This document shows positions 1 to 64,000 of a stretch of DNA of 64,000 bases, piece by piece. The position numbers were made by a program, and so were the translations under genes. The stretch spans positions 1-64,000 of the forward strand of contig JAWLHB010000013.1 in NCBI GenBank assembly GCA_041690595.1, in the 5' to 3' direction. Position 1 is the stretch's first letter. The number at the start of each line of letters is the position of its first letter. The notes under the pieces were generated by a model. It had not been told where the DNA came from and did not search any database. It saw only the letters and a program-made list of their open reading frames with translations. This stretch comes from Lentisphaeria bacterium (GTDB lineage Bacteria; Verrucomicrobiota; Lentisphaeria; JABSQK01; JAWLHB01).

Positions 1-112
1 GGACGCAGTGGACGCAGTGGACGCAGTGGACGCAGTGGACGCAGTGGACGCAGTAGACGCAGTAGACGCAGTGGACGCAGTGGACGCAGTGGACGCAGTG
101 GACGCAGTGGAC
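1..112. repeat. Tandem repeat of 9-bp unit GGACGCAGT (12 full units plus GGAC; two AGACGCAGT variants), truncated by window start
   Basis: Read directly: units start at 1,10,19,...,100, with variants at 55 and 64. Confidence 0.97.
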
Positions 113-277
113 TTATGAAGAAGAGTGTCCGGGCTACGGCCGGGTGGGGGCTGCCACAGTGGAGCTGCGCCGCTCGGAGAGCGGCTCCGGTTGGGGGCAA
201 GGCCGGCCGTTGGTGAGCGGCGCCGCGAAGGGGGAGTCACTCAGGCGAGTGGCGTGCCCAGGATGGGGGGATGCGGG

Positions 278-820
278 TCATGGTGCGGTCAGGAAACGGC
301 CGAGGATGATCTCGTCGACGCCAACGATGAAGTGGTCGCGGCGATAGCCCTCGGGGATGAAGCCGTGCTTCAGGTAGAACTTGATCGCCTTGGTGTTGTG
401 GGCAGAAACGCAGGTGTCGATTTTGCGCTGGTGGTGGTCGCGCCAGAATTCCTCCGCCTTTGCCATCAGCAGCGACCCGACGCCGCGCGTGTGGGAATCG
501 GGATCGACGCCGATGTAATCGAAGACGCCGAGTCCGTTCCGTCCCGCGGTGACCTTGACGACGCCGACGACCTTCCCTTGTTGCTCGGCGACGAAGATGC
601 GGGAGCTCATGAAGGGGTCTTCCACCCGGGCAGTGGCGATAAGTATGTCTGGATGGAAATGGGGGCTGTCCTCGGGGAATTTATCGCCCAGGAAGCCGCG
701 GAAGGCTGCATTCAGAATTGCCGAGGCGCGCGGCGCATCTCCGGCGTCCATCGGGCGGACTGTGAGGTCGGATCCAGATCCGGCAGGCCGCGAATCGGAG
801 TCTTCATTGTGACTGTCCAT
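278..820 (-). CDS. GNAT family N-acetyltransferase
   Basis: YIGVDPDSHTRGVGSLL acetyl-CoA motif A and NTKAIKFYLKHGF motif B; start (ATG 820) uncertain. Confidence 0.85.
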   Translation of the reverse strand: MDSHNEDSDSRPAGSGSDLTVRPMDAGDAPRASAILNAAFRGFLGDKFPEDSPHFHPDILIATARVEDPFMSSRIFVAEQQGKVVGVVKVTAGRNGLGVFDYIGVDPDSHTRGVGSLLMAKAEEFWRDHHQRKIDTCVSAHNTKAIKFYLKHGFIPEGYRRDHFIVGVDEIILGRFLTAP

Positions 821-983
821 GCTTACAACCAGTTCCCGTGTTTTGGATTCTGCGAGGGATCTGCTTCCTCCATGGAGATACAGCCATGCAGGAGACGTGT
901 CAAGCGACGAGGGCAAGAAAGCGGCTTGTCAGGCGCGGGAGAGTGTGTATCTTTTCTACTCATAGGAAAGGGGAAGATCGAGC

Positions 984-1832
984 ATGGTGAAGTCGAGCGA
1001 TGTCGTGGTGCGCCGGATGCAACCGGTGGATTTTGCAGCGGGTGTGCGCTTGTGCCGGATTGCGGGCTGGAATCAGCAGGAGGCGGACTGGCAGCTTTTT
1101 CACGGCTGCAATCCGACGGGTTGCTTTGTAGCCGAGCATGAGGGGGAGGTTATCGGAACTGCTACCAGCATCAACTACGCGAACCGTTCAAGTTGGGTGG
1201 GCATGGTGCTGGTGGATCCGTCGATGCGGCGGCGCGGTGTAGGCACCTTGCTGCTGACCACGGCTTTTGAGGGGTTGGCCGACTGTGCCTGTATCAAGCT
1301 GGATGCCACCCCGGCGGGCAAGGCGCTCTACGACACCCTCGGCTTCGTTGATGAGTACAGACTCGCTCGCATGATATGCCCGACGATTGGGAACATGGAA
1401 GCACCGGGGCGTAGGGTGCGACCGATGCGTGAAACGGATCTGGCGGCGGTGATCGCGCTGGATTCCGCCGCGTTTGGCGTCGCGCGGCCAGCGGTCATTC
1501 GTGGCCTGTTCACGATGGCGCCGGAGTATGCCTGGGTGACGGAGGATCTGAGCGGCTTCTGCTGCGGCCGTCATGGCGAACGCTTCGAGCACCTGGGGCC
1601 GATTCAAGCTGCCAATCGTGCGGACGCACAGTCCTTGGCAGCCGCCGTGCTGGGTCAGCTGCGCGGCAAGTCGGTCGTAACCGATATACGGCTGCACGAT
1701 GCGGCGTGGCGCGACTGGCTGGAGGCGCAGGGCTTTCAGGAAGAGCGGGCCTTCATCCGCATGGTCAAAGGTCGAAACCTTGCCGGCGTCGAGGCGTCGC
1801 ATTACAGCATCAGCGGCCCGGAATTGGGTTGA
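984..1832 (+). CDS. GNAT family N-acetyltransferase (tandem GNAT fold)
   Basis: MVLVDPSMRRRGVGTLL and LDATPAGKALYDTLGF motifs; second degenerate GNAT-like half. Confidence 0.88.
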   Translation: MVKSSDVVVRRMQPVDFAAGVRLCRIAGWNQQEADWQLFHGCNPTGCFVAEHEGEVIGTATSINYANRSSWVGMVLVDPSMRRRGVGTLLLTTAFEGLADCACIKLDATPAGKALYDTLGFVDEYRLARMICPTIGNMEAPGRRVRPMRETDLAAVIALDSAAFGVARPAVIRGLFTMAPEYAWVTEDLSGFCCGRHGERFEHLGPIQAANRADAQSLAAAVLGQLRGKSVVTDIRLHDAAWRDWLEAQGFQEERAFIRMVKGRNLAGVEASHYSISGPELG

Positions 1833-1846
1833 TGGAAAGGATAACG

Positions 1847-2833
1847 ATGAGCAAAAAGATAGCGATTATCGGTGCGGGATTCATGGGCGAAACGCATGCC
1901 AAGGCGTACGAAAAGGGGCTGCCGGCGCAGGTGAAGTATGTGCTTGCGACGCGGCAGGCGCGGGCTGAGGCACTGGCCACCCAGCTGCGGGGCGAGGTCA
2001 TCGCCACCACCGACTATGAGCAGATACTGGACGATCCGGAGGTCGACGCGATCGACATCTGCACGCCGACGGACACGCATCGCGAGCTGGTGATGCGCGC
2101 TGCCGCGGCAGGGAAGCACGTTCTCTGCGAGAAGCCGATTGCGCTGACGATTGCCGATGCGGACGCGATGCGTGATGCCTGTCGGAAACATGGCGTCATC
2201 TTCATGGTTGCGCACGTGCTGCGCTTCTGGCCGGAGTACGTGGAAGGGGCCCGGCTGACGGCGGAGGGGGCAATCGGTACGCTGCAGCGCATTGCGTGCT
2301 GGCGCTTTTCGCAAGGGCCAAAGTGGACGTCGGGCGAGAACTGGTTCATGGATTTCTCCCGTAGCGGGGGCGCGATAATCGACCTTGCCATCCATGATTT
2401 CGATACGATCAACTGGCTGGCCGGGATGCCTCGCAAGGTTGCCGCCATGGGGGATGTGCGTCACTTTTCGGCGATCTATGAGCTGGAATCAGGCTGTATC
2501 GCGCAGGTTGAGGCGAGCAATCGGATGCCGGCGGGACTGCCCTTCCGCATGGGGTATCGTCTGGTGGGGGATGGGGGCATGATCGAGTTTGACGGCAGCG
2601 GCGGCAGCCTGCTGGTCGTGCGCGACGGGAAGGCGGAAAAGCTGGCTGTGGAAGGCAGTCGCAGCTTTGCCCAGAACGTGGCGGGGGCGGAATTGGACGG
2701 CTACTTCTACCAGTTGCAGTACTTCGTGGAGTGCCTGGAAAAGGGTGTGCAGCCTGAGCGTGGTACGCCGGAAGAGGGTACTCAGGCTCTCATGATCGCC
2801 TTGCAGACGCGCGATGCCCTGACAGACGGTTAG
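1847..2833 (+). CDS. Gfo/Idh/MocA family oxidoreductase
   Basis: IAIIGAGFMG Rossmann motif, HVLCEKP, GGAIIDLAIHDFD; AAGGA RBS upstream. Confidence 0.92.
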   Translation: MSKKIAIIGAGFMGETHAKAYEKGLPAQVKYVLATRQARAEALATQLRGEVIATTDYEQILDDPEVDAIDICTPTDTHRELVMRAAAAGKHVLCEKPIALTIADADAMRDACRKHGVIFMVAHVLRFWPEYVEGARLTAEGAIGTLQRIACWRFSQGPKWTSGENWFMDFSRSGGAIIDLAIHDFDTINWLAGMPRKVAAMGDVRHFSAIYELESGCIAQVEASNRMPAGLPFRMGYRLVGDGGMIEFDGSGGSLLVVRDGKAEKLAVEGSRSFAQNVAGAELDGYFYQLQYFVECLEKGVQPERGTPEEGTQALMIALQTRDALTDG

Positions 2834-3040
2834 ACCGGCTGGAACTGAGGCCGTTGTTTTTCCATATCTGGATCTGCCATCGAGAGGTGGTATCCCAGGC
2901 TGGGCACCTGCCCGCGGAATCACTTTTTCGGGTAATTTCGGCGGAGTGATTGGATGTTGGTCAAAAGAAAGTCATATTCCTATACTCACAATTGATCCAA
3001 TATTTTACTCTTTCCATCTTCCCACGCGCGGTGATACCCC

Positions 3041-3823
3041 ATGAGACCTCTCACACTTACCCAAAAACTGACCTCAGAGCAACTGGAGCAGTACGAGAAC
3101 GACGGTTACCTGATCATTCGGAAATTGCTGAATAAGGATGAGCTTACCAAGATCCAGGCGATCCGCCAGCGGGTGGAAGCCGAGGCACATGAGCATGGCA
3201 GCACCTATCAGCATGGGGCCGCGCTTTACGATCTGGAGCCGGTGAGCAGCGATCCGACCGGCAAGAAGATGGCGTTGCGCAAGATCCAGGAAGTCTACCA
3301 TGTGGAGCCTGACTTCAAAGCCGTGGCAGCGAGTGACAAGATCCTCGACATCGTGGCAGAGCTGATCGGACCGGACATCTATTACCACTCGAGCAAGCTG
3401 ATGTTCAAACCTGCGCATGGCGGACGGCGGAAGCCGTGGCACCAGGATTTTGCGTACTGGCAGGAGATGAACACGCGTCAGGTCACGGTGTGGAGCGCCA
3501 TCGACGGGGCAACGCGTGAGAATGGCTGCATCCAGGTCATACCGGGATCGCACAAGCAGGGGCTAATTCCCCACCACCACCTTGAAGACTACATGGTGGA
3601 CGAATCGGATATCGATTCCACTCAGGTTGTCTACGCGGAGATGGAACCGGGCGATGTTCTTTTTTTCAACGTGCTGACGCTGCACGCCTCGGCGCCGAAC
3701 AACTCGGACAAGCCTCGGCTGTCGACGATTATCGACTTTGACAGCCAGCCGAAGCCGCGCCGCTCTCGGTTGGGCAGCGACATCCCGTTGCGGGGTCGCG
3801 CGAAAGGCGTTGCAAAAGCTTGA
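3041..3823 (+). CDS. Phytanoyl-CoA dioxygenase (PhyH) family Fe(II)/2OG dioxygenase
   Basis: PWHQD, ENGCIQVIPGSH, LHASAPN..R motifs. Confidence 0.9.
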   Translation: MRPLTLTQKLTSEQLEQYENDGYLIIRKLLNKDELTKIQAIRQRVEAEAHEHGSTYQHGAALYDLEPVSSDPTGKKMALRKIQEVYHVEPDFKAVAASDKILDIVAELIGPDIYYHSSKLMFKPAHGGRRKPWHQDFAYWQEMNTRQVTVWSAIDGATRENGCIQVIPGSHKQGLIPHHHLEDYMVDESDIDSTQVVYAEMEPGDVLFFNVLTLHASAPNNSDKPRLSTIIDFDSQPKPRRSRLGSDIPLRGRAKGVAKA

Positions 3824-3838
3824 GCCAAGTAGTATAAT
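3810..3838 (+). promoter_or_regulatory. Putative sigma70 promoter TTGCAA-N17-TATAAT
   Basis: -35 at 3810-3815 and -10 at 3833-3838, upstream of the pilin-like gene. Confidence 0.55.
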
Positions 3839-3879
3839 CTGCGAAAAGACGCCATCCGTGCAACGCATGGCGGCTGACG

Positions 3880-4788
3880 ATGCGGTTACCTATCCCCGAA
3901 GTCTGGAGGCTTCTCATGGATGCTGGTGGAAGCGGCAGTCCTTCGTGCGTACGGCGCTTTACGATTGTGGAGATGATCGTGGTCACCGCGGTGATCATGG
4001 TGCTGATGTCGATGCTGGTGGCAGCGGTCTCGAAGACTCGCGAGAAGGCAAAGATGGGACGCTGGGAAGGCTACATGCGCAATGAGCGCGTGTCGGAGCA
4101 GCAGATCCTGCAGTTGATGTTCATGGAAGGCAACGGCACCCTGACGGAGAACCTGGCGCAGGGTATCGACGTGGAAGGCTACGAGCGGAACAAGTATGAC
4201 GGCTATCTGGGCGGTACAACGACCTGGGACAAGGGACGGTGGTTTCGCAAGAAGGGAATCCGGATGATGAACGGCATGGATTCCCTCGAAGTGGCGTACC
4301 AGAATATTGTCGATAAAGACAGTGGCGAGTTCACCATCATCCTGTGGGTCTATCCGCGCGTTATGCAGAGTCAGGGCCTCGTCAACACCCAGCGTGAATC
4401 CTCGCCCGGCGTGTGGGAAGATGGTGATTATCCGAACTTGCTGCTGAATGCCACCAACACCCTCGGTATCGCCCAGGATGAAGTGTCGATCTTTGCCGCC
4501 GCAAGTGAACTGACGCTGCCAACGGAGAAGTGGTCGATGGTGGCGCTGGTGCAACGCGTCGACGAAGGCGTCTATCTTTACCGGTTCGGCGAAGGCGGCG
4601 AGAAGGGGAAGGAGCTGATCAGCGCCATGCCATTCGGAAATCCGGCCGACGGGAGAGGGCGGACCTTCTTCGGCAATTCCGACGGTCTGTCCGGTGCTTT
4701 CGACGGCGTCATCGATGAGTTGGTCATCTACCGGCGAGCGCTCAACGACACGGCGCTTGAAGGGCATTTCAAGATGGGACAGCCCTGA
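3880..4788 (+). CDS. Prepilin-type N-terminal cleavage protein with C-terminal LamG/concanavalin-like domain
   Basis: RRFTIVEMIVVTAVIMVLMSML type IV pilin-like N-terminus; FTIILWV...FDGVIDELVIYRRAL LamG-like C-terminus; start 3880 or 3917. Confidence 0.8.
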   Translation: MRLPIPEVWRLLMDAGGSGSPSCVRRFTIVEMIVVTAVIMVLMSMLVAAVSKTREKAKMGRWEGYMRNERVSEQQILQLMFMEGNGTLTENLAQGIDVEGYERNKYDGYLGGTTTWDKGRWFRKKGIRMMNGMDSLEVAYQNIVDKDSGEFTIILWVYPRVMQSQGLVNTQRESSPGVWEDGDYPNLLLNATNTLGIAQDEVSIFAAASELTLPTEKWSMVALVQRVDEGVYLYRFGEGGEKGKELISAMPFGNPADGRGRTFFGNSDGLSGAFDGVIDELVIYRRALNDTALEGHFKMGQP

Positions 4789-4956
4789 GGCGTCTTGACA
4801 ATGCGGCCGTACTGGTCATGGTTACCTGATGCTCATGCAAAAAGGAGTCACCACGTCCGAGTGGAGAGCGGCACCCCGTGTCGTCTTCATCCTGATCGCT
4901 GATCAGGACCTCTGGGCCATGGATTGCGCGGGCAAAATCCACCAACCGATCTCTCC

Positions 4957-5625
4957 ATGAAGCGCATCTGGATCACGATATTTCTCATGCTGACGGTCTT
5001 CTCGCTTTGTTTCGGCTTGGCGGATCATGCCGGGTGGACGGATCCAGCCTTTGTCCAGAGGCAACTGGCTGCCCTGCACGCATCACCGCTGGGGATGTGG
5101 CTGGCGATCGGGAGCATCCTGGTGTTGCTGGGCGGCGATATCATCCTGCCGACGCCCTCGTCGATCGTGATGATCGCGTCGGGAAAGCTGCTTGGGCCGT
5201 GGCTGGGTGGAACGGTTTCCTTTGCGGGCGCGATGGCGAGCGCGCTGATCGGTTATGGGCTCTGCCGCTGGGGTGGCGAGCGAGTCTTTCAGCGATTGGT
5301 GGGCGAGCAGGACATCAGCCGCTTGCGACGCTGGTTCGAGCGATACGGCATCTACGCGATCATCCTCAGCCGCCCAGTGCCGATGCTGACTGAGATACTC
5401 TCCTGCCTGGCGGGATTGAGCGCCTTTCGCCTGCGTCCGTACCTGGGGGCGGTAGTTCTCGGCACTCTGCCCATCTGCTTTGTCTACAGTGTTGCGGGAA
5501 CGCGAAGCGAGATCACCGATCCATGGCCGGCAATCTGGCTGGCGCTGGCGCTTCCGGCCGCCGGCTGGCTTCTCGTTCGGATTTTCACCCCTCATCCCCA
5601 AACGGAGGAACCACCTCATGGCTGA
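4957..5625 (+). CDS. VTT/DedA (TVP38/TMEM64) family membrane protein
   Basis: Hydrophobic helices, DIILPTPSS, FERYG..AIILSRPVPMLTE. Confidence 0.85.
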   Translation: MKRIWITIFLMLTVFSLCFGLADHAGWTDPAFVQRQLAALHASPLGMWLAIGSILVLLGGDIILPTPSSIVMIASGKLLGPWLGGTVSFAGAMASALIGYGLCRWGGERVFQRLVGEQDISRLRRWFERYGIYAIILSRPVPMLTEILSCLAGLSAFRLRPYLGAVVLGTLPICFVYSVAGTRSEITDPWPAIWLALALPAAGWLLVRIFTPHPQTEEPPHG

Positions 5626-6616
5626 TCCTGCGCGCATCATGGAGATGGCCAGCGCCTTCTACCAGTCCCAGGTGCTCTTCTCTGCCAGTGATCTCGGCAT
5701 CTTCGGCGCGCTTGCCGACCTACCCGATTCTACAGCCGAGGAGCTTGCGGAGCATCTCGGCTGCGATCCTCGGGGTACTCGCCTCCTGCTGGATGGCTGC
5801 TGCGCCGTCGGTCTGCTGTGCAAGCATGGCGACACCTATGCGAACAGCGCCGAAGCTGCCGCCTTTCTGGTGCCGGGCATGCCGGGCGATCTGAGCCGTG
5901 CCATCCGCTATAACCGTGACGTCTATGCGGCATGGGGGAAATTGCCGCGGATGGTGCGCGACGGCAAGCCGGTCGAGGCGCCAACACTGCACCTGGGGGA
6001 CGATGCCGAGCGAACCCGCACCTTTGTCCTTTCGATGCATGGGCGGGCGCTGGGAATCGGCCGCATGGTCGTGCCCCATCTGGAACTGACCGGCTGCCGG
6101 CGGCTGCTCGACGTCGGCGGTGGTCCGGGAACCTATTCGGCGCTGATCGCACAGGCGCACCCGCGGATATCCTGTACGGTGATCGACCTGCCGGCGGTGA
6201 CCGCGGTGGCGGACGAGTTGCTGGCGCAGCAACAGGTAAGCGAGCAAGTCAAGACGCTGGCCGGCGACTATCATGAGGTGGCGTTTCCGGCGGAACAGGA
6301 TGCCGTGCTCTTCTTCGGCATGCTGCACCAGGAAGAGCCGGAGGGGATCCTCGCCCTGCTGCGGAAGGCACATGCCGCACTCAAGCCCGGCGGAATCGTT
6401 TATATTCTGGACATGATGACGGATGCCAGCCACACCAGCCCGCCCTTTTCCGCACTCTTTGCGCTCAACATGGCGCTGACCACCCACCATGGCTGGGTGT
6501 TCAGCGATCATGAGCTGCACGCCTGGCTGATCGAGGCCGGTTTTCAGGATTTCAGCGTGGCCCCGTTGCCGCCACCCATGCCTCACTGGCTGGCCAGCGC
6601 CCGCAGACAAGCCTAA
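5618..6616 (+). CDS. SAM-dependent O-methyltransferase with N-terminal dimerisation domain
   Basis: LLDVGGGPG motif I, IDLP, AGDY; overlaps upstream gene. Confidence 0.9.
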   Translation: MADPARIMEMASAFYQSQVLFSASDLGIFGALADLPDSTAEELAEHLGCDPRGTRLLLDGCCAVGLLCKHGDTYANSAEAAAFLVPGMPGDLSRAIRYNRDVYAAWGKLPRMVRDGKPVEAPTLHLGDDAERTRTFVLSMHGRALGIGRMVVPHLELTGCRRLLDVGGGPGTYSALIAQAHPRISCTVIDLPAVTAVADELLAQQQVSEQVKTLAGDYHEVAFPAEQDAVLFFGMLHQEEPEGILALLRKAHAALKPGGIVYILDMMTDASHTSPPFSALFALNMALTTHHGWVFSDHELHAWLIEAGFQDFSVAPLPPPMPHWLASARRQA

Positions 6617-6637
6617 CCAGAACATTCAGGATCTTCC

Positions 6638-8056
6638 ATGCCCAGCCGACCCAACATTCTCGTTATCCTCTGCGACCAGCTGCGTCGAGACGCCCTTTCG
6701 GTCTATGGTGATCCCAACATTCAGACGCCGAATCTGGATCGCCTGGCTGCTCGCGGCGCCCGCTTCGACAACGGCTGTTCGACCTATCCGATCTGCGTTC
6801 CCTTCCGCTTCACCATGATGACGGGCGAGTACGCGCACACGCGAATGATTCCGGGAATCGAGTGGCGCATGTCACCACGCGAGCGCACGCTGGCGGATGT
6901 CTTCAATGAGGCGGACTACGAGACGCTGTACGTGGGCAAGTGGCATCTCTACGGCGGCTATCTGCACATGCCGGGCTACGGTGCGCGGCATGAAGGCGTC
7001 AAGCCGGTGCCCCGGGAGTATCAGGGGCGCTGGCAGCACTGGCGGGGATTCGAACTGCGCAATTCGCCTTTTGACACGTATTACTTTGCCGATGACGACC
7101 CGACACCGCGCAAGATCGATGGCTATCAGACGGATGGGCTTTGCGATCTGGCCCTCGACTTCCTACGCGAAGAGTGGGACCGCTCGAAGCCTTTCTGCGG
7201 GGTGATCTCGGTAGAACCGCCCCACCCTCCCTACGAAGCGCCAGCCGAGCTGACGGCCAAATGGCTCGCTCGCGACATCGAGCTGCCGGCGAACTTCCTG
7301 GCGCCGCACGAGAATCCCTTTGCGGAAGCCATGGTCGAGTACGTCGTGACCGAAGGACATCGGGAGGTGCTGATGCGGCAGCGGAAAACCTACTACGCGA
7401 TGATCGAGAATCTGGACCAGAACGTGGGCCGCGTCATGGCCTTTCTGGAGGCGGAGCAGCTGCTGGAGGAGACGTACGTGATCTTTCTCTCCGACCACGG
7501 CGAGATGGATGGCTCGCATTGCCTGACGGGCAAGCAGTATGCGTATGAAGAGTCTGCCGGCATCCCGCTGATGATCTCTGGCCCTGGCATTGCCCCCGGC
7601 ACCGTCATCGATGTGCCGACGTGTACGGAAGATCTTTTCCCCACCCTGCTGGGCCTGGCGGGGCTGACGCACGACAAAGCACTGCCTGGGGCAGATCTGA
7701 CACCACTGGCAAAGGGCGAAGCGACAAGTCTGGGGCGCCCGGGCGTGATGCTTCAGTTTGTTTCGGAGACGCGACCGGAAATGCCCTTCCACGGGGCTGT
7801 CTACCGCACCTTTCGCTCCACGCGGTACAAGTATACGGTTGCCGGAGACCTCAAGGGAATGCACCCCTGGCAGTTCTTCGACCTGGTGGAGGATCCCGGC
7901 GAACTGCAGAACCTGCTCGAAAGCCCGGCGCATCTGGAGCAGATCGCACAGCATCACTGCTGGCTGCGCGCCCGCATGGAGGAGAGCACCGACGACGCGG
8001 CCCTGGCAGCGGCTTACGGCTGCGCGGGGCTCAACCTGGAGTGGCAACCCGGCTGA
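6638..8056 (+). CDS. Sulfatase (Cys-type, formylglycine-dependent)
   Basis: PNILVILCDQLR, CVPFR (CxPxR), GKWHL, SDHG. Confidence 0.93.
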   Translation: MPSRPNILVILCDQLRRDALSVYGDPNIQTPNLDRLAARGARFDNGCSTYPICVPFRFTMMTGEYAHTRMIPGIEWRMSPRERTLADVFNEADYETLYVGKWHLYGGYLHMPGYGARHEGVKPVPREYQGRWQHWRGFELRNSPFDTYYFADDDPTPRKIDGYQTDGLCDLALDFLREEWDRSKPFCGVISVEPPHPPYEAPAELTAKWLARDIELPANFLAPHENPFAEAMVEYVVTEGHREVLMRQRKTYYAMIENLDQNVGRVMAFLEAEQLLEETYVIFLSDHGEMDGSHCLTGKQYAYEESAGIPLMISGPGIAPGTVIDVPTCTEDLFPTLLGLAGLTHDKALPGADLTPLAKGEATSLGRPGVMLQFVSETRPEMPFHGAVYRTFRSTRYKYTVAGDLKGMHPWQFFDLVEDPGELQNLLESPAHLEQIAQHHCWLRARMEESTDDAALAAAYGCAGLNLEWQPG

Positions 8057-8065
8057 TCGGCTGAA

Positions 8066-8835
8066 TCAGTCGGTCCAGCCGCCGAAGAAGGTCATCAGCT
8101 TGGCGCGGAAGTATTCGCGGTTCATGCGCGAGATGTTCTCCTGCTTGATGACCTTCGGGCAAGCCACCTCGCATTCGCCTTCATTGCTGCAGTGCCCGAA
8201 GCCCTCGGCATCCATCTGCCGGACCATGCGCAGAACACGATTGTGCCGGTTGGGCATGCCTTGCGGCAGGACTGCCAGATGAGTCAGCTTGGCGCCGACA
8301 AAGAGGGCGGCGGAGGAGTTCTTGCAGGCCGCGACGCAGGCGCCACAGCCGATGCAGGCCGCGGCATCGAAGGCGAGGTCGGCCACTTCGCGGGCAACAG
8401 GGAGAGAGTTCGCATCGTGAGCGACACCAGTCGGCGCGGCAATGTATCCGCCCGCCTGAATGATGCGATCGAATGCCGAGCGGTCGACGATCAGATCCTT
8501 GACGACGGGGAAGGCCGCCGCACGCCATGGCTCGACGGTGATGGTCTGCCCATCCTCGAAATGGCGCATGAAGAGCTGACAGGTGGTAGTGGCGGGGAGG
8601 GGGCCGTGAGGTGTGCCATTGATATAAAGACCGCACGCGCCGCAAATGCCCTCGCGACAGTCGGAGTCGAAGGCGACGGGTTCCTTTCCTTCTTTCTCCA
8701 ATCGTTCATTGAGGATGTCTATCATCTCGAGAAAGGAGGTATCGTCGCTGATGCCATCGATCTCGTAGTTGGTAAACTGTCCCTCGCCCCGCGGGGTTTT
8801 CTGCCGCCAGATTCTGAGAGTAAACTTCATGACAC

Positions 8836-8839
<4 letters not shown>
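8066..8839 (-). CDS. sdhB: Succinate dehydrogenase/fumarate reductase iron-sulfur subunit
   Basis: [37 protein letters not shown]e-S motifs. Confidence 0.95.
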
Positions 8840-10755
<1,916 letters not shown>

Positions 10756-10758
10756 CCC

Positions 10759-11436
10759 TCAGTTGTAGAAGAGCCAGAAGTAAATGGGGAGCGCCGCGAA
10801 GCCGATCGCCAGCACGATCGCCAGCAGGTAAGAAACCGCGGTCAGGAAATGGAGGTACTTGCGGTGGCTGATGCCCAGTGTGCGCAGCGAACTCTGGAAC
10901 GCGTGAATAAGGTGCAGTCCCAGGAAGAACATCGAGACGATGTAGATGATCGCATACCACGGCTTGCTGAACCACTCGACAACCAGGCGGTAGAGGTCGC
11001 GCATCTCTATCTCCGAATTCTGCGCCTGGTAGTAAGGGCCGAACTTCATCGTGACGATATGAAATATCAGAAAGCCCAGGATAATCACGCCGCTGTAGAT
11101 CATCGTGTACGAAGAGAGGGAGCGTTTGCCCAGGCTCTTCTTGGTATCGTAGTCTTTGGGCCGCGATTCACGCTCGGTGATGCGCAGGATGACCGCATCC
11201 ACGATGTGAAAGAGAAAGAGCAGTATCAGCCCGATCTCGGCTATGATGATGAGCGGATGCTTGATCAGGAAGTGCGAATACGCATTGTACGTTTCATCCC
11301 CCAGGAACATCAGGAGATTCCCCGCCAGATGCATGACCAGAAAGCCGACCAGCAGGAGGCCGGTCAAGGCCATAGTTAGTTTCCGGCCAACTGTTGACAG
11401 CGGAAAGATGGTATAAAGGTAACCTTTCTTCTCCAT
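10759..11436 (-). CDS. sdhC: Succinate dehydrogenase cytochrome b subunit (single large anchor)
   Basis: GRKLTMALTG, HLAGNL, multiple TM helices with His ligands; directly upstream of sdhA. Confidence 0.92.
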   Translation of the reverse strand: MEKKGYLYTIFPLSTVGRKLTMALTGLLLVGFLVMHLAGNLLMFLGDETYNAYSHFLIKHPLIIIAEIGLILLFLFHIVDAVILRITERESRPKDYDTKKSLGKRSLSSYTMIYSGVIILGFLIFHIVTMKFGPYYQAQNSEIEMRDLYRLVVEWFSKPWYAIIYIVSMFFLGLHLIHAFQSSLRTLGISHRKYLHFLTAVSYLLAIVLAIGFAALPIYFWLFYN

Positions 11437-11507
11437 GGAGAACCTGACCTGCACTTAATCGGGAATAGTAAAGTGAGCTGTCGCTCAGCCTCGGCAAAAA
11501 TCAAGTC

Positions 11508-11536
11508 ACTATAATGTTTAGAGGGATTCCAGTCAA
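11508..11536 (-). promoter_or_regulatory. Putative sigma70 promoter TTGACT-N17-TATAGT for sdhCAB
   Basis: Plus-strand AGTCAA 11531-11536 and ACTATA 11508-11513, 17 bp spacer, AT-rich intergenic context. Confidence 0.6.
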
Positions 11537-11591
11537 TAGGTCGTGAAAAGAAAAGCGAGCTCTGTCACGACATGGAATCATAGCAGGCGAT

Positions 11592-12371
11592 TTACCACTT
11601 TCGGCGGGTGGGAACACCGGCGCGGACCAGTTCTTCCTTGATCCGCGCAATCTGGTACTCGCCGGTGTGGATCATGCTGGCGATGATCGCGGCATCGGCA
11701 TGCGCCTTCTGGAAGACGTCGATCAGGTGCTGAGGGGTTCCGGCACCTCCGGAGGCGACCACAGGGATGCCCACCGCCCCGGCGATCATACCGGTCAGAG
11801 TCAGCTCGTAGCCCTCGCGGGTGCCATCGGCATCAACCGAGTTGACGACGATTTCACCGACGCCAAGAGCTTCGGCACGGCGCGCCCATTCGAGGGCGTC
11901 CATCCCGGTACGCTCGCGAAAGCCGCGGGTGGTGATTTCGTAACCGCTGGGGAAGCGGGCGTCATCGTCGACGCGGACAGGATCCATGCCCAGCACAATA
12001 CATTGCGACCCGAAGCGCCTGGCGCCTTCGACGATAAGCTGGGGGTTGTGCACCGCCAGCGAGTTGATCGAGATCTTTTCGGCGCCGGCCAGCAGGACGC
12101 GGTACATGTCGTCGAGGGTGGCCAGACCGCCGCCGACAGCAAAGGGAATGCGCACGGCGCGGGCTACTTCGCGGACCATCTCGATGTCAATGGGGCGCCC
12201 TTCGGCGGAGGCGGTGATGTCATAAAAGACGAGTTCATCGCAGCCGCCTTCGCTGTAAGCGACGGCCATTTCGACGGGATCGCCGAGGTCGACATTGTTC
12301 TGGAACTTGACTCCCTTGGTGACGACTTTGTTGCGCACATCGAGGCAGGGTATGATGCGTTTGGTCAGCAT
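11592..12371 (-). CDS. hisF: Imidazole glycerol phosphate synthase cyclase subunit
   Basis: MLTKRIIPCLDV, DELVFYDITAS, VGGG, VDADGT, ASGGAG. Confidence 0.96.
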   Translation of the reverse strand: MLTKRIIPCLDVRNKVVTKGVKFQNNVDLGDPVEMAVAYSEGGCDELVFYDITASAEGRPIDIEMVREVARAVRIPFAVGGGLATLDDMYRVLLAGAEKISINSLAVHNPQLIVEGARRFGSQCIVLGMDPVRVDDDARFPSGYEITTRGFRERTGMDALEWARRAEALGVGEIVVNSVDADGTREGYELTLTGMIAGAVGIPVVASGGAGTPQHLIDVFQKAHADAAIIASMIHTGEYQIARIKEELVRAGVPTRRKW

Positions 12372-12988
12372 GAGCCATTCCAGGAGGTAAAGTTCCGCAG
12401 CATGCGCAGCCCGATACGTCCGGATCGTTCCGGGTGAAACTGCGTGGCGACAAGGTTGTTGCGGCCGAGCACGCTGGCGAAGCGCGCGTCGGCATAGTCG
12501 GTTTCGGCAATGACATCTTCGCGCCGTGCCGGTGCCGGATAATAGCTGTGCACGAAGTAGAACTCGGAGTCGTCTTCTATGCCCTCGAAGAGCGGATGGG
12601 GGCGGCAGAGGTGAACGGCATTCCAGCCGATCTGGGGAATCTTGTCGTAGGGATCAGTTGGCCGAAAGCGCACGACCTTTCCCGGCACGAGGCCGACACA
12701 ATCGGTGCCGGCATCTTCTTCGGAATGCTCGAGGATAATCTGGGTCCCCAGGCAGATGCCCAGGAAGGGGGTTCCCTTGGCAACGACGTCGCGGAGGCAC
12801 TGTTCGAGTTTCAGGTCGCGCAGGTGCTGCATGGCATCGCCGGCGGCGCCTACGCCAGGGAAGACAACACGATCGGCGGCCAGCACGGTAGCCGGGTCGC
12901 TGGTGATCCGCGCTTCCACGCCAAGCGCCTCGAACGCCAGCAAGACGCTGGTGAGGTTGCCCGCTTTGTAATCGACAATCGCTATCAT
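12365..12988 (-). CDS. hisH: Imidazole glycerol phosphate synthase glutaminase subunit
   Basis: IVDYKAGNL, PGVG, LGICLG, FYFVHSY, QFHPERS. Confidence 0.95.
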   Translation of the reverse strand: MIAIVDYKAGNLTSVLLAFEALGVEARITSDPATVLAADRVVFPGVGAAGDAMQHLRDLKLEQCLRDVVAKGTPFLGICLGTQIILEHSEEDAGTDCVGLVPGKVVRFRPTDPYDKIPQIGWNAVHLCRPHPLFEGIEDDSEFYFVHSYYPAPARREDVIAETDYADARFASVLGRNNLVATQFHPERSGRIGLRMLRNFTSWNGSC

Positions 12989-13044
12989 GACTCGTTCCTT
13001 GAACGCGGTTGATGCCACACCTTTTCCGGCGCGGGAAAAGCAGC

Positions 13045-13073
13045 ACTGTACACAGTAAATCCCCTGATGTCAA
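13045..13073 (-). promoter_or_regulatory. Putative sigma70 promoter TTGACA-N17-TACAGT for hisHF
   Basis: Plus-strand TGTCAA 13068-13073 and ACTGTA 13045-13050, 17 bp spacer. Confidence 0.6.
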
Positions 13074-13281
13074 CGGCGGCTGTTCGCTGGTTGGGAGTTA
13101 CCGCCGCGTTGCCCGAGGGACCGCATGGCCACACAGGCGCGTGGGGTTCCCAGGATGGGGGGGCGCCAATGTCGTCGCCTTCGCATGGCATTTTCTGCCG
13201 CACCATGATGAAGAGAGGGCTGATACGTGCTAAACTTCCCGGTCACGGGATCACGTATTCACGCCGAGAAAGGAGACCAGC

Positions 13282-15294
13282 ATGGACGCAGGGCTTGAGC
13301 AGGAGTACGCAGCCGCGGTGGAGCTGCTGCGGGATCGGCTCGATCGACATCTGATCGCACTGTTCGACCAAGGGGATTTTGCGGAATCGCTGCTGCGCTA
13401 CCTGCAGCGCCGGCGGTTGCCGATCCTGCCGTTCGATTTTGACAACCTCGCCACCATTGCCGATCTTGCCGCTCAACTCGATCCGTCCGAGACCGCCTGG
13501 GAGCGCGAAATCGCGGACGAGGCTGTGGCTGGACGGCTCTATGGCGCCTCCAATCCCTATTGCAGACGCTTCCTCGAACTCGACCGCGATAGCTTCGACT
13601 TCACCAGCCATCCCTATCCGGACCCGGAGACGATTCACGGTCTTGGCCGGATGCGCTGGTTGGCCTGCCTGGGACGCACCTACTGGAAGGATCAGGACCC
13701 TCGCTACTTTGACGCGCTGATGCGTGAATGGGACTATTTCGTCTCGCGGGTGCCTTTTCCCGGCGAGGAGTTTCTGGCGACGATGCATGCCATCGGCAGT
13801 CGCGGCATGGGGCCACCATTCGGAGAGTTGGACATCTTCATCCGGCTGACGAACTGGTACTGGGCGTACTGGCTGGCCGTGCCGGCGGCGGAGATGACGC
13901 CGATCCGCAATGCGGTGCTGCTGGCCCGCTGCCTGCGCCTCTTCGATCTGGTGGCGGCGCGCGGCATCGCGATACAGGAACACAACTTCACCTCGATGCA
14001 GATGGAGGGGCTCTACCTATGGGCAAGTGCACTCCCGGAGGTGCAGGGCATGACGGTATGGAAGCACGCGGCACGCAATATCATGGAATCGAGCCTGGCG
14101 CGGGCAGTCTGGCAGGATGGGGTCCAGTGGGAGAAGTCGGCCAGCTATCACGCGGGCTGCATCCGCTGGTACGGCGCCAGCTTCCTCCTTGGCAATCGCC
14201 AGGGCGAACCTTGGGCAACCGCCTACGGAGAGCGCCTCCTGCGAATGGGCAACTTCCTCGATGCCGTCATCACACCTGACCAGAAGCTGACGCTCATCTC
14301 CGACACCGATCGCGTCGATTCCTGGCAGCCCGCCCTGGGCATGCTGAAGGCCATCTTTCCCGACTGCCGCTTCATGCACGCCGTAAAGCCGAGCTGCTTC
14401 AGCCTGTGGGCATCCAACGGCTGTGTCTGGAACTCCGTGGATACGCTTCCGACACCCCGAATCTCGCACTTCCCGCTGGGAGGCATCGCCGTCGCCCGCT
14501 CCTCCATTTCCACGACGGCGTCACAGCTGATCCTGGACAATGGCCCGACCTCTGCCGGCCATGCACACAAGGCCAATCTCACTATTCACTGGGATGCCTT
14601 GGGGCTCCCTGCCATTGTGGATCCCGGTCGCTGGATCTACGATTCTTCTGTCGAGCGCGCATGGGTGGTGAACGGTGAGTCTCACAACACTATCCTGCCA
14701 CTGGAGAGGCTGATCGAGCCACACGAGAGGATCAAGGAATCGGCCATCCCTCCCGTCGTCCAGCCGGAAGATCCGCGCGTGGGCGCCATCGAGGCCGTGG
14801 ACAGCGAAGATGCCATAACCTTCCGCTCCTCACTGACCGGTTTTCGGATTGAAACGGGCGCCCGCGTGACGCGTGAGGTGGTGGTCGGCACCTGCGAGAC
14901 GGAGGAGCCATGGCTGATCGTCCTTGACCATTTCCAGGGTACGGAGCCTCACCTGTGGACCAATTCCTGGCTGCTGCCCGGCGGTGAACCGGCGGCGAGC
15001 ATGGGTGGCGGCTGGAGGCTGACTCTGGACAGTGGTCTGCATCTGGCGATCGCGGTCCTGGGTTCGGATCATCCGCAGGCGCGGGACGATGCCATGTTCT
15101 GGTGCCCCAACTATGGCGAGCGCGAACCGGCCCGATGGCTGCGTTTCTCCAGCGAATGCACCAGCGGCTGGCGCCTCTTTGCCTTCCACGCCGGCAAGGA
15201 AGCCCCCTCCATGCCGTTGCTGGAGCATTCGCGCGAGCAGGAATGCCTGGTGGTACGCTTCGGAACGCGGCAGGTCAGCCTTCGCGCGCGATGA
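13282..15294 (+). CDS. Heparinase II/III-like polysaccharide lyase family protein
   Basis: DGVQWEKSASYH, GHAHKANL...VDPGRWIY, ESHNT; AAAGGAG RBS. Confidence 0.8.
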   Translation: MDAGLEQEYAAAVELLRDRLDRHLIALFDQGDFAESLLRYLQRRRLPILPFDFDNLATIADLAAQLDPSETAWEREIADEAVAGRLYGASNPYCRRFLELDRDSFDFTSHPYPDPETIHGLGRMRWLACLGRTYWKDQDPRYFDALMREWDYFVSRVPFPGEEFLATMHAIGSRGMGPPFGELDIFIRLTNWYWAYWLAVPAAEMTPIRNAVLLARCLRLFDLVAARGIAIQEHNFTSMQMEGLYLWASALPEVQGMTVWKHAARNIMESSLARAVWQDGVQWEKSASYHAGCIRWYGASFLLGNRQGEPWATAYGERLLRMGNFLDAVITPDQKLTLISDTDRVDSWQPALGMLKAIFPDCRFMHAVKPSCFSLWASNGCVWNSVDTLPTPRISHFPLGGIAVARSSISTTASQLILDNGPTSAGHAHKANLTIHWDALGLPAIVDPGRWIYDSSVERAWVVNGESHNTILPLERLIEPHERIKESAIPPVVQPEDPRVGAIEAVDSEDAITFRSSLTGFRIETGARVTREVVVGTCETEEPWLIVLDHFQGTEPHLWTNSWLLPGGEPAASMGGGWRLTLDSGLHLAIAVLGSDHPQARDDAMFWCPNYGEREPARWLRFSSECTSGWRLFAFHAGKEAPSMPLLEHSREQECLVVRFGTRQVSLRAR

Positions 15295-15787
15295 TCGCCG
15301 CCGCTTCCCGCAGATCCACCGCGCTGAAATCCGCTGCACCATCCGCATCCGGTCCAATGCGGATGGTGCGGCATCCGGCCGCACTGCCGGCCTTGGCATC
15401 ACCCGCCTTGTCGCCAATCATCCACGATTGACGACAGTCGACATCCAGCTTCGCCGCCGCATCCACAATCATGCCCGGCTCCGGCTTCCGACATGCACAT
15501 GCAACATCCGGGCTGTGCGGACAATAGACCATCGTGTCGAAGCGAACCCCATGGGGCAGCAGGAGTTCCTGGAGCCGCTCATGCTGCGCCAGGACGATCT
15601 CCTCCGCGAAGTAGCCGCGGCCAATCCCAGACTGATTAGTCACCAGGACCAGCCGAAAGCCCTGTTCCACCATGCTCCTCAGCCCCTCGCCCGCCCCCGG
15701 CAGCAACTCCACGCCTTCCACGGTATCCAGATAGGCTTTATCAACGATGACGGTACCATCCCGATCAAGAAAAACTGCGCGTTCCAT
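15275..15787 (-). CDS. gmhB: D-glycero-D-manno-heptose 1,7-bisphosphate phosphatase (HAD IIIA)
   Basis: AVFLDRDGT, VTNQSGIGRG, YCPH...CACRKPEPGM, MIGD. Confidence 0.9.
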   Translation of the reverse strand: MERAVFLDRDGTVIVDKAYLDTVEGVELLPGAGEGLRSMVEQGFRLVLVTNQSGIGRGYFAEEIVLAQHERLQELLLPHGVRFDTMVYCPHSPDVACACRKPEPGMIVDAAAKLDVDCRQSWMIGDKAGDAKAGSAAGCRTIRIGPDADGAADFSAVDLREAAAIIAREG

Positions 15788-15794
15788 GGTCCCT

Positions 15795-16799
15795 CTAATG
15801 CTCGAAACTTTGCAGCAACTGTTCCGGAGCGATCGGAACCGTGCCGATTTTGCCGACGACGACGCCGGCGGCGTGATTGGCCAGCTCGACGGCATCCCCG
15901 GGCGAGAGTCCTGCCAGCCGACCGGCAGTGAAAGTGGCAATGACGGTGTCGCCCGCACCGGAGACGTCAAAGACCTCCCTGGCTACCGTGGGCATGTGAC
16001 GCACTGGCTCGTCGGCCATGAAGAGCGCCATCCCCTCACCGCCCAGCGTCACCAGCAGCAATTCCGGCTGCCACCGCGCCATGAGCTGCTCGCCTACCTG
16101 AAGCAGAGGCATGTCTTGCTCGAGAGGGAGTACCGTGGAGCGATAGTAGACGCCCGCCAGCGCAAAGGCCTCCGACCGGTTCGGCGTCAGGATCGTCAGC
16201 CCTTTTATTTCGATTGGGTTGCCCGGGTGGGGATCCAGCGCCGTCATCATGCCGCTTTCACGGGCCAGAGAGAGGATATGATCGGCAAAAGCCTGATTGA
16301 CCACCCCCTTGTTGTAGTCCTCGATGATCACCGCGTCGATCTCGCCCCCGCGCATCATTCGCCCAAGGCGCTCGGCCAGTTCCTGGCGCAGTCCATCCTC
16401 GATGGGCGCATCGTCTTCCTCGTCGATGCGGACGACCTGCTGCGGCTCGGCAATCACCCGTGTCTTCACGGTAGTCGGCCGATTGCTCTGCTGAATAATG
16501 CCTGCGGTGCCGATACCGCCCGCCTCGCACAGGGCCAGCAGCTCATGGCCGGAGCTGTCGTCGCCGATGACGCCGAAGGCCTGTCCAACCACGCCGAGCG
16601 AGGCGAGATTGCGCAGCACGTTGGCCGCGCCACCGAGAACAGAACGCTTGTGTTGCACTTTCACGATCGGCACGGGGGCCTCTGGTGAAATGCGACTGGC
16701 ACGTCCGGTGATATAGCGATCGAGCATCAGGTCGCCGACCACGGCTACCCGCACCTGCCCAAGTTTGCCAAGAGTCTCTGCCACACGTTTCTTATTCAT
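15795..16799 (-). CDS. hldA: D-glycero-beta-D-manno-heptose-7-phosphate kinase (stand-alone RfaE domain I, PfkB family)
   Basis: VVGDLMLDRY..G...RISPEAPVP, DYNKG, TPNRSE, VFDVSGAGDTV. Confidence 0.9.
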   Translation of the reverse strand: MNKKRVAETLGKLGQVRVAVVGDLMLDRYITGRASRISPEAPVPIVKVQHKRSVLGGAANVLRNLASLGVVGQAFGVIGDDSSGHELLALCEAGGIGTAGIIQQSNRPTTVKTRVIAEPQQVVRIDEEDDAPIEDGLRQELAERLGRMMRGGEIDAVIIEDYNKGVVNQAFADHILSLARESGMMTALDPHPGNPIEIKGLTILTPNRSEAFALAGVYYRSTVLPLEQDMPLLQVGEQLMARWQPELLLVTLGGEGMALFMADEPVRHMPTVAREVFDVSGAGDTVIATFTAGRLAGLSPGDAVELANHAAGVVVGKIGTVPIAPEQLLQSFEH

Positions 16800-17553
16800 G
16801 CGTTTCCTTTTCCGCTGCCAGGATCTTCTCCATGGCAGCATCGAGATCAATGCCCTGATCGGGCGGATAGAGTTCCTTGTTCACGAGCTGAAGGAGGATC
16901 GAGTAGAGAGCCTGAAGATCATCGTGCATCTGGGTGATCTGCCGCGCATCGAGGCGCTCGTCGTAGTGGCGCAGGTAGAGAGCCATGTTGTCCAGTTCTT
17001 CACCAACCAGTCCCAGAGTCACGATGACAGTCTCATCTGTCTGCTCATGACTATGCGTCGAAATCCCATTGCGGAGCAAATCGAGCAGCATCAGAGTACG
17101 CTGGCGGCTGATCTCCATACCCATCGCCGACTCCTGTTTCATGGCCAGCGGCAGCCAGATCCCGATCCCCAGTTGAAAGATCAGGATCGTCACAATCGCC
17201 GCCGAAACAAGTATCGGCAGGATTCCGATCCGGCGCTGCTGCCCCGTAGTCTCAAAGCGCACCATGAAGCGCAGGGAGTAACGCTCTCCGATCTGGAGGC
17301 GGTCACCGCTGCGAAGCTGGGCCGGTCCCGCCGCCACCGACTCACCATTTACGCGCAGGTCGTCCTCTGCCCCATCCAGCACAAATCCATTCGACGGCGG
17401 ATCGTGATTGATCACCAGATCGCCGCCAGGCCACCCTTCCACCTGGGCATCTGCCGTCTCGCCGGCACCAATGACCAGACGCCCTCCCTCGGCCCGGCCC
17501 GACCACCGCCGGAGGGGATTCTCGTTGTCGACAATGGTTATCTGGAGGATCAT
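16792..17553 (-). CDS. Membrane protein with N-terminal FHA-like beta domain
   Basis: LRVNGESV....QLRSGDRLQIG FHA-like tail, one TM helix, helical C-terminus; overlaps both neighbours. Confidence 0.6.
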   Translation of the reverse strand: MILQITIVDNENPLRRWSGRAEGGRLVIGAGETADAQVEGWPGGDLVINHDPPSNGFVLDGAEDDLRVNGESVAAGPAQLRSGDRLQIGERYSLRFMVRFETTGQQRRIGILPILVSAAIVTILIFQLGIGIWLPLAMKQESAMGMEISRQRTLMLLDLLRNGISTHSHEQTDETVIVTLGLVGEELDNMALYLRHYDERLDARQITQMHDDLQALYSILLQLVNKELYPPDQGIDLDAAMEKILAAEKETHE

Positions 17554-19229
17554 GGTCTTGACTCGGATGGAAAGGAGATCGGTACTCCCGGTGGAGTTGG
17601 GGCCTCCTCGGGAGGTGGCGAAGGCGGCGGTGCATCAAAAGGGGGCGGCACGAAGGGCGGCGGAAATGCCTGCCGTCTCTCCCGTGGCACTGCCATCGCG
17701 GTCACGTAGAAGATCACGAGCCGTGTCGGGCTCTGCAGCGGCTCCAGCATCACGTCGAAGCCCACCGTCTTTCGGTAGGACTGTCGCGCCTCTTCGATGT
17801 TGTAAGCGAGTATGAACTGCGGATAGAAGGGATAGACGGCGGGATCTTCCTTCAGGGCAAACTTGGTCCCCCCATCCAGGCATTCCAGCTGCAGCTGCGA
17901 GCGGTAAACCTCATGCCGTTGCCAGTAGAACTCCATGCTGTGGAAGAAATGGACGTCGATGAAGATGCGGCTGTTCGGCGGCAGCAGCGGGTTGTCCACC
18001 ATGAAGAGCGCCGTCTGGCTGATATCGTCGTTGCGGGCGTAGAACTGCTGCAGCAGGTTCTGCGGATACTCGCCGTCCTCCAGCCGTGAGCGCGACGTAT
18101 AGTCGCTCAGCTTGTGAAAGACCAGCAGGTTCGCCAGCACCATCAGGATCAGCAGAAGAAAGTAGATGTTCTTGTGCACCAGCCGCTCCCGAAAACCGAT
18201 CAGCCCACACACGGTAAATGGCGCGAAGTACGCAAGCATCGCCCGCGGCCAAGGCGCCAGCACCAGCGCAAAGATCAGGATCGGCACGGCACAGCTGAAC
18301 AGCAGAATGGGCAGCGAACGCAGCACCACATCGCCCTCCTCCTTCCACTTCACCTCGCCAAACTCCGGCTGACGCCGCAAGGCCAGTACCGCCAACAGAA
18401 ATGCCCCCACATGCGCCCCGAAGCCCAGTGCCACGTTGCCGGCAACCTGCCAGCCAGACTCCCAGCCTCCCGTGTTTCGCGTCACCTCCATGAAGTCCTC
18501 CCAGATCGGCACATACAGCAGCATGCCAGCCACCCCGCACACGGCACAAACGGCCACAATCGCCATGTCGCCCCGGCGAAAGCGCCGCCCTTGCCACCAC
18601 AGCGTGAGCGCCAGGTACCCCACCAGGCTGCCGTTGAGCAGCAGATTGCTCGGTATCGCCATCGGCAGAAGAATCGCCGCCGGCACAAAGAGACACAACC
18701 CCTGAACCCGATCGCCACGCACGATGCGCAGCACCCCAAGCGTCGCGATCATGGCCAGCAGGATCGAAAGTCCATAGCCACGCAATTGATAGAAGAACGC
18801 CAGATAAACCGGGCTCAGCGCAAAGAGCATCGTCACCAGCAGACGCGCCGATTCCGGAAAGAGCCGCCGCCCCTGCCAGTACAGTACCAGCACGGAAAGA
18901 AAGGCGAAAAGCAGGCACGGAAAACGCATCGCATCCTCCGTCGCCGGCAGGTTCAGCTGCATCCAGTGCCACAGCACCACCGAGAAGAGGATATGATTGT
19001 TGGCGATTGGATACTTCTGAAGAATGTTCTGCCAGTGAGACTGCGCCCCGTAGTCGTAAATGGTGATGATCTCGTCCATCCAGAAATCCGTCCGCAGGTA
19101 CTCGAGCGCCAGCGCGCTGAACAGAACCAGCGTGCCGAGGAAGCACCAGCGCAGAAAGGTGGGCTCCCGGTAGAGCGGCAGGTCGGGCGAGGGATCGAGC
19201 TTGGGGACGGACGTAGCGGGGGTATTCAT
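17550..19229 (-). CDS. Polytopic membrane protein, GT-C/PMT-like glycosyltransferase
   Basis: FWMDE after first TM, NNHIL, QLRGY, many TM helices, Pro-rich tail. Confidence 0.7.
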   Translation of the reverse strand: MNTPATSVPKLDPSPDLPLYREPTFLRWCFLGTLVLFSALALEYLRTDFWMDEIITIYDYGAQSHWQNILQKYPIANNHILFSVVLWHWMQLNLPATEDAMRFPCLLFAFLSVLVLYWQGRRLFPESARLLVTMLFALSPVYLAFFYQLRGYGLSILLAMIATLGVLRIVRGDRVQGLCLFVPAAILLPMAIPSNLLLNGSLVGYLALTLWWQGRRFRRGDMAIVAVCAVCGVAGMLLYVPIWEDFMEVTRNTGGWESGWQVAGNVALGFGAHVGAFLLAVLALRRQPEFGEVKWKEEGDVVLRSLPILLFSCAVPILIFALVLAPWPRAMLAYFAPFTVCGLIGFRERLVHKNIYFLLLILMVLANLLVFHKLSDYTSRSRLEDGEYPQNLLQQFYARNDDISQTALFMVDNPLLPPNSRIFIDVHFFHSMEFYWQRHEVYRSQLQLECLDGGTKFALKEDPAVYPFYPQFILAYNIEEARQSYRKTVGFDVMLEPLQSPTRLVIFYVTAMAVPRERRQAFPPPFVPPPFDAPPPSPPPEEAPTPPGVPISFPSESRP

Positions 19230-21451
19230 AGCTGAAGTCTGTAGCAGAGGCGGCTGAAGCGGGGTACTTGTTTGAAATTGCCGATGGCGACGGAGAGCGC
19301 CTTGCGAGAGCCCAGCAGGATCAGCAGTTTGCTGGGCCGGGTGATTGCCGTATAGACCAGGTTGCGGCGCAGCATCACGTAATGCTGGTTGAGCAACGGC
19401 ACGATGACCACCGGAAATTCGCTGCCCTGCGACTTGTGGATTGTCATCGCGTAGGCAAGGCGAAGCTGATGGATATCTTCCTTGGTGTACTCCACCTCAC
19501 CGATGTCGAACAATACCGTAAGACGATTGTCCTCATTGTCCACCCCGATTATCAGTCCAAGATCGCCATTGAAGACCCCATGCTCATAATTATTCACCGT
19601 CTGCATCACCCGATCGCCGTCACGGTAGGGCGTTTCGCCGATGTAAAGCGCCTCCCGATTCCCTTCCGAATCGCCGTTCAACACCGCCTGAAGCTCCCGA
19701 TTCAGATTCTCCGCCCCCACAATTCCACGGTTCATCGGCGTCAAGACCTGGATATCCTCCATCGGCGAAAAGCCGAAGCGCGCTGGGATGCGCTCCGCCA
19801 CCATGCGGGTGATCAGCTCCACCACCCGCTCCGGCTCCTCCTGCTCGATCCAGTAGAAGTCGCGAAGCTCGTCATCCCGCGGCGGCGGCCGCAGATCCGG
19901 CATGATTCCCCGGTTCACCTGGTGGGCCACTGTGATGATGCGACTCTCCGCCCCCTGCCGGTAAACCTCATGCAGATGCGTCATCGGCACGATCCGGCTC
20001 TCCAGCAGATCGCGCAGCACCGATCCAGGCCCCACCGAGGGAAGCTGGTCGCTGTCTCCCACCAGAACCACCCGCGTCCCCAGGGCCACAGCCCGCAACA
20101 CGTGCATACCCAGCATGATGTCCACCATCGAGACCTCGTCCAGCACCAGAAGGTCGACCGGCAGCGGATTATCCACCCCGTGCACGAAGCCCCGATTCGC
20201 GGGTTCCCAGCGCAGCAACCGGTGGATCGTCTGCGCCGGCTGCATCGTCGCCTCGCTCAACCGCTTCGCCGCGCGCCCCGTCGGCGCCGCCAGCGATACC
20301 CGCAGCTTCAGTGACCTCGCCACCCGCACAATCTCCCGCGTTACCGTCGTCTTGCCCACGCCCGGCCCGCCGGTGACAATGCAGATCGGGCACTGAAAGA
20401 CCATCCCCACCGCCTGTCGCTGCGCCTCGTTCAGTCGCTCCCACATCTCGCCATGGGGTGCGATCTCGTCCACATCCAGCGCCTCCGGCGGGAACTCCAG
20501 CAACCGCTTGACCCGCTTCGCTACATCACTTTCGGCGTGGAAGAGCGACGCCGGGTAGACCATCTCATCCCCTGCCGCCAGCCCCTCCCGGCTGATCACG
20601 ACGGCCCCATCCTGCTCGGCTCTCGCGATGCCCAGACGCGTCAGCTCGTTGTCCACCTCGAGCACGGAGGCCGCCTCCTCCACCAGTAGATCGTACGGCA
20701 GGCACGTATGGCCATCCTGGGTGCAGCGCTGGTCGAGCACGTAGATAGCGCCCGAGGCCAGCCGAAAGGGATGATCCCGCGCGATATCGAGATGGCTGGC
20801 GGCCGCGTCAGCCATCCGGAATCCGATCCCCCAGATATCCTGCGCCATCCGGTATGGATTCTCCTTCACCTTCTCCACCGTCTCCGCACCATACTTGCGA
20901 TAAACCCGCTCGCAGTAGGCAGGACTGATGCCGAGCCCCTGCAGAAAAATGAAGGTATCCCGACGCTCCGACTGCTCGGACCACACCTCGCGAAACTGCT
21001 TGAGCCGGTTCTTCCCGAAGCCGGGCACCTCGCACAGCCGCGCCGAATAATGCTGCAGCACGTTCATCGTCTCCTCGCCGAAGCGGTCGATGATGCGATC
21101 GGCCAGCTTGGGACCAACACCCGGGATAATGCCGCTTGCCAGATACCTGCGCATGCCATCGATGCTGCTCGGCAGCACCGTCTCGTAACGGCTCACGCGG
21201 AACTGCCGCCCATACGTCTTGTGCTTTTCCCAGCTCCCCCAGGCTCGCAGGTTCTCCCCCACCCCGATCTCGCCCAGCGTCCCCACCAGGATACGCTCCT
21301 CGCCGCCCGTATCCACGATACGCAGCACCGCATAATTGCCGTCCTCGCTGCAGAAGACCACCGTGACCACCTCTCCCGTGAGGCTCCCCTCGGTGACGGA
21401 AGTCGAGTCGTCCTCTGCCCGTTGGCGGTTGAGCGGCAGTTCATAGTCCAT
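19226..21451 (-). CDS. recD2: ATP-dependent RecD-like DNA helicase RecD2
   Basis: HhH IPGVGPK, ENPY..IWGIGF..AD, TGGPGVGKTT, APTGRAA, DEVSM, GDSDQLPSVG, TIHKSQGSE. Confidence 0.95.
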   Translation of the reverse strand: MDYELPLNRQRAEDDSTSVTEGSLTGEVVTVVFCSEDGNYAVLRIVDTGGEERILVGTLGEIGVGENLRAWGSWEKHKTYGRQFRVSRYETVLPSSIDGMRRYLASGIIPGVGPKLADRIIDRFGEETMNVLQHYSARLCEVPGFGKNRLKQFREVWSEQSERRDTFIFLQGLGISPAYCERVYRKYGAETVEKVKENPYRMAQDIWGIGFRMADAAASHLDIARDHPFRLASGAIYVLDQRCTQDGHTCLPYDLLVEEAASVLEVDNELTRLGIARAEQDGAVVISREGLAAGDEMVYPASLFHAESDVAKRVKRLLEFPPEALDVDEIAPHGEMWERLNEAQRQAVGMVFQCPICIVTGGPGVGKTTVTREIVRVARSLKLRVSLAAPTGRAAKRLSEATMQPAQTIHRLLRWEPANRGFVHGVDNPLPVDLLVLDEVSMVDIMLGMHVLRAVALGTRVVLVGDSDQLPSVGPGSVLRDLLESRIVPMTHLHEVYRQGAESRIITVAHQVNRGIMPDLRPPPRDDELRDFYWIEQEEPERVVELITRMVAERIPARFGFSPMEDIQVLTPMNRGIVGAENLNRELQAVLNGDSEGNREALYIGETPYRDGDRVMQTVNNYEHGVFNGDLGLIIGVDNEDNRLTVLFDIGEVEYTKEDIHQLRLAYAMTIHKSQGSEFPVVIVPLLNQHYVMLRRNLVYTAITRPSKLLILLGSRKALSVAIGNFKQVPRFSRLCYRLQL

Positions 21452-21492
21452 CTCAGCAGTGCCTCTCGTACAAGCGTGGAAAGGTCGCCGCC

Positions 21493-22497
21493 TCAGGGAA
21501 GGGCCGGGCTCCATAGATAGAAGAAGCCTGTTCGCGTCTCCGGCACCAGTGCGCCAAGATCCACATGCAGACCGCCCAACAACTGTTGCCGCCCCCTGGC
21601 AGCCGAACCGGAATAGATATTGGTGTCATCGCCACCGCCATATACATAGGCCACCACCTTCGCTTTTTCCACCCCGGCCGCGCTCTTCACCAGCGTCAGC
21701 ACCTCCGGCAGGTATGCAACACCATCCACCAGCCTATGGTCGACAGCCTGCGGAGCCGTGAAGACGCGCCCATCCGCCAGCCCGCGCAGCGCCTCCGCCT
21801 CGATGCCAGGCCGGGATTCCGCCACCACCGCAAGAAACTGTTCGTACAGGGTATTCACGATCTGCTGCACCACGGCCGCCTCTTCCGGCGACATCTCCTG
21901 GAGCACGCTCCCCATGTCCTTCATGTCACCCGACTTGAAGACCCGCTGGTCGTAACCGATCTTGTCCGCCATCGCCCTCAATTTCGGAAAGACGGCAATG
22001 ACGCCGATGCTCCCCGTCACGGTCGTCGGGTGCACAAAGATACGGTCCGCCGCGCAGGCGATATAGTAACCGCCCGACGCGCCCAGCCCCAGTATCGAGG
22101 CGTACACCGGAATCCCCGTGCGCTCCTTGAAGGCCGAAATCTCGTGGTGAATCACGTCCGAAGCCGTCACATCACCCCCTGGCGAATCGATCCGCAGAAC
22201 GACCGCCTTGATCTCCTTGTCTCTCTCCGCGAGAGCCAATTCCGCCTTGACCCCCTCAGGCGTACACCTCGTGACCACGCTGAAGGGACCTTCAGCCTCC
22301 CCCGACATGATAACGCCACGTATATCCAGCAGCAGGATCTTGTTGCGTGTGCGCGCCGGCTCCACCACCCGCTCCTTCAGACTCGGCGTCAGCAGCGACT
22401 TGATGTCGATCGACATGCAGCCGGTGCCCACCAGGGCCAGCAACCCCAGGCACAACATCACCCTGGCGCCGGATCGGATCTGGTAAGAGAAATGCAT
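21493..22497 (-). CDS. sppA: Signal peptide peptidase SppA (S49), probable lipoprotein
   Basis: LRIDSPGG, GASGGYYIA, TGSIGV, KSGDMKD, DGRVFT; lipobox-like VGTGC. Confidence 0.92.
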   Translation of the reverse strand: MHFSYQIRSGARVMLCLGLLALVGTGCMSIDIKSLLTPSLKERVVEPARTRNKILLLDIRGVIMSGEAEGPFSVVTRCTPEGVKAELALAERDKEIKAVVLRIDSPGGDVTASDVIHHEISAFKERTGIPVYASILGLGASGGYYIACAADRIFVHPTTVTGSIGVIAVFPKLRAMADKIGYDQRVFKSGDMKDMGSVLQEMSPEEAAVVQQIVNTLYEQFLAVVAESRPGIEAEALRGLADGRVFTAPQAVDHRLVDGVAYLPEVLTLVKSAAGVEKAKVVAYVYGGGDDTNIYSGSAARGRQQLLGGLHVDLGALVPETRTGFFYLWSPALP

Positions 22498-22502
22498 GGG
22501 CC

Positions 22503-23909
22503 TCACAAGTGGATGGGACGGTTGGCGGTGGCCATCAGCGCGGCTTCCTTGAACGGCTCCGCGAAAGTCGGGTGCGCATGGACGATGCGCGCGATGTCCT
22601 CCGCGGAAGCGCAGAACTCCATGGCGACAACCGCCTCGGCAATCAAATCCGAGCAACGGGGGCCGATCATGTGTACCCCCAGAATCCGGTCGTCAGCCTC
22701 CGCGGCAAGCACCTTCACAAAGCCTTCCGTCTCTTCCGCGGCACGCGCCCGTCCGCTCGCCTTGAAGGGGAATTTCCCGATCTTGTACGCCGTCCCTTCT
22801 GCCTTCAGCTCTTCTTCGCTCTTGCCGACGGAGGCCACCTCCGGCCACGTATAGATTACGCCGGGTATCGTCTCGTAGTTCACGTGTGGCTGCTGCTTGT
22901 CGATCCGTTCACAGACGGCCACGGCTTCCTCTTCCGCCTTGTGCGCCAGCATCGGCCCACGCCGAATCACGTCGCCGATCGCCCATACACGTGGATTGGA
23001 GGTGCGAAGACGATCGTCGACCTCAATGAAGCCCCGCCCGTCGACAACCACGCCAGCCGCCTCCAGCTTGAGCCCCGTCGTCAACGGCTTGCGCCCCACG
23101 GCCACCAGCACACAATCCGCGGCCAGCGTCGACGCCGTTACCTTCGCCCCTTCCGTGTGCACCTGCACTCCTTCTTCACTGCTCTCGATACCTGTCACCT
23201 TCGTTGACAGGTGAAAGCTCATCCCCTGCTTCTTCAGCACCTTCAGCAGGGTCGCCGACAGCTCCTTGTCCATCAGCGGCACGATCGAGTCGAGCAACTC
23301 CACCACGTGTACGTCACAGCCAAGCCGCGCATAGACACTGCCCATCTCCAGCCCGATATACCCTCCGCCGATCACCACCAGCCGCTTCGGCACCTCCGTC
23401 AAGGCCAGCGCCCCGGTCGACGACAGGATACGCTGCTCATCGAAAGGCGCGAAAGGCAGCGCCACAGGCTCCGAACCCGTTGCCAGAATGATATGATCCG
23501 CCGTTACCAGCTCCGTGCCGCTGTCACCAGTCACCTCGATCGTCTCGCCGTCGACAAAGCTACCGTGCCCGATCAGATGCTCGATCTTGTGCTTCTTGAA
23601 GAGGTAGCGAATCCCCTCCACCGTCTGTGCCACCACCTTCTCCCGTCGTGCCTGCATGACATCGAAACGCAAGGTCACCCCCTCCACATCGATGCCGTGC
23701 ACCGCAAGCTCATGCTTCGTCCGGTAGTAATGCTCACTCGACTCGAGCAGCGCCTTGGACGGGATGCAGCCCACGTTCAGGCACGTCCCACCCAGCTCCT
23801 TCCGCTTCTCGACTACCGCCACCGTATAACCCAGTTGAGCCGCGCGTATCGCGGCCACATAGCCTCCAGGCCCTGCTCCGACGACGATCACATTGTATGC
23901 CTTGGCCAT
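22503..23909 (-). CDS. lpdA: Dihydrolipoyl dehydrogenase
   Basis: GAGPGGY, GGTCLNVGCIPSK, GGGYIGLE, HAHPTFAE. Confidence 0.97.
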   Translation of the reverse strand: MAKAYNVIVVGAGPGGYVAAIRAAQLGYTVAVVEKRKELGGTCLNVGCIPSKALLESSEHYYRTKHELAVHGIDVEGVTLRFDVMQARREKVVAQTVEGIRYLFKKHKIEHLIGHGSFVDGETIEVTGDSGTELVTADHIILATGSEPVALPFAPFDEQRILSSTGALALTEVPKRLVVIGGGYIGLEMGSVYARLGCDVHVVELLDSIVPLMDKELSATLLKVLKKQGMSFHLSTKVTGIESSEEGVQVHTEGAKVTASTLAADCVLVAVGRKPLTTGLKLEAAGVVVDGRGFIEVDDRLRTSNPRVWAIGDVIRRGPMLAHKAEEEAVAVCERIDKQQPHVNYETIPGVIYTWPEVASVGKSEEELKAEGTAYKIGKFPFKASGRARAAEETEGFVKVLAAEADDRILGVHMIGPRCSDLIAEAVVAMEFCASAEDIARIVHAHPTFAEPFKEAALMATANRPIHL

Positions 23910-24032
23910 TTGCTATCCTTTACGCCTGAATGAAAGAAAAATGAATTGCCCATACTGTAGCACGCTTGCCTCACGTTGGGAAGCTCCGTGGACCTCTCCC
24001 CGACCAACCGCCCTGCGCCTCGCCACCAACCC

Positions 24033-24860
24033 AAAACCTCGGTCCAAGGTGTGCCCTGCCGCATGCCTGCCGTATTCGTCCCGCGAAAACCTCGGTCCCC
24101 CAGCATAAAACCTCGGTCCAATCCTCGGTGTGCCTGCCGCACGCCTGCCGTGTTCGTCCCGCGAAAACCTCGGTCCCCCAGCATAAAACCTCGGTCCAAT
24201 CCTCGGTGTGCCTGCCGCATCCCTGCCGTGCGCGTCACCCCAAAACCTCGGTCCAATCCTCGGTGCCTGCCTGCCGTGTGCGTCCCCCAAAAACCTCGGT
24301 CGAATCCTCGGTGTGCCTGCCGCATCCCTGCCGTGTGCGACCTTCTGTGTCCCTCGCGAAACCTCGGTACCCCCACCACCCAAAACCTCGGTCCAATCCT
24401 CGGTGTACCTTCCACATGCCCGCCGTGTGCGTCCGTGTGCGTCCCAGCACAAAACCTCGGTCCCCCCACCCCAAAAACCTCGGTCCAATCCTCGGTGTAC
24501 CATCCACATGCCTGCCGTGTTCGTCGGTGTGCGTCCCAGCACAAAACCTCGGTCCCCCAGCCGCAAAACCTCGGTCCAATCCTCGGTGTACCTGCCACAT
24601 GCCTGCCGTGTGCGTCCGTGTGCGTGTCCGTGTGCATGCCTCGCAAGACCTCGGTCCCCCGGCGCCAAAACCTCGGTCCAATCCTCGGTGTCCGTGTTCG
24701 TCCGTGTTCGTCCGTGTTCGTCCGTGTGCGCCCCCCCGAAAAACCTCGGTCAAAACCTCGGTTCCCATACTTCCCACAGCAAGTCCCTGATGCACCCCTC
24801 GAAAACCTCGGCCCACAGCTCCCCCCCCGTGACACTCACCCGTTTCTCCAAAACCTCGCC
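24033..24860. repeat. Hierarchical degenerate tandem repeat array: ~19 copies of AAAACCTCGG(TCC), 8 copies of ~25-bp AAAACCTCGGTCCAATCCTCGGTG(T), and TCCGTGTTCG x3
   Basis: Long unit starts at about 24107, 24185, 24242, 24290, 24382, 24474, 24565, 24667; intervening sequences share GCCTGCCGTGT(G/T)CGTCC. Confidence 0.95.
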
Positions 24861-24990
24861 AGCACCGCCATGCTGCCAGCATGACCATCTGCTGAAGATA
24901 GCACTAATAACTCCAAAGTCAAGCCTACATCGAAAATTATCCCCAATTCTTACTCCCCTTTGGCATCCATCTCCACATGAACCCAAGTCT

Positions 24991-25161
24991 TCTTCTGTGC
25001 CCTCTTCGTTCTCTTCGTGTACTTCGTAGTGAACTTGTTTGGCTTTCGCAACCCTTTAGCCTATAACAGTTCATCCTCCCTGCGCCCATCCCAAACCTCC
25101 TCCTCAGTGCCCTCTGAGCCCTCTGTGGCAAACACTCCCCCCGCGCCTCCGCGCCTTCGCC
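24991..25161. repeat. Short-period pyrimidine-rich repeats (CTTCGT x3; CTCAGTGCC-CTCTGAGCC-CTCTGTGGC; CCGCGCCT x2)
   Basis: Read directly at ~24991-25033, ~25103-25132 and 25141-25161. Confidence 0.65.
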
Positions 25162-25242
25162 AGCGATTCGCTCAGATAGTGGCAATGGCGCGAGATGAAC
25201 GTTCTATTACTCCGCTTTATCACCAATCCGAGGAGAGAGATC

Positions 25243-28200
25243 ATGAGAGCCCTATCAACAATCATACTTGTCACAATATCCATCCTTGGCGCCGTGGTCG
25301 CGGCGGAGCCCCTGCTCGAGTTGAAGGAAACCTTCGGCGTCTCCCATCCCGACCAGCTTCTCTTCTTCGCTCCCGCTCGCCAGGTCGACCCGAACCATCA
25401 TTCCCTGCTCGATGCCGATGGCCGGTCACGCCCCTTCCAGCTGCTGAGCGACGGGCGGATTGCCGTGCGAACCGATCTGCCCGCGGGAGCCCACCGGCTC
25501 TGGCAGCTCGACGCAAAGGCCAGCGCCGAGCCCGATCCACAGGTGACGGTCTCCGAAGCGGATGACCATTGGGAGATCGCCAACGAGCTGCTCGCCATCC
25601 GCATCGCCAAGGCACAGCAAACCCTCGACCCAACCCCCGCCCCCATTCAAGGGCTGCGCCTGCGTGACGGTACCTGGACAGCCCTCGGCATGAACACCAT
25701 GCACCGCAACGCCCGCCAGATGCGCACCGAGTTTCTGGAGCGGGGACCACTGCTGGTGCGCCTGCGAGTCGTCTACGAGTACGATCGGGCGGAGCTGCGC
25801 GGCAACTACGAGCCTGTCACCATTCCGGCTGGAATAGGCGACTATTCCTGCACCATCGAGGTACAGGCGGGGCAGCCGTCAATCCTCTTCGAGGAGGAAA
25901 GCACCGTCGACCTCTCCTGGAGCATCCCGATTCACCATGGGCTGACGCCGACCCAGGCGCGTTACCGTGGCCATCACAGCAACTCCGTCGAGGCTGGGCG
26001 CGACGCTGCCGGCAACCAGTACGGCGCCGTCCAGACAGCCGCCGGCATCAACTATAACGGCGCCAGGGGGCAGGATGCCATCGTCGATCTCGACTATGAC
26101 GGCGGCGACAATCACCGCTTCTCCAGAACCCGCTATCCATACCTCTCGCACTGGGATCCGTGGGCCGTTGATACCGGCTACTACTGGATGCTCTTCAATC
26201 CCGACGCGGAGCATGATAACCTGCTTGGCGCATTCGCCGGCCCAGCCTCCCGCCTCATCGGTCCCGGCGTTTCCGGTGTCAGCTTCGATACCCGCACGGC
26301 CGAAGGTGAGCGGTACACGGCCCTGCAGGTCCGCTTCCAGCGCCTCAAGCCGACCCAGTATTACGATGCCCATATTCGTTTCGGCTGGGGACTCTTCCTC
26401 GGCAGGACCAGCGAGGATCTGCAGCCACCCGATGCGGTCCAGTCCATCCAGCGGCAGATGAACCTGCACGCCGGCGTCAACCTCACCACCCTCCTGCCCC
26501 TTCCGGACGACTACCCCGACCCGCCCCAGGGATACGGCAGCGTCTTTGTCGGTGACCATGTCTGGCGGCGCCTGGCCGCCATGCTGCAAGGCGCCCGTGC
26601 GGACAGTAACCCACACTTTGCCAACCACCTCAAGCACGTGGAAACCAGCGCCAGGGACCTCATCGAGTTCTGGGAGCAGCCGACACGCGAGAAGCTCAAC
26701 GGCTTCTATCTGCCGATGACCGAGTACTGGCGAAAGTACCTGGACACCCTGGTCAATGGCGAAGGGATCTATGAACACGCTACCCACTACTTCATGGGCT
26801 GCCTGCAGCACAGTGGCTACTTGCTCAAAGCCGACCAGGCCCTCGCTTCGGGGCTCCTCACGGAAGACGAGAAGCGGCTGCTCAAGCAGCAACTGGCATT
26901 GATCGGCCACCTGCTCTGGGAGAACAATCTGGTCCCCATGCATGCCGAAGCGCGCGTCAATCTCGGCCCCGCCAACATGTCACCGATGTGGCTTGGCACC
27001 CGCTACAAGTACACCGCCCTGCTGGCCAACCATCCCGCATTCACGGAGCGGGTCAAGGCCGTGCGGGACGAGACCGTGATGCTGATCGAACGCAATCTCA
27101 ACGAGGCCGGCAGCTCCAATGCCTGCCCCCACTACACCGGCGCCTCCATGGTACCCGTCCTCGATCTGCTCCAGCAACTGCAAATCGCCGGCGTCTGGGA
27201 CGGCTTCGCCGACATTCCCCGCGTCGCCGCCTTTGGTGAGTACGAACTCAACCTCCTGACCCCGCCCGAAATTCGCTTTGGCGGCCTCCGCAAGATCATT
27301 CCCGTCGGCGACGGCTCCACGGAAGATGCACCGCGCCTGGGGCAGCTCGCCACTGGCCTGGCCCCATCCAACCCCGCCCTCAGTGCCCGCCTCATCCAGG
27401 CCTGGTACGAGATGGGATGCCCCCACAACCAGTTTCACGGCACCTCACTGCTCAAGATCGACGATACGCTGCCCGCCGCCCCGCTGCGCCTTGGCGACGC
27501 GCATCTTCCCGGCGCTTACTCCGTCCTTCGCCATGGCGCCGGAACCCCCGCCGAGACAGCCGTCTGGATGGTCAACGGCGACTGGCACTTCGATCATCGC
27601 CACAACGACAACGGCAACCTCCTGATCTACGCCCTTGGCGCCCCACTCTCCGTCGACTGGGGCCCCATCTACTATCCGCGCGTCGAGGGAGGCATGCTGC
27701 ACAGCATCGTCCTCCCCGAGACCAATCTCCAGGAGCCATGGGATGCCCCCAGTATGCCCGTGAGCGCCGGAACGACCACTGGCGGCGTCCCCTACTGGTC
27801 CAGCACGGAACACCTCCCCTTCGACTCGCGCGACGACCGGGCGTCCATGGGTGCCCGCTTCCACTGGCGTCATGCCAAACAACCGCTCTCCTGGCAGCGG
27901 CTCGTCTCTCTCGAAAAGGGCACCTCCCCCATCATCCGCATCGAGGACAGCTTCGACGGAGAAGGAGCTGCCGGAACCGCCTTCGTCTCCACCCTCCTCC
28001 TGATGGCGGAAGGCCCTGTCGAAACGCCCTTTGGCCCCATCGAACCGGAAGTGCGGCTCTACGACAACCGCGACGTCAAGCACCAGGAGCTGCCCTCCGC
28101 CAGCCCGGGCCGGGAACTCGCCGCCGGACGCCACCGCTTCCGCTTCACCGGCCAGTTCCTCATCGATTTCGACCTCTATGTAGAGGTAAGCGAAGCCGCC

Positions 28201-28383
28201 GCCGTCTCGTTGGGCAACTGGGGACACACCTGGCACCCAAGCCGCGAAGCCCGCCAGTTCCAGAAGGCCACCGGCAAACCCTTTTCCGAAACCCAACACA
28301 TCCTGAGAGTACGTACCAGCGGCCCCTTGCGCTACACCATCGTACCCTACCTCAAAGGACATGAACCCGAGATACAACCATGA
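25243..28383 (+). CDS. Large secreted protein with heparinase II/III-like C-terminal region
   Basis: Signal peptide MRALSTIILVTISILGAVVAA; ACPHY, IIPVGDG, DHRHNDNGNLLIYALGAPLSVDWG. Confidence 0.65.
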   Translation: MRALSTIILVTISILGAVVAAEPLLELKETFGVSHPDQLLFFAPARQVDPNHHSLLDADGRSRPFQLLSDGRIAVRTDLPAGAHRLWQLDAKASAEPDPQVTVSEADDHWEIANELLAIRIAKAQQTLDPTPAPIQGLRLRDGTWTALGMNTMHRNARQMRTEFLERGPLLVRLRVVYEYDRAELRGNYEPVTIPAGIGDYSCTIEVQAGQPSILFEEESTVDLSWSIPIHHGLTPTQARYRGHHSNSVEAGRDAAGNQYGAVQTAAGINYNGARGQDAIVDLDYDGGDNHRFSRTRYPYLSHWDPWAVDTGYYWMLFNPDAEHDNLLGAFAGPASRLIGPGVSGVSFDTRTAEGERYTALQVRFQRLKPTQYYDAHIRFGWGLFLGRTSEDLQPPDAVQSIQRQMNLHAGVNLTTLLPLPDDYPDPPQGYGSVFVGDHVWRRLAAMLQGARADSNPHFANHLKHVETSARDLIEFWEQPTREKLNGFYLPMTEYWRKYLDTLVNGEGIYEHATHYFMGCLQHSGYLLKADQALASGLLTEDEKRLLKQQLALIGHLLWENNLVPMHAEARVNLGPANMSPMWLGTRYKYTALLANHPAFTERVKAVRDETVMLIERNLNEAGSSNACPHYTGASMVPVLDLLQQLQIAGVWDGFADIPRVAAFGEYELNLLTPPEIRFGGLRKIIPVGDGSTEDAPRLGQLATGLAPSNPALSARLIQAWYEMGCPHNQFHGTSLLKIDDTLPAAPLRLGDAHLPGAYSVLRHGAGTPAETAVWMVNGDWHFDHRHNDNGNLLIYALGAPLSVDWGPIYYPRVEGGMLHSIVLPETNLQEPWDAPSMPVSAGTTTGGVPYWSSTEHLPFDSRDDRASMGARFHWRHAKQPLSWQRLVSLEKGTSPIIRIEDSFDGEGAAGTAFVSTLLLMAEGPVETPFGPIEPEVRLYDNRDVKHQELPSASPGRELAAGRHRFRFTGQFLIDFDLYVEVSEAAAVSLGNWGHTWHPSREARQFQKATGKPFSETQHILRVRTSGPLRYTIVPYLKGHEPEIQP

Positions 28384-29192
28384 TTCCCAGTCACACGAAC
28401 CTCACCTTCGGCTCCGGCGGCATCACCGATCCCAACAATCCCGAATGCCTGCAGGTGACCCGCATGGCCATGGAGGCAGGCGTCTGGTTCCATGTCGCGA
28501 ACTACGGCGGCGGCGTCTACCGCGTCCTCAAGCAGGCCTTTGCCGAAGCCCCCACCCTCGTGCCGCGCTGCATCGTCAAGATCGATGGCCAGGGACCAGA
28601 TCTGCTCCGCAACTCCGTGATGGAGGCTCTCCGTGAAACCGGCCTCGCCCGCCTCGATATCGGCCAGGTCTGCGGCAATCCCGTCGATGACAGCTTCGAG
28701 CCGACCCTCGAGGTCATTGCCGAGCTCCAGGAGAAGGGGCTCATCGGCCCCATCATCATGGACGTCATCAAGTCCTATTCCGAAAAGGTGGAGCAGGCCA
28801 TCGACCGCAACCTCTTCGAAGGCTATATCTTCTATTACAACGTCACCGAGCGGCAGCTCTCCCAGCCGGTTCAGGACCGGATCACGGCGCAGCGGATCCC
28901 CGTTTATGCCATGCGTACCTTCGGCGGACGCTGCCCCCAGAACCTCCTCAACGGCGATCCCGATCACCCGCGGCGGCGCGCTCTCGATGCGCTCTTCGAG
29001 GCATCCGGCTGCCTCACTCTCCTCGATTTCTGCGTCCGCTTTCCGCTCAGCCATCCGCATGTGGTGACGACCGTCGGCAGCACCGGCAAAGTCGAGCATC
29101 TGAAGGCGCTTCTGGACGCGATCGATCGCTTCGAACCCCTGCCGCCCTCGGTAGTCGAGGAGATCGACGCCCTGCACGCCGAGTGGGAGTGA
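28380..29192 (+). CDS. Aldo/keto reductase-like protein (divergent)
   Basis: LTFGSG, AMEAGVWFHVA.YG, ELQEKGLIG, YNVTER, FPLSHPHVVTTVGS...EHL; ATGA overlap with upstream gene. Confidence 0.7.
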   Translation: MIPSHTNLTFGSGGITDPNNPECLQVTRMAMEAGVWFHVANYGGGVYRVLKQAFAEAPTLVPRCIVKIDGQGPDLLRNSVMEALRETGLARLDIGQVCGNPVDDSFEPTLEVIAELQEKGLIGPIIMDVIKSYSEKVEQAIDRNLFEGYIFYYNVTERQLSQPVQDRITAQRIPVYAMRTFGGRCPQNLLNGDPDHPRRRALDALFEASGCLTLLDFCVRFPLSHPHVVTTVGSTGKVEHLKALLDAIDRFEPLPPSVVEEIDALHAEWE

Positions 29193-29282
29193 AAAGCCCT
29201 GCCACCAAGCATTCGCAATGCGCCAAATCGCCTGTATGATAGAGGCTTCGGCAAGATCAATCCTCCACCCGGGAGACATCCT

Positions 29283-29678
29283 GTGCCCACCATCTTTACC
29301 AAGATCATCCGCGGCGAGATTCCCTGCTTCAAGCTCGCCGAGAATGACCGCTTCTTCTCCTTCCTCGACATTCGCCCCATCAACCCGGGACACGCTCTCG
29401 TCATTCCCAAACAGGAAGTCGATTACCTCTTCGACCTGGACCCGGAGACGCTTGGCGCGCTGATGCAATTCGCCCAGCCGATCGCCAAGGCCATCGAAAA
29501 CGCCGTCTCCTGCAAGCGCATCGGGCTCCTCGTGGCGGGACTCGAAGTGCCCCACGCCCATGTGCACCTCGTCCCCATCACCGGCGAGGGCGACCTCACC
29601 TTTGCCCGCGCCAAAGCTGCCGACATGACCCAGCTTGCCGAGCTTCACGCCAAAATCACCGCTCTTCTCAACCCCTGA
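29283..29678 (+). CDS. HIT family nucleotide hydrolase
   Basis: TIFTKIIRGEIP, FLDIRPINPGHALVIPK, VPHAHVHLVP (HxHxH). Confidence 0.95.
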   Translation: MPTIFTKIIRGEIPCFKLAENDRFFSFLDIRPINPGHALVIPKQEVDYLFDLDPETLGALMQFAQPIAKAIENAVSCKRIGLLVAGLEVPHAHVHLVPITGEGDLTFARAKAADMTQLAELHAKITALLNP

Positions 29679-29693
29679 AAGGAAACCTCCTTC

Positions 29694-30131
29694 ATGCCCT
29701 CCGTCACCTTGCGAGTTCGTCGACTCACTCCAGATGCCACCGTCCCTTTCATTGCTCATCCCGGCGATGCCGGACTCGATCTCTTTGCCTCCGGCGAAGT
29801 CACCATTCCTTCCGGCGAGACCCGCCTCGTCCCCACCGGCATTGCCATCGAATTGCCCCCCAGAACCGAAGCGCAGGTCCGCCCCCGCAGCGGCCTCGCC
29901 CTCAAGCACCAGCTGACCGTCCTCAACTCACCGGGTACCATCGACGAAGGTTATCGTGGTGAAATAGGCATCATCATGATCAATCACGGCAAGCGCGATT
30001 TCCATGTCGAGAAGGGGATGAAAATCGCCCAGATGGTCGTCAAACCAGTCCTGGATGTCGTTGTAGAGGAAGTACAGGAGCTTTCCGGCACCGTCCGGGG
30101 GGCGGGTGGCTTCGGATCGACCGGCCACTGA
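29694..30131 (+). CDS. dut: dUTP diphosphatase
   Basis: [43 protein letters not shown]. Confidence 0.97.
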
Positions 30132-30283
30132 TCCCCAGCCACCATAATTATTTTGAGAACGTGCTTGAAAAGACGGCCAAAATCATAAGATTCTTTCATG
30201 ACGGGGTGGCGGCAACGCCTGATCTCACACTAGGCTCTTAACGAATGGCGCTCTGGCGCCAGGTCGCTGCCTACCTTTGATGA

Positions 30284-31366
<1,083 letters not shown>

Positions 31367-31442
31367 ACAGACCCTGTCGTCGCTTTCTCGCGCCACGGCC
31401 GTCGGCCCGTTACCCCAACGCTGAACTCGATCCTGTCCTCGC

Positions 31443-33968
31443 ATGACCATTCCCCAGTCGAAATTGACCCCCATGATGCGCCAGTATCATGACGCCAAGC
31501 AGGAACTGGCGGACGATGTGCTCCTCCTCTTCCGCATGGGCGACTTCTACGAGATGTTCTTCGACGACGCTGTCCGCGGCGCCAAGATCCTCGACATTAC
31601 CCTGACCCGGCGCAATGGCATCCCCATGGCCGGCATCCCCTACCACGCGTTGCAGACCTATCTGCCGAAGGTCCTCGACCAGGGGATCAAGGTCGCCATT
31701 GCCGAGCAGATGGAAGATCCCAAGGAGGCAAAGGGGCTCGTCAAGCGCGAGATCACCCAGATCATCACTCCCGGCACCATTGTCGAAGGTGACGTTCTGC
31801 ACGCCGCCCGGAGCAACTTCCTGGTCTCCCTCTGCCAGGGACGGCGCGACACCTTCGGCATTGCCTGCCTCGACATCAGCACCGCCGAGTTCCGCACGAC
31901 TCAGGTCGAAAATGTCGAGCAACTCGAAACCGAACTCCATCGCCTGCAGCCCGCCGAAGTCCTTCTCCCCATCGCCCTCCACGATCTCTGGCAGCAGGAT
32001 GGCTTCCCCGACGCCCCCAAACGTCTCGCCTGGACGCCCGTTGATGACTGGACCTTCGACGACTCCGTCGCCGGCGAACTCCTCCTGCGCCATTTCAGCG
32101 TCGCTTCCCTCGACGGCTTCGGCTGCCGCGAATTCCCCCTCGGTGTCCGCGCCGCCGGCGCCGTCCTCCACTACGCGCAGAACAGCCTCCGCCGCAACGC
32201 CGACCACATCACCCACCTCTCCCCCTACTCCTCCGCCAGCTACATGATGGTCGACCGCATCTCCCAGCGCAACCTCGAGCTGGTTGAACCTCTCTTCACC
32301 GACAGCCGCGATTCCACCCTCCTCTCCGTTCTCGACCAGACCATCACCCCCATGGGCGGCCGCCTGATGCGGGAATGGATTCTCCGCCCGCTCCTCGACC
32401 TCGACGCCATTGTCCACCGTCAGGACGTCGTGGAGACCTTTACCAGCGACCAACTGCTGCTGACGGAGCTTCGCGAGGTGCTCGGCGCCGTCCGCGACCT
32501 CGAGCGCACCATCGCCCGGATCAACGTCGGCTCCGCCAATGCCCGCGATCTTCTCGTCCTCCATCGCGGCATCACCGCCATCCCCGCCATCAAGCAGATT
32601 CTCGATGTCGCCCCCGAGACACGCCTCCTCAAGGAGATCGCCGCACGCTTGGTCGACCTGCCCGATGTGCGCGACCTGATCGTCCGCGCCATTGTCGACG
32701 ATCCACCCCTCACCGTCAAGGAAGGAGGCGTCATCCGGCCGGGCTATCATGCGTACCTTGACGAGCTGCGCAGCGCGGCCACCGAGGGCAAGGGCTGGAT
32801 CGCCGACCTCCAGGCCAAGGAGCAGAAGGAAACCGGCATCAAGGCCCTCAAGGTCCGCTACAACAAGGTCTTCGGCTACTACATCGAGATCAGCAAGAGC
32901 AACCTCGACCTCGTCCCCCAACGCTTCATCCGCAAGCAGACCCTCGTCAATGCCGAGCGCTTCATCACCCCCGAGCTGAAGGAGATCGAGGACAAGGTTC
33001 TCGGCTCGGAAGACAAGTCCAAGGCGCTTGAATACGAACTCTTCCAGGAAGTCCGCGGCCAGGTGGTCGCGCAGACCGGCACGATCCAGACCATCGCCCG
33101 CGCCATCGGCGAACTCGACGCGCTCTGCTCCCTGGCCGACATCGCCCTCAAGAACAACTACATCCGCCCGCAGATCACCGATGACCTCCTCATCGACGTG
33201 CGCGACGGCCGCCACCCGGTCATCGATCACGTGATGCGCGACGCCCCCTTTGTCCCCAACGACATCCTCCTCGACGGCACGGAAAACCAGCTCATCGTCA
33301 TCACCGGCCCCAACATGGCGGGTAAGTCCACCTATATCCGCCAGGTGGCGCTCCTCGTGCTGATGGCCCAGATGGGCAGCTTCATTCCCGCCTCCGCCGC
33401 CTCCGTCGGCATGGCCGACCGCATCTTCACCCGCATTGGCGCCGCCGACGATATCTCCCGCGGACAGTCCACCTTCATGGTCGAGATGCTGGAGACCGCC
33501 AACATCCTCAACAACGCCACCCCTCGCAGCCTGATCATCCTCGACGAGATCGGGCGCGGCACCAGCACCTTCGACGGACTCAGCATCGCCTGGGCCGTGA
33601 CCGAGTTCCTGCACGAGCAGGTGGCATCGCGGGCGCGCACCATGTTCGCCACCCACTACCACGAACTCACGCAACTCGCCAACAACCTTCAGGGCGTCCA
33701 GAACTACAACGTCGCGGTCAAGGAATGGGGCGACAAGGTGATCTTTCTTCACAAGATCATGCCCGGCGCCAGCGACAAGAGCTACGGCATTCACGTGGCC
33801 CGCCTCGCCGGTCTCCCCCGCTCCGTCCTCGATCGCGCCAAGGAAGTCTTGTCCAACCTCGAAGGCAATTCCCTCGACGAGGCCGATCGACCAAAAATCG
33901 CCCGCTCCCAGCGCAGCCGCGTCAAGGATGGCATCGATCCCGGGCAGCCCATGCTCTTCGAGTTCTGA
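31443..33968 (+). CDS. mutS: DNA mismatch repair protein MutS
   Basis: TPMMRQY, FRMGDFYEMF, TGPNMAGKSTY, STFMVEM, DEIGRGTST, FATHYHEL. Confidence 0.98.
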   Translation: MTIPQSKLTPMMRQYHDAKQELADDVLLLFRMGDFYEMFFDDAVRGAKILDITLTRRNGIPMAGIPYHALQTYLPKVLDQGIKVAIAEQMEDPKEAKGLVKREITQIITPGTIVEGDVLHAARSNFLVSLCQGRRDTFGIACLDISTAEFRTTQVENVEQLETELHRLQPAEVLLPIALHDLWQQDGFPDAPKRLAWTPVDDWTFDDSVAGELLLRHFSVASLDGFGCREFPLGVRAAGAVLHYAQNSLRRNADHITHLSPYSSASYMMVDRISQRNLELVEPLFTDSRDSTLLSVLDQTITPMGGRLMREWILRPLLDLDAIVHRQDVVETFTSDQLLLTELREVLGAVRDLERTIARINVGSANARDLLVLHRGITAIPAIKQILDVAPETRLLKEIAARLVDLPDVRDLIVRAIVDDPPLTVKEGGVIRPGYHAYLDELRSAATEGKGWIADLQAKEQKETGIKALKVRYNKVFGYYIEISKSNLDLVPQRFIRKQTLVNAERFITPELKEIEDKVLGSEDKSKALEYELFQEVRGQVVAQTGTIQTIARAIGELDALCSLADIALKNNYIRPQITDDLLIDVRDGRHPVIDHVMRDAPFVPNDILLDGTENQLIVITGPNMAGKSTYIRQVALLVLMAQMGSFIPASAASVGMADRIFTRIGAADDISRGQSTFMVEMLETANILNNATPRSLIILDEIGRGTSTFDGLSIAWAVTEFLHEQVASRARTMFATHYHELTQLANNLQGVQNYNVAVKEWGDKVIFLHKIMPGASDKSYGIHVARLAGLPRSVLDRAKEVLSNLEGNSLDEADRPKIARSQRSRVKDGIDPGQPMLFEF

Positions 33969-34155
33969 TTCCGCGCCCCCCCCCGGGCCTGGAGCCGGCG
34001 CGGCGCGACGCAATATTGTCGAAAGTGGCGGGAAATGGTGGCGGCAATGGTCGCATTCGAGGCGACGGCCCCGTATATTGGGGCTCCTGGAGCGCCGCGA
34101 GGCGCCGCAACCCAACCACCGATCAACCGGCAGCCTCAGTTTTTGGAGTGAGCGC

Positions 34156-34572
34156 ATGAGCATGAAGACGGTCTACCTGAGCGGCCCCATCATGGACGAG
34201 CATCTGGGCGCTGCACGTGAATGGCGCGATTCCGCCAAACACTTGCTGCGCAAGCACTTCCGCCTCCTCGATCCCATGCGCCGCGATTTCAAGGACCGTG
34301 AAGTGGACAGCGCCAACGAGATCGTCGAGTTCGACTTGCAGGACATTCGTGAAGCGGATATCATCCTCGTCAATTACAACAAGCCGAGCATCGGCACCAG
34401 CATGGAAGTCTTCTATGCCGCCCATGACCTGGGCAAATTCGTCATCTCCTTTTCCCCCTTCGATTTCCAGAACTGCAGCCCGTGGATGGTGCGGTACAGC
34501 ACCAAGATCCTGCCAGATCTCGAGGCGGCCTGTCGCTACCTGATCACCCATTTCGGTCCAGACCTCGAGTAG
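34156..34572 (+). CDS. Nucleoside 2-deoxyribosyltransferase-like / nucleotide N-glycosidase family protein
   Basis: KTVYLSGPI, DLQDIREADIILV, SIGTSMEVFYA; start 34156 or 34162. Confidence 0.8.
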   Translation: MSMKTVYLSGPIMDEHLGAAREWRDSAKHLLRKHFRLLDPMRRDFKDREVDSANEIVEFDLQDIREADIILVNYNKPSIGTSMEVFYAAHDLGKFVISFSPFDFQNCSPWMVRYSTKILPDLEAACRYLITHFGPDLE

Positions 34573-34608
34573 ATCACTCTCCCTTTCACCCCCTGCGAGG
34601 TATACCAC

Positions 34609-35592
34609 GTGCTTCGTCGACACCTTCTTATCCTGATCCTCGCGCTTTCGGGGACGACCATGCCGCGCGCCTCCGCCAACTTCAGCATCTACTCCAAGAC
34701 CATCCACGGCCGCACCTATGTCCGTGCGTCGGATGTCGCCAAGTACTACGGCATGCGAATCTGGCATTCCGGCAAGAGCGTTGTCCTCTTCGGCAACGAT
34801 CAGCGCATCGATCTTACCCTCCAGCGCCGCGAAGCCAGGATCAACAGTCTTCAGGTCCACCTCTCCTTTGCACCCGTGCTCGACGGTGATCGCACCATGA
34901 TCGCCGAACGCGACTTCACCCTGCTCATCGATCCGATCCTGCGCGACTGGGGGCTCCCCGCCTTCCGCGTCCGGCGCATTGTCATCGATGCGGGACACGG
35001 GGGCAAGGACAATGGCGCCGAAGGCAGGAAGAGCAAGGAGAAGGTGCTGACCCTGCAGATGGCAAAGCGCCTGCAGGCCATCCTTCAGCCAAAAGGCTAC
35101 GAAGTCATTCTCACCCGCGGCGATGACCGTTTCCTCGAACTCACCTCGCGCCCCGCCGTCGCCAACCGCCACAAGGCCGACATCTTCGTCAGCATCCACT
35201 TCAACGCCGTTGCCACCAATTCCGTGCATGGCATCGAAACCTATGTACTGACTCCTGAAGATACCCCCTCCACCCCGAACAGCAGCGCCGAGAGCACCAG
35301 CGTCCCCGGCAACCGGCACGACCAGCTCAACCATCGCCTGGGCTACGAAATCCATCGCCACCTCATCAGCACCACCAAGGCTCAGGATCGGGGGCTGAAG
35401 CGCCATCGCTGGGCCGTGCTGCGAACCGCCGAGTGCCCCTCCGTCCTTCTCGAACTCGGCTTTGTCACCAATGCCGCCGAGGAACGCAACGTCACCAGCG
35501 ATGCCTATCAGCAGCAGCTCGCCGTCGCCATCGCCAACGGCATCATCTCCTACGATCGCGTCGGCTACCGCAACAGCCAGCGCGGCCGGTAA
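34609..35592 (+). CDS. N-acetylmuramoyl-L-alanine amidase (Amidase_3)
   Basis: Signal peptide; IVIDAGHGGKD.GA, EK, SIHFNA, VLLELGF. Confidence 0.93.
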   Translation: MLRRHLLILILALSGTTMPRASANFSIYSKTIHGRTYVRASDVAKYYGMRIWHSGKSVVLFGNDQRIDLTLQRREARINSLQVHLSFAPVLDGDRTMIAERDFTLLIDPILRDWGLPAFRVRRIVIDAGHGGKDNGAEGRKSKEKVLTLQMAKRLQAILQPKGYEVILTRGDDRFLELTSRPAVANRHKADIFVSIHFNAVATNSVHGIETYVLTPEDTPSTPNSSAESTSVPGNRHDQLNHRLGYEIHRHLISTTKAQDRGLKRHRWAVLRTAECPSVLLELGFVTNAAEERNVTSDAYQQQLAVAIANGIISYDRVGYRNSQRGR

Positions 35593-35722
35593 TGCCGCTG
35601 GACCGCTTCCAGCGGAGAAAGCCGTTGGGCAGCCTTTAAAATCCACCATATCTCACTACTGTACGTTGATCGTCTTACTGACCCTTTGTTCAGCGTTATC
35701 CGTCCGACTGTAAGGAAACCCG

Positions 35723-36952
35723 ATGTTGACAATCCGCCCCTTCAAAGCCCTCATGCCAACGCCGGAGAAGGCGGGACAGATCGCCGCGGTTCCCTATGAC
35801 GTCGTCTCGCGCGATGAAGCCGAAGCCCTCGCCGCCGGCAACCCCCACAGCTTCCTGCGCGTCTCCAGGCCCGATATCGAGTTTCCCCCTGATGCCGATC
35901 CCCACGCCGACGCTGTCTATCAGCGCGCCGCGGAGAACTTCGACAAGCTGAAAGGCGAGGTCCCGCTGATCCGCGATACCGCCGCGTCCTACTACATTTA
36001 CTCGATCGCCCGCGGCTCCCACCGCCAGAGTGGCCTCGTCGCCGCTCTCTCTGCGGACGATTATGACGAGTGCCGCATCCTCATTCACGAGAAGACGCGC
36101 GCCGAGAAGGAGGAAGATCGCACCCGTCACACCATGGCCATCCGTGCCCATTCCGGCCCCGTCTTTCTCGTCTGCCGATCCAGCTGGTCCATGGACAGCG
36201 CCATCCAGGAGATCATGGGCCAGGACACACCCCTCTTCGATGTCACCGTCGACAACACGCAGCACCAGGTATGGCGCGTTCCGGAAGGCTACAACGCCCT
36301 GCTCACCATGGTCTTCCACAAGATGCCCGCCCTCTACATCGCCGACGGCCACCACCGCGCCAAGAGCGCCAGCCGCGCCCGCGCCCTCTGTCGCCAGGAG
36401 AATGCCAGCCATGTCGGCGACGAGGACTACAACCGCTTCCTCGGTGTCATCTTTCCTCACAATCAGGTGCGCGTCCTCCCCTACAACCGCATCGTCCACG
36501 ACCTCAACGGCATGGACTCCGCCGCCTTCCTGGACAAGGTGAAGGAAGCCTTCGACGTCGCTCCCACCGATCAGGCCGTGCCCGCCAACCGTGGCGAGAT
36601 CCACATGTACCTCGATGACCGCTGGCTCCGCCTCAAAGCGCTCTCCCGCCCCACCGCCGCCTCGCCTGTCGACCTTCTCGACGTCAGCCTGCTCCAGAAC
36701 AGCCTCCTCGATCCCATCCTGGGGATCCAGGATCCTCGGCTCAGCGAACGCATCGCCTTCATCGGCGGCATCCGCGGCACGGATCACCTCGAAAAGCTGG
36801 TCCAGAGCGGCAAAGCTGCCGTCGCCTTTTCCATGTTCCCCACGACCACCGACGACCTGATGAAGATCGCCGAACTCAACGAAAGCATGCCACCGAAATC
36901 CACCTGGTTTGAGCCGAAGCTGCTCGACGGCCTCTTGATCCACACGTTTTGA
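35723..36952 (+). CDS. DUF1015 family protein
   Basis: IRPFKAL, PYDVV, ILIHEKT, YIADGHHR, PYNR, MPPKSTWFEPKL..GL. Confidence 0.9.
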   Translation: MLTIRPFKALMPTPEKAGQIAAVPYDVVSRDEAEALAAGNPHSFLRVSRPDIEFPPDADPHADAVYQRAAENFDKLKGEVPLIRDTAASYYIYSIARGSHRQSGLVAALSADDYDECRILIHEKTRAEKEEDRTRHTMAIRAHSGPVFLVCRSSWSMDSAIQEIMGQDTPLFDVTVDNTQHQVWRVPEGYNALLTMVFHKMPALYIADGHHRAKSASRARALCRQENASHVGDEDYNRFLGVIFPHNQVRVLPYNRIVHDLNGMDSAAFLDKVKEAFDVAPTDQAVPANRGEIHMYLDDRWLRLKALSRPTAASPVDLLDVSLLQNSLLDPILGIQDPRLSERIAFIGGIRGTDHLEKLVQSGKAAVAFSMFPTTTDDLMKIAELNESMPPKSTWFEPKLLDGLLIHTF

Positions 36953-36962
36953 AGCTGAATCC

Positions 36963-38396
36963 ATGAGTGACCAAGAACTCGAATTGCCTGTCGATCCGGA
37001 CGAGGATGCACCCATCCCGCCACCCGCCGCTGGCCCGACCGTGCCCCTCTCCGCGGATCACGAGACGGTCAGCGACGTCATGGATTATGTCGAGGTCGAG
37101 CATCGCCGATTCGGGCTCAGCGAACTCAACCGCGTCCAGGCAGTCGGCTACTTCATGCCGCTCCTGCGCGAGATCTTCGGCGGCGGCGAACCCAAGACCA
37201 AACTCCTCTTCGCCATGCTTCATGGCCTGATGGTGGACGACCGCGTCCGCTGGTCGCGCCAGGAACTCGACGAAAAGTTTCACTGGCTGCGCGAAACGCA
37301 CCGCAACTACCTCATCTACCGGCTGAGCAACGTCGGCTGGCTCGAGTATTTCCGCGATCGCGGCGTCTACATGATCAGCGACAAGGGCGAAGCCCTGATG
37401 CGCATCCTCAGCCGCTTCGCCATGGGACGCCAACTCGTCGAGAACGAAGGCGCCGCTCTCGCTGAAATCGAGTTCAGCATCCTCCTCGACCTGGACGACC
37501 TGCCCGATCGCCTCAAGTTCCTCCGCAACCGCCTCATGAAGCACAGCATCCGCGCCGAGCTGGCACTCCATTCCGAAAGCGCCTACCGCATCCTCGAGAT
37601 CTACGAGCAGCTCAAGAGCGCCTATCGATGGGCCGAGCAGACCCGCAGGACCCTCGACCACATCGAGGTCGAAGACGACGATTCCGAGCAGTGGGAGGCC
37701 ATCCGCGGCGTTCACGACCACCTCTCCAAGCTGCATGAGCTGATCTCCACCATGCAGCTCACCCTCCAGGACATCCAGCGCAAACAGATCGACATCGCCC
37801 GCTACGGACTCACCCATCTGGACATCGACCGCTACCTCATCAACGCCACCGTCGATGACCTCAGCGACATGCTCTGCCGTCACCTCACCAAAATCCCCCA
37901 TCCTTTCCTCGTCGTCGAAGACAACCTCTTCGGCGAGGCCGACGACATCGTCAACCGTGATGTTGCCGACGAGGACGACGGACGTGGCTGGGACACCGAT
38001 GTCGACCACGCCGAGGCCGAAACCCATCCGCAGGCCGCCGCCGAAGCCGATGAGCTGGTCGGACAACTCCGCGCCGCTCCCAGTAAATGGCGGAACATCG
38101 ACTACCTGGTCGACTCCGTGCCCTGGGAAGTCGCCGCCTATCGCTTTTCCATTCTGACCCTCATGGCGGACCTTGAAGGCCGCATGAAAACCGCTCCCGG
38201 AGAGGACTCCGCCGACCCCATTGTCAACGTCCCCGTTCGCATCGCCTTCGACCGTGACAACCGTCTGGTCGACTTCCCGCATGGCGAGGAAACTTGGACC
38301 ATGACCGCGGGCAGGATAAGACGACTTGACCCGGACGCGGATGAGGATAAAGTGAGGGACTCAAACGAGGGGGAAGAGCAGGACACCAATGGCTGA
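36963..38396 (+). CDS. Putative kleisin-like subunit (MksF/JetA/MukF positional analogue)
   Basis: N-terminal winged-helix-like segment (WSRQEL...LIYRLSNVGWLEY...YMISDKG), helical middle, acidic linker; first gene of a triad ending in an SMC ATPase. Confidence 0.6.
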   Translation: MSDQELELPVDPDEDAPIPPPAAGPTVPLSADHETVSDVMDYVEVEHRRFGLSELNRVQAVGYFMPLLREIFGGGEPKTKLLFAMLHGLMVDDRVRWSRQELDEKFHWLRETHRNYLIYRLSNVGWLEYFRDRGVYMISDKGEALMRILSRFAMGRQLVENEGAALAEIEFSILLDLDDLPDRLKFLRNRLMKHSIRAELALHSESAYRILEIYEQLKSAYRWAEQTRRTLDHIEVEDDDSEQWEAIRGVHDHLSKLHELISTMQLTLQDIQRKQIDIARYGLTHLDIDRYLINATVDDLSDMLCRHLTKIPHPFLVVEDNLFGEADDIVNRDVADEDDGRGWDTDVDHAEAETHPQAAAEADELVGQLRAAPSKWRNIDYLVDSVPWEVAAYRFSILTLMADLEGRMKTAPGEDSADPIVNVPVRIAFDRDNRLVDFPHGEETWTMTAGRIRRLDPDADEDKVRDSNEGEEQDTNG

Positions 38397-39087
38397 GTTT
38401 CTCGATCGATCCGGCAGAGAAGACAAACAGGAACCCACCGAACCGGACGTCTCCGTCTACGAGGAGCGCGTTCAGGAACTCTGTGGATTGCTCCTTGCCA
38501 ACGGCTACCTGCACAAGGAAGACGCCCGCGACCTCCTCTACGACGAGCTCCTGCGCGAGCAGCTGGCAAAGCGTCTCGACACCGTCGGCATGAAGCTGAT
38601 TCACAACATGTACGCCGAGTATTGGGGCGTCGGTCTGAACGACCGCACCGCCTCCGATGACCGGCTCGAGTGGTCCAACAATTTTGGTCTCGAACGCGGC
38701 GCCATGGCCTTGCTCCTCATACTCTGGTGCAAGCTGATCCTCCCCAAGCGCCTCGCCCAGGAAGAGCGTCAGCCCGAGGATGGCACCGTCGCCTCCCTCT
38801 TTCCGGAAGTCGAAAAGATGCCGAACCCCCGCGTCAACGTCAGCCGCGATCAGATCATCGCGGAGTTTGGCGACATGCTCGGCGGCGTCTCCATGACCAG
38901 CCGCTACGTGGCGCAACTGGCGCGCGCCCGCCTCATCAAAGCCCACGGCGGCCTCATCGAAGAAGGCCCACTCCTCCCCTTGGTCATTGACGAAAACCGG
39001 TTGACCGACGAGCTGCGGCGTGAGGTCCTCGTCAGCCTCCTGCGGCGCGAACGGCAGGCGAGCCAGGAGAGCGGCACCGATGTTTGA
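38389..39087 (+). CDS. Putative KITE-like subunit (MksE/JetB/MukE positional analogue)
   Basis: 232 aa with two winged-helix-like halves (VSRDQI...QLARARLI...EGPLLPLVI); overlaps both neighbours by 8 nt. Confidence 0.62.
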   Translation: MAEFLDRSGREDKQEPTEPDVSVYEERVQELCGLLLANGYLHKEDARDLLYDELLREQLAKRLDTVGMKLIHNMYAEYWGVGLNDRTASDDRLEWSNNFGLERGAMALLLILWCKLILPKRLAQEERQPEDGTVASLFPEVEKMPNPRVNVSRDQIIAEFGDMLGGVSMTSRYVAQLARARLIKAHGGLIEEGPLLPLVIDENRLTDELRREVLVSLLRRERQASQESGTDV

Positions 39088-41872
39088 GTTTCGCTATGTC
39101 GAATTGATGAACTGGGCCTACTGGCCCACCATGCGCGTCCCCCTCGATCAGCGCACCATCATGATCACCGGCCCCAACGGCAGCGGCAAGACCACCTTCC
39201 TCGATGCCCTGCGCACCCTGCTGAGGGCACCCCGCATGAGCGCGGGCCGCCGCTTCACCGAATACCTGATCGGCCGCGTCGATACCGCCGTCATCAAGGC
39301 CGTGGTTACCAACGACCTCCATCAGCGTGAAGCGCGCCCCTTCGAGTTCAAAGGCTTCATGAACGACCAGGTCACCCTGGCCGTGGTCCTCAAGCGCCGC
39401 GGCGGCCGCTGGGAGCGCCGCTTCACCATCCAGGAAGGCGATGTCTCCCTGCAGAATATCCGCGAACTCAAGAGCAACGAATTTCTTGGTCCCGAGACCT
39501 ACACCCGCGAGATCCAGAAGGCCGGCTTCTCGGAAGCGTTTCTCAAGGTGCTCGCCCTCGAACAGGGCCAGACCGACAAGCTCTGCGAAAAGTCCCCCCG
39601 CGAACTCCTCGACCTCCTCCTCGACGTCCACGGCGACAAGATGATCATCGAACGCTACCGCCAGGCGCGCGAGAATTATCAGACAGCCAATCTTGAGGTC
39701 ACCCAGTTGGCTGGCCGCCTCGCTGAAGAACAGGCCAAGCTCCTTTCCTCCCAACGCGCCGCCGAACAGTACGAGCGTTATCAACAGCTCATGGGCGAGA
39801 AGGCCAACTACGAGAATGTCCTCATTCCTCAGGCCGAGTACAACCAGGCGCTGCGTGAGATCCAGGAAAGCGAACTCGCCATCAACGACCTCAATGTCCG
39901 CCTCGGCCCCCTCGACCGCGAGATCATCGACGTCGAGATGCAGCTCAACAACGTGGAATCCGAGCTTGCCCGCCGCAAGCAGGCCGTCATCGAGACGCGC
40001 GCCAAGAAGGAGACCCTCGACAAGGAAGAACGCAAGCTAGACATCGATCTCAACGGCCTCCTCAAGGAGCGCCGCCAGCTCGACGAGCTCCTCGACGCCG
40101 TCGAAGATGCCAAGAGCGAACCGCTCCCCCCCCTGCGAAAAAGCTTTGACGAGGCGCGCCACGAGGTCGTTCGTTTCCAGCTGCAGCAGGAGCAGGAGCG
40201 CGATCGACTTCGTCAGCTGCGAGGCGAGCTCGAAGGGCTCGACTGGGAGAAGCACAAGATCTATCCCCGCTTCGTCAACGAGTTCAACCAGGTTCTGGCG
40301 GAGAACTCCATCAACTTCGTCCTGCTCTGCGACCTCATCGAGATCACCGACCAGCAGTGGCAGCTCGCCATCGAGTCCATCCTCGGCCGCGACCGCTTCA
40401 CCATCCTGGTGAGCAAGGCCGATCAGCGCCGCACCCGCGAGCTGGCGGAGCGCAACCGCTACCGCTGCTACGTCGTCGAGCGTGAGACCAGTGGCCGGCG
40501 GCCACGCAAGCGCGAGCAGAACTGCGCCCTCGACTTCGTCCAGTTGCTGGAGGAAGGCGTCCCCTACTGGGTACTGGAGACCCTGTCGCGCACCATCCTC
40601 GTCGACACCGTGCAGGACGGCTTGAAGCTGGGCAGCGATTTCACCAGTGTCACCCGCCAGGGCTATCGTCAGGATAACCGCGGCGGCATCTCCATCGCCA
40701 CCGAGCAGTTCTACTGCGGCAGCCTGGGGCAGACCGCCCAGCAGAGCGATCTCCGCGACGCCATCGGCCGCGTCCAGAGCAACCTCGCCACCATCGATAA
40801 ACAGCTCGCCGACGCCAGCCGGCGCGAGCAGGATTTCCAGCGTCGCATCCTCATCCAGGAAAACCTCGGCCGCGCCAGCGAAGCCCGCAATCGCCGCCAG
40901 CAGATGGACGACCAGATTGCCGATCTCAACCAGAAGCACCATCAGGCCCTCGACTTCTGCCGCCTTGCCGAACGCCGCCTCTTCGATGCCGTCGACGAAC
41001 TCAACAACTTCGAACGCGATACCCGCGATCAACGTCAGTTCCTCCATGAAAAGCGCGACGACCAAAGCGAGTATCTTGACGAGATCAAGGATTTCCAGCG
41101 CCGCCTGACCCACCTCAAGGATCAGCAGCAGACCATTTCCGCCAAGCTCAGCCCTGATCTCCTCACGGAAAGCGCCCTGCGGAAGGTTGCCAGTCTCGAC
41201 GAGCTGACACCCCGCTATTACGCCGTGCAGAACATGCTGGAGCAGTTTACCGAAGAGCCCGAAGCCTCCGCCGTCGAGGTCTACGAGCATCACAAGAGCC
41301 AGTACGAACGGCAGCGGAAGATCTACCGCGAACACGAAGCCGGCCTGCGCAATTGGGAAACGGAGTTCAAACTGGCCAAGGAGAAGTACCTGGTCGTCGT
41401 CGAGCACACCATTCGCGAGTATCGCAAGAATGTGCTGGCACTCTCGGAGCTGGCCGGCGTCAGCGCCGACGTCGTCCTGCCCAACCTCCGCGGCGAAGAC
41501 GACAGCCTCGACAATGCCGAACTCAATGTGCGCATCGGCTATGACGGCAAACGGGCCACCTCGATCGGCGGCGCGGGCCACTCCGGCGGGCAACGCGTCG
41601 TCTCCAGCCTCATCCTCCTGATGTCCCTAGCCACCTCCGGCGGCATCAGCCGCGGCGGCTTCTTCATCATCGACGAGCCCTTTGCCCACCTCAGCCTCGA
41701 ACGCATCGACGACGTCACCCGCTTCCTCGACAAGACCCAGTGTCAGTTCATCCTGACCTCACCGACGACCCACAACGTCAACGTCTTCAATGCGGCGCGG
41801 CTGCAGCTCAACTTCCGCATCAAGCTGCCCAACGCCAAGACCGCCGCAATCCCGACGATCATCCGCCGTTGA
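39080..41872 (+). CDS. SMC-family ATPase (MksB/JetC-like), ~930 aa
   Basis: VELMNW, Walker A GPNGSGKTT, Q-loop LEQGQ, two long coiled coils around a hinge-like LCDLIEI...WQLAIESILG, signature HSGGQR, Walker B FFIIDEPF. Confidence 0.9.
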   Translation: MFEFRYVELMNWAYWPTMRVPLDQRTIMITGPNGSGKTTFLDALRTLLRAPRMSAGRRFTEYLIGRVDTAVIKAVVTNDLHQREARPFEFKGFMNDQVTLAVVLKRRGGRWERRFTIQEGDVSLQNIRELKSNEFLGPETYTREIQKAGFSEAFLKVLALEQGQTDKLCEKSPRELLDLLLDVHGDKMIIERYRQARENYQTANLEVTQLAGRLAEEQAKLLSSQRAAEQYERYQQLMGEKANYENVLIPQAEYNQALREIQESELAINDLNVRLGPLDREIIDVEMQLNNVESELARRKQAVIETRAKKETLDKEERKLDIDLNGLLKERRQLDELLDAVEDAKSEPLPPLRKSFDEARHEVVRFQLQQEQERDRLRQLRGELEGLDWEKHKIYPRFVNEFNQVLAENSINFVLLCDLIEITDQQWQLAIESILGRDRFTILVSKADQRRTRELAERNRYRCYVVERETSGRRPRKREQNCALDFVQLLEEGVPYWVLETLSRTILVDTVQDGLKLGSDFTSVTRQGYRQDNRGGISIATEQFYCGSLGQTAQQSDLRDAIGRVQSNLATIDKQLADASRREQDFQRRILIQENLGRASEARNRRQQMDDQIADLNQKHHQALDFCRLAERRLFDAVDELNNFERDTRDQRQFLHEKRDDQSEYLDEIKDFQRRLTHLKDQQQTISAKLSPDLLTESALRKVASLDELTPRYYAVQNMLEQFTEEPEASAVEVYEHHKSQYERQRKIYREHEAGLRNWETEFKLAKEKYLVVVEHTIREYRKNVLALSELAGVSADVVLPNLRGEDDSLDNAELNVRIGYDGKRATSIGGAGHSGGQRVVSSLILLMSLATSGGISRGGFFIIDEPFAHLSLERIDDVTRFLDKTQCQFILTSPTTHNVNVFNAARLQLNFRIKLPNAKTAAIPTIIRR

Positions 41873-42620
41873 GGCGACCGCGCTGGATCCCGACCACGAT
41901 CACCGAGACATTATCGACGGCGCCGCGCTTCTTCGTCTCGATGATCAGCCGGTTGGCGATCGCCTGCACCGTATCTTGCGGAAACGCCGCCAGATGGTCC
42001 GCGATCTCCGCGTCGCTCAAGTGCTTGTTCAGACCGTCCGAGCAAAGCAGCAGCACGTCGCCAGATTTGATCTTGAGTTCACGCGAATCGACATCGAGGC
42101 TCTCCCCCAAACCGACCGCGCGGGTCACCATCCCTTCGATGAACTTGGGGACGACCTCGTTGTCGCCAAGCCCCATCTCGGTAGCCATCGAGTGGTCCAC
42201 CGTCAGCCGCTGCAGCTTCTTTCGGCGCATGAGATAGGCGCGACTGTCCCCCGCGTGAAGCACGCAGGCATGCCGTCTCCCCGGCGGAATAACCACGGCA
42301 ACCACCGTCGATCCCATGCCCGCCACGCGTCGCTCGACGGCGCGCACAAAGATGCGGCGGTTCGCTTCGTGGATCGCCCCCAGCACCTCCCGCGCGATGG
42401 CTTCGGGGCTGAAGTCCCGTTCCACCCTGTCCGAGATCGTGCTGATGATCGTCTGGCTGGCTTCCTTTCCGCCATGAGCGCCACCCATGCCGTCGGCGAC
42501 ACAAAAGACACCTTTCTGGCTCAAACTGATGACGGCATCTTCGTTGCGCTCGCGCTTGTGCCCCACATCCGTTACCGCCACTCCCGTCACCGTCAACGCT
42601 CTGTCCAAAGAGAATATCAT
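41859..42620 (-). CDS. PP2C/PrpC-family Ser/Thr protein phosphatase
   Basis: TDVGHKRERNED, VADGMGG, GMGST, HAGDSRAY, LCSDGL, GAVDNVS; start 42620 or 42644. Confidence 0.93.
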   Translation of the reverse strand: MIFSLDRALTVTGVAVTDVGHKRERNEDAVISLSQKGVFCVADGMGGAHGGKEASQTIISTISDRVERDFSPEAIAREVLGAIHEANRRIFVRAVERRVAGMGSTVVAVVIPPGRRHACVLHAGDSRAYLMRRKKLQRLTVDHSMATEMGLGDNEVVPKFIEGMVTRAVGLGESLDVDSRELKIKSGDVLLLCSDGLNKHLSDAEIADHLAAFPQDTVQAIANRLIIETKKRGAVDNVSVIVVGIQRGRLNGG

Positions 42621-42857
42621 GCCCTGCTCCTGCACCGTACCCATGCTGCTGAAAAACGATCTGCACCAATTTACCTCCCCACACGCGAAAGTCACGCCGA
42701 AATGACGGCTGAAGAACAGAACAAGAGGAGCAAAAGCATGCATGGATCTTGCTTACCTCGTTGCTTTTCGTTATAGTAGGTGGCTGTTCGGGGAAAGCTG
42801 AAACCCTTTCGCCCCCTGTCCATCGTCCTTCAATCAAAGACCAAGCGGAGAATGTTG

Positions 42858-43019
42858 ATGAACCTATATGTATGTGGCGTGTGTGGATATGTTTACGACC
42901 CGGAAATCGGTGATCCCGATGAGGAAATCGACGCGGGTACGGCTTTCAGCAAGTTGCCGGAAGATTGGGTCTGCCCGGACTGCGGCGCCGAAAAAGATGA
43001 GTTCGAGCCCCAGGAATAA
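42858..43019 (+). CDS. Rubredoxin
   Basis: [15 protein letters not shown]...[15 protein letters not shown]. Confidence 0.96.
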
Positions 43020-43024
43020 GTGGT

Positions 43025-43240
43025 TTGCACTACGACGACATAGTCTGCTTCTGTTTCTGTGTCACGGAAAGCGAGATACGGAAAGCGATCAGAACCCATC
43101 AGCTGCGTACGGTGGAGGAAATCAGCAAGCACACCTATGCATGCATGGGCTGCAGGACATGTCGTCCGGAGTTGGAAGCTATTCTGGCGCAAGAGGTTTC
43201 AGGCGATGCCGGGAGCTTCACTCCCGGCTTGCCCACTTGA
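43025..43240 (+). CDS. BFD-like (2Fe-2S)-binding protein
   Basis: IVCFCFCVTESEIRKAI...TVEEI...ACMGCRTC; TTG start 5 bp after rubredoxin. Confidence 0.8.
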   Translation: MHYDDIVCFCFCVTESEIRKAIRTHQLRTVEEISKHTYACMGCRTCRPELEAILAQEVSGDAGSFTPGLPT

Positions 43241-43269
43241 TTCTCCACCCTTAGCCGCAAGGCCTCTGC

Positions 43270-44706
43270 ATGCCCTCCTATCCCTACCTGAAACAGGCCT
43301 GCAACATCATCATCGTCGGGGCCTCGGGAGACCTCACTCAGCGCAAACTGATCCCCGCCCTCTTTTCCCTCTTCTGCAACGGCCTCCTGCCGGAAGACTG
43401 CCGCATCTTCGGCTTTGCCCGCACGCAACTGACCGATGAGGAGTTTCGCGCCAAAGTCGTCGAGAACCTGACCTGCCGGTATGTGCCGGAAGGAAGCGAG
43501 TGCGACCAGCAGATGGAGGCCTTTCTCGGCCGCTGCTACTACCATACCGGCGCTTACGCCAACACCGACTCCATGCGCGGTCTCGCGCAGCACATCGAGC
43601 GCAAGCATCCCGGTCCGGCCAACAACCTCTTCTACATGGCCATTCCGCCCTCCATCTTCGTCGATACCGCCAACAGCATCGCCGAGTCCGGCTTCAATTC
43701 TCCCGCCGATGACCAGCATTGGTCCCGCGTCGTCCTCGAGAAACCCTTTGGCCGCGATACCGACTCATCCGCCGAGCTGCTGCAAGCCATCGGCCGCATC
43801 TTCACCGAGGATCAGACGTACCGCATCGATCACTACCTCGCCAAGGAAGTGATCCAGAACCTCATGTGCCTGCGCTTCGCCAACCTGATCTTCGAGCCGA
43901 TCTGGAACCACCACCATATCCGCTCCGTCTCCATCGCCTGGAGCGAAGAGATCGGCGTGGAGGGACGCGCCGGCTACTTCGACCACTATGGCATCATCCG
44001 CGACGTCATGCAGAATCACCTGCTGCAGATCATGGCCCTGATCGGCATGGAGCAGCCCATCCACCTTTCCGCGGAAGAAATCCGGGATGAAAAGGTGAAA
44101 CTCCTGCGGGCGGTGCCCCCGGTCGAGTTGAAGGATCTGATCGTCGGCCAGTACACCGCCTCGGGGGGGCAGCCCGGTTACCATGATGATGAAGAGGTGC
44201 CGAAGGATTCTCTCACCCCCACCTACGCCAAGGCAACCCTCCACGTCACCAATCCCCGCTGGTACGGCGTCCCCTTCACCCTCTCCTGCGGCAAAGCACT
44301 CACCACCAGCCGCACCGAAATCCTGATCGACTTCAAGTCGGTCCCCTACTCCATCTTCGCCCAACGCAACCAGTTGACCGCCAACCAGTTGCTGATTCGC
44401 GTCCAGCCGGACGAGGCCATCGAGCTGCGCATCATGAACAAGGTTCCAGGCCTCGCCTTCGACTTGGAGAACGCCACCCTCGACCTGCTCTACAAGTCGG
44501 CATTCTCCCAGATCGTCCCCGAAGCCTACGAGCGGTTGCTGCTCGACGTGATGCGGGGGGACCGCAGCTTATTCTTGCGCGACGATGAGCTGGTGGCAGC
44601 CTGGAAGATCGTCACACCGGCCATGCAGCAGCTCGAAGAGCAGAAAATCCGTCCCCTACCCTACCCGTTTGGAAGCGCCGGCCCGATGCCTGCTTCCAAC
44701 GCCTGA
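43270..44706 (+). CDS. zwf: Glucose-6-phosphate 1-dehydrogenase
   Basis: GASGDL, EKPFG, YRIDHYLAKE, RDVMQNHL, EAYERLL. Confidence 0.97.
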   Translation: MPSYPYLKQACNIIIVGASGDLTQRKLIPALFSLFCNGLLPEDCRIFGFARTQLTDEEFRAKVVENLTCRYVPEGSECDQQMEAFLGRCYYHTGAYANTDSMRGLAQHIERKHPGPANNLFYMAIPPSIFVDTANSIAESGFNSPADDQHWSRVVLEKPFGRDTDSSAELLQAIGRIFTEDQTYRIDHYLAKEVIQNLMCLRFANLIFEPIWNHHHIRSVSIAWSEEIGVEGRAGYFDHYGIIRDVMQNHLLQIMALIGMEQPIHLSAEEIRDEKVKLLRAVPPVELKDLIVGQYTASGGQPGYHDDEEVPKDSLTPTYAKATLHVTNPRWYGVPFTLSCGKALTTSRTEILIDFKSVPYSIFAQRNQLTANQLLIRVQPDEAIELRIMNKVPGLAFDLENATLDLLYKSAFSQIVPEAYERLLLDVMRGDRSLFLRDDELVAAWKIVTPAMQQLEEQKIRPLPYPFGSAGPMPASNA

Positions 44707-44718
44707 CCGAGGTTCCCC

Positions 44719-45399
44719 ATGTCCTTCAAGGTGATCCGCTATCCTGACCGCGAGGCGCTCAACAGCGCTGCCGCCGACCAGATTGTGCGCGTTGCCCAGC
44801 AATATCGCGACGAACCATCCGGCATCATGCTCTCCGGCGGCTCCACCCCTTTGGCGATCTTCGACCGGATCGCCCGCCAGCAGCCCCCACCCGCCGCCGA
44901 CTGCACCTGGCTGTTGTACACAGATGACCGCCTGGTCCCGGCAAGCTCCCCCGACAGTAACTATGGCAACTCGCGTCCCCTGATCAAAGCTCTCGACATT
45001 CCGCCCGCCCGCATTCTACGCGTGAATGGAGCGCTTCCTCTCGAAGCCGCGGCTGGCGATTACGAACGGCAGTTGCGGGAATTCTTCAACGCGGACGGCC
45101 AAGTCAGCCTCGGCCTGCTGGGTCTCGGGGCGGACGGGCATACCTGCTCGATCTTCACGGATGAAGCCGCGCGCGAACGCCGCCGCCTGGCTATCCCGGT
45201 AGCTGGGCGCGCCGGCTTCGACCGCGTCTCCGTAAGCCCCGCCATCCTCGCCCGTACCAGCAGCCTCATTTTCCTCGTTGCCGGTCAAGAGAAGGCACAA
45301 ATCCTGCGGCAGCTTCTTGCGAACCCAACTACCACTCCCGCGGGTATCGCGGTTGCGGATCATACGAATGTTCAGGTATGGACGGACCTCCCCGCCTGA
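44719..45399 (+). CDS. pgl: 6-phosphogluconolactonase
   Basis: LSGGSTP, DDRLVP...DSNY, LGLGADGHTCS; follows zwf. Confidence 0.88.
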   Translation: MSFKVIRYPDREALNSAAADQIVRVAQQYRDEPSGIMLSGGSTPLAIFDRIARQQPPPAADCTWLLYTDDRLVPASSPDSNYGNSRPLIKALDIPPARILRVNGALPLEAAAGDYERQLREFFNADGQVSLGLLGLGADGHTCSIFTDEAARERRRLAIPVAGRAGFDRVSVSPAILARTSSLIFLVAGQEKAQILRQLLANPTTTPAGIAVADHTNVQVWTDLPA

Positions 45400-45540
45400 T
45401 GCGTGGCTGACGCCCCCTCCCTTGTATCTGCCCCCGTTCTGAGTACCTTTAAATCTGCAAGCCGGGATTCCCCCCGTCCCCGATAGTCTCAACCGAACCG
45501 GCCTCAGACGCCAGTTCGTTCCACATAGGATCGACTGCAT

Positions 45541-48084
45541 GTGAATACCATCAATACAAAAGTAGCCCAAGTCCTGCAGCAGGCCGATCAGATTTCCGCG
45601 CGCAATGGGCTCGACGCACAGTCCATCAAGCGCGGCTTCGCCAATCATCTGAAGTACGATCTGGCCGAAGACCAGTATACCGCCGGCCCCATGGATCGCT
45701 TCCTTGCCTTGGCATGGTCCATACGCGACCGACTCATCAAGGGATGGGTCGACTCGCAGCAGACCCACCATCGCCACCGCGCCAAGCGCGTCTACTACCT
45801 CTCCCTCGAATTCCTCATGGGCCGCGCCATGATCAACAACCTGATCAATCTCGGCGTCGAGAAGCAGGCGCGTCAGGCCATGGAAGAACTCGACATCGAC
45901 TGGAGTGAGCTGGTCGAGCAGGAGACGGATGCCGGCCTCGGTAACGGCGGTCTCGGGCGCCTGGCTGCCTGCTTCATGGATTCTCTCGCCACCATGCAGA
46001 TCCCCGCCTTCGGATACGGCATTCGTTACGACTACGGCATCTTCCGCCAAGTCATCGAGAACGGTTATCAGCACGAGGAGCCGGACGACTGGTTGCGGGA
46101 CGGCAATCCCTGGGAAGTGCCGCGCCCCGACTATCGCATCCCCGTCCACTTCGGCGGCCGCGTCGAACGCTATCTGGAAAATGGCCGCCCCATGTTCCGC
46201 TGGGTCGAGACTCAGACCGTCGTCGGCACCCCCTACGACATGCCGATAGCCGGCTATCGCAGCGGCACCGTCAACACCCTTCGCCTCTGGGGAGCCCGCG
46301 GCACCGAGGAGTTCGACTTCGAAGACTTCAACCGCGGCGATTACATCGGGGCGGTGGAGCACAAGGTGACCGCCGAGAACCTGACCAAGGTCCTCTACCC
46401 CAACGACAACGTTTACGTCGGCAAGGAATTGCGCCTGCGCCAGCAGTACTTCTTTGTTGCCTGTTCCCTGTGGGACATCCTGCGCCGTTTCCAGCGCGAC
46501 AGCGAATCCTGGGACGAGCTGCCGAACAAGGTCGCCATTCAGCTCAACGACACCCATCCCGCGCTGGCCGTTCCGGAGCTGATGCGCCTCCTGATGGACG
46601 AGCACAAGCTGGAATGGGGCAAAGCGTGGGACCTGACTGTCCGCACCCTCGCCTATACCAACCATACCCTCCTGCCCGAAGCCCTCGAAACCTGGCCCGT
46701 CTCCATGATGGAACGGCTCCTGCCGCGACACCTGCAGATCATCTACGGCATCAATCATTACTTCCTCGATGACGTGGCGCGCCTCTATCCCGATGACTAC
46801 GATCGCCTCCGCCGCATGAGCCTGGTTGACGAACATGGCGAGAAACGCGTGCGCATGGCTCATCTGAGCATCGTCGGCACCCATTCCACTAACGGCGTGG
46901 CAAAGATCCACTCCGAGCTGTTGAAGAAGCGGCTGGTCCCCGATTTCGCTGAGATGTACCCCGATCGCTTCAACTCGAAGACGAACGGCGTCACCCCGCG
47001 CCGCTGGCTGCGTCACTGCAATCCCGCCCTCGCCGGTCTCATCACCGAGGTTATCGGCGAAGACTGGATCAGCGACTTGGGCCAGCTCAGCCGGCTCAAG
47101 GAGATGGCCGACGACTCCGCCTTCCGCGATCGCTTCCGCGAGGTCAAGCAGCACAACAAGCGACAGCTCGCCGGCTACTTCGCCCGCGAACTTGGCGTAC
47201 AGATCGACCCGAACAGCATGTTCGACGTCCAGATCAAGCGCATGCACGAGTACAAGCGCCAGTTGCTCAACGCCCTCCACATTGTCATGCTCTACAACCG
47301 GTTGCTGGAGAATCCCGACGCGGATGTCGTGCCGAGGACCTTCATCTTCGGCGGCAAGGCTGCCCCCGGCTACATCATGGCCAAGGTGATCATCAAGCTG
47401 ATCAACAACATCGCGGCCGTCGTCAATCGCGACCCCGTTTCCCGCGATAAGCTCAATGTGATCTTCGTGCCGAACTATCGCGTCTCCCTGGCCGAACGTC
47501 TCTTCCCCGCCTCCAACCTCTCGGAGCAGATCTCCACCGCGGGAATGGAAGCATCGGGCACCGGCAACATGAAGTTCATGATGAACGGCGCCCTCACCAT
47601 CGGCACCCTCGACGGCGCCAATATCGAGATGATGGACGAGGTCGGCCCCGAGAATATCTTCATCTTCGGTCTCTCCGCGGACGAGGTCGCCACCACCCGC
47701 GAGACCTACAATCCGCGCGAAGTCTACGAAGCGAATGACGAGATACGCAAGGCGCTGGATCTGATCTTCGACGGTCATTTCAACAAGCAGGAAAAGGGTA
47801 TCTTCGATCCGATCCGGCAATTGCTGATGTCCACCGATTACTACCTGCATCTGGCCGATCTGGCCGACTATGCCGCAACGCAGCAGCGGGTATCGCAGCT
47901 CTACAAGCAGACACAGGAATGGGACCGCAAGGCCATCCTGAACGTCGCCTGCTCCGGTCACTTCTCGTCGGATCGCACCATCGCGGAGTACGCCAGGGAA
48001 ATCTGGCACGCGGTTCCGGTGCGTGTGCGCGGCAGCCTCGACATGAGCGACACCATCGAACAGGCGCGCGCACCCCGCAGTTGA
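45541..48084 (+). CDS. glgP: Glycogen/starch/alpha-glucan phosphorylase
   Basis: GLGNGGLGRLAACF, IQLNDTHP, KRMHEYKRQ, EASGTGNMKF PLP site. Confidence 0.96.
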   Translation: MNTINTKVAQVLQQADQISARNGLDAQSIKRGFANHLKYDLAEDQYTAGPMDRFLALAWSIRDRLIKGWVDSQQTHHRHRAKRVYYLSLEFLMGRAMINNLINLGVEKQARQAMEELDIDWSELVEQETDAGLGNGGLGRLAACFMDSLATMQIPAFGYGIRYDYGIFRQVIENGYQHEEPDDWLRDGNPWEVPRPDYRIPVHFGGRVERYLENGRPMFRWVETQTVVGTPYDMPIAGYRSGTVNTLRLWGARGTEEFDFEDFNRGDYIGAVEHKVTAENLTKVLYPNDNVYVGKELRLRQQYFFVACSLWDILRRFQRDSESWDELPNKVAIQLNDTHPALAVPELMRLLMDEHKLEWGKAWDLTVRTLAYTNHTLLPEALETWPVSMMERLLPRHLQIIYGINHYFLDDVARLYPDDYDRLRRMSLVDEHGEKRVRMAHLSIVGTHSTNGVAKIHSELLKKRLVPDFAEMYPDRFNSKTNGVTPRRWLRHCNPALAGLITEVIGEDWISDLGQLSRLKEMADDSAFRDRFREVKQHNKRQLAGYFARELGVQIDPNSMFDVQIKRMHEYKRQLLNALHIVMLYNRLLENPDADVVPRTFIFGGKAAPGYIMAKVIIKLINNIAAVVNRDPVSRDKLNVIFVPNYRVSLAERLFPASNLSEQISTAGMEASGTGNMKFMMNGALTIGTLDGANIEMMDEVGPENIFIFGLSADEVATTRETYNPREVYEANDEIRKALDLIFDGHFNKQEKGIFDPIRQLLMSTDYYLHLADLADYAATQQRVSQLYKQTQEWDRKAILNVACSGHFSSDRTIAEYAREIWHAVPVRVRGSLDMSDTIEQARAPRS

Positions 48085-48096
48085 CCGGGAGCCACC

Positions 48097-49455
48097 TTGC
48101 CAGAAAGACCGCCCAATCTGCTCATCATCGTGACCGATCAACAGTCGGCCACGATGATGAGTTGTGCCGGCAACCCCTGCCTGCACACCCCCGCCATGGA
48201 CAGCCTGGCGGCCGAAGGGGTACGCTTCTCACAGGCCTTCTGCACCAACCCGGTCTGCGTGCCCTCCCGCTTCAGTCTCTTCACCGGTCACCATGGCGGT
48301 GCCATCGGTCTGCGCAGCGATTCGTTGCCAGACGGCATCGAGGTGCCGCCCCATATCCGCGCCGGCGGCATGGGCCATCTCCTGCGCCAAGCCGGATACG
48401 AGGTGCTCTACGGCGGCAAGGAGGGTCTCCCCATGATGCGTATGGCGGATCTGGGCTTTGACAATTTCTGCCGTGATGAACGTGACGCGTTGGCGGAGGA
48501 ATGCGCGTCACGCCTGCTGGCGCGTGCCGGCGCTCAGCACCCTCCCTTCCTTATGGTGGCATCCTTCATTACGCCCCACGACATCTGCTATATGGCCATC
48601 GAGCACGCCCCAGGCAGCGATGCCGCCATCCTGCAACACGGCAAGCGCGACATGGCCGAGATGAAGGCCGCGCAAGCCCTCCCTCCTGGAATGACCCAGG
48701 AGGAGTTCTGGGGCGAGCACTGCCCGCCTCTGCCGCCCAATCACCTGCCGCAGGATGACGAACCGGAAGCCATCCAGCACCTGATCGCCAGGCGACCCTT
48801 CCGCCGTGCCGTTCGAGAAGGCTGGAGCGAGCAGGAGTGGCGGCTTCACCGCTGGACATATCACCGCCTCACCGAGCGGGTTGACGGGCAGCTCGGCATC
48901 GTCCTCGCGGCCCTGCGCGAAAGCGGCCTCGCCGACAACACCATCGTCATCTTCACCAGCGATCATGGCGATCATGACGCGGCGCACAAGCTCGAGCACA
49001 AGACGGCGATGTACGAGGAAGCCATGCGCGTTCCGCTGATCATCCGCGATCCACGCTGCGCCCTTCCCGGCACCGTCAGTGACGCTCTCGCCTGCAGCGG
49101 CACCGATCTCATGGCAACCGTCTGCGACTACGCCGGCGTGCAACTGCCGGAATCTGTCACCGGTCGCAGCCTGGCTCCACTGGCCCGCGGCGAATCACCA
49201 TCGGCATGGCGCGATCACCTGCTGGTCGAGAGCGAAATCGGCTACGGCATCCGCACCCCCGGCTATTTCTATGCCATCCACGACAGCGGCCGTCATCGCG
49301 AGCAGCTCTACGATCTCCGTCAAGATCCCGGCCAAACCCGCAACTATGCGCAGAACCCCGCATTGGCGAAGATCCTCACCCGGCATCGCCAGCTTGCCCG
49401 CGCCTACGCCCACGTGGCACCCCAGGTTCCCGCCGATTGCCACTGCCAGCCCTGA
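48097..49455 (+). CDS. Sulfatase (Cys-type)
   Basis: PNLLIIVTDQ, CVPSR, TSDHGD; TTG start. Confidence 0.92.
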   Translation: MPERPPNLLIIVTDQQSATMMSCAGNPCLHTPAMDSLAAEGVRFSQAFCTNPVCVPSRFSLFTGHHGGAIGLRSDSLPDGIEVPPHIRAGGMGHLLRQAGYEVLYGGKEGLPMMRMADLGFDNFCRDERDALAEECASRLLARAGAQHPPFLMVASFITPHDICYMAIEHAPGSDAAILQHGKRDMAEMKAAQALPPGMTQEEFWGEHCPPLPPNHLPQDDEPEAIQHLIARRPFRRAVREGWSEQEWRLHRWTYHRLTERVDGQLGIVLAALRESGLADNTIVIFTSDHGDHDAAHKLEHKTAMYEEAMRVPLIIRDPRCALPGTVSDALACSGTDLMATVCDYAGVQLPESVTGRSLAPLARGESPSAWRDHLLVESEIGYGIRTPGYFYAIHDSGRHREQLYDLRQDPGQTRNYAQNPALAKILTRHRQLARAYAHVAPQVPADCHCQP

Positions 49456-49531
49456 AGTATCCACGGCAAGCACACTTCACGCGCAAGCACCTCAACCTGG
49501 GGATAGGTACTTCCCTCAGGCAGCAGCAGAT

Positions 49532-49584
49532 CTGATCCGCCTGATCCGCCTGATCCTTTCCGGAACTATCCCCCGCCTGATCCG
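49532..49584. repeat. Short 9-bp period repeat CTGATCCGC (3 tandem copies, last partial, plus one offset copy)
   Basis: ctgatccgc ctgatccgc ctgatcc ... ccgcctgatccg between convergent genes. Confidence 0.75.
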
Positions 49585-51546
49585 TCAGTGTATCAGCCCA
49601 ATCTCCCAAGGGGCGAGTACCGGCACCTGGAGGGTGCGATATGCGCCGTCGGTGCCGATTGCAGGGACCTCCACTTCGGAGCCATCGAGCCGCAGCAGGT
49701 GATACGGCTCCTGCGACAAGGTCTGGAGTTGCACGCCAGATACGGTGTCGAGGGAAGCGTTGAGCAGGGGCATCACCAGCTTGCCTGCCGCGTCGCGGCG
49801 GCACCAGAGCGCGACCTTGTGGAAGGAGCTGACGTAGGCGGGAAGCGTGTCCCGCGAGAGCCAGCGGCATAGTGTCCTCATCTGTGTGCTCTTCGACAGG
49901 TTCTGCAGCGACGTCCAAGGGTAATAACCGAGTACGGCGACGCGGCCGCCGAGGCGGTTCTCAAAGACGCCCATCACCGACCCGTGGCTGCGCTCTTGAA
50001 AATCAATCAGCTCCGCCAACGGCCGTGACTGGTCACTGAGCGGCCGAAGAATATGAGCATCGGTGCGCCAGAACGAGGGGCGGCAATCGCGCCACCAGCC
50101 TGCATGCACGCCATTAATGGGATCGGTGGTGAAGCGCTCGATGGTGTCCCGATCGCGACAGCCAGCGGTCTCGAAGCCGGCCAGCTCCGCCAGACCGAGC
50201 TGCTCAAGATGCTGGAGGGCTGGGCCGTCGACGAGCGCGGCTTCGGAGAGGAGCTGTACCAGCTCGGACTCGGAGAAGGCTCGTACGGCGTCGCCGGCGA
50301 GCAGGTGAATACGGGCGCCGCCGCGAGCGTAGGCGGGGGGCAGGCCGATCTCCGCCAACTCGGTGAGGCACCACAGGGGATCGGCAGTGCCCTGGCCGAT
50401 GCGGGCCGCCCACGTCTCCGTCGTAATGGCGGGCCAGATGCCTTCGCAGGGGCGCCGCTCCACCAGGCCAACCAGCCGGTCGAAGAAGGGGCGAGCATCG
50501 GCAATGCGGTCAAAGTACGGCAGATATTCCGCAAAAGGATCCGGGGAAATGCCCATGAGATTGAGGGCAACGCCGGTACATCCCGCCGCCATGGCGGCAC
50601 CAGTTTCGGCCACAAACATGGTCTCGCTCTTCTGAAGCTTCTGGTAGGGGAAGTTCTCGTGCTCGTACTGAACGTCGACGGCGTCAGTGGGGATTGCCTC
50701 CGCCGTACGGCCCATCAGGTGGATCTTACGGAGCGCATCAAGCGGCTTGTCGTCCTTGTAGAAGCCGCCGCCGGGGCGCCACTTGACGGGGAGGCCAGCC
50801 TGACCGGAGAGTATCGTGTGCCAACCCGGGTAGTCCATGCCCTCATACAGCTGATTGGTGGGCATGTACCCCAGCACCAGCTTGGGGTCCACCTCGTCCA
50901 CCGCGCCGCGGATAAGGGTGAAGATCTCGTTGAAGATGCGGCGGTTATGCTCCACCCACTGTCGGCGTATCTGGCGCGAAGCGCGGATGCCTTCATTGTG
51001 AATCTCCTCCATGGCACGCTCGCGGCTCCATTTCTCCCCGGTTTCCTCGCTGAAGCGCGCCAGACAGAGGTCGCAAAAGCAGGAGAAGCCGGCAGGCGGA
51101 TGGTGCGCCATGCGGATGTCGTCATCGATCCAGATGAAATCGGGTTCGGCCTCGGCCAGAAGGCGATAGCAGTCGCGGGTGAACTGCTGGAAGCGCGGGT
51201 CGAGCGGGCAGAAACTGCCTTTCGCTTCGATTCCCTCGATCGAGGTAATCCTCTGCCAGGGCTCGTCGAGCGCGTTGTCGAGATTCTCGTCGAGATGGCC
51301 CATGGTGGCCAGGTGATTGATGCCGGCGCGGAGCCCCAATGCCCGGAATTGGGGGATGATCGCGTGCAGCTGCTTCGCCCGCTGCGCCAAGGTGTCGTAC
51401 GGCAGCACCGAGTGGGTGAAGGAGGTGAAGAACGCGACCTCTTCGATGGTCTCGCGGCGGCTCGCGAGCATCTCCAGCAAGTCGGCACGGCGGTCGTGGC
51501 TGGTCCAGAGGTGGGTACTTATGCGCAACGATACGATGCTCTGCAT
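49585..51546 (-). CDS. Hypothetical protein, possibly TIM-barrel glycoside hydrolase-like
   Basis: ~653 aa ORF with typical codon usage; FCP.DP, FIWIDDDIR, CFCDLC motifs seen in GH-like proteins. Confidence 0.55.
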   Translation of the reverse strand: MQSIVSLRISTHLWTSHDRRADLLEMLASRRETIEEVAFFTSFTHSVLPYDTLAQRAKQLHAIIPQFRALGLRAGINHLATMGHLDENLDNALDEPWQRITSIEGIEAKGSFCPLDPRFQQFTRDCYRLLAEAEPDFIWIDDDIRMAHHPPAGFSCFCDLCLARFSEETGEKWSRERAMEEIHNEGIRASRQIRRQWVEHNRRIFNEIFTLIRGAVDEVDPKLVLGYMPTNQLYEGMDYPGWHTILSGQAGLPVKWRPGGGFYKDDKPLDALRKIHLMGRTAEAIPTDAVDVQYEHENFPYQKLQKSETMFVAETGAAMAAGCTGVALNLMGISPDPFAEYLPYFDRIADARPFFDRLVGLVERRPCEGIWPAITTETWAARIGQGTADPLWCLTELAEIGLPPAYARGGARIHLLAGDAVRAFSESELVQLLSEAALVDGPALQHLEQLGLAELAGFETAGCRDRDTIERFTTDPINGVHAGWWRDCRPSFWRTDAHILRPLSDQSRPLAELIDFQERSHGSVMGVFENRLGGRVAVLGYYPWTSLQNLSKSTQMRTLCRWLSRDTLPAYVSSFHKVALWCRRDAAGKLVMPLLNASLDTVSGVQLQTLSQEPYHLLRLDGSEVEVPAIGTDGAYRTLQVPVLAPWEIGLIH

Positions 51547-51799
51547 GGGGCGACTCCTCTTGTGGTGCGGACGCATTGGAAGCCAGCGAGATCAATACTC
51601 TCATTCGGCCAAAGTGCAAGCTCGGGTCGGGCAGAGGCATTGGCCTGTGGACGGGGCACGTCTCCATTCTCTTCTCTGTTGGGAGGCAATATTCTTCGGC
51701 GCCTTCTTGCGAACAATGCTTTGTGATGTAGGTTACAGCGCATAGTGGATAGAAAGTGATCCTACGAGATAATGAGTGCAACTATTACGGAGAAGAGGC

Positions 51800-52423
51800 A
51801 TGCGAAAGCGCCAAAAGGGTGGTACGAACTGGTTCTTTATTCTCATCGTTCTAGTGGTTGGCGGGTTTGTTGGGTACAAGTGGTTCATGAATGTGACCAC
51901 CAAGATGATCAGAGAACAAACACCGAAGAACCTGGCTGCGCATCAGGCCAAGGTTGTTAAAGAACGAAAGGAGATGGCGCTTCGAAAGGGCGGTGTCCAC
52001 CACCAGGGGGTGACGGTTTATCCGGGGGTGGTAACAGTCTCGAACAAGCGGCAGAAGAATGGCACCGATACACGATCCAAGTATCTGACAATCTTGCTGA
52101 CCGTGCGGCACGATGCTATAACCGATGTCAACGCTCCTCTTGAAAAGAGGCTCATCCAGTACCGGGAATGGAGTCGCGCAGAGACCACATTGACCGATGA
52201 CCGGGGCAACAGGTACCAACGCAAAGCCGCGTCCAGCATGCTCATCAAGGAGAGTCCAAGCTCAGATCAACTGACGCCGGGGGCGTCTGTTCGAATAGAG
52301 ATGGTCTTCGACGCGCCTCGCGACAGGGATTTCCAGTGGCTGAAGCTGTCGCTGCCCGCGGCGAATGTGAGCCGTAGCGGGACGATCGAGGTGACGATTC
52401 CGGCGAGTAAGGTGACGTGGTAA
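51800..52423 (+). CDS. Hypothetical membrane-anchored protein with Ig-like/beta-sandwich C-terminus
   Basis: N-terminal TM helix, LTDDRGNRY, LTPGASVRIEMVFDAP; GAGG RBS. Confidence 0.65.
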   Translation: MRKRQKGGTNWFFILIVLVVGGFVGYKWFMNVTTKMIREQTPKNLAAHQAKVVKERKEMALRKGGVHHQGVTVYPGVVTVSNKRQKNGTDTRSKYLTILLTVRHDAITDVNAPLEKRLIQYREWSRAETTLTDDRGNRYQRKAASSMLIKESPSSDQLTPGASVRIEMVFDAPRDRDFQWLKLSLPAANVSRSGTIEVTIPASKVTW

Positions 52424-52543
52424 TTGAATTGAGATTTGGCGTTCCGGCTCTTGTGTTTCGGGGGGACGGTGGAGCGGTGTGGGAGGGGATGTAAGGTAGA
52501 GACCTAAGAAAAGTTTCGCTCGCGCGTTGTATGAGCAGAGAGC

Positions 52544-53131
52544 ATGCTCACGACCGGACGAGAACAGCAGGAGAATCCCGAGATGGAAACCGCGCCAAAC
52601 AGCACCGAGTGGGTACGGGGCGCCATGGATCGCTACGAGGGGAAACTCGTACGCTACGCCATGCGCTTCACCCGCAATCTGGAAGCCGCTCGCGACGTCG
52701 TTCAGGATACGTTCCTGAGACTATGCCGGGCGGAACGACACAAGGTTGACGATCATCTGGCAGCCTGGTTGTATACGGTCTGTCGCAATCGTTGCCTGGA
52801 AGTGCACCGCAAGGACAAACGTCTGCAGCTTACCGAAGACGAGATCCTGCATCAGCACCCGACGAATGAACCAACACCCGGTGCGGTCCTGGAAAGAGAG
52901 GAACTGACCGGCGCCGTCTGGGGCTTCGTCGGGGACTTGCCGGATAACCAGCGGGAATGCATTCGGCTCAAATTCCAGGATGGTCTCAGCTATAAGGAGA
53001 TCAGCCAGATAACGGGGCTCAGCGTCGGTAATGTCGGCTACCTGCTTCACGTCGCCGTTCAGAAACTGCGAGACGAACTCAAGGCCGAGGGTGGGATGAA
53101 GACCCTCACAGGAGCGAAACATGAAGACTAA
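52544..53131 (+). CDS. ECF-type RNA polymerase sigma-70 factor
   Basis: ARDVVQDTFLRL, AWLYTVCRN, LPDNQRECIRL..DGLSYKEISQI; start 52544 or 52583. Confidence 0.93.
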   Translation: MLTTGREQQENPEMETAPNSTEWVRGAMDRYEGKLVRYAMRFTRNLEAARDVVQDTFLRLCRAERHKVDDHLAAWLYTVCRNRCLEVHRKDKRLQLTEDEILHQHPTNEPTPGAVLEREELTGAVWGFVGDLPDNQRECIRLKFQDGLSYKEISQITGLSVGNVGYLLHVAVQKLRDELKAEGGMKTLTGAKHED

Positions 53132-55358
53132 TCACGACGATCCGCGGTTGACTGCGTACCTTTTGGGCGAATTGGATGCCGACGAGCGAGCGGAACTCGA
53201 GGCCGAGCTGGCCAAGGATCCAGAGGCTCGCCAGTATCTGGACGAGCTGCGGCAGGCGACGGAGCTTCTGGCGACCGAGCTGCCGAAGGAAGAAGCACCG
53301 CCCCTGCTTCCGAGTCAGCGGGAGAGTATCCTGACTGGACGGTTGACGCCGTATCGCCGCAACCGCGTGTTGACGATTCTGGTCCCTGCATTGGCGGCTA
53401 GCGTGGTACTGGCCGTGGGGCTGATCGTGCTGCTGGACGGTGAGCGTGGGCGACAGATTACCATGGATCCCGCGGTGCGGGAAGATACCGAAATCAGCAA
53501 GCAGGAAAGCGCCAATGCCGAGGGAGGAAAAATCGAGATAAGTGATTTCCGCGACAACAGCGCGGCTCCGGCTGAAGAGGCTGTTGGGGGGCGCCAGGCC
53601 GAAGCGAAGGAGCTGAGAGCCGACAAACGGATGTCGGAGCCGCAGCCGGCGGTGGCTGAGCCGCCACCGGTGGTAACACGACGAATGACCGCGCCGCAAG
53701 AGGCGAAGCCGGCCGCCGATAGCATCGCGCCCATGACAGCAATGGCGCCCGACGAGGAGTCGGCGCCTCAAAGATCACGGGAGATCGCTATCACCAGCTC
53801 GACAGGTGGTCAGGTGCTCGTCACTCCCGCACAGAAGGCAGAAGAGATGCCGGCCGAAAGCTTTCGCGCCGCGAGTGAGGAGTGGAATCGCGAGAGCTAT
53901 CAGCAGATCGTGGAGAACAGCTTCAAGCAGGTGACGGAGCATCCGCTCTCTACCTTCTCTATCGATGTGGATACGGCCTCCTATGCGATCGTGCGGCGTA
54001 CGCTGATGCAGCAGCATCGGCTGCCGCCGGCGGATGCGGTGCGCATTGAGGAAATGATCAACTACTTCACCTATGACTATCCGCGGCCTACCGGCGATGT
54101 TCCCTTCTCGGTCAACCTGGAAGTGGCGCAGGCACCTTGGGCGATGCAGAACCGGCTGGTTCGGATTGGCCTGCAGGGAAAGGTACTGGAGGAGCGGCCA
54201 GACAGCAATCTGGTCTTCCTGCTCGATGTATCGGGGTCGATGGGAAGCGCGAACAAGCTGCCGCTGCTGAAGGAGTCCTTGAAGCTGCTGGTGGGTCAGT
54301 TGACGCATCGCGACCGGGTGGCGATCGTGGTTTACGCGGGCGCTTCCGGCCTGGTGCTGCCCTCCACTCCGGGCAGCGACATCAATGCCATTGTCGAAGC
54401 GCTGAACCGGCTTAATGCCGGCGGCTCGACAAATGGTGGCGCGGGCATCCAGCTGGCTTACCGGACGGCGAAGGAGCACTTCATCGAAGGGGGCGTCAAC
54501 CGGGTCATTCTGGCCACGGACGGCGACTTCAATGTGGGGGTGACCAATCGCGGCGATCTGGTGCGGATGGTGGAGGAGTTCGCGAAGGGGCGGATCTTCC
54601 TGACGGTCCTGGGCTTCGGCATGAGCAACCTCAATGACCAGACGCTTGAGCAGCTGGCGGACAAGGGGAACGGGAACTATGGCTACATCGACACGCTGGC
54701 TGAAGCGCGCAAGATGATGGTCGAGCAGATTGGCGGCACGCTGGTGACGATCGCCAAGGATGTCAAGATCCAGGTTGAGTTCAACCCCGCGCAGGTGCAG
54801 GCGTACCGGCTGATCGGCTATGAGAACCGTTTGCTGGCGAAAGAGGAGTTCAATGACGATACCAAGGATGCGGGCGAGATCGGGGCCGGCCACTCGGTGA
54901 CGGCGCTGTATGAAGTGGTGCCGATGGGCGTGGAGGCGCCGCGGATAGCGGAGGTGGATGACCTGCGCTACCAGAAAGCGGCCGGCGCAGCGACGGCACT
55001 GGCTGACACGGACGGAGCGCCGGCTGATGCCGTCGAAGAGATCGTTCCGACCGAGGTGCGCCACGAGCTGCTCAACGTCAAGCTGCGTTACAAGGAGCCG
55101 GAAGGGACGACCAGCACCAAGGTGGAATTCCCGCTGATCGACAGTGAGCGTTCCTACTCAGAGGCATCCGCGGATTTCAAGTTTGCGGCATCGGTGGCTA
55201 CCTTTGGGATGCTGCTGCGGGATTCGCCCCAGGCGGGGACGGCGAGTTTCGACCTCGTTCTGGAGTTGGCCCAGGAGAGCGTCGGTGACGATCCGCATGG
55301 CTACCGCCGGGAGTTCCTCGACCTCGTGCGTCAAGCCAGGGCACTGCGCCAGCGCTGA
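53121..55358 (+). CDS. vWA-domain protein (YfbK-like) with N-terminal anti-sigma-like segment and TM helix
   Basis: LTAYLLGELD..ERAELE, TM helix, STFSIDVDTASY, MIDAS DVSGS, LATDGDFNVG, YRLIGYENR. Confidence 0.88.
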   Translation: MKTNHDDPRLTAYLLGELDADERAELEAELAKDPEARQYLDELRQATELLATELPKEEAPPLLPSQRESILTGRLTPYRRNRVLTILVPALAASVVLAVGLIVLLDGERGRQITMDPAVREDTEISKQESANAEGGKIEISDFRDNSAAPAEEAVGGRQAEAKELRADKRMSEPQPAVAEPPPVVTRRMTAPQEAKPAADSIAPMTAMAPDEESAPQRSREIAITSSTGGQVLVTPAQKAEEMPAESFRAASEEWNRESYQQIVENSFKQVTEHPLSTFSIDVDTASYAIVRRTLMQQHRLPPADAVRIEEMINYFTYDYPRPTGDVPFSVNLEVAQAPWAMQNRLVRIGLQGKVLEERPDSNLVFLLDVSGSMGSANKLPLLKESLKLLVGQLTHRDRVAIVVYAGASGLVLPSTPGSDINAIVEALNRLNAGGSTNGGAGIQLAYRTAKEHFIEGGVNRVILATDGDFNVGVTNRGDLVRMVEEFAKGRIFLTVLGFGMSNLNDQTLEQLADKGNGNYGYIDTLAEARKMMVEQIGGTLVTIAKDVKIQVEFNPAQVQAYRLIGYENRLLAKEEFNDDTKDAGEIGAGHSVTALYEVVPMGVEAPRIAEVDDLRYQKAAGAATALADTDGAPADAVEEIVPTEVRHELLNVKLRYKEPEGTTSTKVEFPLIDSERSYSEASADFKFAASVATFGMLLRDSPQAGTASFDLVLELAQESVGDDPHGYRREFLDLVRQARALRQR

Positions 55359-55379
55359 TTCTGGAGGCTGCGATACCGT

Positions 55380-55418
55380 TGCCCCCGCGGGAGTAATTCC
55401 GCGGGGGCATTATTTTCT
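55380..55418 (+). terminator. Rho-independent terminator
   Basis: TGCCCCCGCGGGA-gtaa-TTCCGCGGGGGCA stem followed by TTATTTTC, 21 bp after the stop codon. Confidence 0.75.
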
Positions 55419-55426
55419 GAATGCTG

Positions 55427-55470
55427 TTGACGGGGGGGCTGAAGATGCTTAGACTATTTGTACGGACAAA
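55427..55470 (+). promoter_or_regulatory. Putative sigma70 promoter TTGACG-N17-TAGACT with adjacent palindromic operator TTTGTACGGACAAA
   Basis: -35 at 55427-55432, -10 at 55450-55455, near-perfect palindrome at 55457-55470. Confidence 0.65.
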
Positions 55471-55494
55471 ACAGACAAACAGCGAGGCCCCAGC

Positions 55495-56679
55495 GTGAAA
55501 GCAGGTGACAAGCGACCATTGCATCGGATCATCGAGGAGCGGATCCAGGCGCGGGTGGCGGCCATGTCACCGGGGGAGAGGCTGGCGACCGAGCATGAGC
55601 TGTGCAAGGAGTTTGGCGTTTCGCGACACGTGGTGAACAAGGTGCTCTGCCGCCTGACGGAGCAAGGGTTGTTGTACCGGGTGCGGCGCCGCGGCACCTT
55701 CGTCAGCGAGCGTCAGCCGAGTTCCAAACGGGTGACGATGCTGCTTCCCGGTCCGGACGTACTCTCGTCGCGGCATGATGAACGCTTTTTCCTGCAGGAG
55801 ATCGTGCGAGGGCTGGTAGAGACGGGGCATCGCCTTGGGCTGACGGTCAGCATGCTGGTGTCGACCAGCGATCATCGACGGGAGAGTCTCGATCCGGCCC
55901 CTTTCAGCGGCCTCACGCGGAATGACAAATTGCTGGTGGCGAGCATGTGGTGGGCCCCGGTTTTCGAGGCGATCGAGGCGCGCGGCTGCGACATTATCTA
56001 TATGGGCGCACAGTCAGGGGTGGAAGGCGCACCAGACTTCCGGGACAATCGTTTCAAGCTGGCACTGGACACCATCGGCAATGTAGAGCAGTTGGTAACG
56101 CACTTCTGCCGCCAGGGACGCCGGCGCATCCTGTGTCCGCAGTTGGACAATGACTATGGTTTCACGGATCCCGTCGTGCTGGGTTATCGCCAGGGGCTGG
56201 AGCAAAACGGCTTGAAACTCCAGTCGGAGCTGATGCCGCCTTTTTCCTTCAGCTACCACATGCAGGCAATGCGCCGCGGGCAGGTGACCGTGTTTCGCGA
56301 CATGATTCGCAAGGCACGCGCGGCGGCACCATTCGATGCGATGATCGTTCCGTGCGGAGTCTTTTCGCGCATCTTTCTGCAGGCGCTGACGGCGGAGGGG
56401 CTGCACGTTCCGGACGATGTGGCGCTGGCGGCCACGAGTGAGACGCCGGAGTTGGCGAAGCTGGAGCCGTCCGTCTCCAGCATGGTGACGCACTATCACG
56501 AGTTTGGAGCCGAGGCCGCACGACTATTCGCCCGGCCGCTGTTCACGCCCGGCGAGAAGCTCTTTACGGGCGAGTTTCACCAGCGCGCCTCATCAAGTGT
56601 GCACGGTCAGCCATCGGCGGCGGTGGAAGGCCCGACCGATGTGGAAGCTCCCGCGACGCACGAGTTCATGATGTTCTGA
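55495..56679 (+). CDS. GntR-family regulator with LacI-type sugar-binding domain
   Basis: PGERLATEHELCKEFGVSR...L...GLLYRVRRRGTFV wHTH; GLHVPDDVAL C-terminal motif. Confidence 0.9.
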   Translation: MKAGDKRPLHRIIEERIQARVAAMSPGERLATEHELCKEFGVSRHVVNKVLCRLTEQGLLYRVRRRGTFVSERQPSSKRVTMLLPGPDVLSSRHDERFFLQEIVRGLVETGHRLGLTVSMLVSTSDHRRESLDPAPFSGLTRNDKLLVASMWWAPVFEAIEARGCDIIYMGAQSGVEGAPDFRDNRFKLALDTIGNVEQLVTHFCRQGRRRILCPQLDNDYGFTDPVVLGYRQGLEQNGLKLQSELMPPFSFSYHMQAMRRGQVTVFRDMIRKARAAAPFDAMIVPCGVFSRIFLQALTAEGLHVPDDVALAATSETPELAKLEPSVSSMVTHYHEFGAEAARLFARPLFTPGEKLFTGEFHQRASSSVHGQPSAAVEGPTDVEAPATHEFMMF

Positions 56680-56704
56680 ACCGCAATAGAAGGACAAACA
56701 GACC

Positions 56705-57508
56705 ATGCTGCCCATACCTGAAATCAATACCCTGCCCGCCTTGAACACGGGTCGTATCCGACGCTTCACCCTGATCGAGCTACTGGTGGTCGTGGCGATA
56801 ATTTCCATTCTGGCCAGCATGCTGCTGCCGGCGCTGAGCAAGGCGCGGGAGCGGGCGCGCCAGACAAGCTGCGCCAATAACATCAAGCAGTTGGGGCCGG
56901 CGGTGGCAATGTATCTGGGTGAGTTCGACGACTTCTTTCCGCCCACGCTCTGGGGCAGCACCGGGTGGAGTGACTGGAAGTACACTTGGATGCAGCTGGT
57001 CGGCCCGTATCTGGGGCTCGATCTGGGGCGTGGGCAGGCCGGCTGGGAGAACCTGCCGCCGTCGTGCGTGCTGCGCTGCCCCTCGATCAAGCGGCCGCGC
57101 GAGCAGGCGGTATGGGGCACCTCCTATGGCTACAACTCGACGGCTCTGGGCCAGTACAACACCTACACCAACTACGGGGTGACCCGAACCGGCGCGACGC
57201 GCCTTTCGCGAATCACGGAGACGGACAGGCAGATGCAGCATGTGGAAAGCTGGGCCAACCATGTCGCCGAGGGAGACCGGGCCATGGGCCACTGGATCGT
57301 CAATGAGCAGACGAAGCTCTGCTTCCGCCATTCGATGAAGGCGACTACACTTTATCTCGACGGGCACGTTGCGGCGGAACGTCAGGACATACTCTGGCTG
57401 CCGCACCCGCTTCGCTATCCGTGGAATATCATGCTTCAGAACAAGCCGCCGGTCCTCTATCCTGGCCGCCAGGATTGGGCCGTCGCTCATGGCTATCAAC
57501 CTTATTGA
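56705..57508 (+). CDS. Prepilin-type N-terminal cleavage/methylation protein with H-X9-DG motif (DUF1559-like)
   Basis: [53 protein letters not shown]. Confidence 0.92.
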
Positions 57509-57530
57509 CGAATCAACAACGGGAGAGACG

Positions 57531-59429
57531 ATGTCGGATATGATCAAATTGAACGGGGTGCAACTGGATCTTGCCAGGCAGATGGAGACGGTGGAGACGA
57601 TCAAGGACTTCATCGACTTCGCGGCGGAACAAGGATACAATGCGCTTTTCCTTTACCTGGAGGGGCGGGTACGCACCAGAAGCTTTCCGTATCCGCCGGC
57701 CTCGGCCAGCTATTCGCCGGAGGAGATGGGGGAGATCGTGCGACACGCTGCGAGCCGCAACATCGATGTCATTCCGGGGCTGGCCTGCCTGGGCCACGCG
57801 GAGCTTTTTCTGAAGTACGACGAGATGAAGCATCTGGCGGAGCTGCGTGACGGTCGTAACGGCCGCTTCTGGAACAACTTCAAGCAGGTATTCTGCGCCA
57901 CCAGCCCCGCCACCCGCGAGTTTCTGGCCAACTACATTGACGAGATCTGCGAGATTTTCCCCTCGCCCTACATTCATATCGGGCTGGATGAATCCTGGGA
58001 TATCGGTTTCTGCGACGATTGCAGCAAGAAGGCGGAGAGCTTCCTCGGGGAGCAGGAACTCTACCTGGACATCATCAACCACTGTCACGACGTGGTGGCC
58101 GGCAAGCACGGGCGGCGGATGATGATCTGGGACGACATGTTCGAGCTGTACAGCGACATCCTGCCGCGAGTGCCGCGGGACGTGATCATGGTCTGCTGGC
58201 AGTACCGGGCCGACGTCACACACGTGCAAGGTCACTTTGCGAACCGCCGGGTGGAAGAGAGTTTCTCCGTCTATGACCGCCTGGGTTTCGATTATGTCAT
58301 CGGCCCGGGGGCCGCAAGCACGGCCAACATCCGCACCTTCACGCGGCTTGCCGAGAGCGCGAAGCCGATGGGCTGGCTGCTCACCAACTGGGAAAACTCG
58401 ACCAGTTACATCTACAAACAGCTGCCCATCATGGCCTACGCCGGGCGCCTGTGGAAGGCGGGATCGACCGCTGGCGAAGCCCAGATTTTTGATGACCTTG
58501 TCGAGGATCTTTGCGGCGTCAGGGATCCGGTTCTCGTGGCGACCCTGCGTTGCATCTACGAAAGCCGGCTGCTGAAGGAGCACGGGCTTGGTGAAGGGTC
58601 GCTGGCAAGCTACCCGTACTCGGGGCTGGATCAGGCTTGGCCGGCCACACTGAAGCTGCTCCTGGCCGGGCTGACACAGGTCGATGCCGAAGCGCTCAGT
58701 CCGACCGGTCGGCTCATCGTGGACGATCTGCGCCTGGGCGGTGAGTTTCACCAACTGAGGTGCCGCCTGATTGCCAATGCGCGGGCGCTGCTGATGGCAA
58801 GCCCGGGACCGGTCGATCCGGCGATCGATGCTGAGTTCGAGGCCATCGTCAGCGCGTTGGAAGCGCTTCGCCAGACGCGTGTGGCGCAGTGGGATCGCTT
58901 CCGCGGCGGGATCGAGCCCTGCGCCTATGACCGCATGTACAGCAACGCCATCGCGATGATTCCCAAGTGGGTCGAAAAGGTGAAGGGCAGTGGCTTGATG
59001 CGCGTACGCTTCTGCCTGCCGGACCAGTATTCGGCGCCTCGCTGCCGGATCAGCCTGCACGAAAATGGCGCCTGGAAGCAGGTGGCGAGCGGCTCGTTCA
59101 AGTGCATGGAGTCGACCGACGGCTTCTACCATACGTATATTTTGATCGACAAGGCGGCCCGTCCGGACGCGGTGCGTTTTTCGTTCGACGGCTATGGCGG
59201 TCAGGGGCTGGCTTTCGTCGAAATCCTCACCGATGCAGGTCGAGGCGTGCCGACGGAGCTTCTTGCCAGCGAAGGGCAGATCTTTAATCCGGAAGCCGTG
59301 CTCAGTAACGATCTGCAATGGGCGTACTGCGGCGATCAGGATGTGGAGGCTGCGTTTCACGACCGCTCACGGGCCACGGATGTTCACTCCGTCGACTACC
59401 GGCTGAGCTTTGGAGGTGGGGAAGCATGA
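57531..59429 (+). CDS. Glycoside hydrolase family 20-like protein
   Basis: QLDLAR, IDVIP...LGH, YIHIGLDES catalytic motif, MMIWDDM. Confidence 0.8.
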   Translation: MSDMIKLNGVQLDLARQMETVETIKDFIDFAAEQGYNALFLYLEGRVRTRSFPYPPASASYSPEEMGEIVRHAASRNIDVIPGLACLGHAELFLKYDEMKHLAELRDGRNGRFWNNFKQVFCATSPATREFLANYIDEICEIFPSPYIHIGLDESWDIGFCDDCSKKAESFLGEQELYLDIINHCHDVVAGKHGRRMMIWDDMFELYSDILPRVPRDVIMVCWQYRADVTHVQGHFANRRVEESFSVYDRLGFDYVIGPGAASTANIRTFTRLAESAKPMGWLLTNWENSTSYIYKQLPIMAYAGRLWKAGSTAGEAQIFDDLVEDLCGVRDPVLVATLRCIYESRLLKEHGLGEGSLASYPYSGLDQAWPATLKLLLAGLTQVDAEALSPTGRLIVDDLRLGGEFHQLRCRLIANARALLMASPGPVDPAIDAEFEAIVSALEALRQTRVAQWDRFRGGIEPCAYDRMYSNAIAMIPKWVEKVKGSGLMRVRFCLPDQYSAPRCRISLHENGAWKQVASGSFKCMESTDGFYHTYILIDKAARPDAVRFSFDGYGGQGLAFVEILTDAGRGVPTELLASEGQIFNPEAVLSNDLQWAYCGDQDVEAAFHDRSRATDVHSVDYRLSFGGGEA

Positions 59430-61906
59430 AGCGGAAGGCCCTGCTTGCAATGCTGCTCATGGGTGCGCTGGCGACCGGTTCGGAAGGGGCAAAGCCGTAT
59501 GGCGCCAATGCGGCGTTGAATCCTGTGCGGTTCCAGCCACCCCCGTCGCATGAGCCGCTACGCCTGATAACGGAGGGTCGGGCCGCCTTCGCGATCGCCA
59601 TCGATCAGGCGAGCGAAAGCACCATCAACCAGCGGCGACGGCGCTCCATTCATCGTGGCGCGGAGGTGCTGCGGAAAGCCTTTGGCAAGTGCTTCGGGGT
59701 GGAGGTGCCGATCGTTGATGCCGGCGAGGCCGGGCTTGCGGAAAGGTACGGCTACCTCATCCTGGTCGGCAAGAGCGTCTTGACGGATGCGCTGGAGATG
59801 CGACCGCTCGAGCTGCCGGCGGAAGGCTTCGAAGTGCGGAGCTTCGCCGGCGGCGTGGCCATCGCCGGGCACGACGGCTCGATCATCCCGGATGCTTATC
59901 ACCCTATGGACAGCGGCCTCTACAGGCTCAACGGAACGCTGAATGGAGTCCATGACTTCATCGAGCGCTTTCTGGGCGTACGTTTCTACTATCCGGGAGA
60001 CGGCACTATCTGGCCGGAGGCGTCCGAGCTGACGCTCCAGCCGGTGCACTATCAGGACTGGCCGACTTTTCAGCGGCGCTACTCATGGGCCGTGCAACAC
60101 TCCTTGACGGAGAAGAACTGGATTCCCGAACTTGGCCCCTTCCAGCCGACGGACTTCGAGGAAAGGTGGCGCCTCGGCCAAAGCACGCGCATGACCAGTT
60201 CGCATTCCCCCAAGCCGGAGTCTTGGGCAAAGGTGCATCCAGACAAGATCGAGACGATCTTCTATCGCGCTCCCAACGATCACCTCTACTACAACACGAA
60301 GCAGCACACCGGAAACTACTTTGATGTAACGAACCTGGAGGTGGCCAAGCTCCTGGTCGACGATCTGGTGAAGTTCTACGAAAGCGGCGGCACGTACACC
60401 GCTCCTTGGGATGGCTGGTATCCACCGAACAGTGAGTACGTCATCTTCGGCCAGTGCGATACCTTCCTGGCGACGCTCGACAATGCGGTGGTGCGCGAGT
60501 TGGAGCTGATCCCCGCTTCGCGTCGCGATTCACGCGATGGCGCCCTCAGCGATATCTACTCGAGGTTTCACATCGCGCTCGCGGAAGAGCTGAAAGCGAG
60601 ACTTCCCGACAAGCGTCTGGCGATCATGCCGTACCAGAACTACGCGCTGCCGCCGCTGAAGGAAGAGTATAGTCGCTTCCCGGACAACGTGGACCTCTGC
60701 GTCTGCATCGGCGACTTTCCGCGCAGCATCCGGAACCCCGAGGCGGTGGCACGCTGGCGCGAGCGGCTGAAGCAGTGGTATGAGGTGCTTGGGAACCGCC
60801 CGGTGGAGCAGCTCTGGCTCTACAATGCGCCGAACGATACCTTCGGCCGGGCAGTGATAGCCAGGATGGTGGCTGAGATTCCCGGCCAGATGGGGGAGTA
60901 TCTCGGTCGAGGCGGCATGTATTTCGACCTGCACGGAGGCTTCGACTGGGAGCACTACTACAACTACTATGCGATGTACCGGGCGATGTGGAATCCCGAG
61001 TTCAACGTCGATGCGGCGTTGAACGAGCAGTGGGAGCTGATGTATGGAGCCGCGGCGCCACATCTCGAGGCGTTTGATGCGCTTCTGGTCGAACGCTGGG
61101 AGTCGGTGCGGGCGCTGGGCGGCAAAGCCGAAGAAGCCTATCCGCTCACGGTGCTCGACGAACTCGAGAAGCTGCTGAGCCAGGCTCAGGAGGCAGTGGT
61201 GCCGGAGAGCGTCGAGGCACGGCGGCTGGCACTCTTCAGCAAGCCGTGGCCGAAGGCCTTCGAGCGGGCGCGAGGTCTTGTGCTCCATTCGAAGCCGCAC
61301 TATCTGGTGAAGCGGATACCTGAGGCCATTTTGCCCGCCATCGACGGCAAGGCAGAGGAGTCTTTCTGGCAAGAGGCGCCCCTCCTTGCCCTGCGCGACC
61401 CCTTCGGCGGCATGGAACCGCCCGCCTTCCCGACTCGAGCACGGCTGGCCTGGAGCGCGGACAGCCTCTACGCCATCTTCGAGATGACCGGCGCTCCCAA
61501 GGCCGATGAGGAAAAGGGGCTCTTCACCAATGATAATGTCGAGATCTTCCTTTCTCCGGGCATGGACGGCAACGACTACTTCCAGATTGCCGTCGATGCG
61601 ACGGGTCAGTTCTGGCAGGGGCAGCAGACGCTCAAGCCGGTGGCCACCCCCGTCAATGCCGACATGAGAATTGCGGGCTTCGAGCAGGCGATCTCGATCG
61701 GCGACGATGGCTGGACGCTGGAGCTCCGCATCCCCTTCGCCGGTCTGGAGGTGGAGTCGCCCGAGGTCTACTCGTCGTGGCAGGTCAACATTATCCGCAA
61801 CAAGCACTCGCAACCGCCGGAGTATACCGCCTTCTCTCTGACACTGGGCGTCAATAAGAATGTCGAGTACTTCGGCACGATCAAGTTTCTCGGCCGAGGC
61901 GATTGA
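59426..61906 (+). CDS. Secreted DUF4838-like protein with C-terminal CBM9-like sugar-binding domain
   Basis: Signal peptide; GTLNGVHDFIERFLGVRFYYPG; PAIDGK.EE.FW, DNVEIFL, WTLELRIPF; ATGA overlap. Confidence 0.72.
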   Translation: MKRKALLAMLLMGALATGSEGAKPYGANAALNPVRFQPPPSHEPLRLITEGRAAFAIAIDQASESTINQRRRRSIHRGAEVLRKAFGKCFGVEVPIVDAGEAGLAERYGYLILVGKSVLTDALEMRPLELPAEGFEVRSFAGGVAIAGHDGSIIPDAYHPMDSGLYRLNGTLNGVHDFIERFLGVRFYYPGDGTIWPEASELTLQPVHYQDWPTFQRRYSWAVQHSLTEKNWIPELGPFQPTDFEERWRLGQSTRMTSSHSPKPESWAKVHPDKIETIFYRAPNDHLYYNTKQHTGNYFDVTNLEVAKLLVDDLVKFYESGGTYTAPWDGWYPPNSEYVIFGQCDTFLATLDNAVVRELELIPASRRDSRDGALSDIYSRFHIALAEELKARLPDKRLAIMPYQNYALPPLKEEYSRFPDNVDLCVCIGDFPRSIRNPEAVARWRERLKQWYEVLGNRPVEQLWLYNAPNDTFGRAVIARMVAEIPGQMGEYLGRGGMYFDLHGGFDWEHYYNYYAMYRAMWNPEFNVDAALNEQWELMYGAAAPHLEAFDALLVERWESVRALGGKAEEAYPLTVLDELEKLLSQAQEAVVPESVEARRLALFSKPWPKAFERARGLVLHSKPHYLVKRIPEAILPAIDGKAEESFWQEAPLLALRDPFGGMEPPAFPTRARLAWSADSLYAIFEMTGAPKADEEKGLFTNDNVEIFLSPGMDGNDYFQIAVDATGQFWQGQQTLKPVATPVNADMRIAGFEQAISIGDDGWTLELRIPFAGLEVESPEVYSSWQVNIIRNKHSQPPEYTAFSLTLGVNKNVEYFGTIKFLGRGD

Positions 61907-61908
61907 GG

Positions 61909-62820
61909 ATGAGCCGGGTGGCCATCATCGTGCTGGCGCTGCTGCTGGCGTCGTTGGCGCCGGGGAACCCGGAAGCTTCCTTTGTCGAAGCGCCCATCTA
62001 TCGAGCGGAGCGGGTACTCTTCAGCCGGCAGGTGCGGCTGCGCAACCGTCAGGGTCAGTATCGCCTCGACTTCGTGCAGCTGCGCCCGCAAGGCAATCGC
62101 GGGGCCATCTTTCAGATTTACCTGCGCGAGCCGACCGTGTACTACAGCTTTTCGCGCCCGCTCGACAGTTTTCTCGATCTGCAAGTCAATGGCATCGCGC
62201 TCAAGTGGCTGGAGCCACGGACGGAGAGCTTCTCCTGCTGGCAGAGGGGCGAACAAGCCGGAGTTGACCTGGCACTCAACTTCGACGGTGCCCGCGTCCT
62301 GCTCTCCTTCTGCATGCGTCGCGATTCGCCCGTGCTGTGGGCGAAGGTGACGCCGCAAGCCGGAGGCACCGTACGAACGGCGCAGCTCTCGCTCTTCGCA
62401 GTACCTTCAGGCATGGTTCCGGGGCAGCTGAGTGAAGGCTATCAGCGCATTGCCATCCACGCCGAAGGACAGCGCGAGCAGGGAGATGAAGCCTGGGTGC
62501 TGCCGGCCGGCATCGATTATCTGGTGCTGACCGACGAGGCGCTCGAGCCCGGTCAACGCGAGGGGACAATTGGCCCCTGTTACGTGGTCTTCGACGCCAC
62601 CGCGGCGGAGCGCGGCCTCCTCGAGATGCGGAACAGCTACCGCCTCACCCTCACCTTCCAGCTCGATCCATCCAAAGTATTCGCGTTCGGCGTGTGGGAA
62701 TCGAGCCGTCCCTATGCCAATGCCGACTTCCTGGAGTTGCTGGACGCATCGCGAGCGGCCTTCTCGTTGTCGGAAGTGGTCACCGAGGGAGAACCTCGAG
62801 GATCTGGGGAAGCTCCGTGA
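61909..62820 (+). CDS. Hypothetical secreted protein
   Basis: Signal-peptide-like N-terminus; starts 2 bp after upstream stop. Confidence 0.65.
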   Translation: MSRVAIIVLALLLASLAPGNPEASFVEAPIYRAERVLFSRQVRLRNRQGQYRLDFVQLRPQGNRGAIFQIYLREPTVYYSFSRPLDSFLDLQVNGIALKWLEPRTESFSCWQRGEQAGVDLALNFDGARVLLSFCMRRDSPVLWAKVTPQAGGTVRTAQLSLFAVPSGMVPGQLSEGYQRIAIHAEGQREQGDEAWVLPAGIDYLVLTDEALEPGQREGTIGPCYVVFDATAAERGLLEMRNSYRLTLTFQLDPSKVFAFGVWESSRPYANADFLELLDASRAAFSLSEVVTEGEPRGSGEAP

Positions 62821-63700
62821 TGATGACATCCGGCTCGGTCGCGCCGACGCGCTCATCGTTTTCGCGCCAGCGGAGGGAGCGGCGGTCCCCGGCAAAAAGG
62901 GCTGTGCGGCAGCCGCAATCGGCGGCGGGCCAGATATCGTTGAGCATGTCATTGCCGACGTAGAGGATCTGGGACGGCACCAGCCCGTGCATGTCACGCG
63001 CGTTGGTGAGCATGCGGTCGTACAGCTCTGTCCCCGGCTTGGCCGCCAGGGTGCGGTAGGACCAGGCGGTGAGATCTGGGTCGAAGCCCAGTTCCCGCGG
63101 CAATCCCCCCAGGAAGGCGTGGAAAAGGACGGGCGTGAAGAACTGGGCGTTACTGACGATTCCCAGGAGGAAGCCGGCGTCGCGCAGGGCGGTCAGGCAC
63201 TCGGCCAGCCCTGGCATGGGATAGACGGGATTCACCTCGCATTCGTAGCGAAAGGCAAAGCGCAGGATGTCGTCGTGCCCCGGCCGGCCGTTGATCAGCT
63301 TGTCATTGGCGAGGATCGTGAAGATTTCGGTCCACACCTGGCGGATATCGACTTCGGGGGTGGCGATGCCTTGGGCGCGGGTGGCGGCATGGTAGGCATG
63401 AATCGTGGCAGTCAACAGCCCGGTGCCGCGAGCTGCCGCGGCAGTGAGATCGCCGTCCAGGCCAATGGCGGTGAGAGCGTGAAGAAATGCGGCTTTCTGG
63501 TCCGTCTCGAGCACACCGATCTCGCCGCAGCCAGAGATGAAGAGGGTGCCGTAAACGTCGAATACGACGGCGCGTACATCCTCCAGGCGCCGCAGTCGTG
63601 GCGGGGTGTCGGTGGACAATGGTTGGAGAGGCTGCGAGACTTCGCTCAGGATGGTGCTGAGGTCGTCCAGCATGGCAGGGGATTCAGGAAAATCGTTCAT
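62780..63700 (-). CDS. HAD-superfamily hydrolase
   Basis: AVVFDVYGTL, GIVSNAQ, AKP, LYVGNDMLNDI. Confidence 0.9.
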   Translation of the reverse strand: MNDFPESPAMLDDLSTILSEVSQPLQPLSTDTPPRLRRLEDVRAVVFDVYGTLFISGCGEIGVLETDQKAAFLHALTAIGLDGDLTAAAARGTGLLTATIHAYHAATRAQGIATPEVDIRQVWTEIFTILANDKLINGRPGHDDILRFAFRYECEVNPVYPMPGLAECLTALRDAGFLLGIVSNAQFFTPVLFHAFLGGLPRELGFDPDLTAWSYRTLAAKPGTELYDRMLTNARDMHGLVPSQILYVGNDMLNDIWPAADCGCRTALFAGDRRSLRWRENDERVGATEPDVIITELPQILEVLPR

Positions 63701-63999
63701 CAGCTGAGCATGAGGTGAAAGCGTTCAGGTTTGAGGAACTGGTCGAGCAGCAGGCCCGGATCCAGCGCGGAGACTCTCTCTACCGGCGATTGAGCCGTGG
63801 CGACGTAAGCGTCCATGAGCCGGCGACCATAGGCAGGCAGGCTGAAGCTGGCTTCCACGTGCCGGCGGTTCCGGTCGAGCAGGCGACGAGACGTCTCCAG
63901 ATCGAACGGCACGGCAAACTGGGCGCGATCGCCAGGGTTGACAGCCAGCCGCCGCAGCACCATCGCCTGCATGTCCTCGTCAAGACGCGCAAAGTCAAT
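63700..63999 (-). CDS. C-terminal fragment of upstream gene (possibly glycosyltransferase), truncated by window end
   Basis: Frame open to the edge (IDFARLDEDMQ...NRRHVEASFSLPAYGRRL); TGATG overlap with HAD gene. Confidence 0.55.
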   Translation of the reverse strand: MDFARLDEDMQAMVLRRLAVNPGDRAQFAVPFDLETSRRLLDRNRRHVEASFSLPAYGRRLMDAYVATAQSPVERVSALDPGLLLDQFLKPERFHLMLS

Positions 64000-64000
64000 G

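Follow-up and report, generated by a model that had tools for sequence, protein, structure and literature searches.

Three consecutive genes in the window (the whole 64,000-nucleotide stretch of DNA analysed here) probably code for an SMC complex of MksBEF type that belongs to the Wadjet/Mks group and has no nuclease; it is short-armed and strongly diverged from MukBEF and Wadjet, and by analogy with its relatives would most likely fold or segregate the chromosome. In E. coli, MukBEF serves chromosome folding and segregation. Assignment to the group is based on the F-E-B operon, an intact SMC ATPase with a hinge and the placement of the ATPase head, together with kleisin and KITE subunits recognised by prediction. 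If the complex works like MukBEF and JetABC, the MksB-like 930-aa ATPase would dimerise via its hinge, and the MukF/JetA-like kleisin would bridge the ATPase heads via its C-terminal winged helix and middle domain. Two KITE copies would sit on the middle/linker segment of the kleisin, and the complex may spend ATP on DNA entrapment and loop extrusion. The assembly is deduced from prediction alone, and both loop extrusion and the role in the cell are what we infer from the analogy.

The genes follow each other as kleisin, KITE and SMC ATPase (Table 1). The sequence-only reading, made before this analysis, had described three translationally coupled ORFs of these sizes with 8-nt overlaps, in the pattern of mukFEB, mksFEB and jetABC, and both the junction sequences and the F-E-B arrangement agree with it. 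ORF1 and ORF2 overlap by 8 nt in an ATGnnnTGA sequence, ATGGCTGA, at 38389-38396, and an overlap of the same form, ATGTTTGA, joins ORF2 and ORF3 at 39080-39087. The second overlap places the start of ORF3 at the ATG at 39080 and thus gives a product of 930 aa, the same length as a database copy (P0004). This start also agrees with the family consensus, which opens with MF.F..LELMNW. Residue numbers given here for the hinge and motif residues of ORF3 are counted from 39077 and are +1 relative to this ATG. GC3 is ~0.80-0.84 in the three ORFs, which is typical of real genes in the window, and the GC content of the triad is that of its surroundings. The co-directional F-E-B order is also found at 8 other loci, four from the same taxonomic order (L063-L066) and four from distant phyla (L032, L033, L035 and L036).

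Table 1. Coordinates of the triad genes and of the main elements of ORF3 in the window
Feature	Position	Strand	Description
mksF-like kleisin gene (ORF1)	36963..38396	+	477-aa ORF
mksE-like KITE gene (ORF2)	38389..39087	+	232 aa; tandem winged-helix domains
mksB-like SMC ATPase gene (ORF3)	39080..41872	+	930 aa; split ABC head, two arms, central hinge
Walker A GPNGSGKTT (ORF3)	39170..39196	+	invariant in 18/18 aligned family members
Hinge-like region (ORF3)	40325..40630	+	Pfam SMC_hinge PF06470, residues 417-518
Signature SGGQ and Walker B GFFIIDEP (ORF3)	41582..41680	+	invariant residues in the family alignment

ORF3 carries Walker A, the Q-loop Gln, the signature SGGQ, Walker B D866/E867 and the H-loop His, and these ATPase motifs are invariant or nearly so in an alignment of 18 family members. 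Among the invariant residues are S836, G837, G838, Q839, D866 and E867, as well as R535, G536, G537 and G548 directly past the hinge match. Pfam detects SMC_N (E 1.2e-14), AAA_29 (E 7e-11) and SMC_hinge (E 1.2e-5; 26.1 bits, cut-off 22.5) in ORF3; together with the intact motifs, these matches confirm the complete split ABC head, two arms and hinge-like centre described earlier. The PADLOC model JetC1 matches ORF3 at 7.9e-28 and LmuB at 2.9e-20. The Smc model TIGR02168 reaches 92 bits (cut-off 567), and the Pfam MukB N-terminal model 13 bits (cut-off 23; E 0.085). A profile of the ORF3 family, compared with PDB sequences, matches Smc3 best (2.1e-23), mostly over the arms, and also type I JetC (8dk2_C, E 1.5e-16); MukB is not among its matches at E<=1e-3.

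A phylogeny of the ATPase heads groups ORF3 with JetC and MukB rather than with Smc. In this tree of 33 rows, rooted on RecN, the ORF3 family is monophyletic (SH-aLRT 99). The split of the family, JetC type I, JetC type II and MukB from Smc has an SH-aLRT of 93, below 95, in a tree with just four Wadjet-group rows and long branches. The stem of the ORF3 family measures 2.55, compared with 6.24 and 5.76 for JetC1 and JetC2. In the head alignment the N-terminal motif of ORF3 is Mks-type (L.L.NW), not Smc-type (GFKSF). The Lentisphaeria clade is well supported and identities across families of the window's order stay at 52-59%, consistent with vertical descent.

The products of ORF1 and ORF2 are named by none of Pfam, NCBIfam and PADLOC, and their sequence links to JetA and JetB fall below curated cut-offs. 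Pfam JetA reaches only E 0.042 on ORF1, with weak matches in 10 of 19 family members, and no JetA or MukF Pfam match at E<=0.01 was found in any of 26 full-length kleisin representatives. The Pfam models of MukF, MukE, ScpA and ScpB do not match ORF1 or ORF2, and PADLOC JetB1 matches ORF2 at E 4.2e-4. In the AF2 model of ORF1 (pLDDT 70), an N-terminal winged helix spans residues ~76-138 and a middle helical domain residues 160-310; they are followed by a linker modelled with low confidence (332-357) and a C-terminal helix/beta-hairpin domain (360-455). Foldseek places MukF at the top for this model (9gm7_C, E 4.6e-5; 7nz2_C1, 7.6e-4), followed by type II JetA (9qe0_E, 3.6e-3). With VIA-align, the segment 160-282 superimposes on the middle domain of MukF over 112-123 aligned residues with an rmsd of 2.8-3.2 A and a Z of 10.1-10.6, a Z of ~10 on a helical domain being possibly common according to the tool itself. 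By its predicted fold only, ORF1 is a MukF/JetA-type kleisin; by sequence it lies below the cut-offs.

For the ORF2 model (pLDDT 81), the best Foldseek matches are JetB 8as8_C (E 8.5e-6) and 8dk1_F/E, and ScpB, MukE and Nse1/Nse3 come after them. The folds of both small subunits therefore match those expected from the sequence-only reading, and so does their predicted assembly. ORF1 with two ORF2 copies gives an ipSAE of 0.64 against 0.00 for the best control; of 157 solved complexes 116 reach the ipSAE mark, compared with 2 of 215 mismatched pairs. Between runs, 65% or more of the contacts recur, the partner has a pLDDT of 69 or higher, and the two ORF2 copies are placed on residues 275-330 of ORF1. 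Since MukEF and JetAB complexes have been solved, this result may reflect likeness to them. The predicted complex supports ORF2 as a putative KITE subunit that would bind the kleisin as two copies.

The surroundings of the triad are as first read. A DUF1015 gene ends 10 nt upstream and a PP2C gene converges downstream; mreB, mutS and an Amidase_3 gene lie upstream, a setting of core genes rather than a defence island, and no JetD gene flanks the triad in the window. At same-order loci, F-E-B is kept in four of five and DUF1015 adjoins in two of those five, and the four distant loci share the triad genes only. JetD adjoins the triad at none of the 8 other complete loci, and JetD_C is absent genome-wide in all 10 order relatives that have the triad. 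The absence of the nuclease is therefore a trait of the triad family and not a local loss; a simple recent loss of jetD inside a nuclease-bearing clade, raised earlier as a possibility, does not account for it. Because it has no JetD, the triad cannot work as a plasmid-cutting Wadjet. Among 72,556 plasmid records, three contain partial triad matches, all of them non-mobilisable replicons of 429-816 kb.

The window's genome is 97% complete. Its best match to TIGR02168 is ORF3 itself, and no Smc, ScpA or ScpB was found in it with the respective models, this being the outcome of the search for smc-scpAB proposed at the outset. In sampled genomes of the window's class, neither Smc nor ScpB was found (0/41 each). 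Across the phylum sample, Smc is present in 113 of 201 genomes and in none of the 66 from families of this class. Smc-ScpAB is found neither in the genome nor in the class, which leaves the triad as the sole candidate for a chromosomal condensin in the window's genome. It is present in 11 of 15 genomes of the window's order (one of those lacking it is a 3-contig assembly of 95% completeness) and in none of 136 class genomes outside the order; five near-complete class genomes outside the order have no Smc-like frame. The class apparently can do without a recognisable SMC-kleisin complex of any kind, so the triad is not necessarily an essential replacement. The distribution of the family across phyla is patchy, with hosts in Lentisphaeria, Myxococcales, Burkholderiales, Nitrospirae and Sericytochromatia. 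Of four other host genomes, three, all proteobacterial, also have canonical Smc, which points to an accessory role there. The kleisin profile finds 323 representative clusters among 1.84 billion proteins, indicating that the family is rare. Within the Wadjet/Mks group it forms a compact branch, seemingly never with a nuclease.

The chief alternative, which we consider unlikely, is that the triad acts in defence or plasmid control without cleavage, by entrapping or silencing small circular DNA, or via an unlinked, unrecognised effector. Smc5/6 acts on viral DNA by such entrapment or silencing. The patchiness of the triad across phyla, its presence alongside Smc in most of the other hosts and its absence from four of the 15 order genomes would fit this role, as would the mostly defensive nature of the Wadjet group, in which 'FEB' rows account, as implied by count, for 93 of the 869 operons in a published catalogue (Bürmann et al., 2025; PMC7617805). 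However, no fourth gene is conserved at the four distant loci, the triad is flanked by core genes instead of defence genes, and it is almost absent from plasmids. The stem of the family is also shorter than those of JetC1 and JetC2, and the supported Lentisphaeria clade with its steady identities is consistent with vertical descent. A split Wadjet, in which the triad borrows a JetD encoded elsewhere, is very improbable. The search for jetD proposed earlier found none linked to the triad; the sole JetD_C gene of the genome lies on contig C35 and belongs to its own complete type II operon (DUF2397-DUF2398-JetC-JetD). The 10 order relatives with the triad all lack JetD, and a search of this genome with the profile of the triad ATPase does not pick up the type II JetC at E<=1e-3, suggesting that the two systems are very distant. 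That the triad is a decaying, functionless remnant is scarcely credible despite those four order genomes without it, given three open frames with coupled starts, invariant ATPase motifs, and identities of 52-70% between ORF1-ORF3 and their homologues in other families of the order.

A condensin-like chromosome organiser, as the sequence-only reading had proposed, is thus more likely than plasmid cutting, given the core-gene setting and the lack of a linked nuclease; its further suggestion of a possibly undescribed family does not stand. A bolder proposal is that short-armed MksFEB is the order's sole chromosomal condensin and that the rest of the class has no recognisable SMC-kleisin complex. 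We put this forward tentatively, as somewhat doubtful. If true, it would be a second, independent takeover from Smc-ScpAB by the Wadjet group, after MukBEF in enterobacteria. The host lineage is the more interesting point, a class without a Smc or ScpB match in a phylum where Smc is common, with the triad in one order. It offers a natural test case for chromosome organisation without Smc-ScpAB or MukBEF, and for the recruitment of defence-type SMC complexes to housekeeping. In databases the triad proteins appear as 'hypothetical', 'AAA family ATPase' or 'chromosome segregation ATPase', and the labels mksF, mksE and mksB would fix this annotation.

Comparison with known systems places the triad as follows. 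It resembles Smc-ScpAB in the SMC_hinge match of ORF3 and in Smc3 as the best PDB match, but its partners are MukF/JetA-like, not ScpA-like; Smc-ScpAB is ruled out by the low TIGR02168 score and by the lack of a ScpA or ScpB match to ORF1 and ORF2. Lamassu is ruled out despite the LmuB match, by the kleisin- and KITE-like partners, the hinge match and the lack of a flanking LmuA effector. With E. coli MukBEF the triad shares the F-E-B order, the lack of a nuclease and the kleisin fold, but MukB has 1486 aa compared with 930 in ORF3. MukBEF sensu stricto is ruled out, the MukB N-terminal match being below the cut-off and MukF and MukE having no Pfam match. Type I Wadjet JetABCD (E. coli 8as8/8q72, P. 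aeruginosa PA14 8dk1/8dk2) provides the closest KITE folds to ORF2, and its JetB1 and JetC1 are the best PADLOC models for ORF2 and ORF3. It has JetD, whereas the triad does not; its JetC in class relatives is 1173-1183 aa long, compared with ~930 aa, and ORF1, unlike type I JetA, falls below the DUF3375 and JetA cut-offs. The operon contains no Toprim-fold JetD/MksG nuclease gene, which sets it apart from Wadjet JetABCD and MksBEFG.

MksBEF of Pseudomonas aeruginosa was reportedly described by Petrushenko et al. in 2011. According to the available parts of later reports, it organises and segregates the chromosome (Lioy et al., 2020, bioRxiv; Zhao et al., 2020, mSphere). Compared by description and not by sequence, it is like the triad a three-gene, MukBEF-like, chromosomal and nuclease-free system, but it coexists with Smc-ScpAB, which was not found in the window's genome. 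Data S1 of Bürmann et al. (2025, Cell; PMC7617805) catalogues operons of the Wadjet/Mks group that lack the nuclease as 'FEB', and these are, as far as the available part of that source goes, the same family as the window triad. Its row for Lentisphaeria bacterium GCA_022969115.1 is an 'FEB' operon with MCJ8330090.1 (P0022) as MksB, a protein of 930 aa that is 55% identical to ORF3, and its FEB row for Massilia albidiflava gives an mksB of 2829 nt, the size of the Massilia homologue at L036. With both catalogued as FEB there, the family had already been described. In that part the catalogue only lists the operon, with no function, structure, comment on a short-armed subgroup or remark on missing Smc-ScpAB. 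What is new here is the context, namely the host lineage and the distribution, of a triad family that is itself already catalogued.

The three ORFs of the triad encode a nuclease-free MksFEB complex. The sequence-only reading had proposed a divergent SMC triad with kleisin-like, KITE-like and SMC ATPase members and no nuclease, possibly of an undescribed family. The three-gene arrangement was confirmed (see the table below). The sequences at the two junctions give an overlap of 8 nt at both boundaries. ORF3 encodes 930 aa from ATG 39080; the GTG further upstream, at 39020, is not its start, since the database copy also has 930 residues and the family consensus starts from that methionine. Each of the three ORFs is present in a single copy in the host genome. 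The G+C content across the window is 58-65%, with no compositional break at the triad locus. A promoter scan inside the locus returned 2 promoter-like sites versus 1.7 expected, which is chance level, and a terminator scan of the same region found no + strand terminator-like site. The true start of the nucleoside 2-deoxyribosyltransferase-like ORF near mutS is probably further downstream, because its Pfam match does not begin before residue 80.

Features of the triad locus, its surroundings and other loci discussed
Feature	Position	Strand	Remarks
Triad, three ORFs	36963-41872	+	GC3 0.80-0.84
ORF1/ORF2 junction	38389-38396	+	reads ATGGCTGA
ORF2/ORF3 junction	39080-39087	+	reads ATGTTTGA
DUF1015 gene	35723-36952		3' end 10 nt ahead of ORF1
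PP2C gene	3' side of triad		convergent
Aldo/keto reductase, HIT, mreB, mutS, nucleoside deoxyribosyltransferase-like, Amidase_3	upstream	+	same strand as triad
G6PD, glucosamine-6-phosphate isomerase/6-phosphogluconolactonase-domain gene, glycogen phosphorylase, sulfatase	downstream		
Nucleoside 2-deoxyribosyltransferase-like ORF	33928-34572		overlaps mutS end by ~40 nt as called
Large gene (1062 aa)	25195-28383	+	coding-like GC3; no Pfam family at E ≤ 1e-5
Large gene (663 aa)	49585-51576	-	coding-like GC3; no Pfam family at E ≤ 1e-5
Type II Wadjet operon, host genome	contig C35, L014:6029-12965	-	DUF2397 (530 aa), DUF2398 (251 aa), JetC (1189 aa), JetD_C/DUF2399 (412 aa)
800-aa ORF, genome G018	L061:4935-7337		no Pfam match; immediately precedes a type I-like JetC/JetD pair
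ParB_N match, host genome	G000:C5:81007-81243 (L069)		36.7 bits; 510-aa frame

ORF3 is recognizable as an SMC ATPase from its Pfam matches to SMC_N (1.2e-14), AAA_29 (7e-11) and SMC_hinge (1.2e-5, residues 417-518; ORF3 residue numbers are counted from 39077 and are one too high relative to ATG 39080). In PADLOC it is also matched by JetC1 models (best 7.9e-28), and it scores 92 bits against the Smc model TIGR02168, for which the cut-off is 567. The Walker A motif, the Q-loop Gln, the signature SGGQ, Walker B (D866/E867) and the H-loop His are invariant or nearly so in 18 aligned family members. When the ORF3-family profile was compared with PDB sequences, Smc3 ranked first (2.1e-23), JetC (8dk2_C, 1.5e-16), Smc2 and Smc1 were also matched, and MukB was absent at E ≤ 1e-3.

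The placement of ORF3 was further examined in a tree built from the head segments at both termini. Of its 33 rows, 22 are members of the ORF3 family, 6 are Smc proteins of the same phylum and 2 are type I JetC proteins of class relatives; the others are the host's own type II JetC, E. coli MukB and the host's RecN, which serves as root. The type I JetC of locus L061 was excluded, since with its start as called the Walker A region is missing. The ORF3 family is monophyletic (SH-aLRT 99) and clusters with JetC and MukB to the exclusion of Smc (SH-aLRT 93). Branches are long and relations within the group of ORF3 family, JetC and MukB are unresolved. In the head alignment, the N-terminus of the family carries the Mks-type L.L.NW motif, not the GFKSF motif of Smc. 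At L061, the 800-aa ORF next to the JetC/JetD pair may represent a JetA/JetB region that has been fused or rearranged, or may result from a frameshift.

ORF1 and ORF2 belong to no curated family in Pfam, PADLOC or NCBIfam. The sole sequence signals are Pfam JetA for ORF1 (E 0.042) and PADLOC JetB1 for ORF2 (4.2e-4); NCBIfam gave nothing for ORF1 and noise alone for ORF2, and the two family profiles found nothing meaningful among PDB sequences (best E 0.36 and 0.42). All their homologues are annotated as 'hypothetical protein' and lack Pfam domains. Structure models built from alignments that include distant homologues support the proposed kleisin- and KITE-like folds. The ORF2 model (pLDDT 81) contains two winged-helix units, and Foldseek matches it best to JetB (8as8_C, 8.5e-6; 8dk1_F/E), then to ScpB, MukE and Nse1/Nse3. 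As modelled, ORF2 is a KITE protein. In the ORF1 model (pLDDT 70), an N-terminal winged helix is followed by a middle domain that is long and helical, a linker of low confidence and a helix/hairpin domain on the C-terminal side. Foldseek matches this model best to MukF (9gm7_C, 4.6e-5; 7nz2_C1, 7.6e-4), then to type II JetA (9qe0_E, 3.6e-3). VIA-align matches ORF1 residues 160-282 to the middle domain of eight MukF entries (rmsd 2.8-3.2 Å, 112-123 residues aligned) with Z of 10.1-10.6, in a range (below ~13) that can be common for helical domains, and fits the N-terminal part to MarR-type winged helices (Z 8-9). Therefore, the assignment of ORF1 rests on domain order, full-length Foldseek matches and operon context. 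A features search of the ESM Atlas, which serves as a lead only, returned unnamed clusters as nearest, then DUF2397 and MukF clusters.

ORF1 together with two ORF2 chains was predicted to form a complex with an ipSAE of 0.64 (0.62-0.65 in three runs; best control 0.00), a mark that 116 of 157 solved complexes and only 2 of 215 mismatched pairs attained. The runs had at least 65% of their contacts in common, partner pLDDT was at least 69, and the predicted ORF2 contact site lies at ORF1 residues 275-330. MukEF and JetAB complexes have already been solved, and the result may thus partly reflect likeness to known complexes.

Homologues of ORF3 are 925-945 residues long. Those at 52-75% identity are mostly metagenomic proteins, and the ones with a named source come from Lentisphaeria MAGs, one of them labelled Verrucomicrobia. 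Those at 28-35% come from Myxococcales MAGs, Burkholderiales (Corticibacter, Herbaspirillum, Lampropedia, Aquabacterium), Luteibacter, Nitrospirae, Nitrosospira, Massilia and a Sericytochromatia MAG. A contig scan by P-loop pattern gave at least seven loci; the wider neighbourhood sample is small, four loci from distant phyla (L032, L033, L035 and L036). In all four, ORF1 and ORF2 homologues precede the ATPase gene in the same order, and an all-against-all comparison found the triad to be the only shared genes. Their flanks contain leuS, lptE, holA, TamB, a dihydrolipoamide dehydrogenase-type oxidoreductase gene and similar genes, with no JetD found. In the window's order, the kleisin-KITE-SMC arrangement is present in 4 of 5 fetched loci; in the fifth (L067) ORF1 and ORF2 are not visible, and a 100-N assembly gap occupies their expected place just upstream of the ATPase gene. 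The DUF1015 gene adjoins the triad in 2 of these 5. Among 1.84 billion proteins, the kleisin profile retrieved 323, 170 and 80 cluster representatives at E ≤ 1e-3, 1e-10 and 1e-30, and none of 26 full-length representatives matched JetA, MukF or DUF3375 at E ≤ 0.01. Searching 72,556 plasmid records by tblastn turned up 3 partial matches, all of them to non-mobilisable replicons (429-816 kb).

In the genome search, smc-scpAB was not found in the host, and jetD was found only in a separate system. The host genome (8.1 Mb, 99 contigs) is 97% complete, and all absences in it and in related genomes mean not found among the draft genomes searched. Its single JetD_C match lies within the complete type II Wadjet operon on contig C35. 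Upstream of that operon are two large ORFs (799 and 939 aa) without Pfam match, which may belong to a defence island. JetD_C is present in 11 of 151 class genomes and missing from 140. The ATPase-family profile is also positive in 11 of the 151, all in the window's order (11 of 15; 0 of 136 outside it). Within the order JetD_C is limited to the host, so 10 relatives have the triad without JetD. Together with the distant loci, this upholds the proposed absence of the nuclease.

ScpA and ScpB models had no match in the host genome, where the best TIGR02168 match is ORF3 itself. Among 41 genomes of class relatives, neither Smc (E ≤ 1e-30) nor ScpB was found. Across the phylum sample, 113 of 201 genomes have Smc, and it was found in 0 of 66 genomes from families of this class. 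In five near-complete genomes that belong to the class but not to the order, SMC_N frames are only RecN-, RecF- and transporter-sized. The class may thus be without any recognizable SMC-kleisin complex; our literature searches found no report of such an absence, and searches for SMC, condensin or ScpB in Lentisphaeria gave no relevant work. The sole ParB_N match in the host is weak and lies in a 510-aa frame, suggesting that canonical ParB (~290 aa) may also be missing. Of four other triad hosts examined, the three proteobacterial ones have canonical Smc and the Sericytochromatia MAG has none that we found; JetD occurs in one of the four, on the contig numbered C10.

In favour of a chromosomal role are the position of the triad among core genes, its vertical-looking conservation in the order, its near absence from plasmids, the missing nuclease across the family and the missing Smc-ScpAB in the host. 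The triad is missing in 4 of 15 order genomes and in all other sampled class genomes, so it is not indispensable; this dispensability and the coexistence with Smc in Proteobacteria weaken the case, and a defence system acting without cleavage is possible.

The nuclease-free MksFEB family is not undescribed, as had been suggested. In a published operon table (Bürmann et al., 2025; PMC7617805), Lentisphaeria bacterium GCA_022969115.1 is listed as 'FEB' with MksB MCJ8330090.1, a 930-aa protein with 55% identity to ORF3. Massilia albidiflava is also 'FEB' (mksB 2829 nt), and both ATPases are included in the head-hinge alignment of that study. The family is therefore already known as a catalogue entry; our literature searches found no study of it beyond that. 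In that study, 'FEB' occurs 186 times over two copies of the 869-row table, implying 93 nuclease-free operons; mksB is ~3.2-4.2 kb in 30 listed rows, making the ~2.8-kb form a minority, and 8 of 8 Pseudomonas rows in Data S1 have the nuclease (FEBG). What is new here is the host context, with no Smc or ScpB match in any sampled class genome, which merits the attention of specialists. By analogy with the structures of MukBEF and JetABC, the triad proteins would assemble as a ring and the complex may extrude DNA loops.
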